In this document: positions 1 through 64,000 of the stretch, piece after piece
Layout: each line of letters starts with the position of its first letter
Position numbering within the stretch: position 1 is the stretch's first letter
Source of the DNA: Opitutales bacterium
Lineage (GTDB): Bacteria; Verrucomicrobiota; Verrucomicrobiia; Opitutales; PNEW01
NCBI GenBank assembly: GCA_965197745.1
Contig: CBDANS010000005.1
Location: 256,001 to 320,000 of the forward strand
Direction: 5' to 3'
DNA length: 64,000 bases
Translations under genes and position numbers: made by a program
The notes under the pieces: generated by a model
Told to the model about the DNA's origin: nothing
The model's database searches: none
Seen by the model: only the letters and a program-made list of their open reading frames with translations

Positions 1-379
1 TGTCTTTTCCCGCGTGAATACGATCGAGGAGCACCTGGTTCAAGTGATCGATAAGATCGATACGACTGCCTGTTTACGCTTTTTCTGTTTCACCCAACTC
101 CATAAGTATGGCTTTAAGAAGTTGAGTTTCACTGAGACGAGGATTCAAGATTAAGGCAGTCTCGTAGCGATTAGTATCTATATCATTTAATAATTTGCGG
201 CAGAGTGTGGTCTTACCACATCCCACTTCTCCGGTTAGGACTATAAATCCTTTCTTTTCCTCAATCCCATATTTCAAATGAGACAAAGCTTCCTGATGGG
301 TGTAGCTGAGGTAAAGAAATTTTGGGTCGGGACTGATATTAAAAGGCATCTCCCGTAAACCGTAATGACGCTGGTACAT
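1..379 (-). pseudogene. ExeA/GspA-family AAA ATPase, interrupted by in-frame TAA at 74-76 and running off the window edge
   Basis: N-terminus MYQRHYGLREMPFNISPDPKFLYLS and Walker A GEVGCGKT are typical of ExeA. The same frame continues after the TAA as TGSRIDLIDHLNQVLLDRIHAGKD, the ExeA segment that precedes Walker B. Confidence 0.8.
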
Positions 380-504
380 TATTTATTAATATAGTTTGGC
401 TATGTTTATAACAGAAAATGAGAGATTATAAAACAGCAATGTGCTTTTTTCTTTTCATAAGTCCGTTGAACTGTTAAAATGAATTTTGAAGGAACGGATT
501 AGCG

Positions 505-807
505 ATGAAAATAAATGGGTTACCTCGAATGTTTTTATTTCTGTTATCAGGGGTACTGTGTTTGGTCGTATTTTCTCTAGTTATGGTGCTTCTGCAAACG
601 TGGCGCGAATACGATCATTTTAAAGAACGTGAATACCAGTATGAACAGCGCCTGTTAAAAACTCAGACTGAATTTCAATCCAAAGAAGAATATTTTAATC
701 GTATTCTTAATGACCCGGAGTTTCTTGAACGCATCGTAAGAGAAAAACTCGGTTACACTCGTCCCGATGAGATGATATTCCGCTTTGAGGATTCCTCAAA
801 GCGCTGA
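505..807 (+). CDS. Septum formation initiator (FtsB/DivIC family)
   Basis: One N-terminal TM helix, a coiled coil and the C-terminal motif ERIVREKLGYTRPDEMIF. Confidence 0.8.
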   Translation: MKINGLPRMFLFLLSGVLCLVVFSLVMVLLQTWREYDHFKEREYQYEQRLLKTQTEFQSKEEYFNRILNDPEFLERIVREKLGYTRPDEMIFRFEDSSKR

Positions 808-1050
808 GCTTCACAGCGTTTAAGTCCTCGTCTGATCAACGATTTCTGTTTTAGTAATTGTTCTTCAATTTCAATCCAGGGATCGATTGTCAAGCATATC
901 TGAAATTTACCTGTTCAATAATGATCAAATATCCGATCTATATTGATTGAACATTCGATTTGTCTACGAATAGATTTCACCTTAATAGTCGTAGTCATTG
1001 TATTTTTTAAAAGAGGATACTTATCTGAATAGATAGGGAAATCTCGACCT

Positions 1051-3015
1051 ATGGATATCGTAAAAAAAATAAATTCCGCTCGTGATCAATCCAAGCTCTT
1101 TGAAGTTGCGGTTCAGAACATTGAAACCTGGCTCAACAGTAAATTTCTTCCAAGCTGGGTGTTAGCGAGTATTGAAGAGTTAGTGAAAAAAAAAGAATGG
1201 GGTGAACTTAACAACCGTTTTTATAAAAATTTGGAATTGGGGACTGGGGGTATGCGGGGGCGTACTATTGGAGAGATTGTCACTCGAGCAGAAAAAGGAG
1301 AGCCCTCCGAATTCGGTGCGCCTCAACATCCCGCGGTTGGATCGGCCGCTCTAAACGATTTTAATATAATCCGCGTTACTCTCGGACTCTATCGGTATTG
1401 CCGTATTTTTTTAAAAGAGAAATCCTCAAATAATGAATTACCGAGTATTGTAATCGCTCATGATGTTCGATACTTTTCGCGTCACTTTTGTGAGCTGGTC
1501 GCTTCAACATGGGTAGCACTCGGTGGTCGGGCAGAGATTTTTAATGGGCCGCGTTCAACGCCACAGTTGAGTTTTTCGGTGCGCTATCTCAAAGCTACAT
1601 GTGGCGTTGTTGTTACCGCCAGTCATAATCCGCCCCATGATAATGGTTATAAAATATATTTTGAAGATGGAGCGCAAGTGGTTACACCTCACGCTGATGG
1701 GATTATTAATTTTTTCAATGACGTTAAACTGGATGAAATCTCGACTTATCCGGATAAAAATATGGAGCGTGTAGTCACCCTGCCAGACTCTCTGGATCAT
1801 GACTATCTGGATGCATTAGAAGAAAATGTAATCGATCGGGACCTCCTGGAAAATAATAGGCCCAAAGTAGTCTTCACTCCTATCCATGGAACGGGAAGCG
1901 TCATTTCTTTTCCCCTGATGAAGCGGTACGGAATCGAAGTTATTTCGATTGAAGAACAAAATAAGTTGGATCCTCGCTTTCCCACGGTAAAATCACCCAA
2001 TCCGGAAAATCCGGAGGCGCTCAGGCTGGCAATGGAGAAGGCTGTAGAAGCAGGGGCCGAGTTAGTTTTAGCTACTGATCCGGATGCTGATAGAATGGGC
2101 GTGGCTGTAGCTCAGAGCGAGGGAGAAATGGTGCTGCTCAGTGGAAATATAATTGGAGCATTGCTCGCGGACTACCGTATCACGAAATTAAAGGAGATGG
2201 GACTGATTCCTGGAAATGGCAGCAATCAGGCAGCCCTTATAAAAACTTTTGTTACTACACCTTTCCAAGAGGCGATAGCTGTAAGTCACGGTTTAAAAGT
2301 GATCAATACGCTCACTGGATTCAAATGGATAGGGGAGAAGTTGAAGTTTTACGAAGATCAACTGGTAGAAAATATTCATGAGACTGAAAGTGTTTCTCTG
2401 GATTACAATTCCCTCACATATCACAAACGGGCCGAACTTCTTTTGCGTTACAGTACTTTTTATATATTCGGCGGCGAAGAAAGCTATGGTTTTCTTGGGA
2501 CTGATGGTGTTCGGGATAAGGATGCGAATGCGGCGGCCATAATGTTCTGCGAATTAGCCGCTGCTATAAAAAAAGAGGGCATAAGTATCGTTGAACATCT
2601 AGATAGGCTCTATATTAAATACGGATACTATCTCGAAGACTTGCTTAACATATATTATGAAGGCGCAAGCGGTGCCGCTCGAATACAAAGAATTCTAAAT
2701 TCTTATCGTTCTGATCCACTTAAAAATATAGAAGGATATGAGGTCGTTAAGTTTACAGATTTCGGGAGGCAACACATAGAAGATGCCGATGGCAAAGTAA
2801 TTCCCAAGCAGGATTTTTATATGTTTGAGCTGGATAATGGTTACTCTTACGCCGTGAGGGGTAGCGGTACCGAGCCCAAGATAAAGTTTTACCTCTTTGC
2901 TAAAGAAGAGGTGGAAGAACCTGGAAAACTTGATGAAATTAAGAAGAGAGCTGCCAGCAGCCTAATAAAAATAAAGCGAGCCATCGAGAAAGACGCTCAT
3001 CTCCGTGCCGGTTAA
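1051..3015 (+). CDS. Phosphoglucomutase/phosphomannomutase (alpha-D-phosphohexomutase)
   Basis: Catalytic TASHNP, metal-binding DPDADR, sugar-binding GGEES and C-terminal RGSGTEPKIK motifs. Confidence 0.93.
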   Translation: MDIVKKINSARDQSKLFEVAVQNIETWLNSKFLPSWVLASIEELVKKKEWGELNNRFYKNLELGTGGMRGRTIGEIVTRAEKGEPSEFGAPQHPAVGSAALNDFNIIRVTLGLYRYCRIFLKEKSSNNELPSIVIAHDVRYFSRHFCELVASTWVALGGRAEIFNGPRSTPQLSFSVRYLKATCGVVVTASHNPPHDNGYKIYFEDGAQVVTPHADGIINFFNDVKLDEISTYPDKNMERVVTLPDSLDHDYLDALEENVIDRDLLENNRPKVVFTPIHGTGSVISFPLMKRYGIEVISIEEQNKLDPRFPTVKSPNPENPEALRLAMEKAVEAGAELVLATDPDADRMGVAVAQSEGEMVLLSGNIIGALLADYRITKLKEMGLIPGNGSNQAALIKTFVTTPFQEAIAVSHGLKVINTLTGFKWIGEKLKFYEDQLVENIHETESVSLDYNSLTYHKRAELLLRYSTFYIFGGEESYGFLGTDGVRDKDANAAAIMFCELAAAIKKEGISIVEHLDRLYIKYGYYLEDLLNIYYEGASGAARIQRILNSYRSDPLKNIEGYEVVKFTDFGRQHIEDADGKVIPKQDFYMFELDNGYSYAVRGSGTEPKIKFYLFAKEEVEEPGKLDEIKKRAASSLIKIKRAIEKDAHLRAG

Positions 3016-3081
3016 GCAGTCGGTTCTCTGGGAAGAGAAGGGCAAAGTCAGAGAGGGGGCAGAATCACAAGCGGCCAAATT

Positions 3082-4344
3082 TTATACCGTCAAAGTATTG
3101 CTGACTTGAAAAACGCTAAATATAATACTTAAAGCGATGATAGTAACGAGAAGAAAGGCAAAGATAAGTGCTCCCGTAGAGATCACCGCGGTTAGAATTT
3201 GCAAATACCGGGTCAGCTCTCTCCGGTAGATCTTTGTAATTTCGCGAAGACTGTTAACTAAATTCCCGGTATTTTCTCCAACCGCTAAAATGTCCAATGC
3301 GATATCAGGCATAAAATCTGTATGCTGAAAAGCTGAAGCCACGGATGCGCCTTCCTGGATCTGCTGACGGCTTTCACTAAATTTGGCTCTGAGCTGTGTA
3401 TTGGAAAATGATTTTTCAGAAAGGCGCAGGGTTTCCGTGGTATTGATTCCGCTCTCTATGAGGGTCGCCATCAGACTGGAAGACTGGAATATTTCAGAAT
3501 AGTAGAAAATAGTACCAATAAAAGGAATGCGGAGAAGCCAGTAATCGGTTTTTTTACGACCTATCGGTTTTTTTCTCCACTGCAGAATAACTACCGCTAA
3601 TAGAGCGGTAAAAAATACAACAAAAGGACCTGCTTTTAAGGTTAAATCTGCGCCATTGATAAGAATTTTTGCAAACAACTGTAATTCCCCCCCCAAAGTT
3701 TCAAGCATGGTTCGGATTTTAGGGAGAAGGAAAAAAAGAAAAAAAGCGACGACCGCGATGGCGATAATGCAAATAAACACAGGATATGCCAAACTGTTTA
3801 GAATACGACGGCGCAGTTCAGCTATTTCCTCCATTTGTTCGACGATCTTTTTAAGGATAGGCGTTAGATTACCGGTTGCCTCTCCCGCTTCCACGAGATG
3901 GATACTGGACTCACTGAAAATGTCTGGCATCTCAGCCATTGATTTTGAAAGGGTATAACCTTCGCTGAGATTTCTCCAAATTTTTTCGCAAAGAACTTTG
4001 ATATTCGGATCACTCAAGCGTTGCCCCAAAAGACGAACCGCGTCGCCAAGAGGCATGCCGCTGGCAAGCAGTTCCATCAATTTTTGCATAAAATTCAAAG
4101 ATAATTTCTGCTTTGAATAAAACCTGAATGACGGACGTATAAACTTCAGGATGCGACCTCGAAATAATGAGCTACTTGAATGCGAGAGATCTTTTTTGGC
4201 CGCCTGATCGAGAAGTGTAATCGCGATCGGTTTAATATCCTGGGATGTTAATTTTTGTATGACTTGCCTGCGGTCGACAGCATCAATATCGCCCGTAATA
4301 GTTTCACCGGCAGGAGCAATAGCTCTGTAATAAAAGGTTGGCAT
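3082..4344 (-). CDS. gspF: Type II secretion inner-membrane platform protein F
   Basis: MPTFYYRA start, LLASGMPL, AGEATGNL, LAYP plus TM segment, VGENTGNL; follows gspE. Confidence 0.9.
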   Translation of the reverse strand: MPTFYYRAIAPAGETITGDIDAVDRRQVIQKLTSQDIKPIAITLLDQAAKKDLSHSSSSLFRGRILKFIRPSFRFYSKQKLSLNFMQKLMELLASGMPLGDAVRLLGQRLSDPNIKVLCEKIWRNLSEGYTLSKSMAEMPDIFSESSIHLVEAGEATGNLTPILKKIVEQMEEIAELRRRILNSLAYPVFICIIAIAVVAFFLFFLLPKIRTMLETLGGELQLFAKILINGADLTLKAGPFVVFFTALLAVVILQWRKKPIGRKKTDYWLLRIPFIGTIFYYSEIFQSSSLMATLIESGINTTETLRLSEKSFSNTQLRAKFSESRQQIQEGASVASAFQHTDFMPDIALDILAVGENTGNLVNSLREITKIYRRELTRYLQILTAVISTGALIFAFLLVTIIALSIIFSVFQVSNTLTV

Positions 4345-4385
4345 TAATTTGAATAGATAATGAAGAATCCAGGATTAAGATATCT

Positions 4386-6071
4386 TCATTCATCACCGAG
4401 TTTTGACACTCTCATGATCTCGTGAAGAGAGGTATTCCCCTGTTTAACCTGGTCCCAGCCAGCTTGCTGTAAGGTAATCATACCCGATTTTAATGCTTGC
4501 TGACGAATATGTCTCGAAGTCTGTTTCTGGATGATCATTTCGTGTATTTCATCATTAACTCGCAGATTTTCGAAGATGCCAATTCTCCCTCGATACCCTA
4601 GGTTATGACAGATCTCACAACCCAGCGGTTCGTAAATTGTTGCCGATAAATCTTCAGGAGTGGGTTGAATTTGCAAGGTCTGTAAGCAACTCTCCAGATA
4701 TCCTCGTTCAAGTATTTCAGGCTTTTTGCATTGCTCGCATAGACGCCTTATAAGTCTTTGAGCTATAATGAGTTCTACTGACGAGGCAATCAAGAAGGGT
4801 TCGATCTCCATATCGATTAGACGGGTCAGAGCGCCTGATGCATCGTTAGTATGTAAGGTGCTGAAGACAAGGTGGCCGGTAAGTGCAGCGCGAATGGCGA
4901 TTTCTGCCGTTTCGCGGTCTCGAATCTCCCCGACCATAATGATATCGGGATCCTGGCGAAGGACATGTCTGAGAGCACCAGCGAAATTAAGGCCAATTTC
5001 AGGGCGCACTTGTATCTGATTAACACCGGCCACTTCATACTCTACGGGATCTTCGATCGTGATAATACGATTTTCGGGCTTATTAATATCCCGAATAAAT
5101 GCCGTCAGTGATGTCGACTTGCCGGCACCGGTAGGACCTGTGACTAGAATTATGCCATGGGGCAAATCGAGAACTTTCTTGATAACATTCTGCCCTTCAG
5201 CCGAAAGGCCCAAATCTTGAAAGCCCAAGGGTTGATTTTTCTGATTAAGCAACCTGAGGCTTACACTTTCCCCGTACATCGTGGGCATAGTCGAAATTCG
5301 AATATCCAGTTCATTGTCGTCCGCTCTGTAATTTATGCGTCCATCCTGAGGGCGGCGTTTCTCAGAGATATTAAGTTTTGCCATAATTTTAAGACGAGAA
5401 ATGATTGCCCCTTGAAAATTGATGAGATTATCAGGCATGCGAATGGCAATAAGTTCTCCATCAATCCGATAACGAATTTGCAGTGATTCCTTAAGCGGTT
5501 CGACATGAATATCCGTTGCGCGATCTTCCACCGCAGTACGAATAATATCATTCACGAAACGAATAATTGCCGCATTCTCATCTTCATTTTCTTCTATTTC
5601 GCGTCCGCTGTTATCACTTTCATTTAAGCCGGTATCACTTAAGCTGCTTGAGCCAACGCCGAAATTCTGGGTGATGGTATTTGTGACTGTTTTGGCCAGG
5701 CCAAGATACCATTGGGGGCGTTTTCCGCAGACCGCGAAAATCCAATCATCCATTGCGTGGTCAGGGGGCCAAAGAGTAATTAGGTTTAATTCTTCATCAT
5801 TGCGACCAATAAATGGTAAGCATTGGTATTCATGAATGAGTCGTAGGGGTATTAATTTTGTCGCCTCCGGGTGAGGATCAAAATCATCAATTACTTCAAG
5901 ATTACAGAGGTTACCGATATGGTTTATTAACTGGCTTTCAGTCTGACCCATATATTGAGATAATAGAGGTAGCCGGTTCTGGCGTGGAGATTCCTCGAGT
6001 AAAGTCAACTGGTCCGGTTCCAGTTTTACGGTAAAATCTTCAAGCGGATTCTTATTTAAATGAGCGATCAT
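4386..6071 (-). CDS. gspE: Type II secretion ATPase E
   Basis: Walker A GPTGAGKS, TIEDPVEY, LRQDPDIIMVGEIRD, STLHTN and two CxxC motifs. Confidence 0.95.
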   Translation of the reverse strand: MIAHLNKNPLEDFTVKLEPDQLTLLEESPRQNRLPLLSQYMGQTESQLINHIGNLCNLEVIDDFDPHPEATKLIPLRLIHEYQCLPFIGRNDEELNLITLWPPDHAMDDWIFAVCGKRPQWYLGLAKTVTNTITQNFGVGSSSLSDTGLNESDNSGREIEENEDENAAIIRFVNDIIRTAVEDRATDIHVEPLKESLQIRYRIDGELIAIRMPDNLINFQGAIISRLKIMAKLNISEKRRPQDGRINYRADDNELDIRISTMPTMYGESVSLRLLNQKNQPLGFQDLGLSAEGQNVIKKVLDLPHGIILVTGPTGAGKSTSLTAFIRDINKPENRIITIEDPVEYEVAGVNQIQVRPEIGLNFAGALRHVLRQDPDIIMVGEIRDRETAEIAIRAALTGHLVFSTLHTNDASGALTRLIDMEIEPFLIASSVELIIAQRLIRRLCEQCKKPEILERGYLESCLQTLQIQPTPEDLSATIYEPLGCEICHNLGYRGRIGIFENLRVNDEIHEMIIQKQTSRHIRQQALKSGMITLQQAGWDQVKQGNTSLHEIMRVSKLGDE

Positions 6072-6083
6072 CAGTAATAAAAA

Positions 6084-6635
6084 TTATTTTTGCTTTTTGG
6101 TGATTACACGCCTGCGTAAAGGTGTACTTCTATTCGTTATGGCTTTCTTTTCCTGTCTCAAGGCGGCGTTATTGACAACAGAACCTGCGGCATTTCTCTG
6201 TTGATCAGTAATCACCGGTAATGTCTCCCCCGAGGGCCTGATGCGCGTTAATTTCTCGGTTTGGCCCTTATACTCTATCTCAATTAAGTCATTATTTTTT
6301 TCAAAACGTAAAACCCGATAGGGTGCATTGGGCTCTCGAAGTTTAACCCAATCTCCTCGCTTATCTATGGTATTATAAATATTGAAGTAATACTGATTGG
6401 ATAGGGAAAAAACCCCCCGAAATTCAAGTTTCCGTGACAAAGGTATATTTGAAGCTCCACGCAGATTATGAATATTGGGCGCGTAGCGGGTAAAATCAGC
6501 AGGCACAAATGGGGAGTTTTCAATCAAATCGCTCGCATGAAGAAGGTCAGATGGGCACATGGTTAGCAGTACCCCCACGGAAAAGCATGCCGTGGTATAT
6601 ATTTTTGATACTAATATTGTCACATAATCTTTCAT
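6084..6635 (-). CDS. Hypothetical T2SS protein, possibly GspC-like (HR domain)
   Basis: N-terminal hydrophobic segment, SPF motif and LEFRGV beta strand; lies between gspD and gspE and overlaps the gspD stop. Confidence 0.5.
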   Translation of the reverse strand: MKDYVTILVSKIYTTACFSVGVLLTMCPSDLLHASDLIENSPFVPADFTRYAPNIHNLRGASNIPLSRKLEFRGVFSLSNQYYFNIYNTIDKRGDWVKLREPNAPYRVLRFEKNNDLIEIEYKGQTEKLTRIRPSGETLPVITDQQRNAAGSVVNNAALRQEKKAITNRSTPLRRRVITKKQK

Positions 6636-8611
6636 TATTTTCTTCCATCCTCGGGATTGTTATTTCCGATTTTACCGGTGTCTAAGTATCCCTCAATTTC
6701 TACATTTTTCGAAAGACGGTTTAATTGTTCTACTGCATCTCGATTGGCTTCATCTGTGGTCAATAATACTTCTGGTCTGATGAACATAAGCAGTTCTCGT
6801 TTCACTTGTTCATCTGCTTTGGACCGGAATAGCTTTCCAATGAGGGGGATTTCACCCAGGAATGCCATGCGTCCTCGAATTTCGGTGTTATCTAGTTGCT
6901 GTAGTCCGCCTAAAACGACCAACTCCTGATCCGCTACACTGATAAATGATTTTGCCTGTCGCTTTCCAATAATCGGTTGATCATTTCCGTCTATCGTTAC
7001 CGTATCCACTACGCTTTCAACTTTCTGATCAATTTCCATTTGGATAATACCGTTGGGCCCGATAAGTGGCTTTACTATTAATTCGATTCCAATATCGCGA
7101 AACTGGACATTGCTGCGAATTGAAGTACCCAAAGTGCTGTCTGACTGGGTAGCTGTGATGACAGGGCGGGATTGGGCGACGTTTATTGTTGCTTCCTGGT
7201 TATGGGTTGTGACCAGTGTAGGTGCAGATAAGATTTTAACTTCTGTATTTCGCCGCGCCGTGTTTAATATAGTTTCAATGGAAAAGTTTTTTAACGAACC
7301 ACTGACTGAATAAGCCTGAGGCAGTCTTGTCGTCCCCGGACCCTGGACACCGAAATTTATTTCATCTAAACCCGCCAGGTTGAAATCAATATTGAAGGCG
7401 TCAATGCCCCGCACATAATCATTGCTCAAGGTCACTTCAGCTATCACTACTTCAATGCGGACCTGCGCTAAGAGCGTATCAATTTTATCTACAATATCGC
7501 GTAAATATACGAGGTCATTAGGAGTCCCAGAAGCGACAATAGAGTTGCTGCGAGGGTCAGCAACGATCGTAAGAAAGTCACTGAATTGAAGATTTTTTGT
7601 ATTAATTTTCGAAAGAATATCAGCACGAGTGGATGCGCCTGTTTGCCCGGCTCTTTGCCCTCTCGTTGTTCCACGATCACTGCGTTCATCTCTTGACCGC
7701 TGCTGTCCGGTGAGGACCTGCTCAATGAGATCGGTAACCTCAGTGGCATCAGCGTGTTTGAGAGCCAGTATCTCAGTTTGGGTGATCGGAGCGACATCGA
7801 CATCAAACTTGGAAATGAGGTCGTCGATTAGATTCTTATTACTTGGGTGGGTAAAAATAACCAGTTGATTGCTGCGTTCGATAGCCTCGAATGTTGTATT
7901 ATTTTCCAGATGGCGTTTCAGGCTGCCCGTTTGCATGGACTGAAGACGTTTCACGACATCAGTAGCTGATGCGTGCTTTAATGTAAAAAATAGAATTTCA
8001 ACTTTCAACTCCGAGGGTTGGTCCACCTTCGACAGCACATTTTCAATACGCTGGAGGTTGATTAAAGGATCAGTGACAAGAAGGGCGTTTGATTTAGGGA
8101 AGGCGATTGGTGCGCCTTGCGTAAGCAATGGTTGAATAACGGGGACAACCTCTTCCGTAGTCAAATAACTCAGATAAAAGAATTTTGAAAAAATTTTCTG
8201 GCTCGGAGTGCTGTCAAGCGTAGTTTCCTTAATCATGCTGGGTGCCTGAGTAGCGACAATATTTGAGGGGACAGCCTTAAGGAATTTGTCACCAATTTCA
8301 GTAATGGCGATACCGTTTAGACTGAGAAGACTTTCCATGGCGAGGATGGCGTCAGCTTTTGTCATCGCACTTTGACTGCTGAAATTAATCTGTAATTTAG
8401 GCAGATTCTGCTGCCTTAAAACCGATTTCCCGGTAAAGCGTTCCAGCATGTCGAGGACTTCATTCGCGCCCATATCGCTAATACGAATTATACCCACCGA
8501 TTCCAATTCCTCGGGAGGCAAAGAATCTTGTTCCTGTGCTGAAATAGACAACACAGGCAAACAAGAAGTTACCAAAGTAAGCAGTAAGATATTAGGTTTA
8601 AGGGTCATCAT
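6635..8611 (-). CDS. gspD: Type II secretion secretin D
   Basis: Signal peptide, repeated LKHA N-domains, QVRIEVVIAEV, ILSAPTLVT and C-terminal FLGEIPLIGKLF...ELLMFIRP. Confidence 0.93.
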   Translation of the reverse strand: MMTLKPNILLLTLVTSCLPVLSISAQEQDSLPPEELESVGIIRISDMGANEVLDMLERFTGKSVLRQQNLPKLQINFSSQSAMTKADAILAMESLLSLNGIAITEIGDKFLKAVPSNIVATQAPSMIKETTLDSTPSQKIFSKFFYLSYLTTEEVVPVIQPLLTQGAPIAFPKSNALLVTDPLINLQRIENVLSKVDQPSELKVEILFFTLKHASATDVVKRLQSMQTGSLKRHLENNTTFEAIERSNQLVIFTHPSNKNLIDDLISKFDVDVAPITQTEILALKHADATEVTDLIEQVLTGQQRSRDERSDRGTTRGQRAGQTGASTRADILSKINTKNLQFSDFLTIVADPRSNSIVASGTPNDLVYLRDIVDKIDTLLAQVRIEVVIAEVTLSNDYVRGIDAFNIDFNLAGLDEINFGVQGPGTTRLPQAYSVSGSLKNFSIETILNTARRNTEVKILSAPTLVTTHNQEATINVAQSRPVITATQSDSTLGTSIRSNVQFRDIGIELIVKPLIGPNGIIQMEIDQKVESVVDTVTIDGNDQPIIGKRQAKSFISVADQELVVLGGLQQLDNTEIRGRMAFLGEIPLIGKLFRSKADEQVKRELLMFIRPEVLLTTDEANRDAVEQLNRLSKNVEIEGYLDTGKIGNNNPEDGRK

Positions 8612-8633
8612 ACCTTAAACAGGTGTTATTACA

Positions 8634-9167
8634 CTAGAAGGATTTATTTTTCAGCTCAAAGGAAGAGACGAGAAATTGTGCATCAAGCATACTCGGGTTA
8701 GCTTTGTTTGATACGATACGCATCCTTTCTAATCCGAGATAGGGGGATTCTTCTTTAATTTTTCGATCAAACTCGATGAGGTCTTCAATACCACCCTGTT
8801 TAAATTGAATGCGCACGGTATGAGCGTTAAAAATATCGCCTTCTTGTGTCGAAGGAGAGTTGATATCAAAATTCAGGCCTTCATTTCGCGCGATGTTGTC
8901 CAGTTTTTCCACTAATCGTGAGCTGGAATATGTTTTCTGGGGATCGAGACGTTCGAGAGCGCGTGATAATTGTGTTTCAATCGTGTCTTTTTCTTTAATT
9001 ATTTGCGCCTGATATTTTAATTTATAACCGGTCTTTTGGAAGTTTCCGAAAAGGATTTTAAAATCATTTATCAGACTACCCACCCAGACAAAAGCAATAA
9101 TCCATAGAAACACGGTTAATAGCGTGCGTTCTCTAAGAGACATCCTGTTATATAATTTTTTAAACAT
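8634..9167 (-). CDS. GspM/PilO-like T2SS protein
   Basis: MSLRERTLL followed by a TM helix, coiled coil and a ferredoxin-like C-terminus; sits after the GspL-like gene. Confidence 0.7.
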   Translation of the reverse strand: MFKKLYNRMSLRERTLLTVFLWIIAFVWVGSLINDFKILFGNFQKTGYKLKYQAQIIKEKDTIETQLSRALERLDPQKTYSSSRLVEKLDNIARNEGLNFDINSPSTQEGDIFNAHTVRIQFKQGGIEDLIEFDRKIKEESPYLGLERMRIVSNKANPSMLDAQFLVSSFELKNKSF

Positions 9168-9185
9168 GGATAAGATGCAGTCTGT

Positions 9186-10406
9186 TTATGGTATCAGCTG
9201 TGCGTCAGCTACGATTTTATCTGAATTAAAGGGCGAAGTATTAAAAGTGACGATCAGTGAGAAAGGGGCCTTGCCGCTCCGGGAAACTATTTTTTCAATT
9301 TTAGCATCAGAAATATGAGGCAGAGTGCGTAATTGCTCGATATAGCGGTTAACGATCTCAACATTACTGGCTTCACCATCGACATGGATCTTATTGTAAC
9401 CATCGGCAACAGCCTGGGTAAAATATATCGATTTCGGTCTTTTTAAATTCAATGCCGCGAGCATTTCAAATGGTTTAAGTTCATTTTGTGCTATTTGTTC
9501 GATGCGCAGGAGAAGGTTATTTTTCTGCTCAATAATCGCAACTGAGCCATCCCTTTCTTCGATTGCATTCTCCCTGAAGTTGATCCAGAGATTCGCGGTT
9601 ATAAACAGAATTTGTAAAAGCAAAAATAGTGCAGCGGCAATACCCACAGCCAGCGTCGAGTGCCATACGCGGCGAGAAAAACTACGCTTTTTGCGCTCTT
9701 TCTGTTTGAATGGAATTTCACGTATATCAGCCTCCCATAATCTATTTTCACTTACAGTATAAGGAGTGGTCGCATTGTCTCCTAATTCGGCATTCTCTTT
9801 TTGTGGCAGAATGCGATGTTCGAATTGGACTTCATTATCAGAATCTACAAAGGTGCCAGTGACCACATTTATAAAGCTTTCAATGTGATAGTTTAAATCC
9901 CCCAAAGAGGATATGAGCATCTGCCTCGTTTCAAAGAGGGCATCTTCTGAAATGTTATTTTCCGGTAATTGAAGCGTTGTGATTCTGACTGGTAAAGTGC
10001 TTTGGGGATTGAACACTAATGCAGAAAGTGAATTCTCATGAGATAAGAATATAATGGTCGGGTCCGCATAAGACTTGTCACATGCGCTGATAAAACCAGG
10101 TAAGACATGATAATACCTCTCTAACTCTTCGATTTTTAAATTCTCCAGCCTTTGTCGATAAGCAGCATAAATTAATATTGTGGGTGATTTCTCATCATGC
10201 AAATAACCCCACGACAATTGCTCCAAGGGGAAGGGTGAAAGTCCCTCGAGTGATAATTCGACAAACTGTTCGATTTCGCTCTCACTAATTCCGGAAGGCA
10301 ACGCTACTGAATGACAGTAAAAAACCTCCCCCGGAACAAGTAATATTTCCCGTTCAGAAGGGTCGTTTCCCAGCTTCAATTCGAGATTATGTAATACGCT
10401 AATCAT
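9186..10406 (-). CDS. GspL/PilN-like T2SS protein
   Basis: Cytoplasmic domain (LEGLSPFPLEQL), one TM helix and a PilN-like periplasmic domain (IHVDGEA); lies between gspK and the gspM-like gene. Confidence 0.65.
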   Translation of the reverse strand: MISVLHNLELKLGNDPSEREILLVPGEVFYCHSVALPSGISESEIEQFVELSLEGLSPFPLEQLSWGYLHDEKSPTILIYAAYRQRLENLKIEELERYYHVLPGFISACDKSYADPTIIFLSHENSLSALVFNPQSTLPVRITTLQLPENNISEDALFETRQMLISSLGDLNYHIESFINVVTGTFVDSDNEVQFEHRILPQKENAELGDNATTPYTVSENRLWEADIREIPFKQKERKKRSFSRRVWHSTLAVGIAAALFLLLQILFITANLWINFRENAIEERDGSVAIIEQKNNLLLRIEQIAQNELKPFEMLAALNLKRPKSIYFTQAVADGYNKIHVDGEASNVEIVNRYIEQLRTLPHISDAKIEKIVSRSGKAPFSLIVTFNTSPFNSDKIVADAQLIP

Positions 10407-10449
10407 TACAGAAGAGTAATTAATACACTTTTTAGGGTTAGGATGTCGA

Positions 10450-11553
10450 TTATATTTTACTATTCTCAGTAAGGAGGAGAATCATCATTGAATTATTAAG
10501 GGCAAGTTGTCCGCTTTTATCTTGGTCATTGAGACCATCCGTTGTGTTCCCTTCGTCCTTAACATCCTGTTCTCGACTATTACTTTCAGAAGTAGTGGAA
10601 GTGTTTTGATTCGAGACAATTGCCGTAAGAAGAAAACTGGAATCACCACGACTTACTTGAATAGAAATTTTTAAGACTTGTGCCAATAGGCCGGCCATAC
10701 TGTTGCGAGGATTAAGGCCTTGAGGATAGAATAGGTGGGAGCGTGAATTAATCAGTTGATCGTCTACAGTCCCAACCTGTTCATCGTCACCTTTAAGATA
10801 ATCATATATTGCTTGAGTATCAAATCCTTCAACCCGAGTAACTACGGCAAGGGCAAGGGGAGTGGCAGTATTAAGATTGAGAGGTTCATTATGGTAGAGG
10901 GATACGGCACTTTTGAATTGATCAAATAATTGATTAGGAGTCCCGTCTTCATTTAAAAAATAGGAATCGAAGTCCTTTATTAAAAACAGTTCATCCCAAT
11001 TTTTTATAGCAGTATTGGCTGGCTTGTAAGATGGATTCTGGCGTTTATAATATTCCAACTCAGCTCCATTCAGGCGTGTCAGACTATCGTTATCAATCCA
11101 GTCAAGAAGGCAGTCCGTTAAAGGTTCTGCCTCGGAGAAAGGAATACCTATCTCTTCGAAGAGTGTGTTCAAGATAAGCGGCGTGGCTTGAGCCAGTGAA
11201 ATTTTACCGGTTTCATCTTCAATTTTCACCCCAACTTTCAGATCACTGATTACAGGTATTTGCGCGTAACCAATAGGATCACTCCACCCCTGGACGGGAG
11301 CGTAGAGCCCTCTGTCTATTTCTTGAATTTCGCGTAATACGGCCATCGCTGCCTGGAGATGGGAATGGGCCTCAACGCGCAGCTCATCACGGTTCTGAAA
11401 TAAGCCTGAGTACTTTATTTTAGCAGTCGCTTCTTCCATGAAGGCGAGGACAACGAATGAAGCCAGTGCTATCATCCCCAGGACCGCGGCGAGAATACTG
11501 GCGCGGTTTTTCTGAGAAGCCGAAATGTAATTATTTTTAAAATATAGAGACAT
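10450..11553 (-). CDS. gspK: Minor pseudopilin K
   Basis: Pilin-like helix without Glu5, IEDETGKISL, DCLLDWID, LNLNTA. Start placed at MSLYF, which overlaps the gspJ stop. Confidence 0.85.
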   Translation of the reverse strand: MSLYFKNNYISASQKNRASILAAVLGMIALASFVVLAFMEEATAKIKYSGLFQNRDELRVEAHSHLQAAMAVLREIQEIDRGLYAPVQGWSDPIGYAQIPVISDLKVGVKIEDETGKISLAQATPLILNTLFEEIGIPFSEAEPLTDCLLDWIDNDSLTRLNGAELEYYKRQNPSYKPANTAIKNWDELFLIKDFDSYFLNEDGTPNQLFDQFKSAVSLYHNEPLNLNTATPLALAVVTRVEGFDTQAIYDYLKGDDEQVGTVDDQLINSRSHLFYPQGLNPRNSMAGLLAQVLKISIQVSRGDSSFLLTAIVSNQNTSTTSESNSREQDVKDEGNTTDGLNDQDKSGQLALNNSMMILLLTENSKI

Positions 11554-12184
11554 TTTTACTGTGTAATGGAAGATGAAGAGGCATTTCGCGAAATTCACCG
11601 TCATGTTCAAATTTCAATAAAAGGAAATCAGGAACAATGGGTTTCCTCCTTTGATCAAGATCAGGAGAATCCAGAATTTCCCACTTATCATCATCGGTTT
11701 TATAATAACAGTAACGGATACTGTTTAAGAGAGGAGATAGGACAGTGCGATGAACATCGTCTATGTCTTCAATTTCCCGCAGATTTGAATACCAGAGAAG
11801 ATACAGGCCGTCGCTCTTCTGAAAGTAAAGATAACAGGTTAAATCAGTATAATCACGCCCGGGCATTGCTAAGAGCGCGGGTATTTCCTTCAGATTAAAA
11901 GTAAGGAGAGGTTCATCAAATTCACTGTAACCGGGTGGTCGGTTCCAAGTGATAGAAGATGTCTGATAATCATTTGAAATTTCTGATTGTTTGAGAGCCT
12001 TATTGAGAAAATAAATCACCCCTTCTACATGCTGGTCAAAAAAATGATCATCTCCTTTTATAAACCAGATATGGGCTAGGGAAACGAGATACACGGAAAC
12101 AGCGGTCAACAGCATACTTCCTACGGCAAGGGCGAGGAGTATTTCTATCAGCGTAAATGCGTTTATGCGTCGTTTAGAATACAT
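11537..12184 (-). CDS. gspJ: Minor pseudopilin J-like
   Basis: Prepilin motif NA|FTLIEILLALA; position in the cluster. Confidence 0.7.
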   Translation of the reverse strand: MYSKRRINAFTLIEILLALAVGSMLLTAVSVYLVSLAHIWFIKGDDHFFDQHVEGVIYFLNKALKQSEISNDYQTSSITWNRPPGYSEFDEPLLTFNLKEIPALLAMPGRDYTDLTCYLYFQKSDGLYLLWYSNLREIEDIDDVHRTVLSPLLNSIRYCYYKTDDDKWEILDSPDLDQRRKPIVPDFLLLKFEHDGEFREMPLHLPLHSKNVSIF

Positions 12185-12187
12185 GAA

Positions 12188-12655
12188 TTAATAGTTATAT
12201 AAACGATTTGAAAACAACCGATCAGAGTTTTCTACAATTATTGCCGATCGCTCTATGGGGTCAGACCATTCAGGTCTTAATAGAATCAAATTTTGGGTGA
12301 AGACATTAGTTGTGTTATCATCCGGTGATTGAAGCTCTAGCGATAAAGTGACATAGAATAGATCGCTGACCTGGGCTTGTTCTATTGTTGCTATCCAGTA
12401 GACGGTTCCTGAAGACAAAGTTTCCATCTGACCGCCAGCTTCGAGTAAATCGCGATTCGTTTCTTTGATAATCTGTGAACGCGCAAACTTTATATCAGCT
12501 TCAAGTAATGATTCACTTCCTATAGTATTTAAACTTACCATGGTGTTAACGAAAGCCTGGGTGATGACAACTACGGCGAGCGCAAAAATAGCTAAAGCCA
12601 GAGTGACTTCAATAAGGGAAAAAGCGGACTGGTATCGGGTGGGGACTTTTTTCAT
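12188..12655 (-). CDS. gspI: Minor pseudopilin I-like
   Basis: Prepilin motif SA|FSLIEVTLALAIFA; position in the cluster. Confidence 0.7.
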   Translation of the reverse strand: MKKVPTRYQSAFSLIEVTLALAIFALAVVVITQAFVNTMVSLNTIGSESLLEADIKFARSQIIKETNRDLLEAGGQMETLSSGTVYWIATIEQAQVSDLFYVTLSLELQSPDDNTTNVFTQNLILLRPEWSDPIERSAIIVENSDRLFSNRLYNY

Positions 12656-13164
12656 TTTTCAGCATTTACTAACTCGAGGTCAGAAAATGGGTCGAATTGA
12701 TGTGTCGATTCTATATCTTCATAGACCAGGGTCGCCATAAACGGGGTAGATGACCGATCGGGGTCGAAGGCAATTCTCTTAACCGCTTCGCTTTTAGGTT
12801 TCTGAGAACTTGAAAAAAAAGTACCCCTATCCGGCAATAGTTGGTGAAAAGTAACCTGATGACTGCTGTTATTCACGTTTTTACCGCTATCAAATGACGA
12901 TAAGACATTTCCCTGAGAATTAATGATGATGATTTCTTTTTTCTCTTCATCGAAACTTAAAAAGACGATCTCTTTTCGTATCGCGGCGATATAACGAGCA
13001 TCCCGAACAGCAATTTTTAAAAGTTGGGGTAGTGTTTTTTCATTTTGACCGGCAAATATGGCATCAATGTTAGTTATCACCAGACCTGTAATGAGGGCTA
13101 AGATGCCCATCGCAAGCATCAATTCAATGAGCGAGAAAGCGTGTAGTTGATTGCCCTTTTTCAT
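12652..13164 (-). CDS. gspH: Minor pseudopilin H-like
   Basis: Prepilin motif HA|FSLIELML; ARYIA helix; follows gspG. Confidence 0.7.
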   Translation of the reverse strand: MKKGNQLHAFSLIELMLAMGILALITGLVITNIDAIFAGQNEKTLPQLLKIAVRDARYIAAIRKEIVFLSFDEEKKEIIIINSQGNVLSSFDSGKNVNNSSHQVTFHQLLPDRGTFFSSSQKPKSEAVKRIAFDPDRSSTPFMATLVYEDIESTHQFDPFSDLELVNAEK

Positions 13165-13334
13165 TTTAAATTTTTTATAAGGGGGCTACGAATGAGCGAT
13201 CTACGCAGGAAAAGCATTTACCGAAATATAAAGTTCAACGCTGAGTTTTAGAGATCGAGCGATACGTTATATATTCTGATAAACCCTCTCTCCACTGGGT
13301 TTGATTCTTAAACTAGCGATAAAGTAATCAATGA

Positions 13335-13754
13335 CTACCAGTTACCTATATCATCCCCGCTTTCACTTCCATCCGGGCCGAATGAATAAAGGTCATAACT
13401 ATCACTTTTCTTAGTTCCGGGATAGCGGTACTGATAGGGGGTTCCCCAAGGATCTAAAGGTATCGTGGAATCTTTTAGGTAAGGTCCTTTCCAACGCTGA
13501 GCGCTAGCCGCAGGCGGCTTTATGAGCGCTTCCAGCCCTTCCTGGGTAGTGGGATATCTCCCGATATCCATACGGTATTTTAAGAGGGGAGTTTCAAGGC
13601 TGTTTCTGACGAAAGTTCTAGCCGTATCTTCCTGGGCGCCACTAAAAATGCCAGTGAAGTTCGCAACCACAATACCCGCGAGGAGGGCTATTATGGCGAG
13701 AACAATTAATATCTCAATGAGCGAAAAACCCGATTTGATTCTGATAGCGCGCAT
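13335..13754 (-). CDS. gspG: Major pseudopilin G
   Basis: G|FSLIEILIV, YRMDIGRYPT, WKGPYL, DPWGTPYQY and C-terminal DDIGNW. Confidence 0.95.
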   Translation of the reverse strand: MRAIRIKSGFSLIEILIVLAIIALLAGIVVANFTGIFSGAQEDTARTFVRNSLETPLLKYRMDIGRYPTTQEGLEALIKPPAASAQRWKGPYLKDSTIPLDPWGTPYQYRYPGTKKSDSYDLYSFGPDGSESGDDIGNW

Positions 13755-13877
13755 GGGTTAAATTGCTATTTTTATAAAGGGATAGATAATTAAGATCTTG
13801 AGCCTTATCTTAAAGTTACTAATTCCGGTAATTAGCGGAACCAAGGCATTACTCTATTATACCAATAGCTGAGATTG

Positions 13878-13906
13878 AAAATATTGTATTTTTTTCAGTT
13901 TGTCAA
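13878..13906 (-). promoter_or_regulatory. Putative sigma70 promoter of the gsp operon
   Basis: Minus-strand TTGACA (13901-13906), 17-bp spacer, TATTTT (13878-13883). Confidence 0.5.
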
Positions 13907-14077
13907 TTGACAACTAAAGGCACCGCTTCAGAGGGTATGATTACAATAATAAGCAAGCGTGTGTTCAGGAAAAGAGAAAACACCGATCTAATTATAAACT
14001 TAGCTTACAACTATAAAGTGTGAACCTGCCCCGTGACCGTGTATTAAAATATAGAAATGCAATGCATTCACCTGCGA

Positions 14078-15457
14078 TCAGGAACTCCTGGCAGCGGCGC
14101 GTCGAATACGCTCTACTTGTTCGAGTAAATCTTGAACAAAATCCTTGTAATCTGCGCTTTGAGCATCGCGTAATAATTCGGTAGCATTACTCCATTTATT
14201 GTTGGCAACCATCAATCGGGCATGGGCGACGAGCGCTTCTGCGCGAAATTTGTCCACTTCCTGTGCTCGTTCAAACATCAAAATCGCTCTTTCGATTTCA
14301 CCATTATCACCGTAATAGGTGCCCAGGGTAATCAGTGCCGGTCCGCGCAGGGGGTCGCGTTCTACAATTTTTTCCAAGGTGGCTTTTGCTTTTATTCCCT
14401 CTCCCTGAGCAATCGCTATCTGCGACTGTAATGTCATGAGCGTTAACTCCTCCTCGTCAGTAGTCCGACCACGATAGACCCTTCTTATTTTATTAACCAG
14501 CGACGATGCCTTGTCATAGGAGCCTTCTTGAGTTAAAGAATAGGCTACTTGCAGGGGTCCATCGAGTTTTTGCTTGGGGTTTTTATCAATTGCCGCGAGA
14601 TAGGCTTTCAGGGCAGGTTCGAGCATTTGCTTTTCCAAGTAAATTTCTGCCAGCAATTGCAGGCTCTCTGCCGGAGCTTTACCCGTTCTCATCAGAATTA
14701 ATATATTGGCGGCAGCTTCATCATATTCTTTAAGACCGGCTTGACTGATCGAGAGAAGCACCCAGTTATCAGGTTCATTTGGATTCAATCGAAGCATCTC
14801 TTCAAAGAGATCTCTACTCTCCTTGTATTTTCCCTGATTAAGCAGGCTTCGCGCTAAACCGTTTTTCCAATCCAAATTTCCAGGCTCCGCAATGAGCGCT
14901 ACAGAATAGGCTTGCTCAGCAGCGAGCGTTTTTTCCTGTAACTGGTAACAATAGCCTAAGAGCCCGTAAGTGCGCCCTTCATTGTCACCCAAAACAATGG
15001 ATTTCGTGAGATATTTTACGGCGTCATCAATTTCCTCTAATCTGACACTTATTATAGATAGCGCTTTGTGTGCCCGTAAGTAGTTAGGGTACTTTTTAGC
15101 AGCCTCTAACATATGAAGTTTGGCTTGTTGTAAGTTTCCAATCTGGAGATTGAGTTGACCCAGGACGAAGGTCATGGCAGCGCTCGATTCAGTGGTAAGT
15201 GATTCATCCAGTATTTCTATCGCTTCTCCGGCACGATGGGGTAAAAGGTCTCTAATCTGGTAAAGTAAATCACGTTCTTCCACTGAGATTCTAGGTTCTC
15301 TTTCGACAACGAACGCAAGATCGCCCACGAATCTTTGTTGCCAGTATGGATTTTCGTACATATCTGCGAGGGGATTTTTTGGGCGTCTTCTTTGTCCATT
15401 GAGAATCCCCCAAATACTAAATATTGCGATGATCAATAAAATAATAGATTTTTTCAT
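14078..15457 (-). CDS. Exported TPR protein (TtpD-like)
   Basis: Signal peptide and many TPR helices; directly follows tonB. Confidence 0.8.
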   Translation of the reverse strand: MKKSIILLIIAIFSIWGILNGQRRRPKNPLADMYENPYWQQRFVGDLAFVVEREPRISVEERDLLYQIRDLLPHRAGEAIEILDESLTTESSAAMTFVLGQLNLQIGNLQQAKLHMLEAAKKYPNYLRAHKALSIISVRLEEIDDAVKYLTKSIVLGDNEGRTYGLLGYCYQLQEKTLAAEQAYSVALIAEPGNLDWKNGLARSLLNQGKYKESRDLFEEMLRLNPNEPDNWVLLSISQAGLKEYDEAAANILILMRTGKAPAESLQLLAEIYLEKQMLEPALKAYLAAIDKNPKQKLDGPLQVAYSLTQEGSYDKASSLVNKIRRVYRGRTTDEEELTLMTLQSQIAIAQGEGIKAKATLEKIVERDPLRGPALITLGTYYGDNGEIERAILMFERAQEVDKFRAEALVAHARLMVANNKWSNATELLRDAQSADYKDFVQDLLEQVERIRRAAARSS

Positions 15458-15478
15458 AATTAGGATTTACGACACAGA

Positions 15479-16135
15479 TTAACGAACAGAAAATGCAATA
15501 GGTAGACGCATCTTGGTTTTTACTTTTCTCCCATCCTTGATCCCTGCCGTAAAGCGCCATTTCTTGATTGCGTCTAAAGCCGGTTTATCAAAGGCATAGT
15601 CAGTTGAAGATTCTATACGCGGAAGACGGACCGTTCCTGATTCATCCACGATAAACATAATGACTACTCTCCCCCCCGCGCCAATACGCCGCAATGATGT
15701 TGGATAGACGGGGCGAACCGACGTAAGGACTCGTGGAATTTCATCGAGATCTTCCAAATCGAACAAAAGATTGCCAAGATTTGCCCCGATCTCGAACGCG
15801 GGAATGCTGAAAGCACCTGAAAAGTTCGTGCTTAAATCCGTATTCAGAGAAAGTTCAAGCTGTTCAAGGGTCGGTGGTTCACGCTCTTCCTCCATTTCCG
15901 GTTCCTCTTCTTCAAATTCCTCTTCCTCTGGAGGCGGCGGTTCCGGAGGTGGGGGGGGCGGGGGAGGTAACATCATTTCAGAGAGGGTAATATCTGTTTT
16001 GTCTTTCTGAAAGGAAAGCATCTGCGATAGCGGTATGAGCATGAAGAGTAAAAACGAAATAACAACAGAACCAATTACCGCGATTCTGGGATTCCCCCCC
16101 AATTCAGGAACGGTGTTAATATTTTTATCGGCCAT
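15479..16135 (-). CDS. tonB: Energy transducer TonB
   Basis: N-terminal TM helix, Pro/Glu-rich linker, and TonB C domain (PVYP...GRVVIMFIVDESG...AIKKWRF). Confidence 0.9.
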   Translation of the reverse strand: MADKNINTVPELGGNPRIAVIGSVVISFLLFMLIPLSQMLSFQKDKTDITLSEMMLPPPPPPPPEPPPPEEEEFEEEEPEMEEEREPPTLEQLELSLNTDLSTNFSGAFSIPAFEIGANLGNLLFDLEDLDEIPRVLTSVRPVYPTSLRRIGAGGRVVIMFIVDESGTVRLPRIESSTDYAFDKPALDAIKKWRFTAGIKDGRKVKTKMRLPIAFSVR

Positions 16136-16180
16136 GCGATGATGCTTAAATTGATGAAATAGTGATTATAAAAATAGACC

Positions 16181-16585
16181 TTATAATTCTGTTGAGATAC
16201 TGATACGTTCAGCACCGCCCAGTTTTGATTCGTCAACAACGCGAACGACGGTGCCGGCAGCCGCGGATACATCAACTTGCAGAATCACGGGCATTGGTTC
16301 TTTTTGTGTAAGTCGAGTAACTATGGGGCGTACACCGCCAATACCAATTTCTCTACCCCCGTAGACCACTTTACTCGAATCAGTGATGGCAATGAGAATG
16401 CTATTCTTCGCCAAATCCTTTGCTGAAATGGCAAACGGTTTTCTAACCTCTACCCCGGGCTCCTCAACAAATACGGTGGTGACGATAAAAAAAATGAGGA
16501 GAATGAACACCATATCAATCAGTGGTGATATATTTAACTCATACTGTTCTTCTTCTTGATTTAAAAGTGTGGATTTTCTGGGCAT
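16181..16585 (-). CDS. exbD: Biopolymer transport protein ExbD
   Basis: [19 protein letters not shown] segment with the conserved Asp. Confidence 0.93.
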
Positions 16586-16604
16586 GGCGGCTTTTTAATT
16601 CAAT

Positions 16605-17225
16605 TTAAGCTGCTTTAGATTTGATGCCTTCCTGGATGGCGTTATTTTCTAATTGGGCAAGGAAGGCGACATACAGGTTACGCCGTTTAATGATTTCGGA
16701 AATCATGATAAGACCCGGAATCGCTACCATGAGGCCGGTTTGAGTGGTGATGAGCGCTTCTGAGATACCCGAGGCGACAAGATCAACGGTTTGACCGGTA
16801 CTACCTGCCAAACCTTTAAATGTTGTTAGCATTCCTATTACGGTGCCGAGCAATCCCATTAATGGCGCGGTCGTGACAACGGCGCTGAGGGTGACAATTC
16901 TCTGATTAACATCTGGTAGAGTCTGCGTTTTTACATCCTGGATTCTATCGACGATGGTTTGCGGTTCATAACCTTCATCGACTACATAGCGTATGACATC
17001 GCCTATATGCCCTTTACCGGTATCCGGTTTTCGGACCCACGGTAGCCAGATTTCAATGGGGTTGTCTTTTAACCGGGCTTTGTTCAAGTGGACAATCATC
17101 TCTGTCGCCTGATAGTAAATATATATGGTCACTGCCAGCAAGGGAATCATGACCCAACCACCCTGGGTCCATACCCCTATGATATAATCAATTAGGCCAA
17201 TTTCCGACTGAACATTACTAGGCAT
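16605..17225 (-). CDS. exbB: ExbB/TolQ/MotA proton channel
   Basis: APLMGLLGTVIGM and GISEALITTQTGL motifs. Confidence 0.88.
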   Translation of the reverse strand: MPSNVQSEIGLIDYIIGVWTQGGWVMIPLLAVTIYIYYQATEMIVHLNKARLKDNPIEIWLPWVRKPDTGKGHIGDVIRYVVDEGYEPQTIVDRIQDVKTQTLPDVNQRIVTLSAVVTTAPLMGLLGTVIGMLTTFKGLAGSTGQTVDLVASGISEALITTQTGLMVAIPGLIMISEIIKRRNLYVAFLAQLENNAIQEGIKSKAA

Positions 17226-17246
17226 GAGAAGCGGCTTTTGATTTAT

Positions 17247-18617
17247 TTATTTATGGACCACTCCATTGACAAAACTTACAGCCGTTTGTTCCATACTGGC
17301 AACCACCCCTTTTGCTTTGCGGCTCAGGAGTGCACCAAGAATAAGTGCAGGTATAGCAACGATGAGTCCAAATTCTGTGGTGATAAGGGCCTCTGAAATA
17401 CCCGTTGAGAGGGATTTTGCATCACCCGTTCCGAATACCGTGATCAATCTGAATGTTTTTATCATTCCCGTGACAGTTCCAAGAAGACCTAAGAGGGGAG
17501 CGGTAGCCGCGGTAACATGGATAAGCGGTAACATGCGTTCCAGTTTAGGCTGCGTGGTGATAATCTGTTCGTAAATCACTTCTTCCAACACCTCTTTTTC
17601 CTGATCAACGTTTTCAACCGCAGCCGTCAGCATTCCACCCACCGGGCCGCGAACCGATTTTGCATGAGCCAAAGCCTTTTCATTTTCATTGGCTTTAATA
17701 CTATTCAGGATGGTAGTGACATCGTCGGTTCGGGCGGGTTTTACTTTCGAGAGCTCAATCCATTTGTAAATAGCGATTAATAAAGCAAAGGTGGCCAAGC
17801 CAAGAATAGGGAACATAACGATACCCCCTTTCTTAATATGTTCGATCACGGTTTCCTTAGTAGCTGCAACTTTCAGGGCATCACCAAGCGTCGTATCAAT
17901 GGGTGCAATTCCGGCGCCGGTATTAGCCAGATTGGATATATTCTCATAGTGTTCTTCACCAATATCCTGAATGACAGCATTGGCTGAGCCAAGCGCCAGT
18001 TCTGCCAGACCGGCAACACCTTCATTACTTGCGAAATAAGCAATGGGTCCCATGACCACAAAATTGCCATCTTCATAGAGACCGTTGGGCATAATCGCCT
18101 TACCTTGGAAGGTGTTACCACCAATAATTTGACTGATTCGCTCAAAAGCCAGGTCGATTACTTCTAATTGATTTTCAAACTTTTCAGTGCCCGTTAAATT
18201 AATATTTTCCTGAGACTGCTTGGCGGTTTTTATCGTATCTTCATAGAGTTGCAGTTCTCCAATATGGATCTGCGTTTCAAAACGCCTGATATAGTCACCT
18301 AGCAGGCTGCTGAGGTAACTATTATTATCCTTGAGGCGGGCAATTCTATTTTCATATCCACGCAGGTCCACTTTACGGTTATCCCTGAGCCGCGCGGCTT
18401 GACTCGCTTCCTGGCGTTTTTGAATGGCTTCACTTTCCAAGGTGTTAAGTTCATTGGAGAGGGGTATGCGCTCGTCGACTACGGTTTTCCTCAAATCGGC
18501 AAGTTCGCTTAGAGAATTTTTTAAATCGGCCTCAGCCTGTTTGCTGGCTTTCTCAAATGTCTGTCCCGATAAAATCGTAGTGAATACCAGTGCTATAAAA
18601 AGGAGATATTTTTTCAT
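17247..18617 (-). CDS. TtpC-like long ExbB-family protein
   Basis: Signal peptide, long periplasmic coiled coil and a C-terminal ExbB domain (APLLGLLGTVTGMI; GISEALITTEFGL). Confidence 0.8.
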   Translation of the reverse strand: MKKYLLFIALVFTTILSGQTFEKASKQAEADLKNSLSELADLRKTVVDERIPLSNELNTLESEAIQKRQEASQAARLRDNRKVDLRGYENRIARLKDNNSYLSSLLGDYIRRFETQIHIGELQLYEDTIKTAKQSQENINLTGTEKFENQLEVIDLAFERISQIIGGNTFQGKAIMPNGLYEDGNFVVMGPIAYFASNEGVAGLAELALGSANAVIQDIGEEHYENISNLANTGAGIAPIDTTLGDALKVAATKETVIEHIKKGGIVMFPILGLATFALLIAIYKWIELSKVKPARTDDVTTILNSIKANENEKALAHAKSVRGPVGGMLTAAVENVDQEKEVLEEVIYEQIITTQPKLERMLPLIHVTAATAPLLGLLGTVTGMIKTFRLITVFGTGDAKSLSTGISEALITTEFGLIVAIPALILGALLSRKAKGVVASMEQTAVSFVNGVVHK

Positions 18618-18645
18618 AATTATGAGAATTCAGGAATTAGATAAA

Positions 18646-19434
18646 TTATTTAATGGTAACCGGTAAGTTTATAAAGACTTCAGCAGGGATTGTATTCTCA
18701 TAGATGGCAATCGAACGGCTGATACCAGCAGCTAAATCATTATTCTCTTCCCATTGCCATCCTTCCGGAGAGGGCACCCCAACACCTGAATATTTAGCGT
18801 TGCTATCAACATAATAGCCCTGGGCCAATCCAATATAGATAGTTTTCACCTCGGTAGTTTCACCCGTAGGCATTTCCCGGAGTTCACCAAATAAATTGAT
18901 GCTGTTGTTAAATTTATCTATTTCATTAAGCGTGCCGATAATAACGGCCATACGCTCTCCAGCGGAAAGTCGCGTTTTGCGGGGATTTTCCGGAATTTGA
19001 TTTAAGAGCGGTTCCAGTTTATTCTGCAGGGGGTCGGGAAGAGATTTTGCAATAGCTTTAACTTTCTCTTCGTACTTAGTAACAACATTGTCGACCACTT
19101 TTGAAGCGCTGCGCAATTCAGCTTCCTCATCTTCCAGCTCTACTCTCGCTCTATCAGCTTCAGTCGCTTCTTCTTCCGACTCTTCAATCTGAATATTGAG
19201 GGCTTCAATTTCATTTTTCAGAAGCTCAATCATGTAAGTCATGACACTCTTCTTTTCACGCCAATCGTTATCTTCCTTGGAGATAATCTGGCGGGTTGTT
19301 ACCCATTCTCCAACTATGGTGCGCGCCTTTTCAATCTTGTCTTCACTTTTCTTTATCGGACTTACTTGCGCCCCAATGGTGCATACTAGCATAAGCCCAA
19401 GTGAAGATATGCCGGCTAATAATTTTATATTCAT
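18646..19434 (-). CDS. DUF3450 family (TtpB-like) protein
   Basis: Signal peptide, coiled coil and C-terminal IYIGLAQGYY...WQW...INLP; precedes the TtpC-like gene. Confidence 0.72.
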   Translation of the reverse strand: MNIKLLAGISSLGLMLVCTIGAQVSPIKKSEDKIEKARTIVGEWVTTRQIISKEDNDWREKKSVMTYMIELLKNEIEALNIQIEESEEEATEADRARVELEDEEAELRSASKVVDNVVTKYEEKVKAIAKSLPDPLQNKLEPLLNQIPENPRKTRLSAGERMAVIIGTLNEIDKFNNSINLFGELREMPTGETTEVKTIYIGLAQGYYVDSNAKYSGVGVPSPEGWQWEENNDLAAGISRSIAIYENTIPAEVFINLPVTIK

Positions 19435-19934
19435 ACGATGAGTTAGTTTTAGTTAAATAGTGTTTATTACAGGGATGACTAAAAATTTCGACTAAAGTGG
19501 TAATGAATTCAGCTCTATTATAAGCTGTATTAGCAGGGTGGAAATAAATTGAAAAGTGTCAGATTGGTCATCCACCCGCGATATTACAAATAAAAAATCA
19601 CAGTTTTTACATTTTTACAGGCAATCAGAATCACATAATCACTATAATAGAATATATTCACACCTGATAGAGAATCTTATCCCATCAGACTGAAATGAAG
19701 GGAGAGGGATTGAATGATCGACCATGGATCAATTAATCTGAAGCAAAGCTTGGGTATCTATTTCTAACCTGATTGAGAGCTTTACAAAGGTGTCCATCGG
19801 GGTTTTTTGCTTCTTTTTTAATTGTCAATCGATGTAAAATCATTTGGGTTAATTTCCTGCTGCCTCTATGGGTGCTTCCAAATGACTGGAACACCGATGT
19901 GATAAGCAGTTCACTTTTTAAGAATAACCGGTAT

Positions 19935-19950
19935 TATATATATATATATA
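19935..19950. repeat. (TA)8 dinucleotide tract ending 2 nt before the rpmI ATG
   Basis: Sequence reads ggtat-TATATATATATATATA-tt-ATG. Confidence 0.9.
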
Positions 19951-19952
19951 TT

Positions 19953-20141
19953 ATGCATAAAACGCGTAAATCTATTTCCAAGAAATTTAAAGTAACAGGG
20001 AGTGGCAAAATCATGCGTCGCAGCCCGGGTATGCGTCACAATTTGAGTAAGCAATCAGTAAAGCAAAAACGCGCGAACTCGAAGGATAAACCGGTCTCGA
20101 AAGCCTATTACTCAGTTATCAAGAAATCATTAAATATTTAA
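19953..20141 (+). CDS. rpmI: 50S ribosomal protein L35
   Basis: MHKTRKSISKKFKVTGSGKIMRRSPGMRHNLSK; 62 aa; upstream of rplT. The ORF-track extension to 19773 is not L35-like. Confidence 0.93.
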   Translation: MHKTRKSISKKFKVTGSGKIMRRSPGMRHNLSKQSVKQKRANSKDKPVSKAYYSVIKKSLNI

Positions 20142-20252
20142 GTTTAGAAAATTATATTATGTAAGCATTTATTTTTTAGGGTTTGCTGGGTAAATCATCA
20201 CTCATTACAATTAAAGGCGACCTGGCTGCCCTGAAGAGCAGGAGAAAGAAAC

Positions 20253-20615
20253 ATGCCTAGAAGCACACAATCTGTCGCAACGCGAAAACGCCGCAAACGG
20301 ACCCTTCAGCAGACTAAGGGTTATTGGGGCAATAAATCACGACTCTACCGCTATGCTAAAGAAGCGGTGGACCGGGCCGGTCAGTTTGCTTATCGAGACC
20401 GTCGAAAGAAGAAAAGCACCTGGCGGCAACTTTGGATTGTCCGAGTTAATGCCGCTTGCCGAGCGCATGATATCAATTACAGCCGATTTATTCATGGTTT
20501 AAAATTAGCAGGTATCGAACTGGACCGTAAATCGCTATCGGAAATTGCTATTAATGATGAACCTGCCTTTAAGGCTCTGGTAGAAAAATCAATAAAGGCA
20601 AATAAAGCTGCTTAA
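20253..20615 (+). CDS. rplT: 50S ribosomal protein L20
   Basis: KGYWG, AYRDRRKKK, RQLWIVRVNAA and LDRKSLSEIA motifs. Confidence 0.97.
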   Translation: MPRSTQSVATRKRRKRTLQQTKGYWGNKSRLYRYAKEAVDRAGQFAYRDRRKKKSTWRQLWIVRVNAACRAHDINYSRFIHGLKLAGIELDRKSLSEIAINDEPAFKALVEKSIKANKAA

Positions 20616-20713
20616 AGTCCGTTGTAATCATCAGGGTCTTTGTCCCATTATAAATATCTCGGATAGAGGGGCAGTTATTAACTGTAGTTAGATTACCTTC
20701 TTCCCTATTAACC

Positions 20714-21754
20714 ATGGAAGATAAGCTTAAAGCTATCCTAGATGAAGTGCAGACCGGTGTTAATGAACTGCATAGTCGCGCTGATTTTGAAGCTTTTAAA
20801 GCGCGATTGATTGGCCCCAGAGGTAGTTTCACGCAAATTGGAAAAGGGATAAGTGAATTACCGAAAGAAGAGCGCCCAAAATTTGGGAAACGTATCAATG
20901 AAGTAAAAAGGCAAATCGAGCTGTTACTCAGTCAATCACTTGAAAAAATTGAAAAAAATGAATTGTTGAAAAGTCTGGGTGCTGAGGTTGACCCCACGCT
21001 TCCCAGTCCTGATGATGGACCGGGGTCTCATCACATCCTTAGCCAGGTGCGACGGGAAATCTGCAGCATTTTTCGAAAAGTAGGTTTTACGGTTGCTGAG
21101 GGTCCCGAGCTCGAAACCGAATTCCATTGTTTCGACGCCCTTAATACTCCGCCGGACCACCCAGCTCGTGATGTCCAGGATACCTATTACCTTCCCCCAT
21201 CATTTAAATCTGGAAACCTGTCAAAAGGTGATGATGAGCGGTATGTTTTGCGGACTCATACATCAACGGTACAAGTGCGAACACTAATGGCGGAAGATCC
21301 ACCCCTTCGAATTATATCGCCGGGACGGGTTTTCCGTCGCGACACCATGGATGCAACCCATAGCGCTAATTTCACACAGATTGAGGGGCTCTATGTTGAC
21401 AAGAACGTCACGGTTAAGGATCTCAAGGCTGTCCTTGATTACTTCATTCAGTCCCTTTTGGGAGAAAATACGCGATTCCGATTCCGGCCGCATTTTTTCC
21501 CCTACACGGAGCCCAGTTTTGAAGTTGATTTCTATTCGGCCCATCTAGCCAAAGTGGGAGCTGAATGGACAGAAATTATGGGGTGTGGCATGGTAGATCC
21601 CGCTCTATTTGAAGCCGTTAATTATGATCCCCATGAATGGACGGGTTATGCTTTTGGCATGGGAATCGAACGCATTGCCATGATCCTCTATGGTATAGAT
21701 GATGTCCGTTACTTTTACCATAATGACCATCGGTTTCTTAAGCAGTTTTCATGA
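20714..21754 (+). CDS. pheS: Phenylalanyl-tRNA synthetase alpha subunit
   Basis: HPARDVQDT, LRTHTS, FPYTEPS and GYAFGMGIER motifs. Confidence 0.97.
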   Translation: MEDKLKAILDEVQTGVNELHSRADFEAFKARLIGPRGSFTQIGKGISELPKEERPKFGKRINEVKRQIELLLSQSLEKIEKNELLKSLGAEVDPTLPSPDDGPGSHHILSQVRREICSIFRKVGFTVAEGPELETEFHCFDALNTPPDHPARDVQDTYYLPPSFKSGNLSKGDDERYVLRTHTSTVQVRTLMAEDPPLRIISPGRVFRRDTMDATHSANFTQIEGLYVDKNVTVKDLKAVLDYFIQSLLGENTRFRFRPHFFPYTEPSFEVDFYSAHLAKVGAEWTEIMGCGMVDPALFEAVNYDPHEWTGYAFGMGIERIAMILYGIDDVRYFYHNDHRFLKQFS

Positions 21755-21865
21755 CACGTCAGGGTATGAATCTGTATTGATTTTAATTTATGATTTAAAA
21801 CGTCAAGCAATTTGAAGCGTAAATCCGAATCCCATCTACCAGTAAATCACTAACATTCAACCTCT

Positions 21866-24313
21866 ATGAAAATAAGCCTTGAGTGGCTCAGTCGATATAT
21901 AGAATTGGATAAGTCTCCTCAAGAAATTGAAGAGGCGCTTACTCTTATTGGCTTTGAAGTTGAAGGCGTTGAAAATAGGGGACTGCCCCAAATGGATAAG
22001 GTTGTTGTGGGAGAGGTTATAAGCAGCGAAAGGCATCCCAATGCTGATCGTCTGAGTGTGTGTGAAGTTGCTGTGGGTGGCAATTCAGACAACCGGCAGA
22101 TTGTCTGCGGCGCTGATAATTATAAGGTGGGCGATCGAGTCCCGGTAGCCCTTCCCGGAGCTGAATTACCAGGCGGTTTGAAAATAAAAAAATCCAAATT
22201 GCGCGGAATTACATCTAAAGGGATGATGTGCAGCCCCAAAGAATTGGGCCTTGGTGATGAACATATGGGCTTGCTCATTCTGGAAGATCGTCCGGAGATC
22301 GGATTGCCCATAAATGAAGTATTTACAAACAATGATGTTGTCTTCGACATTGAAGTAACGCCGAACCGATCAGATTGCCTAAGTTATATCGGTATTGCGC
22401 GTGAACTGGGCGCTTTTTTTCACCAGAAGTTTTATTATCCTGAAGTAAAAGCAAGTTCAAGTAACAGCGATACCGGGAATAACCTTATAGACACGGTTCG
22501 CGTCGATACTGTGGAAAACTGTCCCCATTATCGTGCCTATTCCATTCAGAATGTGAAAATTGTTTCCAGCCCCGACTGGTTGCAACGATTGCTTAAAACT
22601 GTGGGACTGCGTCCTATTAATAATGTTGTCGATATTACTAATTTCGTTCTCCACGAACTCGGACATCCTCTGCATGCTTTTGATGCATCTAAAATACGCG
22701 GACGCCAACTGATTATCCGACCTGCTCAGCAGGGGGAAAAGATAATTACGCTCGACGATCATGAGCGGGAATTACTGTGGGATATGACGGTAATTGCAGA
22801 CACTGAAAGGGCATTGGTGATTGGTGGTATAATGGGAAGCATAGAAGCGGAAGTGGATGAGAATACAACGGATCTGGTTTTGGAAGCAGCCTATTTTAAT
22901 CCCATCAATATCCGGCGCACCTCACGTACCCTCGGTCTCTCTACTGACAGCTCATACAGGTACGAGCGCGGTGTCGATCCTTGCGGCGCTGAGTATGCCG
23001 CCATACGTGCAATCGATTTGATAGAGGAAATTGCCGGTGGGGAATTAGCGGGATCACCCCTTGTTAAAGGCGAACCATCAATGATTGAACGGGAAATTGA
23101 AATTTCGCCAGAATTCGTGTGTCAACGGCTCGGTTTCAAAGTTGAAAATGGGCTTATTCAAGAAGCTTTCGAAGGGCTGCAACTCAACGTAAGTATTCAT
23201 GAGACGGAAAATGGGAGCGAAACCTGGAATGTTGGGATACCGAGTTACCGACTGGATCTCGAAAGGCGTGTTGATCTGGTCGAAGAATTCCTTCGCATTT
23301 ATGGAACCAATAACATTCCTGCAGCTAAGGTTGTAACCCCAGGACTGATGCGCGAAGATGATTCCATCAGCGTAAATTTAAACGATATGTCCGATTATTT
23401 AGTGGGCCAGAATTTCAATGAATGTGCCAACTATAGCACACGCAGTGAAGAAGAATTGCTGCACTGGTATACTCAAACTGACGCCAACAGCTTGCAAATA
23501 GCTAATCCTCTCTCAAGTGACCAAAGCCATTTGCGAAGTTCCCTGATACCTGGGCTCCTTGATAACGTGAAGCTTAATCAGTCCCGTGGAAATAATTTGA
23601 GACGGGTATTTGAAAGTGGGCGGGTATATAAAGAGCGAGACGGCTCAGTGTGGGAACTCATTTCTGTAGCTTTTCTTGTAGTTCAAACCCCGATGCCGGA
23701 AACCTGGCTTGCTCGCGAAGCACCTGATTTCCATCATGCGAAAAATACGGTGCGCAATATTTTAAAAATATCCGGAATTAACTGTGTAGAAGAATCATTT
23801 ATCCCGCTCGTTGGAGAAAATTCCTGGCAGGAAGGTCATTCGGCGACAACCGGTGATTTCATTAACGGATACGAAGCGAGGGTTGGTCTTGTCAGTCATC
23901 CCATGCTTAGAAAATGGGACTTCATAGGCACTATCCTTGGGGGTGAAATATATATCCAACCTGAATTTCTAAAACAGAAAAGAGAGAAGCCTTATCACCA
24001 GCCTTTTAGCCAATTTCCGCCCACCACGAAAGATCTTGCTCTCCTTGTCGATGAAAAAGTTCTCGCTGGTAAAGTTAGGTTGGATCTGGAGAACGTCGCA
24101 CGAGAATGCGTTGGCAGTGATTATGAATTAGAGTCGGTTACAATTTTTGATCTCTATCAGGGGAAAGAACTTCCAGATGGCAAGAAAAGCATCGCGTTTT
24201 CACTGGTATTTCGCTCTTTGGGCCGAACCTTAACTGATGATGAGGTCAATCCTGTCTTTGAGGCCATTCAAGGTAAGATAACTGAAGGTAATGATTACAG
24301 TGTTCGATCATAA
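21866..24313 (+). CDS. pheT: Phenylalanyl-tRNA synthetase beta subunit
   Basis: MKISLEWL, HPNADRL, TPNRSDCL, RPINNVVDITN, YERGVD and a C-terminal anticodon-binding domain. Confidence 0.97.
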   Translation: MKISLEWLSRYIELDKSPQEIEEALTLIGFEVEGVENRGLPQMDKVVVGEVISSERHPNADRLSVCEVAVGGNSDNRQIVCGADNYKVGDRVPVALPGAELPGGLKIKKSKLRGITSKGMMCSPKELGLGDEHMGLLILEDRPEIGLPINEVFTNNDVVFDIEVTPNRSDCLSYIGIARELGAFFHQKFYYPEVKASSSNSDTGNNLIDTVRVDTVENCPHYRAYSIQNVKIVSSPDWLQRLLKTVGLRPINNVVDITNFVLHELGHPLHAFDASKIRGRQLIIRPAQQGEKIITLDDHERELLWDMTVIADTERALVIGGIMGSIEAEVDENTTDLVLEAAYFNPINIRRTSRTLGLSTDSSYRYERGVDPCGAEYAAIRAIDLIEEIAGGELAGSPLVKGEPSMIEREIEISPEFVCQRLGFKVENGLIQEAFEGLQLNVSIHETENGSETWNVGIPSYRLDLERRVDLVEEFLRIYGTNNIPAAKVVTPGLMREDDSISVNLNDMSDYLVGQNFNECANYSTRSEEELLHWYTQTDANSLQIANPLSSDQSHLRSSLIPGLLDNVKLNQSRGNNLRRVFESGRVYKERDGSVWELISVAFLVVQTPMPETWLAREAPDFHHAKNTVRNILKISGINCVEESFIPLVGENSWQEGHSATTGDFINGYEARVGLVSHPMLRKWDFIGTILGGEIYIQPEFLKQKREKPYHQPFSQFPPTTKDLALLVDEKVLAGKVRLDLENVARECVGSDYELESVTIFDLYQGKELPDGKKSIAFSLVFRSLGRTLTDDEVNPVFEAIQGKITEGNDYSVRS

Positions 24314-24390
24314 ATATCCTCTCCGAGTTAACCCCTTCCGTAATCCTTTGATCTTGCCTTTAGGTTGATACTCATCAAAACCCCATTGGC

Positions 24391-24681
24391 ATGGCTGACC
24401 CCTTAAGAATTGATATCGACTATGTGTCGAATCTCGCGCGCCTGGAATTAACGGATGAAGAAAAAAAGAAGTTTTCCGCCCAACTCAGAGATGTGCTGAC
24501 CTATTTTGAACGGATCAACAAAATAGATGTTAGCGGGGTTGAACCGATGGCCCATGCTTTTCCCGTATATAATGTATGGAATGAAGATAAGGGAGTAGAA
24601 GGATTTACAGTTGAAGAAGCGCTGAAAAACGCACCGGCTGAGCGTGATAATCAAATTGTCGTGCCCAAAATAGTCGAGTAA
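24391..24681 (+). CDS. gatC: Asp/Glu-tRNA amidotransferase subunit C
   Basis: VSNLARLEL...NAP...VPKIVE; precedes gatA. Confidence 0.95.
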   Translation: MADPLRIDIDYVSNLARLELTDEEKKKFSAQLRDVLTYFERINKIDVSGVEPMAHAFPVYNVWNEDKGVEGFTVEEALKNAPAERDNQIVVPKIVE

Positions 24682-24748
24682 TAAAGGACGCCAGTGACCT
24701 TCACAAGTTCGAGGGTATATTGTAAATAGATATCAATATATATAAAAA

Positions 24749-26212
24749 ATGTCCGAACTCTATTATAAGACAGCAATTGATTTAAGCGGCATGCTTGAAA
24801 ATGGTGAAATCTCTTCCTCTGAATTGACAGAGGCGATAATTGAACGCACCAAGGCTGTTGACCCAAAAGTAAAAGCATTTCTTCAATTTGATGAGGGAAA
24901 TGCGATTAAACAGGCTAAAACCAGTGACGCACGTCGTGCTCGCGGCGAATCCTGTGGACCCCTCGAAGGGATACCCGTTGGTCTTAAAGATGTAATATCA
25001 GTCAAAGGAGAACAGCTTACCTGTTCGAGTAAAATACTCGGAAATTTTATCTCTCCCTATGATGCGACAACGACGACGAAGCTTAAAAATGCGGGGGCCG
25101 TTCTTTGGGGGCGTTTAAATATGGATGAATTTGCCATGGGATCGTCAACGGAGAACTCTTCATTTCAAGTTACCTCTAATCCATGGGCATTGGAACGGAT
25201 TCCCGGTGGGAGCAGTGGCGGCAGTGCCGCCTCTGTGTCTGCAGGAGAAGCGGTAGTAACTTTAGGTAGCGATACTGGTGGATCCATTCGCCAACCTGCC
25301 TCTCTTTGTGGAGTTGTTGGTATGAAGCCGACTTATGGGCTAATTTCACGATATGGGCTCGTAGCCTATGCTTCTTCACTGGATCAGATTGGACCTATCG
25401 GTCGTTGCGTTGAAGATGTCGCGATACTCTTGCAGGTCATTGCCGGACATGATCCCTTGGATTCAACTTCTATAAGCACGGAAATTCCCGATTACCGCGC
25501 TGCCCTTAGAGAGCAATCCGATCCCTTGAAACTAGGCGTCCCACGGGAATATTTTGGCGAAGGTTTGGATAAAGAAGTAGAAACAGCAATAGAGAATGCC
25601 ATAGAATTTTATAAAAATGAAGGTTGTGAGATAATTGATGTCTCCTTGCCGCACACCGATTTAGCGGTCCCTGTATATTATATCATCGCTACAGCGGAAG
25701 CCTCGTCAAATCTCGCCCGTTACGATGGGATTCGCTATACCCATAGGAGTGAAAAGGCTACCGACTCGGTAGATATTTATTTCAAATCCAGAGCTGAGGG
25801 ATTCGGGGAGGAAGTTAAACGACGTATTATCCTGGGCACCTACGTATTGAGTAGCGGTTATTACGATGCCTATTACCTCCGCGCTCAAAAAGTGCGTACT
25901 CTTATTCGGCAGGATTTTATGAAAGCCTTTGAATCGGTCGATGCCTTGATTACCCCTACGTCTCCAACTGTCGCTTTCAAAATAGGAGAACGTTCTGACA
26001 ACCCACTCGCGATGTATCTAAGTGATATATACACAATATCACTCAATCTCTCAGGATTACCCGGCCTCTCTATTCCCTGTGGATTTAATTCGGAAAATCT
26101 ACCCATCGGGTTGCAAATCATTGGCAGACCCTTTCACGAAAGTGATATCCTCTCTCTGGCCCATAAATTTGAAAGCCACCACGATTTTCATCTGCAGCAC
26201 CCCGTGCTTTGA
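24749..26212 (+). CDS. gatA: Asp/Glu-tRNA amidotransferase subunit A
   Basis: Amidase signature GGSSGGSAA, GSDTGGSIRQP, SSNLARYDG and EVKRRIILGT. Confidence 0.97.
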   Translation: MSELYYKTAIDLSGMLENGEISSSELTEAIIERTKAVDPKVKAFLQFDEGNAIKQAKTSDARRARGESCGPLEGIPVGLKDVISVKGEQLTCSSKILGNFISPYDATTTTKLKNAGAVLWGRLNMDEFAMGSSTENSSFQVTSNPWALERIPGGSSGGSAASVSAGEAVVTLGSDTGGSIRQPASLCGVVGMKPTYGLISRYGLVAYASSLDQIGPIGRCVEDVAILLQVIAGHDPLDSTSISTEIPDYRAALREQSDPLKLGVPREYFGEGLDKEVETAIENAIEFYKNEGCEIIDVSLPHTDLAVPVYYIIATAEASSNLARYDGIRYTHRSEKATDSVDIYFKSRAEGFGEEVKRRIILGTYVLSSGYYDAYYLRAQKVRTLIRQDFMKAFESVDALITPTSPTVAFKIGERSDNPLAMYLSDIYTISLNLSGLPGLSIPCGFNSENLPIGLQIIGRPFHESDILSLAHKFESHHDFHLQHPVL

Positions 26213-26269
26213 ATTTTATTTAATAATCTTTTAATCGTCACTCATTAGAATTTTATTATTATTGTTACA

Positions 26270-27727
26270 ATGGAGTATGAAGCAGTAATTGGGCTTGAAG
26301 TACACGTTCAATTAAAAACCGAGTCTAAAATGTTTACCCGCGTAAGCTATCGTTATGCGGCGCCGCCTAACACTTTGACTAACCCCGTTGTTATGGGGAT
26401 GCCCGGCACCTTACCGGTAATGAATAAAGGAGCTGTTGAAAAAACTATTATCGTAGGGCTGATGTTTGGTTGTGATATCGCTCATCTCTGTAAATGGGAT
26501 AGAAAAAATTATTTTTATCCCGACATGCCTAAAAATTATCAAATATCCCAGTACGACCAACCGCTCTGTGAAAGGGGAGCGGTAGAGATAGAATTACCCG
26601 GTCCATCGCGCAATACAATGGGTGAACATCGCAAGGTGGATCTTACGCGCATCCATTTGGAGGAAGACGCCGGTAAATCAACGCATTATGAATACGATAG
26701 CACTTTGGATTTCAATCGGTCAGGGGCATGCCTTATAGAAATTGTGTCAGAACCGGTTTTACACAGTGCGGAGGAAGCTTTTGCCTATTTGACAGCATTG
26801 CGCATGAATTTGATGTATGAGGATATATCAGACTGTGATATGGAAAAAGGGCAGATGCGCTGTGATGCCAATATAAGCATTCGCCTGAAAGGAGATACCG
26901 AATTGGGCGAAAAAGTTGAGCTGAAAAACCTGAATACTATATCTGGTGTCCGCAATGGTCTGGATTTTGAGATCGAACGCCAAATCAATGCCTTGAAAAA
27001 GGGGGACAGAATTGTTCAGGAAACACGTCTGTGGAATGCGGAAAGGGGAATAACTGCCCCGATGCGTTCAAAAGAAGAGGCGCACGACTATCGTTATTTC
27101 CCCGATCCCGATCTTATGCCGGTAAAAATAGAAGAGGATACGATTGAACGATTACGCGCTACACTTACTGAAATGCCTTATGACAAGCAGCGCCGCTTCA
27201 TGGAAAAGTATGATTTGCCTTACACCGTAACTTCAGTGCTCTGTCCCGATAAAGCATTATGTGATTTTTTTGAAGCAGCGGTGACCCTATACAATAAACC
27301 CAAACCGATTGCTAATTTTATCACGAATGATCTGTTGCGCGAACTTTCCGCGTCGGGGACGAATGGAACACTTCCCCTTAAACATTGTAAAGTGACTCCT
27401 GAAGACATTGCCTGTCTGGCGAGAATGGTCGATGAAGGCACTATTTCAAAACAGATTGCTCAGGATGTTTTCATCGATACATTTAAAACGGGTAAGAACC
27501 CTGAAAAAATAGTAAATGAGAAGGGCCTTATACAATCGAGTGACACGGAAGAGTTGGAGGAAATATGCAGTGATGTTATAAGCAAGAATCCGAAGCCCGC
27601 TGAAGAATTCAAAGGAGGTAAGGATAATGCCATAAATGCTTTGAAAGGACAGGTAATGAAGGCTACACAAGGCAAAGCTAACCCTAAAATCGTAGATGAT
27701 CTGTTACGTAAATTATTGACCAGCTAA
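26270..27727 (+). CDS. gatB: Asp/Glu-tRNA amidotransferase subunit B
   Basis: IGLEVHVQL, RKNYFYPD, HLEEDAGK and DYRYFPDPDL motifs. Confidence 0.97.
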   Translation: MEYEAVIGLEVHVQLKTESKMFTRVSYRYAAPPNTLTNPVVMGMPGTLPVMNKGAVEKTIIVGLMFGCDIAHLCKWDRKNYFYPDMPKNYQISQYDQPLCERGAVEIELPGPSRNTMGEHRKVDLTRIHLEEDAGKSTHYEYDSTLDFNRSGACLIEIVSEPVLHSAEEAFAYLTALRMNLMYEDISDCDMEKGQMRCDANISIRLKGDTELGEKVELKNLNTISGVRNGLDFEIERQINALKKGDRIVQETRLWNAERGITAPMRSKEEAHDYRYFPDPDLMPVKIEEDTIERLRATLTEMPYDKQRRFMEKYDLPYTVTSVLCPDKALCDFFEAAVTLYNKPKPIANFITNDLLRELSASGTNGTLPLKHCKVTPEDIACLARMVDEGTISKQIAQDVFIDTFKTGKNPEKIVNEKGLIQSSDTEELEEICSDVISKNPKPAEEFKGGKDNAINALKGQVMKATQGKANPKIVDDLLRKLLTS

Positions 27728-27793
27728 GATACATTTTCTTCGTCTTTAATCTTTCATCATTTATGAAATGGATTATTCTAAGGACAAAACAAT

Positions 27794-28069
27794 ATGATGG
27801 ACGCAAAAATATCTAAAAATTTAGGCATCTTCACCCTAATTTTGGGCATTGCATCATGGGCATTGCTCACCCTGTCTTTGATAGTCGGACACGGCGAACC
27901 CCATGCCTGGGCTATAGCTGCTGCTTCTGCTGCCGGAGCTTTTGCTCTAGTGGGATCTTTTACGGGCTTAGTAGCACTGGCCCGTTACCCTGAAAAAATT
28001 CACAACTGGTTTGGTCTTCTGCTATGCCTCGCATGGTTGGGCTTTTTTACGGGGGCGAGAATGCTTTGA
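27794..28069 (+). CDS. Small hypothetical membrane protein (about 3 TM helices)
   Basis: 91 aa, strongly hydrophobic, fills the gap between gatB and the convergent peptidase. Confidence 0.6.
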   Translation: MMDAKISKNLGIFTLILGIASWALLTLSLIVGHGEPHAWAIAAASAAGAFALVGSFTGLVALARYPEKIHNWFGLLLCLAWLGFFTGARML

Positions 28070-28122
28070 GCAGATATACGGAGTTATTATTCCATCGTTC
28101 GAAGGACAGCTCAAATCAGGGG

Positions 28123-29628
28123 CTATAGATAGAGGGGTAAGTAGCGCTCTTCCAAATATTTGATCAGACTTTTCGGAGAAAGGGCCTCTCCTGTCACCAT
28201 CTGTGTTAAAGTGAGCGTGTCGTATTGTTTTCCGTGACCGTGAATATTTATCCTTAACCAATTAAGGAGTGTGGAAAAATCACCCCTGAGAAAATCCTCT
28301 TCGAGACCGGGCTGTGCCTTGCGCACGGCAAACCAAAGTTGGGCTGCAAGCATATTGCCGAGGCAGTAGCTGGGGAAATATCCAAAACTCCCGGAAGACC
28401 AGTGGATATCCTGAAGCACTCCCTCACTGTCACTCCTTGGTTTCAATCCGACTATCTCCAGGGATAAGCGATTCCACTCAGCAGGGAGGTCTTCGATGGT
28501 GAGATCACCTGAAAATAGTCTTTTTTCCAATTCGAATCGCAATATGATATGCAGGTTGTAAGTGACTTCGTCGGAATCGACCCGAATCGGATTCAAAGCC
28601 ACCGCATTTAGGGTGAGATAAAATTGTTCACGCGAAATTTTTGCCAGTTGACCAGGGAAAAGTTTGCGGTATTTAGGTTCCCAATATTCCCAGAACGACC
28701 TGCTCCGCCCCACCTGGTTTTCCCAAAGTCGGCTTTGGGATTCGTGGACAGCCATACCAACCGCCGAACCCAAAGCAGTCCCGAGATGCGCGGAAGGTAA
28801 GCCCTGTTCGTACATTCCATGTCCGGTTTCATGAATAGAGCTGAAAAGCGAACTTAACGGGTTATTAGCCTCATAGCGTGTGGTCATGCGCGTATCGCTG
28901 CCATCTCCCCCGCAAAATGGGTGTAGGGCCTGGTCGATGCGGCCATGATCGTAATCAAAGCCGAGCGCGGCGGTAACTTCGCGTAAAAAATCCTCCTGCA
29001 ATTCTCTGGGGAATTCTCTCAATATTGAAGTGTCTGCCCTGGTTGATGATTTTAAGATTTTCTGCACAAGAGGAATGAGATCCTTTTTAAGAGCATTAAA
29101 AAGCTTGTTAATGATATCAGCATTTAAACCGGGATCGTGATTATCTATATGGTAATCATAGGCATTTTCACGGGTGTAGCCAATATACTGGGCTTCCTCG
29201 ATGGCACTGTTCACCTGTTGCTTTAAAAGAGGAGCAAAGAGACTAAAATTATTTTTTTCACGCGCTTCCGCCCACGCATGATAGGCCTTACTATCCAGGG
29301 CGGATTTTCTAGCAACAAATTCAGCCGGCAGTTTTGTCATTCGGTCGTAATTACGCCGTGCCTCTTTAAGCACAGCCAGCTCTTGATTGCTAAACTGCAC
29401 AGTATTATTTTCCAATTCTTCAATCCACTGACCCATTTGCGGCAGTGTCGATTCCCGATGGACAAGGTCGGCTAAGGCGGATAGTTGCTCGGCACGCTGA
29501 CTGGAACTTCCTTTGGGTAAATTTACCTGCTCGTCCCAGTGCATAAGACCCAATGCACCGCCAAGAAGATAGATGCGTTTTAATTCAACAAGCAGTTTAT
29601 TATATGTCGTAGCTTCATTCACTGGCAT
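28123..29628 (-). CDS. Carboxypeptidase, M32 (Taq) family
   Basis: HPF, HETGHGMYEQG, HESQSRLWEN, GVLQDIHW and GYFPSY motifs. Start placed at MPVNE. Confidence 0.93.
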   Translation of the reverse strand: MPVNEATTYNKLLVELKRIYLLGGALGLMHWDEQVNLPKGSSSQRAEQLSALADLVHRESTLPQMGQWIEELENNTVQFSNQELAVLKEARRNYDRMTKLPAEFVARKSALDSKAYHAWAEAREKNNFSLFAPLLKQQVNSAIEEAQYIGYTRENAYDYHIDNHDPGLNADIINKLFNALKKDLIPLVQKILKSSTRADTSILREFPRELQEDFLREVTAALGFDYDHGRIDQALHPFCGGDGSDTRMTTRYEANNPLSSLFSSIHETGHGMYEQGLPSAHLGTALGSAVGMAVHESQSRLWENQVGRSRSFWEYWEPKYRKLFPGQLAKISREQFYLTLNAVALNPIRVDSDEVTYNLHIILRFELEKRLFSGDLTIEDLPAEWNRLSLEIVGLKPRSDSEGVLQDIHWSSGSFGYFPSYCLGNMLAAQLWFAVRKAQPGLEEDFLRGDFSTLLNWLRINIHGHGKQYDTLTLTQMVTGEALSPKSLIKYLEERYLPLYL

Positions 29629-29653
29629 GGGGATGTTAAATATGAATTTTATA

Positions 29654-30406
29654 TTACTCCCATATTTTTCCAATTTCATCGAGCAGGACCCAACCGGATT
29701 TACCCTGAGGGGTGCTTAAGAAAAGAAAATTCTGATGGGCTCGCTCCATAATTGCCAATTCACCCGCTTGGACATATGCCGTAGATGGACTGATCTCCGT
29801 GGGAGCAACTCTTAGAGTAGTATCATTGTTGAGAATCACTACTTCTTTATTTTTATTTTGGTAACCATAAAGAGCCAGTATGGAAATCAATGAAAATATT
29901 GCACCGGTAGCCATCAGCATGCGAGTGACGGTACTGCTTACACCATAGAGGCGCGGTAGCAGATAGAGCGCTATCATGGCCCAAAAACTGACGGTACAAA
30001 TCCAGCACCATGTGGAAAGCGAAAGAGCAATCGCAATACGTGTGATCCAGTGATATTCCGGTGAAGTGAGGTCTGAGTTTTCCCTCACAAATTTCAGGTT
30101 TGCCTGAACATCTGGATTGCCCGGTTGCAGGGCCAGTGATTTCTCATAATGCAATATAGCATTACCTGTTTTTCCACTTTTATACCAGGCGTTACCCAGA
30201 TTGTAGTGAAGCGCGGCAGATTGAGATATATTCAGGCATTCCTCGTAAAGCATGATTGCTTCATCAAGGTTATCTCGACTGTAAGCTTCATTCCCTTGAT
30301 TAAAGAGAGATTCCAGCTTTGCTCCATAAGTATAATTCTGCGGCCAGACAATAATAATTACGAGGCACATCAACGCTATCTGTATCGTTCTATTTATTAC
30401 TATCAT
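29654..30406 (-). CDS. batE: BatE-like TPR/SH3 membrane protein
   Basis: TPR (LHYNLGNAWYK), two TM helices and an SH3-like end (GKSGWV). Start placed at MIVIN, overlapping the batD stop. Confidence 0.75.
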   Translation of the reverse strand: MIVINRTIQIALMCLVIIIVWPQNYTYGAKLESLFNQGNEAYSRDNLDEAIMLYEECLNISQSAALHYNLGNAWYKSGKTGNAILHYEKSLALQPGNPDVQANLKFVRENSDLTSPEYHWITRIAIALSLSTWCWICTVSFWAMIALYLLPRLYGVSSTVTRMLMATGAIFSLISILALYGYQNKNKEVVILNNDTTLRVAPTEISPSTAYVQAGELAIMERAHQNFLFLSTPQGKSGWVLLDEIGKIWE

Positions 30407-32220
30407 CCCATGGCCTCGATACTGTTCAGGACTTTGCTTAAGTTTTTCCCCCACTTTGCAAGCGGCTCAGTTTCGTCTATGCCATCCGCAAATTTGATGG
30501 CGTCGGCAGCGTTGAAAAACTGGCGCAAGCTCATTCGCAATTCGTCGGAGGCATTGTGCTCGGATAAATATTGATCGATTTCCAGCAAAATGAGAGTCTC
30601 CGGACGGCTGGAAAAATGTCTTCCTACACTTTCCTGAAGCGCGCGTTGTGCCGCTTCAAAAAAAGCGGGCGCGTCATTATTGGCAACCGCTTTCCTTGCT
30701 TTGGATAACCATTTGCGAACGGACTTGCTTCCGCTTACATGACGGGCAAATACTTCATCGCTTTGCAAACGAATTTGTCTTCGACGAATGACCGCAATGA
30801 CACTAAGGATGATCACGGGCAGAAGCTGGCTGATGAGAAATGTCGGTTCTTTGTATACGGGGGATATCTTATTGACCCATTTACCAGGCAACAGCTGAAT
30901 AGGCAAGAGGGTAGCCGGTGTTTTAATCCCCTCTGATTCGTTTGTTTGCGCGGTTTGCTGTGCCATGACGGCAGTGGGAGAAACAGCGCTGGAAGTGGAA
31001 GCGGGCAGCACTTTTATAGGAAACGACTTGGTGCTTAAATCCACATATTCTCCGGAATCAGGATCAAAGTAATTAAAAGCGACAGCGGGGATAGCATCTA
31101 CCTCCTCTGATTGCGGAATTATGATGTATTCAAATGATTTTTCTCCTCGGTAGCCGATCTCGTCACTTGGAGTAAATTCGGATTTTGGGGGATAGCGTTT
31201 GAAATTATCAGCATCCGAAAATTCAGGTGCGGCAATACGATCAAAGTTTCCCTCACCCGTAGCAACCATCTTAAGGGTTATAGGTTCACCTGCTTCGACC
31301 TCAGATGTCGATACGTGAGTCTTGAGAGCAAAGGTCCCTATGGCCCCAGAGAAGTTTTTCGGTTTCCCCTTTTTCGGTAAATCGAGAATTGTCAATTTAA
31401 TATCTCCAGTAAATAAAGTTGTATCTTCATATTGTCCCCGATTAAAAAATGAGTCATCGAATAAACTGTCGAATGGGCTGCGGCGGGAGGGTTTACCTCG
31501 CATCACGACCGCCATATCAAGGTGATAGCTTAGTATTCCTTCACCTGCTTTAATTGCAGTGAGATTAAGCGGCCAATTAAATACACGATAGATTTGTCCG
31601 TTAACAACTTCCTGTGAGCCCAGGGGTTCTTCTCTCAAATCACTTTGCGTGAAGGCATCTCCTTTCTTTTCCGGATAGGCGCGTAATCGAGCTTGAATAT
31701 CCCGGCGGATATACACTTTTAAATTACTGGGGATGCTTTCTCCGACATAGTAGGTTTCTTTAGGCAGATCCAATCTAAGAAACATTGATTCCTCGAATTC
31801 CTTACCGCGTGGAACGACTTTCAGTTGTGATTCAGGAACCTGAAAATTGCGCCCTTTTATATTCACTAGCCATGGATCAATCGTAAATGTCCCTTCGTGT
31901 TCAGCTTGCACGCTAAATGCATAGGTAATAAGTACCGTCTGTCTTCCTTGAACAATGTTTATCCCACGAGACACTGAAGGTGTATTGTCTATCTTAAGAC
32001 CATCTACACTGTGTAGTTTACCTCTTATCGATTCCTGGGTAACATCCTGCGTGCCGATGACGATGATTTCATAATTTGTCGTTTGCCCCAAATGGATAAC
32101 CGGTGGATCGAATCGGCTGCGGACGACAACGTTTTGCGCTTGTAATGGAGCGCTCCATAAGCACGAGGCTGAGGCAATTATTAAAAAACAAATTTTTGAT
32201 AATATTGGAGAGTAATTCAT
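30403..32220 (-). CDS. batD: BatD family protein
   Basis: Signal peptide, Ig-like BatD repeats (FSGAIGTF, GEPITL, FNYFDP) and a C-terminal TM helix. Confidence 0.85.
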   Translation of the reverse strand: MNYSPILSKICFLIIASASCLWSAPLQAQNVVVRSRFDPPVIHLGQTTNYEIIVIGTQDVTQESIRGKLHSVDGLKIDNTPSVSRGINIVQGRQTVLITYAFSVQAEHEGTFTIDPWLVNIKGRNFQVPESQLKVVPRGKEFEESMFLRLDLPKETYYVGESIPSNLKVYIRRDIQARLRAYPEKKGDAFTQSDLREEPLGSQEVVNGQIYRVFNWPLNLTAIKAGEGILSYHLDMAVVMRGKPSRRSPFDSLFDDSFFNRGQYEDTTLFTGDIKLTILDLPKKGKPKNFSGAIGTFALKTHVSTSEVEAGEPITLKMVATGEGNFDRIAAPEFSDADNFKRYPPKSEFTPSDEIGYRGEKSFEYIIIPQSEEVDAIPAVAFNYFDPDSGEYVDLSTKSFPIKVLPASTSSAVSPTAVMAQQTAQTNESEGIKTPATLLPIQLLPGKWVNKISPVYKEPTFLISQLLPVIILSVIAVIRRRQIRLQSDEVFARHVSGSKSVRKWLSKARKAVANNDAPAFFEAAQRALQESVGRHFSSRPETLILLEIDQYLSEHNASDELRMSLRQFFNAADAIKFADGIDETEPLAKWGKNLSKVLNSIEAMG

Positions 32221-34088
32221 TACCAGTCCATGATGATCTCATTTTCTTGAGGCATAGGTTCCTCCGGATTTTCAAGAAAGGCTGCGGGCAACTTTTTTTC
32301 TCCATCTTTTAAAGCATCAAGTAATTGTCGCGCTTCTTCTCGAGTCATGCTGCCAGGGATTCGTTCAGGTTGAGAGGGTTCCTCCTGTTCTTCGCTATCG
32401 GGACTATCTTGAGAGTTTTGCTCCTGATTATCCTCTTCTGGTTTTTGCTCCTGTGACTCTGTTTCGTTCTCTTGATTTTGATCCTGTTTATTGTCTTTCT
32501 GATCATCCTCTTGCTGAGGTGATGAATTTTGTTGGTCTTGATTTTGATTTTCTTCCTCTTGATCTTCGTTTTGCTGCTCCTGATTATCCTCTTGTTCTTG
32601 CTGCTGTTTTTTTAATTCTACGAGGCGCTTTTTCAAAAACGCGTGATTGAATTTCGCGTCTTCATCCTCGGAATTGAGATTGATAGCATTTTCGTAATCT
32701 TTCAGGCCCTGTTCCCAGAGGGTTATCGTTTCTTGAGGATTATTCTCCAGTTGACTTTCTCCCATGCGATAATGGGTATTCCCAAGATTATAAAAAGCAC
32801 TTTCCTGTAACGATAAATTTTCGCTGGCCAGTGCTTTATCAAGAGCCTCTTGGGCTTGATCGTAATCGGCAGAACGATAGAGACTGGCGCCTAAATTATA
32901 ATAAAGCCTTGAATCTTCAGGGTTCTTGTCGATTGATTCCCGGTATTCATTTCCAGCTTTTTCAAATTCACCTTTTTCATACAGATCTCCCGCTTTTTGT
33001 GGTGAACCGCTAAGGGGTAATGATTGTGCCAACAAGAGGGTGAATAGGAGCATTGCCATTCCGATAAACGAAATCGACCGGGATCCCCTTTTGTGCCGCC
33101 TCGTTCCCAGTAAACTATCAATAAAGAAGGCAAGCAATGCCAAGCCTAATGGCCATTGGAAACGCTCTTGCGGGATTTTGTTCAATCGCGCTTCACGTTC
33201 CTGTTTGGGGATACTTTGGAGACCTTTTTCATAGACTAACTCAAGACCTTGACCGGTACTTCCCAGAGGGACGTAGAACGCATCTGTCGCATTTGCAATA
33301 TCCATCATCGTTGCCGTGTCTAATTTAGATTTTACAACGTTACCTTCATGATCGCGAAGGAAATCGACCTCCCCATTTGCCTGTTTTACCGGGATCAGTT
33401 CGCCTTCAGCACTCCCCACTCCCACCGTAAATATCTTAACACCCTCCGCGCTTGCTTTACGGGCAAGTTCAATACCACTACTATGAAGATCCTCGCCGTC
33501 GGTGATCATTACCAGTATCTTATAATTGTCATCATGGGCGAATGAGGCTGAGGCCTCCCTGATCGCAGATGCTATATTTGTTCCGCCCACAGGTATTGTC
33601 CCCGTATCAATAATTTCAAGTGTTTGGTTAAATGCATCGTAATCAAGGGTCAATGGGCATTGGAGGAATGCCTGGCCGGAGAATGCGATAAGTCCTACGC
33701 GGTCACCCTCCAGTTTTTTTACGAGATCAAAAACGGCAAACTTCGCACGCTCGAGTCGATTCGGTTTAATATCTTCGGCCAGCATACTTTTTGATGTATC
33801 GAGGGCGATGAGGATATCGATTCCCCGCCCCTTTGTTTCTTGCCAGTGATGCCCCCATTGGGGCCTCGACAGAGCAATCATGATAAAGAGGATTCCGGCA
33901 ATGGTTAAGGTGACTTTTACCTTACGTTTGTTACTGCTATAGGAATCTGCCAGGCTGGCTAGTAAATTTGAAGCGGCAAAATGAGATAGCATATTAAGCT
34001 TCTTCATTTCTGAGCGATAAAAGAAAATTACCAGCACGGGCAGTGCCAGAAGGAAAACGATAATCCAGGGATGGGAAGCGAAAGTCAT
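32220..34088 (-). CDS. batB: BatB-BatC fusion (VWA + TPR + Q/E-rich tail)
   Basis: ALSRPQWG, MIDAS DTSKS, TDGED, then TPRs (YNLGN), an acidic/Gln linker and BatC-type end MTREEARQLL...DW. Confidence 0.85.
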   Translation of the reverse strand: MTFASHPWIIVFLLALPVLVIFFYRSEMKKLNMLSHFAASNLLASLADSYSSNKRKVKVTLTIAGILFIMIALSRPQWGHHWQETKGRGIDILIALDTSKSMLAEDIKPNRLERAKFAVFDLVKKLEGDRVGLIAFSGQAFLQCPLTLDYDAFNQTLEIIDTGTIPVGGTNIASAIREASASFAHDDNYKILVMITDGEDLHSSGIELARKASAEGVKIFTVGVGSAEGELIPVKQANGEVDFLRDHEGNVVKSKLDTATMMDIANATDAFYVPLGSTGQGLELVYEKGLQSIPKQEREARLNKIPQERFQWPLGLALLAFFIDSLLGTRRHKRGSRSISFIGMAMLLFTLLLAQSLPLSGSPQKAGDLYEKGEFEKAGNEYRESIDKNPEDSRLYYNLGASLYRSADYDQAQEALDKALASENLSLQESAFYNLGNTHYRMGESQLENNPQETITLWEQGLKDYENAINLNSEDEDAKFNHAFLKKRLVELKKQQQEQEDNQEQQNEDQEEENQNQDQQNSSPQQEDDQKDNKQDQNQENETESQEQKPEEDNQEQNSQDSPDSEEQEEPSQPERIPGSMTREEARQLLDALKDGEKKLPAAFLENPEEPMPQENEIIMDW

Positions 34089-35110
34089 GGTAATCTTCGG
34101 TAACGGGTATTGCTGAGTAATTGCTCAAGGCCGATGAGCAAGAGAGAGACCAGGGCCGGCCATATGAATATGTCATGGAAAGTCGCCCGGTATTTTAGTT
34201 TTATTTCCGTCTTTTCCAGTTTATCAATTTCATCATAAATGGATGCGAGCGACTTTGTGTCTGTCGCTCGAAAGAATTCTGCCTTGGTTTTAGCGGCGAC
34301 TTTACGCAAAGTATCGATATCAACGTCAGACTTGGACTGGACCAGCCTCAATTTACCTTTTCGATCGCGCATAGGCTTACCGTATCGGTTAAATTGCGGC
34401 ATGGGAACAAGCCCTTCACGACCGGCTCCAATAGTGTAGACTTTAATATTAAAGGCCGCGGCGGCCTCGGCCGCGGCGATGGGAGCTACTTTACCTCGGT
34501 TATTTGCTCCATCAGTTAATAAAATGACAATTCGGCTTTTTGCGGATTGAGCACGCAGTCGGTTTACACTGATACCAATAGCGCTGCCGATGGCTGTGCC
34601 ATCTTCAATCAAGCCAATCTCCAGGCGCTCAAGATTTTGCAATAACCAGCCATGATTGAGGGTGAGCGGGCTTACGAGGTAGGGTTCGCCGGCAAAGGCG
34701 ATAATCCCGATACGATCATTCGGGCGTTTTTTAATGAAATTTTCCATTACATTCTTTGCCACCGTCAAGCGATCTCTGGGCTTATCCTTAATTTTAAAAT
34801 CATGGGCCCACATTGAAGATGAAAGATCGACAGCCAAAACGATATCGATACCGCTCGCTTCTATATCTGAAGATCCGCTTCCCAACTGTGGTCTTGCCAT
34901 GGCCAGAATTAGAGCGGTTAAAGCGAGCAGGCGTAAGGATGCAATAAATCTTCCCGGCCGGCTTCTCACTAACATCGAGATCTGACGTGCCAGTGCGATT
35001 GTGGAAAATCTTACTGCAGCAGAACTTCCTCTGCCTCCCCGGAGAAACGATAAGAGGGGGATGAGAAGAAGAAGCCAAAGTAATTCAGGCGATTCAAACC
35101 GAAAAATCAT
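34085..35110 (-). CDS. batA: BatA VWA-domain protein
   Basis: AMARPQ, MIDAS DLSSS, DGTAIG, LLTDGANN and a C-terminal TM helix followed by RRLP. Confidence 0.9.
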   Translation of the reverse strand: MIFRFESPELLWLLLLIPLLSFLRGGRGSSAAVRFSTIALARQISMLVRSRPGRFIASLRLLALTALILAMARPQLGSGSSDIEASGIDIVLAVDLSSSMWAHDFKIKDKPRDRLTVAKNVMENFIKKRPNDRIGIIAFAGEPYLVSPLTLNHGWLLQNLERLEIGLIEDGTAIGSAIGISVNRLRAQSAKSRIVILLTDGANNRGKVAPIAAAEAAAAFNIKVYTIGAGREGLVPMPQFNRYGKPMRDRKGKLRLVQSKSDVDIDTLRKVAAKTKAEFFRATDTKSLASIYDEIDKLEKTEIKLKYRATFHDIFIWPALVSLLLIGLEQLLSNTRYRRLP

Positions 35111-35856
35111 GATGGCGAATTGGCAATTGAAGGGGAATCAGAATTTATATTGTGGGCCTCTTGTCCCAACATAGCTGCCCGCATATGGGTTTTTACGTAG
35201 CTTTCCTCGATAAAATTTTCTGCCTTCTCGTAGAGTCCTTTCATTTGTCCTAATCCAAGAGGTTGGCGGGCGAATTTTACCAGATCACAGTCTTGAAGAA
35301 ATCCGGTTAAGTGATCGGCGAGTGAATCCTTTATGAGAATGTGTCCCGAAATTTCGGTGAGAAATTCTTCCGTTGTGCGTTCAGGTGCAGGCATCGCAAA
35401 CTGCCCCTCCAGATAGTGGCGAAGGACATCAGAAACCGCTATGGAAAAAGCTTTGTCCTGGCCGTTCTCCATTAAAGGACGTGTGTTTTTTAAATCTTTT
35501 AATGCCCTATCGTAGGGAGTGAGTCTTGTTTCTTTGGCTTTTTTTGCATCTCTTCTTTTAAACCATTGGTAGAAGAGGTAACATAATGCGAGGATCCCAA
35601 CTATTATTCCAGCAGCGATTGCGTAGGGTAACCAGGGGTAGGGTATTCTTACGGGGTCGCGAATGTCGCGAATATCTTCAGCTTCTTCAAGGGCAGTCTC
35701 TTCCTGAGCGCTATTGCTTGCTGTCTGGGTTGGAGGTATCGATGAATTGTCGACTTGGGCGAGCAGTATAAATGGACAAAAAATCAAGCATAGCCACACC
35801 TTGAAATTAGTGAATGATGGAAGGCTTAGTATACGTCTATGGGATGTAAATTTCAT
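35107..35856 (-). CDS. DUF4381-like membrane protein of MoxR/Bat operons
   Basis: DIRDIRDP followed by a TM helix; ERTTEEFL and DLVKFA motifs. Confidence 0.75.
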   Translation of the reverse strand: MKFTSHRRILSLPSFTNFKVWLCLIFCPFILLAQVDNSSIPPTQTASNSAQEETALEEAEDIRDIRDPVRIPYPWLPYAIAAGIIVGILALCYLFYQWFKRRDAKKAKETRLTPYDRALKDLKNTRPLMENGQDKAFSIAVSDVLRHYLEGQFAMPAPERTTEEFLTEISGHILIKDSLADHLTGFLQDCDLVKFARQPLGLGQMKGLYEKAENFIEESYVKTHMRAAMLGQEAHNINSDSPSIANSPS

Positions 35857-36785
35857 CGGCGCCTTTCACGTTTTTGGAAAAAATTGCGCAGGCTAAAAAT
35901 ATAGGGCCTGGCCGTGGAAACGGAAAAATGATCTATCCCACATTGTCTCAAGCCACGTTGCAGAGCTTCGTAACGGCGATGATTTTGAAAATGGTAGAGA
36001 TCTCGGATTTTAGGATTAAGGGTATCGATTTCTACCTGTTCACCGGTTTCAGCATCTTCTAATGTAACTATACCAACCCTTGGCAGTTCAAATTCTCGAG
36101 GGTCAGACAAATCGATGCATATTAAATCGTGTCTTTTATTAGCAAGAGACATGGTTTTAAAAAGGTTATCACGCTTTCCGGTATGGGGGCGTATCCATTC
36201 CAGGGATTCTTCAGTCAGAAAATCGGAGAGAAGAAAGGTCACAGCATGGCGTCTTACTACCCGGTTCAGGTAATCTAATGCCTCGGTTATGTCAGTGCCT
36301 CGATGTTTGGGTTCAAAAAACAGAATTTCTCGAATCACTCGTAAAATATGCTGCCTGCCTTTTGCCGGGTGTATAAATTTTTCTACCTGATCAGTAAATA
36401 GAAGCAGACCTACCTTGTCATTATTACGTGTCGCGGAAAAAGCGAGGACACTCGCCAGCTCTGCTGCGAGTTCCCTTTTGCTGACCTCGACTGAGCCAAA
36501 ATCACCCGATGCGCTGAGATCGACAAGGAGCATAATGGTTAATTCACGTTCTTCACGGTAGAGCTTTACGAAGGGACGGTTCATCTTTGCGGTCACATTC
36601 CAATCGATGCTGCGCACATCATCACCGGCAGTGTATTCTCGTACTTCCTGAAAGTCCATTCCCTGGCCTTTGAATACACTGTGATAGGCGCCAACAAGTG
36701 ATTCTGTAACAAATCGGCGACTGTGTATTTCGACTTGTCGGACCTTCCGCAGGATCTGGCGCGTACGTTCAGCTTTTTCGTCCAT
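35853..36785 (-). CDS. DUF58 family protein
   Basis: GAYHSVFKGQGMDFQEVREY..GDDVRSIDWNVTA and EERELT motifs. Confidence 0.92.
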   Translation of the reverse strand: MDEKAERTRQILRKVRQVEIHSRRFVTESLVGAYHSVFKGQGMDFQEVREYTAGDDVRSIDWNVTAKMNRPFVKLYREERELTIMLLVDLSASGDFGSVEVSKRELAAELASVLAFSATRNNDKVGLLLFTDQVEKFIHPAKGRQHILRVIREILFFEPKHRGTDITEALDYLNRVVRRHAVTFLLSDFLTEESLEWIRPHTGKRDNLFKTMSLANKRHDLICIDLSDPREFELPRVGIVTLEDAETGEQVEIDTLNPKIRDLYHFQNHRRYEALQRGLRQCGIDHFSVSTARPYIFSLRNFFQKRERRR

Positions 36786-36830
36786 AAAGCTCAAGCGATT
36801 ATTTGCACCTGTTAAGTTTACCTGTCCCGA

Positions 36831-37823
36831 TCAAGGAACAGGTATGGTGTCAAAAATTTTAGTGACCATGTCTTCGCTTTTAACCTCTTCCGCTTCTGCT
36901 TCATAGCTGACGATGATACGATGGCGCAGCACATCCATTCCAATCGTCTTTACATCCTGAGGTGTGACGTAGCCCCGACCTTGGAGAAAAGCCCAGCCTT
37001 TGGCTGCGAGCGTAAGATTGATGGTCGCTCGGGGTGAAGCCCCATATTGAATAAAGTCACGGATTTCTTCCAGCTTATAGTTTTCAGGCTGGCGTGTAGC
37101 GAGGACGATTTCCACGATGTAGTCTTTTACTTTTTCATCGATATAAATATCATTCACGACTTTACGGGACTCCAGAATTTTATGGGGATCGATAACCGCA
37201 TTGACATTGAGGTCGGGTGTCGTTGTCGCCATGGTGTCGAGTATTTTTCGTTCTTCATCACGGGTGGGATATTCAATTTTAAGCTTTAGCATGAAGCGAT
37301 CAACCTGTGCTTCGGGAAGATGGTAGGTGCCCTCCTGTTCGATGGGATTCTCGGTAGCGAGAACAAGAAATGGCTCGGGAAGAGGATAAGTATTCTCACC
37401 GAGCGTGACATTGTGTTCCTGCATCGCTTCAAGCAATGCACTCTGCACTTTCGCGGGAGCGCGATTTATTTCATCAGCGAGGATGAGGTTGGCAAAGATG
37501 GGACCTTTCTTTGTCGTAAATTCGCCCACGCCGGGATTGTATATCAGCGTGCCAATAATGTCTGCAGGCAATAAATCCGGGGTGAATTGAATACGCTGAA
37601 AGTGGGCTTGAATTGCTGAGGACAGGATGCGGATCGAAAGGGTCTTGGCCAAGCCCGGGACCCCTTCGAGAAGGACGTGACCATTGGCGATAAGTGAGAT
37701 GATAAGTCGATCAATCAAATATTGCTGTCCTATGATGATACGACTGATTTCCTGTTGCAGGAGTTTTACCCAGGTTGAGGACTCTTGCACGCGATCATTT
37801 ATTTCGGTCAAATTTACGGCCAT
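36831..37823 (-). CDS. moxR: MoxR family AAA+ ATPase
   Basis: HVLLEGVPGLAKT, RIQFTPDLLPAD, DEINRAPAKVQSALLEAM and GASPRA motifs. Confidence 0.95.
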   Translation of the reverse strand: MAVNLTEINDRVQESSTWVKLLQQEISRIIIGQQYLIDRLIISLIANGHVLLEGVPGLAKTLSIRILSSAIQAHFQRIQFTPDLLPADIIGTLIYNPGVGEFTTKKGPIFANLILADEINRAPAKVQSALLEAMQEHNVTLGENTYPLPEPFLVLATENPIEQEGTYHLPEAQVDRFMLKLKIEYPTRDEERKILDTMATTTPDLNVNAVIDPHKILESRKVVNDIYIDEKVKDYIVEIVLATRQPENYKLEEIRDFIQYGASPRATINLTLAAKGWAFLQGRGYVTPQDVKTIGMDVLRHRIIVSYEAEAEEVKSEDMVTKIFDTIPVP

Positions 37824-38029
37824 TGATGCTGGTGGTGTTCGTGTTTATGGAATCTGGTTATTAAAGCGTAATTTTAAAAAGAGACAGATTGTTCAAATCA
37901 AGGTTTCATTTTAATTATAAAATACAAAACTGTGCGTGAATAGGTCATATAATTCTGTCAATATAGCGAATATAAATTTTATTATTTAATCCCGTACTTT
38001 AAATGTAATTTCAGCGTTCGAGAGGGGAC

Positions 38030-38058
38030 TTGACAAGGGAAATGACCGTAATTAGATT
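38030..38058 (+). promoter_or_regulatory. Putative sigma70 promoter of the nusA operon
   Basis: TTGACA (38030-38035), 17 bp, TAGATT (38053-38058). Confidence 0.7.
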
Positions 38059-38087
38059 GATGCGTTTCAATGCCTTTTAACATGACG

Positions 38088-38114
38088 AAGGTGGGTTTCG
38101 ACCCGCTTTTTTTT
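38088..38114 (+). terminator. Leader terminator/attenuator before nusA (rimP-leader-like)
   Basis: AAGGTGGGT-TTCG-ACCCGCTTT hairpin with a T8 tail, between the promoter and the nusA ATG. Confidence 0.7.
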
Positions 38115-38135
38115 ATCACTATTATTTTATGCCCG

Positions 38136-39386
38136 ATGAGTAATGAAATCCTTTCAGTTCTTGAATACATGGAGAAAGAAAAAGGGATTGGACGCGAGGA
38201 TATGATCAGCGCGATCGTCAACGCTATACGCGGGGCTGCTACGAGGGGAGATAGCACAGGACAGGAATTAAAAATCGAGATCGATCCTAAGACAGGGGAA
38301 TTGCAAGCCTGGGCAAAGTTACTGGTGGTCGATTCATTCAGTGACTCCAAAACTGAGATTCCCGTTGAGAAAGCCCGTCAGTTTGACGAAAGTATTCAAG
38401 TTGGCGAATTTATAGAAAAGGAAATAGATCCTGCCTATCTTGGGCGCATTGCGGCACAGACCGCCCGTCAAACGATCATGCAAAGGCTAAGGCAATTTGA
38501 AAAGGAACGCATTTATGACGATTATAAAGATATGATCGGCGATATCGTTTCCGGTGTGGCGCGAAGGCGTGAGCGCGGTGACCTCATTGTTGATCTGGGT
38601 AAGGCCGAAGCTATTTTACCCCCCAAGGAGCGAGTCCCGGGAGAGGATTATGCCCCCGGCGAGCGGATCAGATGTTTGCTCCTTAATATTGATCATAGCA
38701 ATCGAGGCCCAGAGCTTATACTCAGTCGCGCCAGCGTGCGTTTTGTAAGGAGACTTTTTGAACTTGAAGTCACGGAAATCGCGGATGGAACGGTGGCCAT
38801 AGAAACGATATCTCGAGAGCCTGGTTATCGCACAAAAATTGCAGTGAACAGCAGCGATCCTAAAGTTGATCCGGTGGGTGCTTGTGTCGGAGCGCGAGGA
38901 GCGCGCGTAAAAAGTATTGTGCGAGAACTGGGGGGAGAAAAAATTGATATTATTCGTTATTACAGTGACCCCGTTCGCATGCTGGAAGAAGCTATTAAGC
39001 CGGCCATCCCGAAAAATATAAAAATCGACGAAGCTAATCGCCGTATTAATTTTGAAGTGTCGGAAGACGATCTTTCAGTGGCTATAGGTCGCAGAGGACA
39101 GAATGCCCGACTTACTTCCCGCCTGCTTGGGTGGAAGCTGGATATCGCCAAGGAACAAAAATTGGACGATGGTTTTGAGTCCCGCGTTGAAGCTGCAGTT
39201 GCCGGGTGGCATGATGTTTCCGGCATAAGTGATGAAACGGCTCAAGGTCTTGTCAATATGGGTATAGTCAGTCCCGAAGCATTTATCGGTGTAGAATTGA
39301 ATGACCTTATCGATACTGGATTCAGCAAAGAGGAAGCGGCCATGATTATCGAGAAAGTATCTGAATATCGCAAAAGCACGGGGTGA
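38136..39386 (+). CDS. nusA: Transcription termination/antitermination factor NusA
   Basis: [20 protein letters not shown]1 and KH domains ([28 protein letters not shown]). Confidence 0.97.
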
Positions 39387-39402
39387 CGAATAATTAGAAT
39401 AA

Positions 39403-41679
39403 ATGAGCGTTCGTATCTATCAGTTGGCAAAACAGATTGGAATGGAGAATAAGGAGTTGATCGCACTCCTGAATAAGCGCGGCTATGATCTTAAAAGTGC
39501 TTCGAGCAGTATTGATAATATTTCAGCGGAAAGCCTTGTAAAAGAATACGAGAAAGATGCTGAAGAGGCAGTAGTTAACTCTCCTAAGAAAAAGAAGACA
39601 GCGGGGAAAAAGACTTCAGTGAAAGCCGCGAAAGTCGATAAACCCACCCTTCCAAAGGGTGCGATCGTCAAAAGTAAAGAAGACGTTGAGCGTGAGCGCG
39701 AGAAGAAGGATGATCGGAAAAAAACAAAAGAAACAGCAACTAAAGTCACGAGTAAGCCTTCATCTAAAATTCCTGAAAGTCCCATTGTTGATTCACCGGT
39801 AAATAATAAGCCTTCTCCATTGAATCCACCGCAACTCGCTCCTCCGGTGCCGGTCACTGTGAAGAAAGCAGAGACGGAAACAGGAGATAAGGAGATTGCT
39901 GATTTGCCCATATTGCAGGTCAAACCCCCTATTGTGGTGCGTGATTTTGCAGGTCAACTCGAGATGAAACCGTTTCGTCTCATTTCTGAACTTATGGAAA
40001 TGAATATTTTTGCCTCGATGAATCAACTTATTGAGGAGGATGTCGCGAGGAAAATTGCGGAAAAACATGGTTATCTACTGGAAGTGCGGCACCGAGGTGA
40101 GGCGGTGGATGTATCTAAAAAAGAAAAAGCGGTTATCGAGAAACCGGATGAGAGTGAATTTCTTGAATCTCGACCCTCTGTTGTCTGTATCCTCGGTCAT
40201 GTTGATCATGGCAAAACGACATTGCTTGATACCCTTAGGAAAAGTAATGTCGTGGCTGGTGAAGCCGGAGGAATTACACAGCATATAGGAGCTTACCAGA
40301 TTGAACACAAGGGGCATAAAATTACTTTTATCGACACACCAGGTCACGCGGCATTTTCCAATATGCGCATGCGTGGGGCCAATACTACAGATATAGCAAT
40401 TCTCGTCGTGGCCGCTGATGATGGATTCATGCCTCAATCAGATGAGGCCCTTGGTCATGCTAAAGCAGCAGGAGTCCCCATTGTCGTTGCCATAAACAAA
40501 ACCGATGTGAAGGGAGCCAACATTGATCGGGTAAAAACGCAAATGCAAGATCGTGGAATAGCTTCGGAAGACTGGGGTGGTGAAACTATTGCCGTCTCCA
40601 TTTCAGCGCTTAAAGGAGAGAATTTGGATGAATTACTGGATATGATCCTTCTTCAGGCTGAAATAATGGAATTAAAAGCTAATCCTAAGAGTATGGCTGA
40701 GGGCGTCTTACTGGAATCGCAGAAAGAGCAGGGCCGTGGACCTACCGCTTCGGTTCTCGTCCAAAAAGGAACGCTTAAAATCGGGGATGCAATTGTTTGT
40801 GGACCGCACTATTGTAAAGTGCGGGCTCTAACCGATGACTCAGGGAAGAATGTTAAAAATGGCGGCCCGGCGTCACCCCTTAAAGTTATTGGATGGTCTG
40901 GAGCGCCTGAAGCGGGTTCCCCATTCATTACCCTTAAAAATGAAAAAGACGCCAAGAGTGCCGCTGAAGAAAACGAAATAGCGCTGAAAAAGATGGGGCA
41001 GGTAATTGCTCCTCCGGAAGCTCCAGCATCAGTGGAATCCCTATTTGCGGCAATCGCGCAAACGCAAAAGAAAATATACAGGGTCGTCGTTAAAGCCGAC
41101 GTTTCTGGAACGGCCGAGGCCCTGGCTAATAGTTTAAAAGAAATTGAAAGCGATAAAGTTGATGTAGAAATCGTCCAGGTGGCCGTTGGAGCTATTAGTA
41201 AAAGCGATGTTCTCATGGCCAGTGCCGCGGAAGCTGCGATCGTTGGCTTTAATGTCACATTAGAAAGCGGGGTTTCAAGTTTTGCCAAGCACCACAATAT
41301 TAAATTCCACCTTCACGATGTTATTTATGAATTAATCGATGTCGTGAAGGAAGCGATGGCAGATACTCTTGAACCTGAAGAGCGTGAGAATAAAGTGGGT
41401 GCTGCTGAGGTAAGGCAAGTATTTCCGGTGGCAAAAGGATTTGTTGCTGGTTGTCTCGTCACCGAAGGGAGTATCACTCGTGATTGCCATGCCCGTCTTT
41501 ATCGGGATGGTAATATTGAGATTGAAAGTACTATTGATACGCTCAAGCGTTTTAAAGATGACGCGAACCAAGTGCGCGCCGGATTTGAATGCGGTATAGG
41601 GTTTAATAGTTTTACTGACTATAAAGAAGGTGACATAATTGAATGTTTCGAGATTGAGAAGATACAACCATCACTTTGA
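39403..41679 (+). CDS. infB: Translation initiation factor IF-2
   Basis: VRIYQLAK N-terminus, [27 protein letters not shown] and ECGI. Confidence 0.97.
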
Positions 41680-41758
41680 ACTTACTCCAGTTCATGAGTG
41701 TCACGCTATCCTCATAGCGAATTAGGAGTGATATATTTCATCGGGAAGGTAAGGGCTT

Positions 41759-42103
41759 ATGGGGCAGAGAATAGTTCGAGTTTGCGAGTTGGTTAAGCGG
41801 GAAATCAGTGATTTACTCCACACCCGTTATCAGACTGAGGCCGTGTATATTACGATTACAGAAGTCGAGGTGTCACCTGATCTCAGACACGCACGCGTTT
41901 TCTACTCTGTTGTAGGACAAGATAATCATGAGAAAGAGGCTAAAAGTTTTCTGCGCAGGCATGCTTCTGATATCCGACATCAAATCGGGAAAAGAATAGT
42001 ATTGAAATATCTGCCTATGCTGGAATTTATCCCCGATGACTCGATTGAACGGGGCATTCGCCTGAACACTCTTATTGACGAGCTTGATCCCGAAGGTGAG
42101 TGA
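41759..42103 (+). CDS. rbfA: Ribosome-binding factor A
   Basis: ITITEVEVSPDLRHARVF, LKYLPMLEF and DDSIERG; follows infB. Confidence 0.95.
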   Translation: MGQRIVRVCELVKREISDLLHTRYQTEAVYITITEVEVSPDLRHARVFYSVVGQDNHEKEAKSFLRRHASDIRHQIGKRIVLKYLPMLEFIPDDSIERGIRLNTLIDELDPEGE

Positions 42104-42166
42104 TAACAACGCCCTTTTTTAGAAGGATCAAAATAAAATTCTCCTGACATTGCATCCATTTTAATC

Positions 42167-42892
42167 ATGAATATTGAACCAACCTCCTTTGAAGGTGTTC
42201 TCCTCATTGATAAACCCCATGGGATGACTTCTCACGATGTCGTGGATCATGTACGGCGAAAACTTAAGATGAAACGTATTGGTCATGCCGGCACGCTGGA
42301 TCCAATAGCGACGGGCCTTCTTATCATTCTTGTGGGAAAAGCGACCAAGCTGTCACAATATTTGATGAGTTTAGATAAATCGTATGAGGGGACTATCTTA
42401 TTAGGGAAGACCACGGATTCACATGACAGTGAAGGTGAGGTGATCGCCACAGCAGCGGTTCCTCAAATGAACCAAGAGGAATTGTCAGCCTATATGAAAT
42501 TATTTCTCGGTGATCAATACCAGACACCTCCGATGTATTCAGCGAAGAAAATTCATGGCAGGCCACTCTACAAACTGGCCCGAAAGGGGATGACGGTAGA
42601 AAGGGAACCTCGGTTTATTCGCGTAAATTCCTTTGAACTTCTGCAGTGGCAATCTCCCGAGTTAGACATTGCCTTAAGTTGTAGTAAAGGCACATACGTG
42701 CGTACCATTGCTAATGATTTAGGGCAAAAAATTGGCTGTGGAGCCCACTTATTGAGACTTAAAAGAGTCGCTACCGATAAATTTAACCTCGATGAGGCAT
42801 TACCGTTAGATGAATTTGAAGCCCTACCTCTCGAGCAAATTCAGCGATTGCTTATTCCTGGTTACCAAGCGGTGCCCAGCCATGTTTTGTGA
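42167..42892 (+). CDS. truB: tRNA pseudouridine(55) synthase (short form, no PUA domain)
   Basis: [30 protein letters not shown] and CSKGTYVR motifs. Confidence 0.95.
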
Positions 42893-43848
42893 AGCTTCCC
42901 GCAATAGTAGAAAATTTAAAGGCAGTAGAATTAAAGGGTAAATCACTGCATTTGGCCATCGGTGTATTCGATGGTCTCCACTTGGGCCATCTGGCCATCA
43001 TAGAGTCGACCATACAGTCCGCCCGACAACGCGGTGCCGTATCTGGAGTTCTCACATTTTACCCCCATCCCAGTCGTATTCTCAATCCCCATCGACCCAC
43101 CCTCCTTCTCATGAGTGAGCAAGATAAGGTAAAAAAAATAAGAGAGCTGGGAATCGATCTGGTTATTCAAAAATTATTTACCTCTGACTTTGCCGCTATT
43201 AAAGCGAATGAATTTATCCCCTATTTAAAAAAATATTTACCTGAGCTCCAGGCCATCTATGTAGGTGAAAATTTTCGCTTTGGGCAGGGGAGGAGTGGTA
43301 AAGCGAGTCTCCTTCTTCACGAAGCTGAAAAACACAACCTTGAAGTGTTCATACAAGCCCCTTTAAAATTAAATGGCTTAGCAATAAGTAGTACGCACAT
43401 TCGCAAAAATCTAATTGATGGTCAGATCGCAGCAGCTAATAAAATGTTGGGTTATACCTATTTCAGTTATGGGCAAATTGAGTCGGGACTGAAGATCGGG
43501 CGTAAAATGGGTTTTCCTACGATTAATGTATCCTGGACTCCGGAATTACAGCCACGTTACGGTGTCTATGCCGTGAAAGTCCACTCTGACAATGCCGTCG
43601 CCGGTTTCAATGGGGTAGCTAATTATGGGGTGCGACCTACTTTTTCACTTGATAACGATCCAAAATTGGAGGTGCACATGTTTGAAAGTTCAGATCTAAA
43701 ATCCGGAGATAAGGTTACCGTCGAGTGGTATTCATTTATTCGGCCGGAGGTGAAGTTTAATACCGAAGGTGATCTTAAGAAACAAATTGTCATCGACAAG
43801 GCTGAAGCAAAGAATTTTTTTTCCATTCTTGACTCCGGTCGTGGGTAA
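42889..43848 (+). CDS. ribF: Bifunctional riboflavin kinase/FAD synthetase
   Basis: [28 protein letters not shown] and LEVH motifs. Confidence 0.95.
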
Positions 43849-43907
43849 AGCTATTCGCAAGATTTCAAAAATGTAAGTTTTCACCACTAAATAATATACA
43901 TTGAGTT

Positions 43908-44648
43908 ATGAGTCATTTACGTATCCTTATCTGGAATGAATTTGTTCATGAGAAGAAACATGAAGCGGTGAAATCGATCTATCCCCAGGGTATACATGAA
44001 ACAATAAAGGCCGGATTAGAATCGTGTGACAGTGAGCTGAAAATATCAACCGCCACCCTGGAGGAATCTGAGCACGGTCTGACTGATTCGCGATTAGCCA
44101 AAACGGATGTGCTTTTATGGTGGGGACACATGGCTCATGATAAAGTTGAGGATATGATTGCAAAACGCGTGCAGAGTCGCGTGCTTCAAGGTATGGGGTT
44201 CATTGCTCTGCATTCCGCCCACTTTTCAAAGGTTTTCAAGAATCTCATGGGGACCACCTGCGACTTAAAGTATCGAGAAGCAGCTGAAAAAGAGAGGCTT
44301 TGGGTATGCAATCCGGGGCATCCCATAACTGCAGGAATAGATGACTGCCTGGAGATTGAAAATACGGAAATGTATGGTGAACCGTTTGATATACCACCCC
44401 CCGACGAGCAGGTTTTTATTTCATGGTTTGAAGGAGGAGAGGTCTTTCGCAGTGGCAATTGCTGGCGTCGAGGCAATGGTAAAATTTTCTATTTTCGACC
44501 CGGTCATGAAACCTACCCTATCTTTTATAATAAGATGGTAATTCAGGTAATATACAATGCGATAAAATGGGCCGCTCCACAGGGGTACTGGCAAAGTTCA
44601 TTGGCGCATGTTCCTATCGATAAAGCGCGTGAAAAAATCACCCGCTGA
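43908..44648 (+). CDS. thuA: ThuA (trehalose utilisation) family protein
   Basis: IWNEFVHE, DVLLWWGH, LHSAH, EMYGE and YFRPGHETYP motifs. Confidence 0.88.
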   Translation: MSHLRILIWNEFVHEKKHEAVKSIYPQGIHETIKAGLESCDSELKISTATLEESEHGLTDSRLAKTDVLLWWGHMAHDKVEDMIAKRVQSRVLQGMGFIALHSAHFSKVFKNLMGTTCDLKYREAAEKERLWVCNPGHPITAGIDDCLEIENTEMYGEPFDIPPPDEQVFISWFEGGEVFRSGNCWRRGNGKIFYFRPGHETYPIFYNKMVIQVIYNAIKWAAPQGYWQSSLAHVPIDKAREKITR

Positions 44649-44698
44649 TTTTATCTGCCTTCGATAGTGGATACAGGGGGTTACCCTTTGTCAGGGAA

Positions 44699-45685
44699 TT
44701 AATAATACTTTACAAAAGCGTCTCGTCGCAAACGCTCGATCCATATCTTTTGGGCATGTCGGGCAATCTGATTGGCAAGAATGTTTTCAATACGATCTCT
44801 AACCTGGGTGAGCGGCTGAATGGTTTCGTCTTTTTTGTCTTCTACGTAGAGAATGAATATCTGACCTCCAAGTGAAATAGGGGTACTGTGTTCGCCGGGT
44901 TTTAAATCGAAAGCGACCTCGCTTAATTCGTCTCTCAAATCAGCGCGCTTTATCCAACCCCAGTCTCCACCACGATCTCGACGTGAATCCTGACTATACC
45001 TTGAAGCGAGTTCGTTAAAGCTGTCATCATTTTCCAATTCGACGATAATATTTTCGGCTGTTTGACGGAGGAGGTCGGGACTTTCGTCGGCAAATGGTTT
45101 GAGCATGATTAATCGAAGATGCACACTCTCTTCTATATAAAAGAGAATTTTGTTGTCATAGTAAAACCCCTCGATTTTTTCAGGGCTTACTTCAGACTGT
45201 GACTTGCGCATTTCCCCTCGCATTGAACTCACAATAATGCGCTCTTCTAAATCTCTGCGAAATTCTCGAATCGTCTTCCCTTGTGATTCTAAATGTTTGA
45301 GAAATGAATGTCGGTCTTTGTTAAAATCCTCAATTATTATTCTATCGAGTTCATTCTCGATTACCGACCTGGGCACTTGTAGTTCCTTTTTCTGAAAAGC
45401 TGCGACCATGAGCACTTGATCGACCAGATTTTGAAGGATTTCCAGGTAGAGCTGAGACATCTGCTGATGAAACATCTCTTCAGAATTTGATTCTCCACGA
45501 ATCTGAGGAATGAGGGGTGCCATCTCTCGCCTTAATTGTTCATAGGTGATGATCTTCTCTTCCACGACAGCAGCGATTCCATTCTGGTAGGGAGGGATCC
45601 AAATTGGATGTATTTTTTGCGCAACCAATGGTGATCCAAAACTGATCAGAAGGAGAATAAACAGGTAAAAGGCATTGACCTTCAT
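44699..45685 (-). CDS. SurA-like periplasmic parvulin PPIase
   Basis: Signal peptide, IAAVVEEKII SurA N-domain and rotamase motif FNELASRYSQD...GGDWGW. Confidence 0.85.
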   Translation of the reverse strand: MKVNAFYLFILLLISFGSPLVAQKIHPIWIPPYQNGIAAVVEEKIITYEQLRREMAPLIPQIRGESNSEEMFHQQMSQLYLEILQNLVDQVLMVAAFQKKELQVPRSVIENELDRIIIEDFNKDRHSFLKHLESQGKTIREFRRDLEERIIVSSMRGEMRKSQSEVSPEKIEGFYYDNKILFYIEESVHLRLIMLKPFADESPDLLRQTAENIIVELENDDSFNELASRYSQDSRRDRGGDWGWIKRADLRDELSEVAFDLKPGEHSTPISLGGQIFILYVEDKKDETIQPLTQVRDRIENILANQIARHAQKIWIERLRRDAFVKYY

Positions 45686-45693
45686 TTTATATC

Positions 45694-48600
45694 TCAAGGG
45701 TAGCGATTAATCAGGAATGATCTAATTTCTTTCAACCTTGATAGCGGGTTGCGTGACGTCAATCTTGGAAACTGATTTCCATTTTTGATAAAATTATCAT
45801 GCTTACCAGAAGCGAGTAAACATTTTAAACGATTACCTTCAGATTCGACTGTAAGAATACCGGTGTGTTCCGCCAAAATGCGAATAACCGTGGTTAAAAG
45901 CAAGGCTTCTACATATTCAGGGATGGGGCCGAATCGGTCTTTAAGCGTATCGCTGATCTCATTTACAGCATGTTCGGAATCGGCCAGTGCCAGGCGACGA
46001 TAAAAATCAATTCGGAGGCGTGTTTCAGAAATATAATCTCTCGGTATATAGGCCGTGATGTATGGGATTCTGAATTTCTTAAGTTCCTCATCTTTAAGCA
46101 CATCAAATGCTTCTTTTGGGGATTCAACGGTGTTCTGACCCCCCTCTCCAATGACCACAAAATCGAGCCGAACATTAGCGCGAATATTGAGGGCTGCGGT
46201 ATCTCCCTTTAGGCGCGAAATACTCTGGCGTAAAAGTTGGCAATAGAGCTCAAAACCAACGCCGGCAATATGACCACTTTGTTGTGAGCCAAGTAAATTA
46301 CCCGATCCTCTAAGCTCAAGATCTCTCATCGCAATTTTAAATCCGGCCCCTAATTGTTTGTATTGTCGTATTACCGATAAGCGTTTGCGCGCATGGTCAA
46401 GCAACTGAGTATGCCGATGTAGCAGGAGGTAAGCATAAGCCTGTTGCTTAAAACGACCCACACGACCGCGCAACTGGTAAAGTTGAGAGAGACCGAAACG
46501 GTCCGCGCCTTCGATGATGAGCGTATTACAGTTGGGTATATCCAGGCCGGATTCGATGATAGTGGTACATACAAGAACATCGTATTCTCCAGCTACGAAT
46601 TGGGTCATTATCTCTTCCAGATCATTCTCTGGCATCTGTCCGTGACCAACCGCTATTCGGATATCGGGCAATAATTCCTGTAGCCGTTTCGCCACTGAGT
46701 AAATGGATTGCACGCGGTTGTGCAGATAAAATACCTGGCCGCCTCGCGTCATTTCATAATTAATCGCCTCTTTAACCAGCTCGATACTATAGCTTTTTAC
46801 TATTGTCTCAATGGGCAGTCGATCTAGGGGAGGAGTATCAATGACACTTAAGTCACGCGCCCCCATGAGGGCGAGGTAGAGGGTACGAGGTATGGGAGTG
46901 GCACTCATCGTTAGCACATCTACACTTTGACGAAAGTGTTTGAGTTTTTCTTTATGTTTAACTCCAAAACGATGTTCTTCATCAATAATGAGCAAACCCA
47001 GATCGTTGAAATACACATCTCCACTCAGGAGACGGTGGGTGCCGATTAGAATGTCAATTTTTCCCTCGATAACTTGCCTGAGAATTATTTTCTGCTGCTG
47101 TGGGGTGCGGAATCTGCTCAGCATTTCAACGACAACAGGATAGTCGGCCATTCGCTCACGGAATGTATTGAAGTGTTGTTGGGCCAAAATCGTAGTGGGC
47201 ACGAGGAGAGCGACTTGTTTGCCATCCATTACAGCCTTAAAGGAAGCGCGCAGGGCGACTTCCGTCTTACCGTAACCTACATCGCCACAGATTAGTCGGT
47301 CTGCCGGTTGCCCTATTTCCATATCTTTTTTTACGGTTTTAATGGCAGAGAGCTGATCCGGCGTTTCCTCGTGAATAAATGAGTCTTCAAATGCTTGTTG
47401 CCATTCTGTATCGGGAGCAAAAGCATGACCTTTATCGAGGCTGCGTTGCGCCTGAAGACTGAGAAGTTCTGCGGCGAAATCGAGGGTTGCTCTTTCAGCG
47501 GCATGACGGGCTTTTTCCCATCGATTGGTTCCTAATCGTCCGAGGGTGGGTTGAATTTTGGAAAGACCTACATAGCGAGTGAGCAGGTGAGATTCATGAA
47601 GGGGCAGGTGAAGAATTATTCCATCGTCAAATTCAAGGGAAATGACTTCCTCCTTCTTATTACCGAGATCCATATGGGTGACGCCTCGATAGATACATAT
47701 GCCATGCTGTAAATGAACGAGGTTATCACCTTCAGCCAGTTCAGAAAAATCAAGAAGTTGGTCTACTTGCGCCTTTACCGGCAGCTGACGTTTTCGATTT
47801 CCTGCAATACGCCGGCGATAGCGACCGAATATTTCACTATCGGTTACAACGACAATACCCCGACGGCTTTTGATATTCTCCCATTTAGTTGCTTTATGGT
47901 CAGAAGAGAAATTAAAAATGAAGCCTTGATGAAGGGCGCCTCTTAGATAATGCGGTTTGAGTTCAGACAGTTGATCACTTTGTGATAATATTTCCTGTAA
48001 CCTTTTTTCTTCTCCCTCGGTTTTAGCAATAACGTAGATGGTATAATCTTCCATTTGCCATTCGAGTACCTGTTTCAGGAAATCTTGACGTGCCACCTCT
48101 TCACTCTCGACGCGGTCAAGTCCCAATTGACCTTCCAGAGAGAAAGTTCTGTGATTGCTTAAAGGTTGAGATGAATTAATCATGCGGATGCAATCCGAGC
48201 CGAAAATTGGATCCTCGGTATCGAGATCGGTGAGGGCGAACCAGCGGTCGAGAAAAGGATCGCGGCGTTCAAATAGATCCTGAAATGTAGGGAGGGAAGA
48301 AGGCATGCGTTCAGGATAACTGAAGAGCGAGGGAAATTCCCGATGGAGATTCGAAGGTTCCCAAAAAATCCAATTCACTTGATCGCCCAGGTAATCGAAT
48401 ATATGCCGTTCGCGGTACGGAGTATTATTCAAGGACAGGGCAGCGATAGTTATTTCTTCAATTTTTTTTGCTGATCGTTGTGTCGTGGGATTATAGATTC
48501 GGATTTCATCGATTTCATCACCAAAAAAATCAATACGATAAGGTTCTGTTGCGTTGATGGGATAGACATCAATAATTCCACCACGGATAGCATATTGACC

Positions 48601-49107
48601 GGGTGATTCGCAGAGAACTTCACAATCGTACTGCAGTTCCCGACCCAGTTTATCGGCTAACTCCTGAAAATGACAAAATTTACCGACGGAGAGATGAATC
48701 TCACTTAAGGCAAGGGTTTCACGCGTAGGTGATGGTTGAAAAAAGCCGCGTGGTGTAGTGATGACGACAAGACGTATATCGTTCAATGGAGCGTCATAAA
48801 ATTCATTAAGGCTTGTCAAAGTAGCAAACCGATCAAATTCCAACTCTGTTAATTTCAATTCATCAACATTTTCCGGAAGAGCCGGAAGAACTTTAATACT
48901 TAGAGTAATCTCATCGCCTATAAGTTGATTGAATAATTCTATATCTTCAGACCATTGTTCTGCAGTTTTTAAATCATGAACAAAAATAATATAAACCGGA
49001 GCGGGATGCTTTCTTATGATATTTCCACAAAGAAACGGAGCGGCAGCTTCGGTGATGCCGTTTAAGTGTAGTGCCGTGTGTGGTTGGATGAGAGTGGCGG
49101 ATTTCAT
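45694..49107 (-). CDS. mfd: Transcription-repair coupling factor
   Basis: UvrB-like region (RGGIIDVYP), CarD/RID (VHLQHGI), GDVGYGKTE, DEEHRFG, QLRGRVGR and a TRCF C-domain. Confidence 0.96.
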   Translation of the reverse strand: MKSATLIQPHTALHLNGITEAAAPFLCGNIIRKHPAPVYIIFVHDLKTAEQWSEDIELFNQLIGDEITLSIKVLPALPENVDELKLTELEFDRFATLTSLNEFYDAPLNDIRLVVITTPRGFFQPSPTRETLALSEIHLSVGKFCHFQELADKLGRELQYDCEVLCESPGQYAIRGGIIDVYPINATEPYRIDFFGDEIDEIRIYNPTTQRSAKKIEEITIAALSLNNTPYRERHIFDYLGDQVNWIFWEPSNLHREFPSLFSYPERMPSSLPTFQDLFERRDPFLDRWFALTDLDTEDPIFGSDCIRMINSSQPLSNHRTFSLEGQLGLDRVESEEVARQDFLKQVLEWQMEDYTIYVIAKTEGEEKRLQEILSQSDQLSELKPHYLRGALHQGFIFNFSSDHKATKWENIKSRRGIVVVTDSEIFGRYRRRIAGNRKRQLPVKAQVDQLLDFSELAEGDNLVHLQHGICIYRGVTHMDLGNKKEEVISLEFDDGIILHLPLHESHLLTRYVGLSKIQPTLGRLGTNRWEKARHAAERATLDFAAELLSLQAQRSLDKGHAFAPDTEWQQAFEDSFIHEETPDQLSAIKTVKKDMEIGQPADRLICGDVGYGKTEVALRASFKAVMDGKQVALLVPTTILAQQHFNTFRERMADYPVVVEMLSRFRTPQQQKIILRQVIEGKIDILIGTHRLLSGDVYFNDLGLLIIDEEHRFGVKHKEKLKHFRQSVDVLTMSATPIPRTLYLALMGARDLSVIDTPPLDRLPIETIVKSYSIELVKEAINYEMTRGGQVFYLHNRVQSIYSVAKRLQELLPDIRIAVGHGQMPENDLEEIMTQFVAGEYDVLVCTTIIESGLDIPNCNTLIIEGADRFGLSQLYQLRGRVGRFKQQAYAYLLLHRHTQLLDHARKRLSVIRQYKQLGAGFKIAMRDLELRGSGNLLGSQQSGHIAGVGFELYCQLLRQSISRLKGDTAALNIRANVRLDFVVIGEGGQNTVESPKEAFDVLKDEELKKFRIPYITAYIPRDYISETRLRIDFYRRLALADSEHAVNEISDTLKDRFGPIPEYVEALLLTTVIRILAEHTGILTVESEGNRLKCLLASGKHDNFIKNGNQFPRLTSRNPLSRLKEIRSFLINRYP

Positions 49108-49814
49108 TTCGGATCTGATTCGCCCTTCTTTGACCATTGGATGAGGGCGTTTCGCGCGGCGTTTTCCTCCGCTTCTTTTTTAGAGAATCCCGTTCCCTCA
49201 CCCATTTTTTCTTTATTAACCGTTACTTCAATTTTAAATAACTTCTCGTGATCGGGCCCTGATTCTTCAGTTGTAATATATTCAATAGCATCATTACCAA
49301 ATTCAGGTTGCACAAGTTCCTGCAGTTGACCTTTGGGGTTATATTCAAGGAATATACTTTCTCCTTTTTCTCTCAGATTGCCAAACCAATCAAGAACCGT
49401 TTTCGAGGTTGTCTCCCAATCACTATCCAGGTAAATGGCCCCTACTATGGCTTCAATTACATCTTCCAATATTGAATTGCGGGAGCGATTAATATTTTTT
49501 TTCTCGCTCTCGCTTAACCGAATGAATGGTTCAATTCCCAATCGGGATGCAAGGTCTGCGAGATAAGTTCCGTTTACGAGAATCGCCCGATTTTGGGTGA
49601 GGACTCCCTCTCTCGAATCAGGTAAGGCCTTATACAGCGCATCGGCAAGAATGGCTGAGAGCAGAGCATCACCGAGAAATTCGAGTCTCTGATTGTGCTC
49701 TCCTTCTTCAGGATATTGCTTATGGTATGAAGGATGGGTAAGACTCTGTTGAAGGAGTTCTGGGCGTTTAAATTGATAACCGAGAATCCCTTGAATAGGA
49801 GTAATGTTACTCAT
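49104..49814 (-). CDS. rnc: Ribonuclease III
   Basis: NQRLEFLGDA, EAIVGAIYLD and dsRBD (PKGQLQE, GPDH, SKKEAE). Confidence 0.96.
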   Translation of the reverse strand: MSNITPIQGILGYQFKRPELLQQSLTHPSYHKQYPEEGEHNQRLEFLGDALLSAILADALYKALPDSREGVLTQNRAILVNGTYLADLASRLGIEPFIRLSESEKKNINRSRNSILEDVIEAIVGAIYLDSDWETTSKTVLDWFGNLREKGESIFLEYNPKGQLQELVQPEFGNDAIEYITTEESGPDHEKLFKIEVTVNKEKMGEGTGFSKKEAEENAARNALIQWSKKGESDPK

Positions 49815-49926
49815 ACTATTTTCCTCAAAAATTTATAAGAAATAAGCGCTAATATCAATGAAGTTTGAGAAATATGAATTATGTAAATATGGAATTACTT
49901 CCGTTATCGACACGAAATTATGGGTT

Positions 49927-50706
49927 TTAACCTAAGTTAAACCTACCGATCACTTCACTTGCCAGATCCCTGTAAGCGAGACTTCCGGCACTGTGTGGAT
50001 CGTAGTGCAGGATCGATTGTCCGAAACTTGGCGCTTCGCTCAAACGAACAGAACGCGGTATGACCGTATTAAAAACTTCATTCACGAAATGACTACCTAC
50101 TTCGATAACAACCTGTCGGCTGAGATTTGTGCGACCGTCGTACATAGTCATGATAATACCGCCGATTTTCAGCGTGGTATTGACCTTAGCCTCTTTTAAT
50201 CTTTCTACGACTTGAAGGATCTGGCCTAAACCTTCCATGGCGAGATATTCGCATTGCAGGGTAATAAGCAGGTAGTCTCCCGCGGCCAGACCGTTCATGG
50301 AGAGCAGTCCAAGAGCCGGGGGACAATCTATGATGATTACTTTGTATTTATCTGAATTTTTCAATGGTTCGATACACCGCTTCAATTGTATCAAGTAGTC
50401 ATCCTCCTGGCTGAGTTCTATTTCAAGAGCGGCAAGATCAACTTCTGATGGTATAAGATATAAATTATTAATGCTGGTATCAACTATCCGATCAGCGGCT
50501 TCGTCTTCACCTGCAAGTGGCCCATACATGCTTTTCCCCGCAGTTTTTTCGATGCCAATTCCGCTCGTGGCATTACCCTGGGGATCAATATCTATGAGTA
50601 GTGTAGGAATATTTTTTTCCGCGAGAGCCGCTCCGAGATTGATCGCAGTTGTCGTTTTACCAACACCACCCTTTTGATTAGCAATCGTAAATACTTGTGC
50701 CGCCAT
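49927..50706 (-). CDS. parA: ParA/Soj family ATPase
   Basis: IANQKGGVGKTT, DIDPQGNAT, IIDCPPALG, QCEYLAMEG and LSEAPSFG motifs. Confidence 0.92.
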   Translation of the reverse strand: MAAQVFTIANQKGGVGKTTTAINLGAALAEKNIPTLLIDIDPQGNATSGIGIEKTAGKSMYGPLAGEDEAADRIVDTSINNLYLIPSEVDLAALEIELSQEDDYLIQLKRCIEPLKNSDKYKVIIIDCPPALGLLSMNGLAAGDYLLITLQCEYLAMEGLGQILQVVERLKEAKVNTTLKIGGIIMTMYDGRTNLSRQVVIEVGSHFVNEVFNTVIPRSVRLSEAPSFGQSILHYDPHSAGSLAYRDLASEVIGRFNLG

Positions 50707-50866
50707 ATCTGGACAAGTATGCAAAAGGCGGCATCAACAAGTCTAGCCCGATTTTTGAAAAAATTGATTCAGGTTATTCAAAGAATGCAATTTTATAGAG
50801 ATTTAAAAAATCTCTTGAAAGATCCTAACCTTTATTTATTTTCTATGATGCTTGTTTTATCCTAGA

Positions 50867-50941
50867 GGCGCGGTAGCCAAGTGGTAAGGCCGGAGTCTGC
50901 AAAACTCCTATACGCCGGTTCGATTCCGGCCCGCGCCTCCA
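50867..50941 (+). tRNA. tRNA-Cys (GCA)
   Basis: Acceptor stem GGCGCGG/CCGCGCC, D-arm AGCCAAGTGGTAAGGC, anticodon arm GGAGT-CTGCAAA-ACTCC, T-loop GGTTCGATTCC and encoded CCA. Confidence 0.97.
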
Positions 50942-51224
50942 TCTCTTTTAATAAATCTGATGATAATTAAGACTAGGGCTATAGGTATTAAATCTATCGT
51001 GAATATAGAAATGTATTTATGATTTTTCATTCACAATTATTTTCATGCCCGAAGTTTTATTAAATGTTATACTTTTTTCCGGGGATTGCGTTTAACCTCT
51101 GTGAAGTCATAATTCTGTTAAGCGTTATTGTATAGCGCTATTATATCTTCATTGATTTTTTTTAAAATTATTATACTATGTAATTTAATTTCAGGCGCTG
51201 ACGGTTAATACATCAAAGAATTCG

Positions 51225-53432
51225 ATGCTGCAACCAGCTTTTGGTTATCGTCCATTTCCCGTAATTTTTGTAATTATGGTGACTCTCCATTTTGGCGTTG
51301 TGGGAGGAGAGCAGCCCGATGAAGAGATTGTTGAGATAGATGAATTCATTGTCTACGCTCAGAAAAAACCGGAAAAGATTCAAGAGGTGCCAATTTCTTT
51401 AAGCGCTTATGCCACTGATGATATCGAAGATTGGGCGATACGTACGAGTAGAGATGTAATTTCCCAAACACCAAATCTACAGTATAATAAAACCGGTTTT
51501 ACCTCGTCCCACCCGCTCATCTTTTCACGGGGTGTCGGGATAAATGATTTTAATGTGAACTCTAGCGGCGCGGTTGGTGTTTATTCCGATGATATATATT
51601 TAAATTCACCATCGGGGCAGGTTATACAACTCTTCGACATTGAACGTATTGAAGTTTTGCGCGGTCCGCAGGGAACATTGTATGGGAGAAATACCACCGG
51701 TGGCGCCATTAATTTCATTTCCAAAAAACCAACGGGAGAAAAGGAAGGCTATGCCCAGGTCACTTATGGCAGCTATGACCAAATAGGTATTGAAGCCGCC
51801 TTTGAAGTGCCTGTGGTCAAGGATAAATCAGCATTACGCGTGTCTTTTGTCTCTAATAATCGCGATGGTTATACCTAAAATCTTTTAAATGGTAATGATG
51901 AAAATGAAATTGAAGTTTGGGCCGCAAGAGCTCTGTTGAGTATTTCGCCGAGCGATAGTTTAGATATTCTTGTTAATGTTCATGGGTGGCGCAATAGTGC
52001 CGGTTCCGGTCAATATCAGAGTGGGGGATTGATTGATGGGGCTGATGCTTTAGGTTATATCGAAAGTGCGGATCCTCTTACCGGTTCATACAGCCGTGAT
52101 GATCAGGAGAATATCGATTCCTTTGGCGCATCTGTAACTGCAAATTGGGAATCTCAGAATTTTGTATTGTCTTCGATAACAGGATATGAACAAACGGAAA
52201 AATTAATATTACAGGAAACAGATGCGAGTCCTAACCAGTTAATTGAAATCGATTGGTTCAGTGATGTCTCGCAGTTTTCCCAGGAAATTCGATTGACTCC
52301 CAATAGTGCTGATCGTCTCGAATGGATCACTGGCCTCTACTTTTTTGACGAAGATTTGTTTTCCAAAAATCAGTTCGATATATTAAGATCGTTGCGTGCT
52401 CTCGGTGTTCCTTTTAACCTCGAAAGTCCAACGGACGGGCCCTTCCTCGTAGAGCAGGATTACGATCAAGGGACTACCAGTTTTGCCGCTTTTGGTCAAT
52501 TTACCTACAATTTAAACCGTAAATTATCATTAACAGTTGGAGGGCGCTACACCTATGAGGAGCGAACTTTCAACCTTAATTCGGCTTTTGTTGAACCGGA
52601 ATTTCGCATCCCTTTAATTGATGCTTTCAGGAGTAAAATTGATGATAATGTATTTTCTGGAAAAATTGGTATCACTTATAAACCGAGTGACAGCTATATG
52701 TTTTATGCGAGTTTCAGCCGCGGATTTAAAAGCGGTGGTTTTAATGGGGGGGCCCTTTTTTTTCCTGGAGAAGCTACGGCCGTAGAACCTGAGTTTTTAA
52801 ATTCGTTTGAAGTAGGATTTAAGTCTTCCTTCTACGAAAACCGGCTGCATTTTAATACCACGGCTTTTTATTATGATTACGATAACTTACAGGTATTTAA
52901 TCTGAGGAATTTTGGTGATGTCCCCAGACAGGTATTGCAGAATGCTTCAGATGCCCGAATCTACGGGCTCGATGCCGAATTAGAGGCACAACCCGTGGAG
53001 AGATTATGGACCCGGTTGGGATTAGGGCTTCTTAATACAGAATATAAAGATTTTATTGTCGGTGATGGCACCGACTATTCTGGTAATGAACTCGTTTCAG
53101 CACCGGATGTGACATTTAACGGAGCTGTAGGCTACTCCTTCCCTCTCGGTAGTCTTGGTTCCATTACGACACGCATGGATTTTAATTTTAATGACAATAT
53201 GTTTTTTGATTCGTCGAATACGAGTCGTATTGGAGCAGATAGTTATTGGTTGTTGAATGCCAGAGTAGCATTCGAAACAAAGAATGGACGATACGCGTTG
53301 GCTTTCGTTGGTAAAAATCTAACCGACACCGTATATTTAACTGAAGTCTTTGATTTATCCGACTTTGGATTTGATCAAAAAGTCATGGGGGCCCCTAGAA
53401 CATTCGCTGTTGAGCTGACCATGCGGTTTTAA
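51225..53432 (+). pseudogene. TonB-dependent receptor, interrupted by in-frame TAA at 51876-51878
   Basis: TonB-box-like EFIVYAQK, plug motif IERIEVLRGPQGTLYGRNTTGGAI, barrel motif SRGFKSGGFN and C-terminal Phe. The two ORF-track pieces are in one frame joined by RDGYT*NLLNGNDENEIEVWAARALL. Confidence 0.85.
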
Positions 53433-53495
53433 ATTATACAGTCAGGGTTGATTTACTAAGAATCAATTCCCGACTAGGGTTGGCTCAATTCGGTC

Positions 53496-53538
53496 ACAGC
53501 ACACTTCTCTATGTATTATAAGGTGTGCTGTTTTTTTT
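53496..53538 (+). terminator. Intrinsic terminator after the receptor gene
   Basis: 9-bp stem ACAGCACAC/GTGTGCTGT followed by a T run. Confidence 0.7.
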
Positions 53539-53609
53539 CATATCTGTATTGCGGGATTGTGCCGATAAAAACTTTGCTTGCAGAATTGGCTACCGTGTAT
53601 ATGAATTCT

Positions 53610-53658
53610 AAATGTAAAGCACGCTCATCTGTGTGGTTTACATTTTTTTTACTATAAT
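53610..53658 (+). promoter_or_regulatory. 15-bp imperfect inverted repeat plus TATAAT upstream of the PKS
   Basis: AAATGTAAAGCACGC-tcatct-GTGTGGTTTACATTT (2 mismatches); TATAAT at 53653-53658. Confidence 0.45.
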
Positions 53659-53809
53659 TATTATAGCTGAAAAGAGCGGCGGGCAAGGGATCCACAATTA
53701 TTGCTTAAGATGTTGATATTCAATTGGAAAATAAATATCTGCACCAGCAGGAGGCGCCGGGTATAGATAGCCGATTGAGCACGAATTTGAGAAGATAGAA
53801 AATTGATTG

Positions 53810-56800
53810 ATGAGTAAGTATGAGAAAGAACCCATTGCCATAATTGGCATTGGTTGTCGATTTCCCGGGCGCGCTTCGACCCCAAGAGCTTTATGGGAAT
53901 TATTATGCACAGGGAAAGATGCTATTGGGGAAGTGCCATCAGATCGCTGGGATATGAGGCGATTTTACGATGCTGATCCTGATAAGCCCGGTGAAACCTA
54001 TGCTAAGGAGGGGGGATTTCTGAGTGAGAAAATCGACCAGTTTGATCCTTTATTTTTTGGCATTTCTCCCCGCGAAGCTGAAAGTATGGATCCTCAGCAG
54101 CGTTTACTTTTAGAGGTAACCTGGGAAGCACTGGAAGATGCAGGCATCATCGCAGAGGCGCTGGCAGGGACAAATACCGGGGTCTTTATAGGGGGTTTCT
54201 GTTTGGATAATAATCTACTCAAACTTGGATCGTTAAATCGACAATTGATAGATTCACATACCGGAACAAGTTCCACAATGACAATCCTTTCGAATCGGAT
54301 CTCTTATACCTTTGATCTTAAAGGTCCCAGTGTTACAATGGATACGGCCTGTTCCTCCTCTCTGGTAGCCACCCACTACGCATGTCAAAGTATATGGAAT
54401 GATGAATCTGAATTGGCCTTTGCCGGTGGCGTAAATGTCATGTTAAGGCCAGAAAATCCCATAGTAATGAGTAAAGGCAGGTTTTTATTATCCACCCATT
54501 CTCGCTGCATGGCATTCGACGAGCGGGCTGAAGGTTATGCCAGAGGAGAAGGCGCAGGTATCATCATGCTTAAACCCTTATCGCATGCCCTGAGAGATAA
54601 AGATCCAGTATATGCTCTCATTCGCATGTCGGGTGTTAATCAGGATGGGCAAACATCGGGGATTTCCTTACCGAATGCCACATCGCAGGAAAATTTGATT
54701 AAAGATGTCTATCGACGGGCTGACATTTTACCCAGCGAAATACAGTATGTGGAAGCTCATGGGACTGGAACTCAGGCGGGAGATATTGCTGAAATGAAAG
54801 CTTTGCAGGCAGTTCTTTCGGAGGGACGGTCGTCTGATAATAAATGTCTGGTGGGTTCTGTGAAAACTAATATTGGTCATTTAGAAGCCGCAGCGGGTAT
54901 TGCAGGTCTGATCAAAGCTGCATTGACACTTAAACATAAAGCAGTTCCTCCCCACCTTTATTTCGAGAAACCAAACCCCAAGATTCCTTTTGGTGAAATT
55001 TGTCTACGCGTTCCCACCCAACTTGAATCCTGGCCGTCAAGTAATGGTACCGCTTACGCCGCGGTCAATTCATTTGGCTATGGGGGAACGAATGCTCATG
55101 TCCTTCTCCAGGAACCTTCGAGTGAAGAGAAATCTAAACACAACTCGGATAATGGTCTCAATAAGCCGCTTTTAGTACCTTTGTCTGCGCGTAGTGAAAA
55201 TGCCTTAAAGGATCTTGCCGGGAAATGTGCATTTTACCTGTCGGCACACGCTACTGAATCTTCAATCGCTGATATTGCTTATACCGCCAGTCAGCGGCGA
55301 AGCCATCACTCTCAACGGCTGTCGATCTTAACCGATAGCTGGGAAGAGCTACATGAAAAATTGCTCTCCTTTTCGATGGGTGATTTAAGCGAGGGTGTAT
55401 CAACAGGACGAGCGTTACACGGGGATGACCAGAAACTGGTGTTTGTTTTTTCCGGTATGGGGCCCCAGTGGTGGGCAATGGGGAGAGAATTGATGGAGAG
55501 AGAACCGGTGTTTTCAAATGCCATAGATGAGTGTGATTCTGTGTTTCAAAAATATGCTGGATGGTCGATAAAAGAAAATTTAAGTGCAGATGAACAATCA
55601 TCGCGCATCGGAGAAACGCAGATAGCGTAACCGCTAAATTTTACAATCCAGGTCGCGTTGACTGCGCTATGGGAATCATGGGGTATAAAACCCCACGCAG
55701 TGATAGGCCACAGCGTAGGTGAAGTTAGCGCCGCATTCATTTCGGGCGCCCTAACGCTCGAAGATGCGATCAAAGTAAGTTATCACCGCAGTCGACTGCA
55801 GCAATCTCTCACTGGTGGGGGTTCCATGCTTGCGGTGGGATTATCTGAAAATGAAATTTCCGAGGTAATTGATTCCTATGAACAGGTCTCGATTGCGGCC
55901 ATTAACAGCCCAACGGCAATTACCCTTACAGGTATGACGGATGAATTAAAAAGAATTGCTTTTTCGCTTGAGGGAAAAAATATATTCAATCGTTTTCTCA
56001 AGGTAGATGTAGCTTATCATAGTTACCAGATGGAGGCTATTAAGGATGAATTGCGGGATTGCCTTGGGGAAATTAAATTCTGTGAAAATCACCTGCCCTT
56101 ATACTCGACAGTTGAAGGTGCATATATCGCGGCGAGTGAGTGGGATTCAGATTATTGGTGGAAGAATGTACGTTACCCCGTTAAGTTCGCTCCAGCGCTG
56201 AATGCGATGATCAAAGATGGGTATAGGAATTTTCTGGAGATTGGTGCTCATCCCGTGCTCGGAACTTTCATCAAGGAATGCATCCTGGAAAATGATAGTC
56301 AGAGCAATGTCATACCCTCTCTTCATCGTAATACCCCTGAATTATTCCAAATGTTAGATTCGCTGGGGCATTTATATACGCTGGGATTTTCTGTCGACTG
56401 GCAGAAGATATTGCCTGAAACGGGGCGTTTCATTTCGCTGCCCACTTATCCCTGGCAAAGAGAGCGGTATTGGAAAGAGTCGAATAAGTCGAAAGAAGAC
56501 CGGTTGGGCCAGCCAGGACATATTTTTTTAAACATCGATCTCGGATCACCTGAGCCGATTTGGGAAGTAGAGATAAATGAACATTTCTTCCCTTATCTTA
56601 AACACCACCGTGTTGAAAACAAAGTGGTATTTCCGGGTGCCGCCTATGTTGAAGCGGGACTGGCGATTCATGAGAAACTCTTCGATAAACAATCGGCTAT
56701 TTTAGAAGACATAGAATTCAATTCCATGTTGGTGGCTGAAGAGAAAAAGATACAGAAACTCTGTTTTAATCATCATCCTCAAACAAAGACTTACTCCGTT

Positions 56801-59800
56801 CACAGTCGCCTCAATGAAGACGGTGCAGATTGGAAATTGCATGCTACAGGCAAGATCTTATCAGGGCAAAGTGAAGATGAGAAACCTGCTATTAGTTTGA
56901 AGAAGATTCAAAGTCTTTGTCGGGAAGAAATGAGCAACGAGGATTTTTATGATATGCTTGAAAAGAGAGGGCTTAGTTATGGAGATTATTTCCGCAGAGT
57001 GAAACAAATATGGAAAGGCTCTGACGATTTCCTCATAAAAACAGAATCCCATCAGGACTTATCAGAAAATAACGATAACTATCTACTCCATCCCACAATA
57101 CTTGATGCCTCTTTCCAAACGATGTTGATCATGATCGGAGGTAAAAGTCCATTTGTCCCCGTATCTATTGAGCGATTAAAATTTTATCAAACTCCCGGTC
57201 GAAGGTTCTGGTCCCATGGAACTATTACCCGTCGCACTAACAATATTTTAGAAGCGGATATTAACTTTTTAGACGATGAGGGTAATATCCTTGTAGAGAT
57301 CGAGAAAGTTAAATGTCAGGCTATTTCTGCGGAGCGTAATGAGATGAGGAGGCACCAGTATTATGCAATTAATTGGGTGCAAGAAGCTGAAATGATTGAT
57401 CCTGCCCCAATAAATAATAAGAGGTGGCTTATCTTTGGCGATCGAGGAGAAATCGAAAATTCACTCCTCAACCATTTCGATTCTCAGGAGATATTTTACA
57501 CCCTGATTACAAGAGGGCGGGAATATCGGAAAATAAAAAACAATCATTACGTCATACGAGAAAATATGGCGACAGACCGAAAACAGCTTATTGCCGATTT
57601 AGGTGAAGAACAATATGATATAATTCTATATCTTTGGGGCATGGGTGAAAGTGTTGTCGATAATGATTTACATTTTAACAAAGTTATTGGCCAATGCATG
57701 CCATTAATAAATTTAGTAGAAGCATTAACGCAGGGGAATGCTGATCAAGAGGTAATATTAGGAATCGTAACGCGTGATTCACAATGTGTAATTAAGGGCG
57801 ATTCTGGAACTGGTTTATATGCAGCGCCTCTCTGGAGCTTAGGACAATTAATAGAAAATGAAGTGCCGATTATAAAATCCAAGCTTATTGATTTTGATAA
57901 GGCATATGAAGTTAGCGATGTTGATTTACTCGTGGCAGAGATAATTTCCAAGACACAAGATCGAAATGTCGCCTATCGTTTGGGTAAGAGATTCGTCCAA
58001 AAGCTGAATCACGCTGATATAGATAATTATCCTCAAAATAAAGAGACGAAAATTATCTCAACTCAATATCCCGTTTCCCTTTCATTAAAAGTTCCAGGTC
58101 AAATAGACAGCCTCGCATTCGAAGAATGTTCACGTCTGGCCCCTTCAACGGGCGAAGTGGAAATTCAGGTAGAAGCAACAGCTCTAAATTTCAAGGACCT
58201 CTTAAAAATATATGGACATATAAACGCTAAAGCAATCGAAGGCACTTTTTTTGGTGAAACTTTAGGTATGGAAATTGCAGGAAAAATTGTGAGTGTGGGT
58301 GAGGGTGTTGATAATTTTAAAGTGGGAGATGAAGTTGTAACCCCCATCTCTGGTAGTTTTCGCTCTTATGCAACGGTCTCAGACACTTACCTCATGCCTC
58401 TACCAGAAAAATTAAGAAAGGAAGAAGCGCTGAATTATATAGGGTATTTTGCCGCTTATTACGGGCTTATCGATATAGCACAATTGAAAAAGGGAGAAAA
58501 AGTTTTGATTCATAGTGCAACAGGCGGTCTGGGTTTGGCAGCGGTACAAATTGCACAATGGGTTGGCGCGGAAATATTTGCCACTGCCGGGAATGATGAG
58601 AAACGAAAATATTTAAAGGATTTAGGGATAAATAATGTGATAGATTCACGTTCCCTCGACTTCACTGAGAAAATAAGAAAAATTACCGAGAACAAGGGTG
58701 TTGACGTTATTCTTAACGCATTGTCTGGAGATAGCTTTTATCAAAGTTTTTCCCTTCTTGCTCCCTATGGTAGATTTATAGAGGTCGGGAAAAAGGACAT
58801 TGCCGACAATAATGCATTACTTCTTAGCGCCTTTAATCGTAATCTTACCTTTGCTTCAGTAGATGTAGACCGCATGCTTAAAGAGCGGCCGGAAATAATC
58901 ACAAGGCTTTCGAAGGACATAAATCGAGGTTTTGAAGAAGGTTATTTTTGGGCATTACCAACCAAAATATTTCCCGCTTCTGAAGTGGTTGAAGCATTCC
59001 GGTATATGTCGCAGAGCAAGCATATCGGTAAGATTGTCGTAACCATGCAAGACCAGGAAGTCCCCGCCTTAACGATAGCTCATAAAAGAGAAATTCTTCG
59101 AAAAGACGGGACTTATTTGGTCACCGGCGGAACTCGTGGATTCGGACTGGAAGTGGCTAAATGGCTCTCGAAGAAAGGCGTGGATCAACTAGCTCTTATT
59201 AGTCGTAGCGGTGCAGTAACGGAAGAAGCTAAAGCAGCTATTACTGAAATAGAGATGGAGGGGACTTCGGTGAAAGTAGCTGATGTTGATATCACCGAAG
59301 GGTTGCAGGTAAAACAACTCTTCGAAGATATTAATTCAGGAATGCCCCCCTTACGGGGCATTTTCCATAGCGCGATGGTGCTCGATGATGGGTATTTAAA
59401 GGATCTTGATGAGCATCGCCTTCGCAAGGTTATGGCCCCTAAAGTAGCCGGTATTTTAAATCTACACGAGAACACAAAAAAATTAAATTTGGATTACTTT
59501 GTGTCCTTCTCTTCAGTTTCCTCGCTCATTGGTAATACCGGTCAGGGAAATTATGTCGCAGCTAATGCTTTTCTCGATGCTTTCGCACACTACCGTCGAG
59601 CCAGAAACTTACCTGCTTTAACTATAAATTGGGGGGTTATGGAGGAGACTGGGGTCGTTGCTCGTAACGCTGATATTGCAAGACATTTAAAAAATATTGG
59701 AATCCGCGGAATTTCTACGGACCAGGCTTTAGAGGCGCTCGAAAAATTGCTTGATGAAAATCCGATTCAAATGGGGGTTTTCAACATAGATTGGGAACAG

Positions 59801-60208
59801 TGGGCAATGGCTTATCCTCACGGTGCGGACTCCTCTCGTTATAGTGCATTGATAGAAAGTGATCTTGCCGGTTATAATTCTCAAAAAACTGAGAAATATA
59901 AATGTATGGTGGAGGAACTTTCCAATCTTGGTAGTGGTGAAAGGCAAAAACGCTTTGAAACACTTATTTCTGAGCAGTTGGTGACTGTTATGCATATCCC
60001 CGCCGATAAAATTGATCATCATCAAAGTTTCAAAAACCTGGGCATAGATTCACTAATGACGCTAGAAATAAGACTGGCTTTTAAATCGAACCTTGGAATT
60101 GAGATCTCCTCAGTTGATCTATTAACCGAATCTTCAATCTCACAACTGGCAACTCAGTTGCTGGATAAAATAGTTGCCATACCGGTAATGGATGAGGCGC
60201 TTATTTGA
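53810..60208 (+). pseudogene. Single-module highly reducing type I PKS (KS-AT-DH-ER-KR-ACP, no TE), interrupted by in-frame TAA at 55628-55630
   Basis: KS DTACSS/HGTGT/GHLE; AT GHSVG and VAYHS; DH HRVENKVVFP and HPTILD; ER LIHSATGGLG; KR TGGTRGFG, LDD and GNYVAAN; ACP LGIDSL. Both ORF pieces share a frame across ETQIA*PLNFTIQVAL. Confidence 0.88.
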
Positions 60209-60343
60209 TTTGTGAACGCTGAACCATGTGATTCAAAAAAGCATGCATCTTTAATCTCTTATAATCGAATGAAACCTTACAGACCTATACTTGTGCTTGA
60301 TGAAATTAAAACCGTGTATCTCATTTCAGCCTTTTATAATATA

Positions 60344-61747
60344 GTGGAAACAACTCTTTCTGGAATTGACAGTATAGTCGTTTTTCAAAACAGCCAGGGA
60401 CTAGCCAGTCGTGGCACATTAGTCCACATTACTCGAACTAAAGTCGTATTTGAAGTCTACAATCCTTATTCAATCGTCCAATTAAGCGAAGTCCTCGGAG
60501 GAGTAAAAGTGCTTCGAGGAGAAAGAACAATTTATAATGGTAAAGCTGTCGTTAATAACATCGTACCCACAGGATTAATGGTGATTATATCTGCCTCATT
60601 AATAGATGCCTGGTCTGACCTCTCTGGATTGCGAACGGGGGAAGGCCTAAAAGAGGAAACCCAACGCTTTGTTAATGATTGGGAGGATTCACACGTGCTG
60701 AGGCCTTCTTATCAACTGATTGTTGGGACAATTAGAAATTTTCTCGAAGAACTGAGTTTATGGCTTGATGAGGCAGAGACCGGGTTACTCGAAATGGGAG
60801 ATACCGATAGCTCTGATTCACAGAGACAGGAGTTTTACGAGGAAGTCGAAAATCCTCTCAGGCCGATTATTGCATCATTATATGAAAAATTTGAAGAGGA
60901 GGCTATGCGCGTTCCCTATGAAGATGTAATGACACATAAATCGTTCGCGCGAAGAGAACTGCACCCCTTAACCATGTGTTCCCCCTTTGTTCATCGCACC
61001 TACACTAAACCACTGGGCTATGCTGGAGATTATGAAATGGTGAATATGATGCTAGGGGAATCGGAAACCCCCGATCTGAATACCTATGCAAGAATAGTTC
61101 ATGCTTACCATATTCATGCGTCAGCACCGGAGGCTCATCGCAATCGAATAAAAATGCTGGAGAATCGCCTGAAAGCTGAAGCGATTAGAGTAAACGAAGA
61201 AGGACGCCCCTTTACCGTGCTTAATGTCGCTTGTGGTCCAGCGGTGGAACTTCAGAGATTTATTCGGAATGAAGAAATTTCCAACCACGCTGTATTTCAT
61301 TTACTGGATTTCAACAGAGAAACGATCGATTATGTGGAAGAAAAAATATCAGGAGTCATTCGTGAAAGCTCTCATAAGCCGATGGTTAAATTCATACATA
61401 AGTCGATCGATACTCTGCTCAAAGAAGTGTATGAAAAAGAAAATGGTAATTCGCCCACCTATGATTTGGTTTATTGTGCCGGCCTTTTTGACTATTTTAC
61501 TGATCAGACCTGTAAGCAGCTGGTCCCCTTATTTTTTGATTGGGTCAGAGTTGGAGGGCTTTTGACCGTTACTAATGTTCATCCTGATAATCCGGACCGC
61601 CATCAAATGGAACATTTACTTGAGTGGCATCTTAATTACCGCGATGAATATGAGATGAAGGCCCTTGCTCCAGCAAATACTAATGGTAATGTGATTACGG
61701 ATGATACTAAGATAAATGTTTTTCTTGATGTTCGTAAAATGGAATAA
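60344..61747 (+). CDS. phcB: PhcB-like SAM-dependent methyltransferase (fatty acid methyl ester signal synthase family)
   Basis: FQNSQG..RGT...EVYNPYSIVQLSEVL N-domain, SPFVHRTYTKPLGYAGDYEMVN, SAM motif VLNVACGP and YDLVYCAGLFDY, recognised from memory as Ralstonia PhcB-like. GTG at 60344 is preferred over 60212. Confidence 0.82.
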   Translation: METTLSGIDSIVVFQNSQGLASRGTLVHITRTKVVFEVYNPYSIVQLSEVLGGVKVLRGERTIYNGKAVVNNIVPTGLMVIISASLIDAWSDLSGLRTGEGLKEETQRFVNDWEDSHVLRPSYQLIVGTIRNFLEELSLWLDEAETGLLEMGDTDSSDSQRQEFYEEVENPLRPIIASLYEKFEEEAMRVPYEDVMTHKSFARRELHPLTMCSPFVHRTYTKPLGYAGDYEMVNMMLGESETPDLNTYARIVHAYHIHASAPEAHRNRIKMLENRLKAEAIRVNEEGRPFTVLNVACGPAVELQRFIRNEEISNHAVFHLLDFNRETIDYVEEKISGVIRESSHKPMVKFIHKSIDTLLKEVYEKENGNSPTYDLVYCAGLFDYFTDQTCKQLVPLFFDWVRVGGLLTVTNVHPDNPDRHQMEHLLEWHLNYRDEYEMKALAPANTNGNVITDDTKINVFLDVRKME

Positions 61748-61750
61748 ACC

Positions 61751-64000
61751 GTGAAAAATATTATTACCGATTCCTTTCTTCACGAAGCGTACCAAAAAAC
61801 CGATACTGACTTACGGTTACGTCATACTAAAGCGGGATGTGTCATATCCTATTTTTGTATGCCCGCTGGAGCGGCCTTAGACTATTATGTTTATAATGCT
61901 TTTTTATGGCCATTTTTTAAAATCAGGCTGCTTATAAGTTTTTTGGCATTTATTATTTTCCTCCTCCTCTATACCTCAACAGGGCGCAATTATATTAAAG
62001 TTTTTGGTATTATTTGGGTCTTAATGTTGAACCTTTCTTTTTGTTGGATGATTTATTTAACCGAGGGATCGGTGTCGCCATATTACGCAGGTATCAGTTT
62101 AATTATTCTCGGTGTTGCCGTGCTTTTACCATGGTCTGTTGGCGAAACTTTATTGGTATGTGTTGTTTCTATTGGTATGTATCTATTAACCTGCCTTATT
62201 CATAATTATACAGTCCCCGGGCCTTTTAATTATGACATCCTGTTCAATAATGTTTACTTTTTGATTCTTACTAGCTTGATATGTACCACTGCGAGTCATT
62301 TTTATTCGAATAATCGATTCCAGGAATTTCTCCTTCGTCACGAATTGGATATTCGGAATAAGAAACTGGAAGAATTAGACCAGTTGAAGTCTCAATTCTT
62401 CGCCAATGTCAGTCATGAATTACGGACACCGCTTACCCTCATACTTTCACCAATAGAAGATTTATTGCGCCGGAGTGAGAAATTACCGGGTAAAGTTCAT
62501 GAATCTTTACTCGTTTCACATAGAAACGCACTGCGCCTCCTTAAGCTAATTAACGAATTACTTGATATCATGCGTTTGGAGGAAAAGGGATTCACGCTCT
62601 CCAAAGAATCCATAAATTTGAATGTATTTATTCCGGGGATAGTAGATTCAGTCAGGCATTTAAGTGAGGTTAAAAACTTAAGGTTAGTATCTGATGTAGA
62701 AGAGGACTCGGTCCTGGTCGAAGCCGATCCCGATCGAATGGAAAAAGTGCTCCTTAATCTTCTCAGTAATGCCGTAAAATTTACTCCAAGCGGCGGAAAA
62801 ATAATTCTCCGAATACGATCAAAAAATGAACGGGCTCTAATCGAAGTGGAAGATGACGGGATCGGTATTGCGGATGAAGATTTACCCCATATTTTTAAGC
62901 GATTTCATCAAGTTGATGGGGCGACAACAAGAAATTTTCAAGGAGTAGGTATTGGACTGGCCCTCGCTCGCGATCTCGTAGAAAAGCACGAAGGTAGTCT
63001 TACCGCTAAAAGTGAACCGGGGAAGGGGACAACATTTACGATTGATCTCCCTCTAATAGAGACTGCAGAAGAAATTGAAATTTCTAAAAATAGCGAATTA
63101 CCCGGGGACGAGCCTTTCGCGCAGGTTTTTCAATCCGCTAATCGCGTTTTGGAAAAACACAGTACCGCAGATAATAGCATGTTGCCAGCTGTAGGCAGTG
63201 GAGATTTCACTATTCTTGTCGTTGATGATGAACCCGATATGCTTCGCTATCTGGTCACAACCCTCGCTGAAGAATATCGTGTGCTGCAAGCGATCAATGG
63301 GGAACAGGCCATAAAACTGACGCAGACCCATAATCCTGACTTGCTTCTCCTTGACTGGATGTTACCCGGTCGTGATGGATTGGCGGTATGCCGAACTTTG
63401 CGGGAGAGCAAAATGAATGACTTAAAAATTATTTTACTTACTTCGCGCATCGATGAAGCTTCAAAAATAAAAGCTTTGGAGGAGGGAGCGGACGATTTTC
63501 TGACTAAGCCATTTAGTACAATTGAAGTCAGAACGCGAATTGCCAATCAGTTGCGCATTGCCACCTTACAGAAAGACCAACGCCAACGTAATATTGAATT
63601 GGAGGATACCTTAAACCAATTGAAAAATACTGAATCTCAATTGGTTCAAAGTGAAAAAATGAATGCCATCGGCAGTCTTGCCGCCGGGCTGTTACATGAA
63701 ATAAATAATCCGCTTAATTACACCTTAACGGCGTTGCAGGTGGGACGAGAATCCGTTGCAGAAGAAAATAATGATTTGATTGAGACTATGGATGATATCG
63801 ATGAAGGAATGAAGCGGATTAGAGATATAGTCTCGGATTTACGTGATTTCGCCTATCCCAGTAGCATAAGCAAACAACAAAGATTTGAATTGAATGGAGC
63901 TTTGGATACCGCGGTCCGTCTTTTATCGCATGAGTTTAATGGGCTTTCCATAACAAGGGAGATTAGTGATGAATGTAATATTTATGCGTCCAAGACTCAG
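61751..64000 (+). CDS. Membrane hybrid histidine kinase (TM sensor-HisKA-HATPase-REC-second HisKA), PhcS/PhcR-like; truncated by the window edge and absent from the ORF track
   Basis: Open frame of 750 codons from a GTG 3 nt after the phcB stop. Multi-TM sensor (LDYYVY, SPYYAGISL, LLPW), FANVSHELRTPL, NLLSNAVKFT, DDGIG, GVGIGL, REC (VVDDEPD, LLLDWMLPG, DDFLTKPF), then QLVQSEKMNAIGSLAAGLLHEINNPL. Confidence 0.9.
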   Translation, partial: MKNIITDSFLHEAYQKTDTDLRLRHTKAGCVISYFCMPAGAALDYYVYNAFLWPFFKIRLLISFLAFIIFLLLYTSTGRNYIKVFGIIWVLMLNLSFCWMIYLTEGSVSPYYAGISLIILGVAVLLPWSVGETLLVCVVSIGMYLLTCLIHNYTVPGPFNYDILFNNVYFLILTSLICTTASHFYSNNRFQEFLLRHELDIRNKKLEELDQLKSQFFANVSHELRTPLTLILSPIEDLLRRSEKLPGKVHESLLVSHRNALRLLKLINELLDIMRLEEKGFTLSKESINLNVFIPGIVDSVRHLSEVKNLRLVSDVEEDSVLVEADPDRMEKVLLNLLSNAVKFTPSGGKIILRIRSKNERALIEVEDDGIGIADEDLPHIFKRFHQVDGATTRNFQGVGIGLALARDLVEKHEGSLTAKSEPGKGTTFTIDLPLIETAEEIEISKNSELPGDEPFAQVFQSANRVLEKHSTADNSMLPAVGSGDFTILVVDDEPDMLRYLVTTLAEEYRVLQAINGEQAIKLTQTHNPDLLLLDWMLPGRDGLAVCRTLRESKMNDLKIILLTSRIDEASKIKALEEGADDFLTKPFSTIEVRTRIANQLRIATLQKDQRQRNIELEDTLNQLKNTESQLVQSEKMNAIGSLAAGLLHEINNPLNYTLTALQVGRESVAEENNDLIETMDDIDEGMKRIRDIVSDLRDFAYPSSISKQQRFELNGALDTAVRLLSHEFNGLSITREISDECNIYASKTQ

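Follow-up and report, generated by a model that had tools for sequence, protein, structure and literature searches.

Analysis of a 64,000-nucleotide stretch of Opitutales (Verrucomicrobiota) DNA (the window) revealed at its downstream end a cassette that we read, with somewhat more confidence than doubt, as a variant of the Phc-type signal-and-sensor cassette fed by a polyketide synthase (PKS), in which a synthase resembling mycocerosic acid synthase (MAS) would supply the acyl chain. Judged by gene content and order, the conserved unit is five genes long: the PKS, a PhcB-like methyltransferase, a kinase fusing PhcS-like and PhcR-like parts, a PhcQ-like gene, and a further PhcR-like gene. The first three lie in that order on the + strand of the window (Table 1). 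We took a Phc-type signal to be a 3-hydroxy fatty acid methyl ester that is secreted and sensed in a density-dependent manner. In the proposed pathway, the PKS would use its own ACP to build or extend an acyl chain, and the methyltransferase would convert this chain to a methyl ester. The hydrophobic ester would then leave the cell and be perceived by the adjacent kinase through its membrane-embedded sensor, and the kinase would pass the signal on, via the receiver proteins, to an output.

Table 1. Features of the PKS-methyltransferase-kinase cassette in window coordinates
Feature	Coordinates	Strand	Basis and remarks
Type I PKS gene, KS-AT-DH-ER-KR-ACP	53810..60208	+	Pfam domains; one in-frame stop
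KS domain	53828..54964	+	PF00109/PF02801, residues 8-386; Cys-His-His catalytic triad present
AT domain	55440..56368	+	PF00698, match split by stop; GHSVGE and VAYHS motifs
In-frame TAA in AT domain	55628..55630	+	Relatives have a conserved Gln codon here, CAA or CAG
DH domain	56546..57337	+	PF21089/PF14765; His and Asp motifs
ER domain	58148..59041	+	PF08240/PF00107/PF13602
KR domain	59108..59644	+	PF08659; LDD motif in 16/16 aligned sequences
ACP domain	59969..60154	+	PF00550; DSL serine
PhcB-family SAM-dependent methyltransferase, 467 aa	60344..61747	+	Homologues ~465 aa; frame open from 60212
N-terminal six-stranded PilZ-like beta-barrel	60371..60601	+	Structure models; Foldseek
Helical middle region	60641..61198	+	Secondary structure; family-invariant R-x3-KPLGYAGD and HRNR
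Class I (Rossmann) methyltransferase core	61211..61735	+	Weak PF13649 match; fold matches
Hybrid sensor kinase, 859 aa	61751..64000, on to window-equivalent 64330	+	Pfam; GTG start
Membrane-embedded sensor region	61823..62320	+	About six hydrophobic helices, short loops; by eye from translation

The PKS gene is 2132 codons long. As the original prediction held, it starts at the ATG at 53810 and encodes a single KS-AT-DH-ER-KR-ACP synthase without a release domain, broken by one in-frame TAA. A Pfam search detected no thioesterase, reductase, or condensation domain in the PKS, and its C terminus runs ~30 residues beyond the ACP helix. Nothing in the cassette codes for a release enzyme, and the sole match to the thioesterase family PF00975 in the genome is unlinked; release from the ACP could be effected by the non-Rossmann parts of the methyltransferase or by an unlinked hydrolase. 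Catalytic motifs were kept in 16/16 aligned orthologues (overall identity, 40 to 66%), with the exception of the ER NADPH motif, which was degenerate in 3. The VAYHS specificity motif of the AT domain is common to the whole PKS family in the ortholog alignment and, we presume, matches neither of the two textbook AT specificity motifs. The KR appears to be of the B type, given its LDD motif, and would yield a (3R)-hydroxyacyl intermediate; the known Phc signal is (R)-configured, as far as the available text of PMC9102662 goes. Since DH and ER domains are also present, the product of the PKS need not be a 3-hydroxy acid.

Among solved structures, the best homologue of the PKS was MAS (9d2z; E = 2.7e-179), aligned end to end, with residues 1 to 1514 after the stop aligning with MAS residues 595 to 2100. 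The best NCBIfam rows were Pks2 and PKS_plus_SDR. The NF041183 cutoff of 2400 bits was not reached by the part of the PKS after the stop (749 bits) or by the part before it (518 bits). These scores are far under the equivalog cutoff, and the PKS is therefore better described as a homologue than as an equivalog. MAS and MAS-like mycobacterial iterative PKSs likewise show the KS-AT-DH-ER-KR-ACP order without a thioesterase. However, the partner gene of the window PKS encodes a methyltransferase, in contrast to the PapA5-type acyltransferase that we take to be the partner of MAS.

All 120 listed homologues of the methyltransferase, each ~465 residues long, cover only ~91% of the open frame from 60212 to 61747, and the gene of the nearest relative begins at a GTG equivalent to 60344. 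This GTG is therefore most likely the true start, leaving a gap of 135 nt after the PKS stop. Homology to PhcB, claimed in the original prediction, proved to extend over the full length: the enzyme was 41% identical over 456 aa (E = 1e-123) to the PhcB-type protein P0236 of Cupriavidus necator and 43% identical over 97% of its length to the product of a Paraburkholderia plasmid gene, which heads a phcBSRQ-like operon where a kinase and two receiver genes follow. These Cupriavidus and Paraburkholderia proteins served as stand-ins for Ralstonia PhcB in the comparison. Many homologues carry a KEGG-style phcB description in their source records. In the tree, the window methyltransferase shares a family with the Burkholderiales PhcB clade, yet falls outside that clade.

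In the structure model of the methyltransferase (pLDDT, 87.8), the Rossmann core matched the folds of natural-product O- and C-methyltransferases. The top Foldseek rows for the N-terminal beta-barrel were mostly PilZ proteins (MrkH, PP4397, BcsA, YcgR, and Alg44; TMq, 0.57 to 0.67), at E values of only 2.5e-3 to 0.09, none as low as 0.001, and 10 to 84% of the members of related ESM Atlas clusters carry the PilZ family PF07238. PF07238 itself gave no Pfam match in the methyltransferase even at E values up to 10. PilZ domains bind c-di-GMP through RxxxR and (D/N)xSxxG motifs; the barrel sequence, as we read it, lacks both an Arg ahead of the first strand and a (D/N)xSxxG motif.

The kinase gene begins at the GTG at 61751, 3 nt past the methyltransferase stop (61745 to 61747), and extends 330 nt beyond the window end. 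Its product is ordered as a six-helix membrane sensor, a HisKA-HATPase core, a receiver, and a second HisKA-HATPase core. The sensor was 33% identical over 196 aa (E = 2e-29) to a Paraburkholderia PhcS-like protein, and the receiver and second kinase core were PhcR-like, in agreement with the PhcS/R-like hybrid kinase originally proposed at this spacing. The downstream check that had been suggested for phcQ-like or regulator genes identified two genes just past the window. One encodes a 416-aa receiver protein (PhcQ-like) with a faint, degenerate HATPase-like tail (E = 0.06), residues 12 to 166 of which were 46% identical to the receiver protein (344 aa) encoded in the Paraburkholderia operon; the other encodes a separate 421-aa receiver-HATPase protein (PhcR-like). 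The locus contained neither a LysR (PhcA-like) regulator nor any other DNA-binding output protein.

A survey for recurrent PKS-phcB adjacency, likewise suggested at the outset, found it in other genomes, which clearly contradicts the refuting condition, set in the original prediction, that no other genome has it. Of 40 relatives of the order, only 4 yielded a methyltransferase match. The PKS lay directly upstream of it on the same strand in all three relatives with a strong match; the fourth, with a weak 19%-identity match only, was left out of this count. Across public loci, the PKS was directly upstream in 19 of 80, absent in 52, and undecidable in 8, with 1 locus too short. Among 400 genomes sampled from the phylum, 14 others carried the methyltransferase, and in 5 of these the PKS was linked to it. 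Given that the order recurs in the three strong-match relatives and the 19 public loci, these comparisons indicate that the gene arrangement is beyond chance. The PKS-linked loci were all labeled Verrucomicrobiota bar one bin; labels in the clade comprised Opitutales/Opitutaceae, Puniceicoccaceae, Chthoniobacterales/Terrimicrobiaceae, and, for the one bin, Methylococcales. The gap between the two genes was 9 to 178 nt in these loci, and the PKS was a single uninterrupted open reading frame (~2036 to 2134 aa) in 16 of the 19. PKS-linked methyltransferases formed one clade (20/20 rows; SH-aLRT, 99) with one change on the tree, and the PKS tree recovered the main split within that clade. The kinase adjoined the methyltransferase downstream in all 79 public loci with room for it, the alignment spanning the membrane domain in 76. 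In the PKS-less loci, the genes upstream of the methyltransferase were heterogeneous. FadL/TodX outer-membrane channels, which are associated with hydrophobic compounds, adjoined it in 3 PKS-less verrucomicrobial loci.

Because most family members are without a PKS, the methyltransferase does not need one. The PKS could thus be a conserved neighbor or regulated output that makes a separate lipid, its genes being co-transcribed with or controlled by the system, while the methyltransferase and kinase act on an ordinary fatty acid chain, as is assumed for Ralstonia. The PKS-less pairs, which occur in Planctomycetota, in several classes of Pseudomonadota, and in other phyla, are consistent with this alternative, as are the heterogeneous upstream genes and the DH and ER domains, which suggest a fully reduced chain over a 3-hydroxy acid. 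However, we consider it unlikely: throughout one clade the PKS immediately precedes the methyltransferase, the trees point to co-inheritance of the two genes, and the PKS has no release domain of its own. When a PKS of this kind lies immediately next to a tailoring enzyme, the two usually belong to one pathway. None of the runs on record as RNA holds the stretch, and a promoter and terminator scan gave no signal above that of shuffled sequence.

The methyl ester, or some other methylated lipid, might instead serve within the cell rather than between cells, as an internal or envelope-bound cue through which the kinase follows the state of the cell's own lipids. The sensor lies entirely within the membrane, the PilZ-like barrel of the methyltransferase may point to internal regulation, and the locus is without a DNA-binding output protein, all of which would fit such a role. 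In contrast, the only characterized family members in the available text of PMC8578825 and PMC2842291 are the synthase of a diffusible signal and the sensor for it. Moreover, identity between the two closest genomes was only 44% for the sensor, against 82% for the methyltransferase, and such rapid divergence of the sensor relative to the remaining cassette is more typically seen in signal-receptor specificity pairs. The FadL/TodX channels also count against a purely internal role, which we regard as quite improbable.

The TAA in the AT domain is a real nonsense codon. Gln occupies this position in 15/15 PKS orthologues and also in an alignment with 3 relatives. T at 55628 is found in contigs of runs X1, X3, and X4, and the TAA is present in contigs from two studies. 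The strain of run X6, which differs from the window by 20 listed single-letter differences and two small deletions over 4.5 kb, has C at this position and therefore an intact CAA. The CAA-to-TAA change truncates the PKS after the KS and 63 AT residues. Taking the truncation together with the intact codon in a near-identical strain, the window strain is probably a non-producer: it probably cannot make the PKS-derived signal, and its methyltransferase and sensor genes remain intact. A second nonsense codon, also present in contigs from two studies, was observed in a TonB-dependent receptor gene 2 kb upstream.

These two nonsense codons could also indicate that the whole locus is decaying and inactive in this strain, the TAA being the first step of cassette loss. 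The sparse occurrence of the methyltransferase among relatives of the order, which suggests that the cassette is often gained and lost, would agree with such decay. We consider it very unlikely, however, since no stop interrupts the reading frame of the methyltransferase, of the 859-aa kinase, or of either receiver gene, and the near-identical strain keeps CAA, implying that the PKS lesion is very recent. Furthermore, natural quorum-sensing systems have commonly lost signal production while retaining the sensor.

A literature search found no description of a PKS-Phc cassette or of a Phc-type system in Verrucomicrobiota. Extending the PKS-fed reading, we tentatively propose, as a possible rather than a probable history, that one mainly verrucomicrobial clade captured a MAS-like PKS to provide a Phc-type methyl-ester autoinducer with an acyl chain of its own, with CAA and TAA as producer and signal-null alleles. 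If this were true, the ester would represent a new chemical class of quorum signal, natural populations would hold both PKS alleles, and the window strain would listen without bearing the cost of the signal. Fast sensor divergence within the clade would fit signal-receptor specificity groups.

Among other lipid-signaling systems, CqsA/CqsS of Vibrio and LqsA/LqsS of Legionella mediate alpha-hydroxyketone signaling. There, a lipid-like autoinducer is made from an acyl thioester by a dedicated enzyme and sensed within the membrane by an adjacent six-helix membrane hybrid kinase. The window cassette similarly places a putative lipid-signal enzyme beside such a kinase; however, the CqsA and LqsA synthases are PLP-dependent acyltransferases, and those systems involve neither a PKS nor a methyl ester.

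The closest likeness is to the Phc system itself, for which the available text of PMC8578825 lists phcB, phcS, phcR, which combines a receiver with a kinase, and phcQ, which has a receiver alone. PMC2842291 credits C. necator JMP134 with a complete Phc system, its products being 56 to 75% identical to those of R. solanacearum. The window cassette shares with this system a full-length homologue of the signal methyltransferase, a homologous membrane domain in the sensor kinase directly downstream, a receiver-plus-kinase protein, a receiver protein without a DNA-binding domain, and the same gene order. In contrast to the Phc system, the window locus yielded no phcA-like regulator, its host belongs to the Verrucomicrobiota, and its methyltransferase falls in a separate clade at ~41 to 43% identity. 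The PhcS-like and PhcR-like parts are fused in the 859-aa protein and accompanied by a further PhcR-like gene, and the cassette is headed by the 2132-codon PKS gene.

The gene order in the window was confirmed from sequence as first predicted: a PKS lacking a TE domain is followed by a PhcB-family methyltransferase, with a membrane hybrid kinase at the close spacing originally claimed (see the table). Mycocerosic acid synthase (MAS) was the best solved homologue of the PKS, aligning end-to-end (residues 1-1514 after the internal stop codon versus MAS 595-2100, E 2.7e-179), and the best NCBIfam rows, Pks2 and PKS_plus_SDR, both scored far under their cut-offs. In 16 of the 19 other PKS-linked loci, the PKS was an uninterrupted open reading frame of ∼2036-2134 aa ending 9-178 nt from the methyltransferase gene; in the remaining three it was truncated by the end of the contig (L008), in fragments (L009), or in split form (L030; L numbers denote public loci with a methyltransferase homologue).

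Features of the locus and of related loci, with identity to the nearest relative (genome G001, locus L004)
Feature	Sequence	Position	Strand	Description	Identity
TonB-dependent receptor gene (Plug and barrel)	window	51225-53432			
In-frame TAA in receptor gene	window	51876-51878			
PKS	window	53810 (ATG)-60208	+	single reading frame: KS, AT, DH, ER, KR, ACP, no further domain (Pfam)	62-75%
In-frame TAA in PKS AT domain	window	55628-55630	+	sole interruption of PKS frame	
Methyltransferase	window	60344-61747	+	467 aa, probable GTG start; 511-codon frame open after PKS	82%
Hybrid kinase	window	starts 61751, continues past window	+	859 aa; three bases after methyltransferase stop	
Membrane sensor of kinase	window	61823-62320			44%, versus L004 11867-12364
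Cytoplasmic part of kinase	window				73%
Split kinase	L004	11867-14448		166-aa membrane-sensor ORF and 656-aa ORF in other frame	
FadL/TodX channel	L050	8146-9345			
FadL/TodX channel	L053	4887-6170			
FadL/TodX channel	L082	8461-9867			

Across 16 aligned PKS sequences (40-66% identity), the KS Cys and both His residues, the AT GHSVGE motif, the DH His and Asp, the KR glycine motif, Tyr and LDD, and the ACP DSL motif were all kept. All 16 also shared the AT motif VAYHS, which matches neither textbook AT specificity motif. LDD is a mark of B-type ketoreductases, which would yield (3R)-hydroxyacyl chains. The known Phc signal is reported to have this configuration (PMC9102662). The NADPH-binding glycine motif of the ER domain was degenerate in three of the 16 orthologues (L012, L016, and L019), with other catalytic motifs intact, so the chain may be unsaturated in some lineages. 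The genome encodes one Sfp-sized PPTase candidate and one thioesterase-family match, the latter unlinked to the locus. A second PKS-type KS match, also unlinked, was seen outside the window in a 4035-codon open frame (G000:C7:244353, in the source genome).

The TAA within the AT domain falls where three relatives have CAA or CAG and where all 15 aligned orthologues have the Gln of a QP motif. Contigs from sequencing runs X1, X3, and X4 (two studies, one run possibly being the window's source) matched the window exactly, including T at 55628. Relative to the window, run X6, from a third study, had 20 listed substitutions and two short deletions over 4.5 kb, and its C at 55628 restores CAA. Sequencing error was rejected because the TAA was present in contigs from two studies at depths of 6-14; the window may itself derive from one of these runs. 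Decoding of TAA as a residue was likewise rejected: 121 long same-frame ORF pairs were split by a single stop genome-wide (TAA 62, TGA 43, TAG 16), and since these counts track ordinary stop-codon use in the genome (TAA/TGA/TAG, 889/648/328), they give no sign of recoding. Taking together the Gln codons of relatives, the run contigs, and the stop-codon counts, the PKS nonsense allele in this strain is recent and real. The truncated product, which retains KS and 63 residues of AT, would probably be inactive whether or not translation restarts at 55658. The TonB-dependent receptor gene just upstream is likewise interrupted by a single in-frame TAA, with T at 51876 in the window, X1, X3, and X4 and A in X6, giving AAA (Lys); two nonsense alleles thus lie 3.7 kb apart within one strain lineage. 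The pair of producer (CAA) and null (TAA) PKS alleles offers a natural test of signal cheating.

For the methyltransferase, the most likely start is the GTG at the position tabulated, because all 120 listed homologues are ∼465 residues long, covering just 91% of the 511-codon frame, and the gene of the nearest relative begins at the equivalent GTG. The family is large and well conserved, and some sources label its members [quoted passage not shown] Pfam returned Methyltransf_25 alone, and weakly (E 0.0012); no NCBIfam model matched, and a sequence search of solved structures returned none. The predicted homology to PhcB held over the full length: a Cupriavidus necator protein shared 41% identity across 456 residues (E 1e-123), and a Paraburkholderia graminis plasmid gene was 43% identical over 97% of the length of the window protein. 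On the plasmid, the methyltransferase gene heads a block that continues with a kinase gene (445 aa) and two receiver-protein genes (134 aa, then 344 aa). In the methyltransferase tree, the Cupriavidus and Paraburkholderia proteins fell in a separate, well-supported Burkholderiales group that does not include the window protein.

The structural model of the methyltransferase was confident (pLDDT 87.8), with a six-stranded barrel at residues 10-86, a long stretch of helices at 100-285, and a Rossmann core at 290-464. Its fold matches were natural-product O- and C-methyltransferases, PKS C-methyltransferase domains included, with an uncharacterised Bordetella protein at the top. Modelled alone (pLDDT 84.5), the barrel was nearest to PilZ domains (TMq 0.57-0.67), but at E values of 2.5e-3 and weaker. 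PilZ is carried by 10-84% of the members of related ESM Atlas clusters; the Pfam PilZ model did not match the barrel, and no c-di-GMP binding motifs were found in the methyltransferase sequence. In Ralstonia PhcB, the substitution R22C, which lies in this N-terminal part and outside the methyltransferase domain, is reported to lower signal output (PMC6989110); R23 of the window protein aligns with R22 of the Cupriavidus protein. Invariant charged motifs of the helical region are candidate binders of the substrate carboxylate. A predicted complex of methyltransferase and ACP scored 0.00 without controls and counts neither for nor against binding.

The kinase has the PhcS/PhcR-like character originally proposed: about six hydrophobic helices are followed by HisKA-HATPase, a receiver, and a second HisKA-HATPase, and its membrane domain was 33% identical over 196 aa to a Paraburkholderia PhcS-like protein (E 2e-29). 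Beyond it, outside the window, lie PhcQ-like and PhcR-like genes; the first encodes a receiver protein of 416 aa whose tail is faintly kinase-like, and the second a receiver-HATPase protein of 421 aa. Downstream DAO, PhyH, AstE-like, and SDR genes were left out of the cassette because their conservation was limited to the closest relative. The fast divergence of the membrane sensor relative to the other parts of the locus (see the table) is consistent with diversification of signal specificity, without proving it. In the nearest relative, an Opitutales MAG by label, the kinase is split either by a frameshift or by an assembly indel, with the PKS and methyltransferase intact. A tree of kinase membrane domains (FastTree, 79 rows) was poorly resolved: the PKS-linked rows need three changes, one of which is forced by well-supported branches. 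By identity, the row most similar to the window's sensor was a Phycisphaeraceae sequence (50%).

A scan with one genome per species detected at least 578 methyltransferase loci, and a representative search gave 397 clusters at 50% identity (E up to 1e-30). The best 80 of the at least 578 loci were fetched for a neighbourhood survey; their labels covered Verrucomicrobiota, Planctomycetota, Myxococcota, Thermodesulfobacteriota, Kiritimatiellota, Candidatus Binatota, and Alpha-, Beta-, and Gammaproteobacteria. Among these best 80, a kinase of the window type followed the methyltransferase in all 79 loci with room for one (the 80th ends at the methyltransferase), and in 51 a single alignment spanned the whole fused architecture. 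The PKS recurred: 19 of the 80 have a PKS of the window type immediately ahead of the methyltransferase gene and in the same orientation. Of the other 61 loci, 52 lack it, 8 were undecidable with <3 kb upstream, and 1 was too short. The 19 loci were labelled Opitutales/Opitutaceae, Puniceicoccaceae, Chthoniobacterales, or Terrimicrobiaceae, with one Methylococcales exception. Among 40 relatives of the order, four had a methyltransferase match, and the PKS stood in front in all three strong ones; the fourth, weak at 19% identity, lay outside the neighbourhood count. Of 400 genomes sampled evenly across the phylum, 14 carried the methyltransferase, five with the PKS (51-55% identity) and nine without (34-43%). 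Upstream genes of PKS-less loci were highly varied. In three PKS-less verrucomicrobial loci, the methyltransferase gene adjoins one for an outer-membrane channel of the FadL/TodX type, which serves hydrophobic compounds; in one of these loci (L050), a KS-AT-like match also lies ∼6 kb downstream on the other strand.

When 86 methyltransferases were placed in a maximum-likelihood tree, all 20 PKS-linked rows fell together in one group (SH-aLRT 99) requiring a single change. A tree of 16 PKS proteins showed the same main split, 5 versus 11 rows, with support of 100. Given this single group and shared split, the PKS and methyltransferase genes have, as judged from their trees, travelled together. 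The Methylococcales exception (L046, labelled uncultured Methylococcales) carries a complete PKS-linked cassette yet is nested in the Opitutales group of both trees, which points to misbinning or horizontal transfer.

Regarding expression, none of the runs listed as containing this DNA is recorded as an RNA run, and promoter and terminator counts over 53300-62000 were not above those of shuffled sequence. The original interpretation survived all tests run. By homology, the cassette is a Phc-type module of synthase and sensor to which a dedicated MAS-like PKS is joined. For the full chain, in which the PKS would feed the methyltransferase and the product would act between cells, we lean slightly in favor. 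The PKS-linked clade offers an experimental handle, with the acyl chain probably encoded beside the methyltransferase and the adjacent kinase a candidate receptor. Co-expressing the PKS, the methyltransferase, and a PPTase should thus show what the signal is chemically, and would also show how a methyltransferase partner may off-load a PKS that lacks a release domain.

In the literature consulted, accounts of Phc signalling are limited to Ralstonia and its near relatives, in which it governs the virulence of plant pathogens; methyltransferase-sensor pairs of this family reach far beyond these. Our literature search found no description of a Phc-type system in Verrucomicrobiota or Planctomycetota, of a PKS linked to phcB, or of this cassette. 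C. necator JMP134 is reported to possess all components of a Phc system, with products 56-75% identical to those of R. solanacearum, and a Cupriavidus strain to produce a form of 3-OH PAME (PMC2842291). The Phc operon is described as consisting of phcB, phcS, phcR (receiver and kinase domain), and phcQ (receiver only) (PMC8578825). Based on this published operon and on the methyltransferase, sensor, and operon matches to Cupriavidus and Paraburkholderia, which served as stand-ins for the Ralstonia proteins, all four parts of the Phc system have counterparts at the window locus, with the PhcS-like and PhcR-like parts fused.
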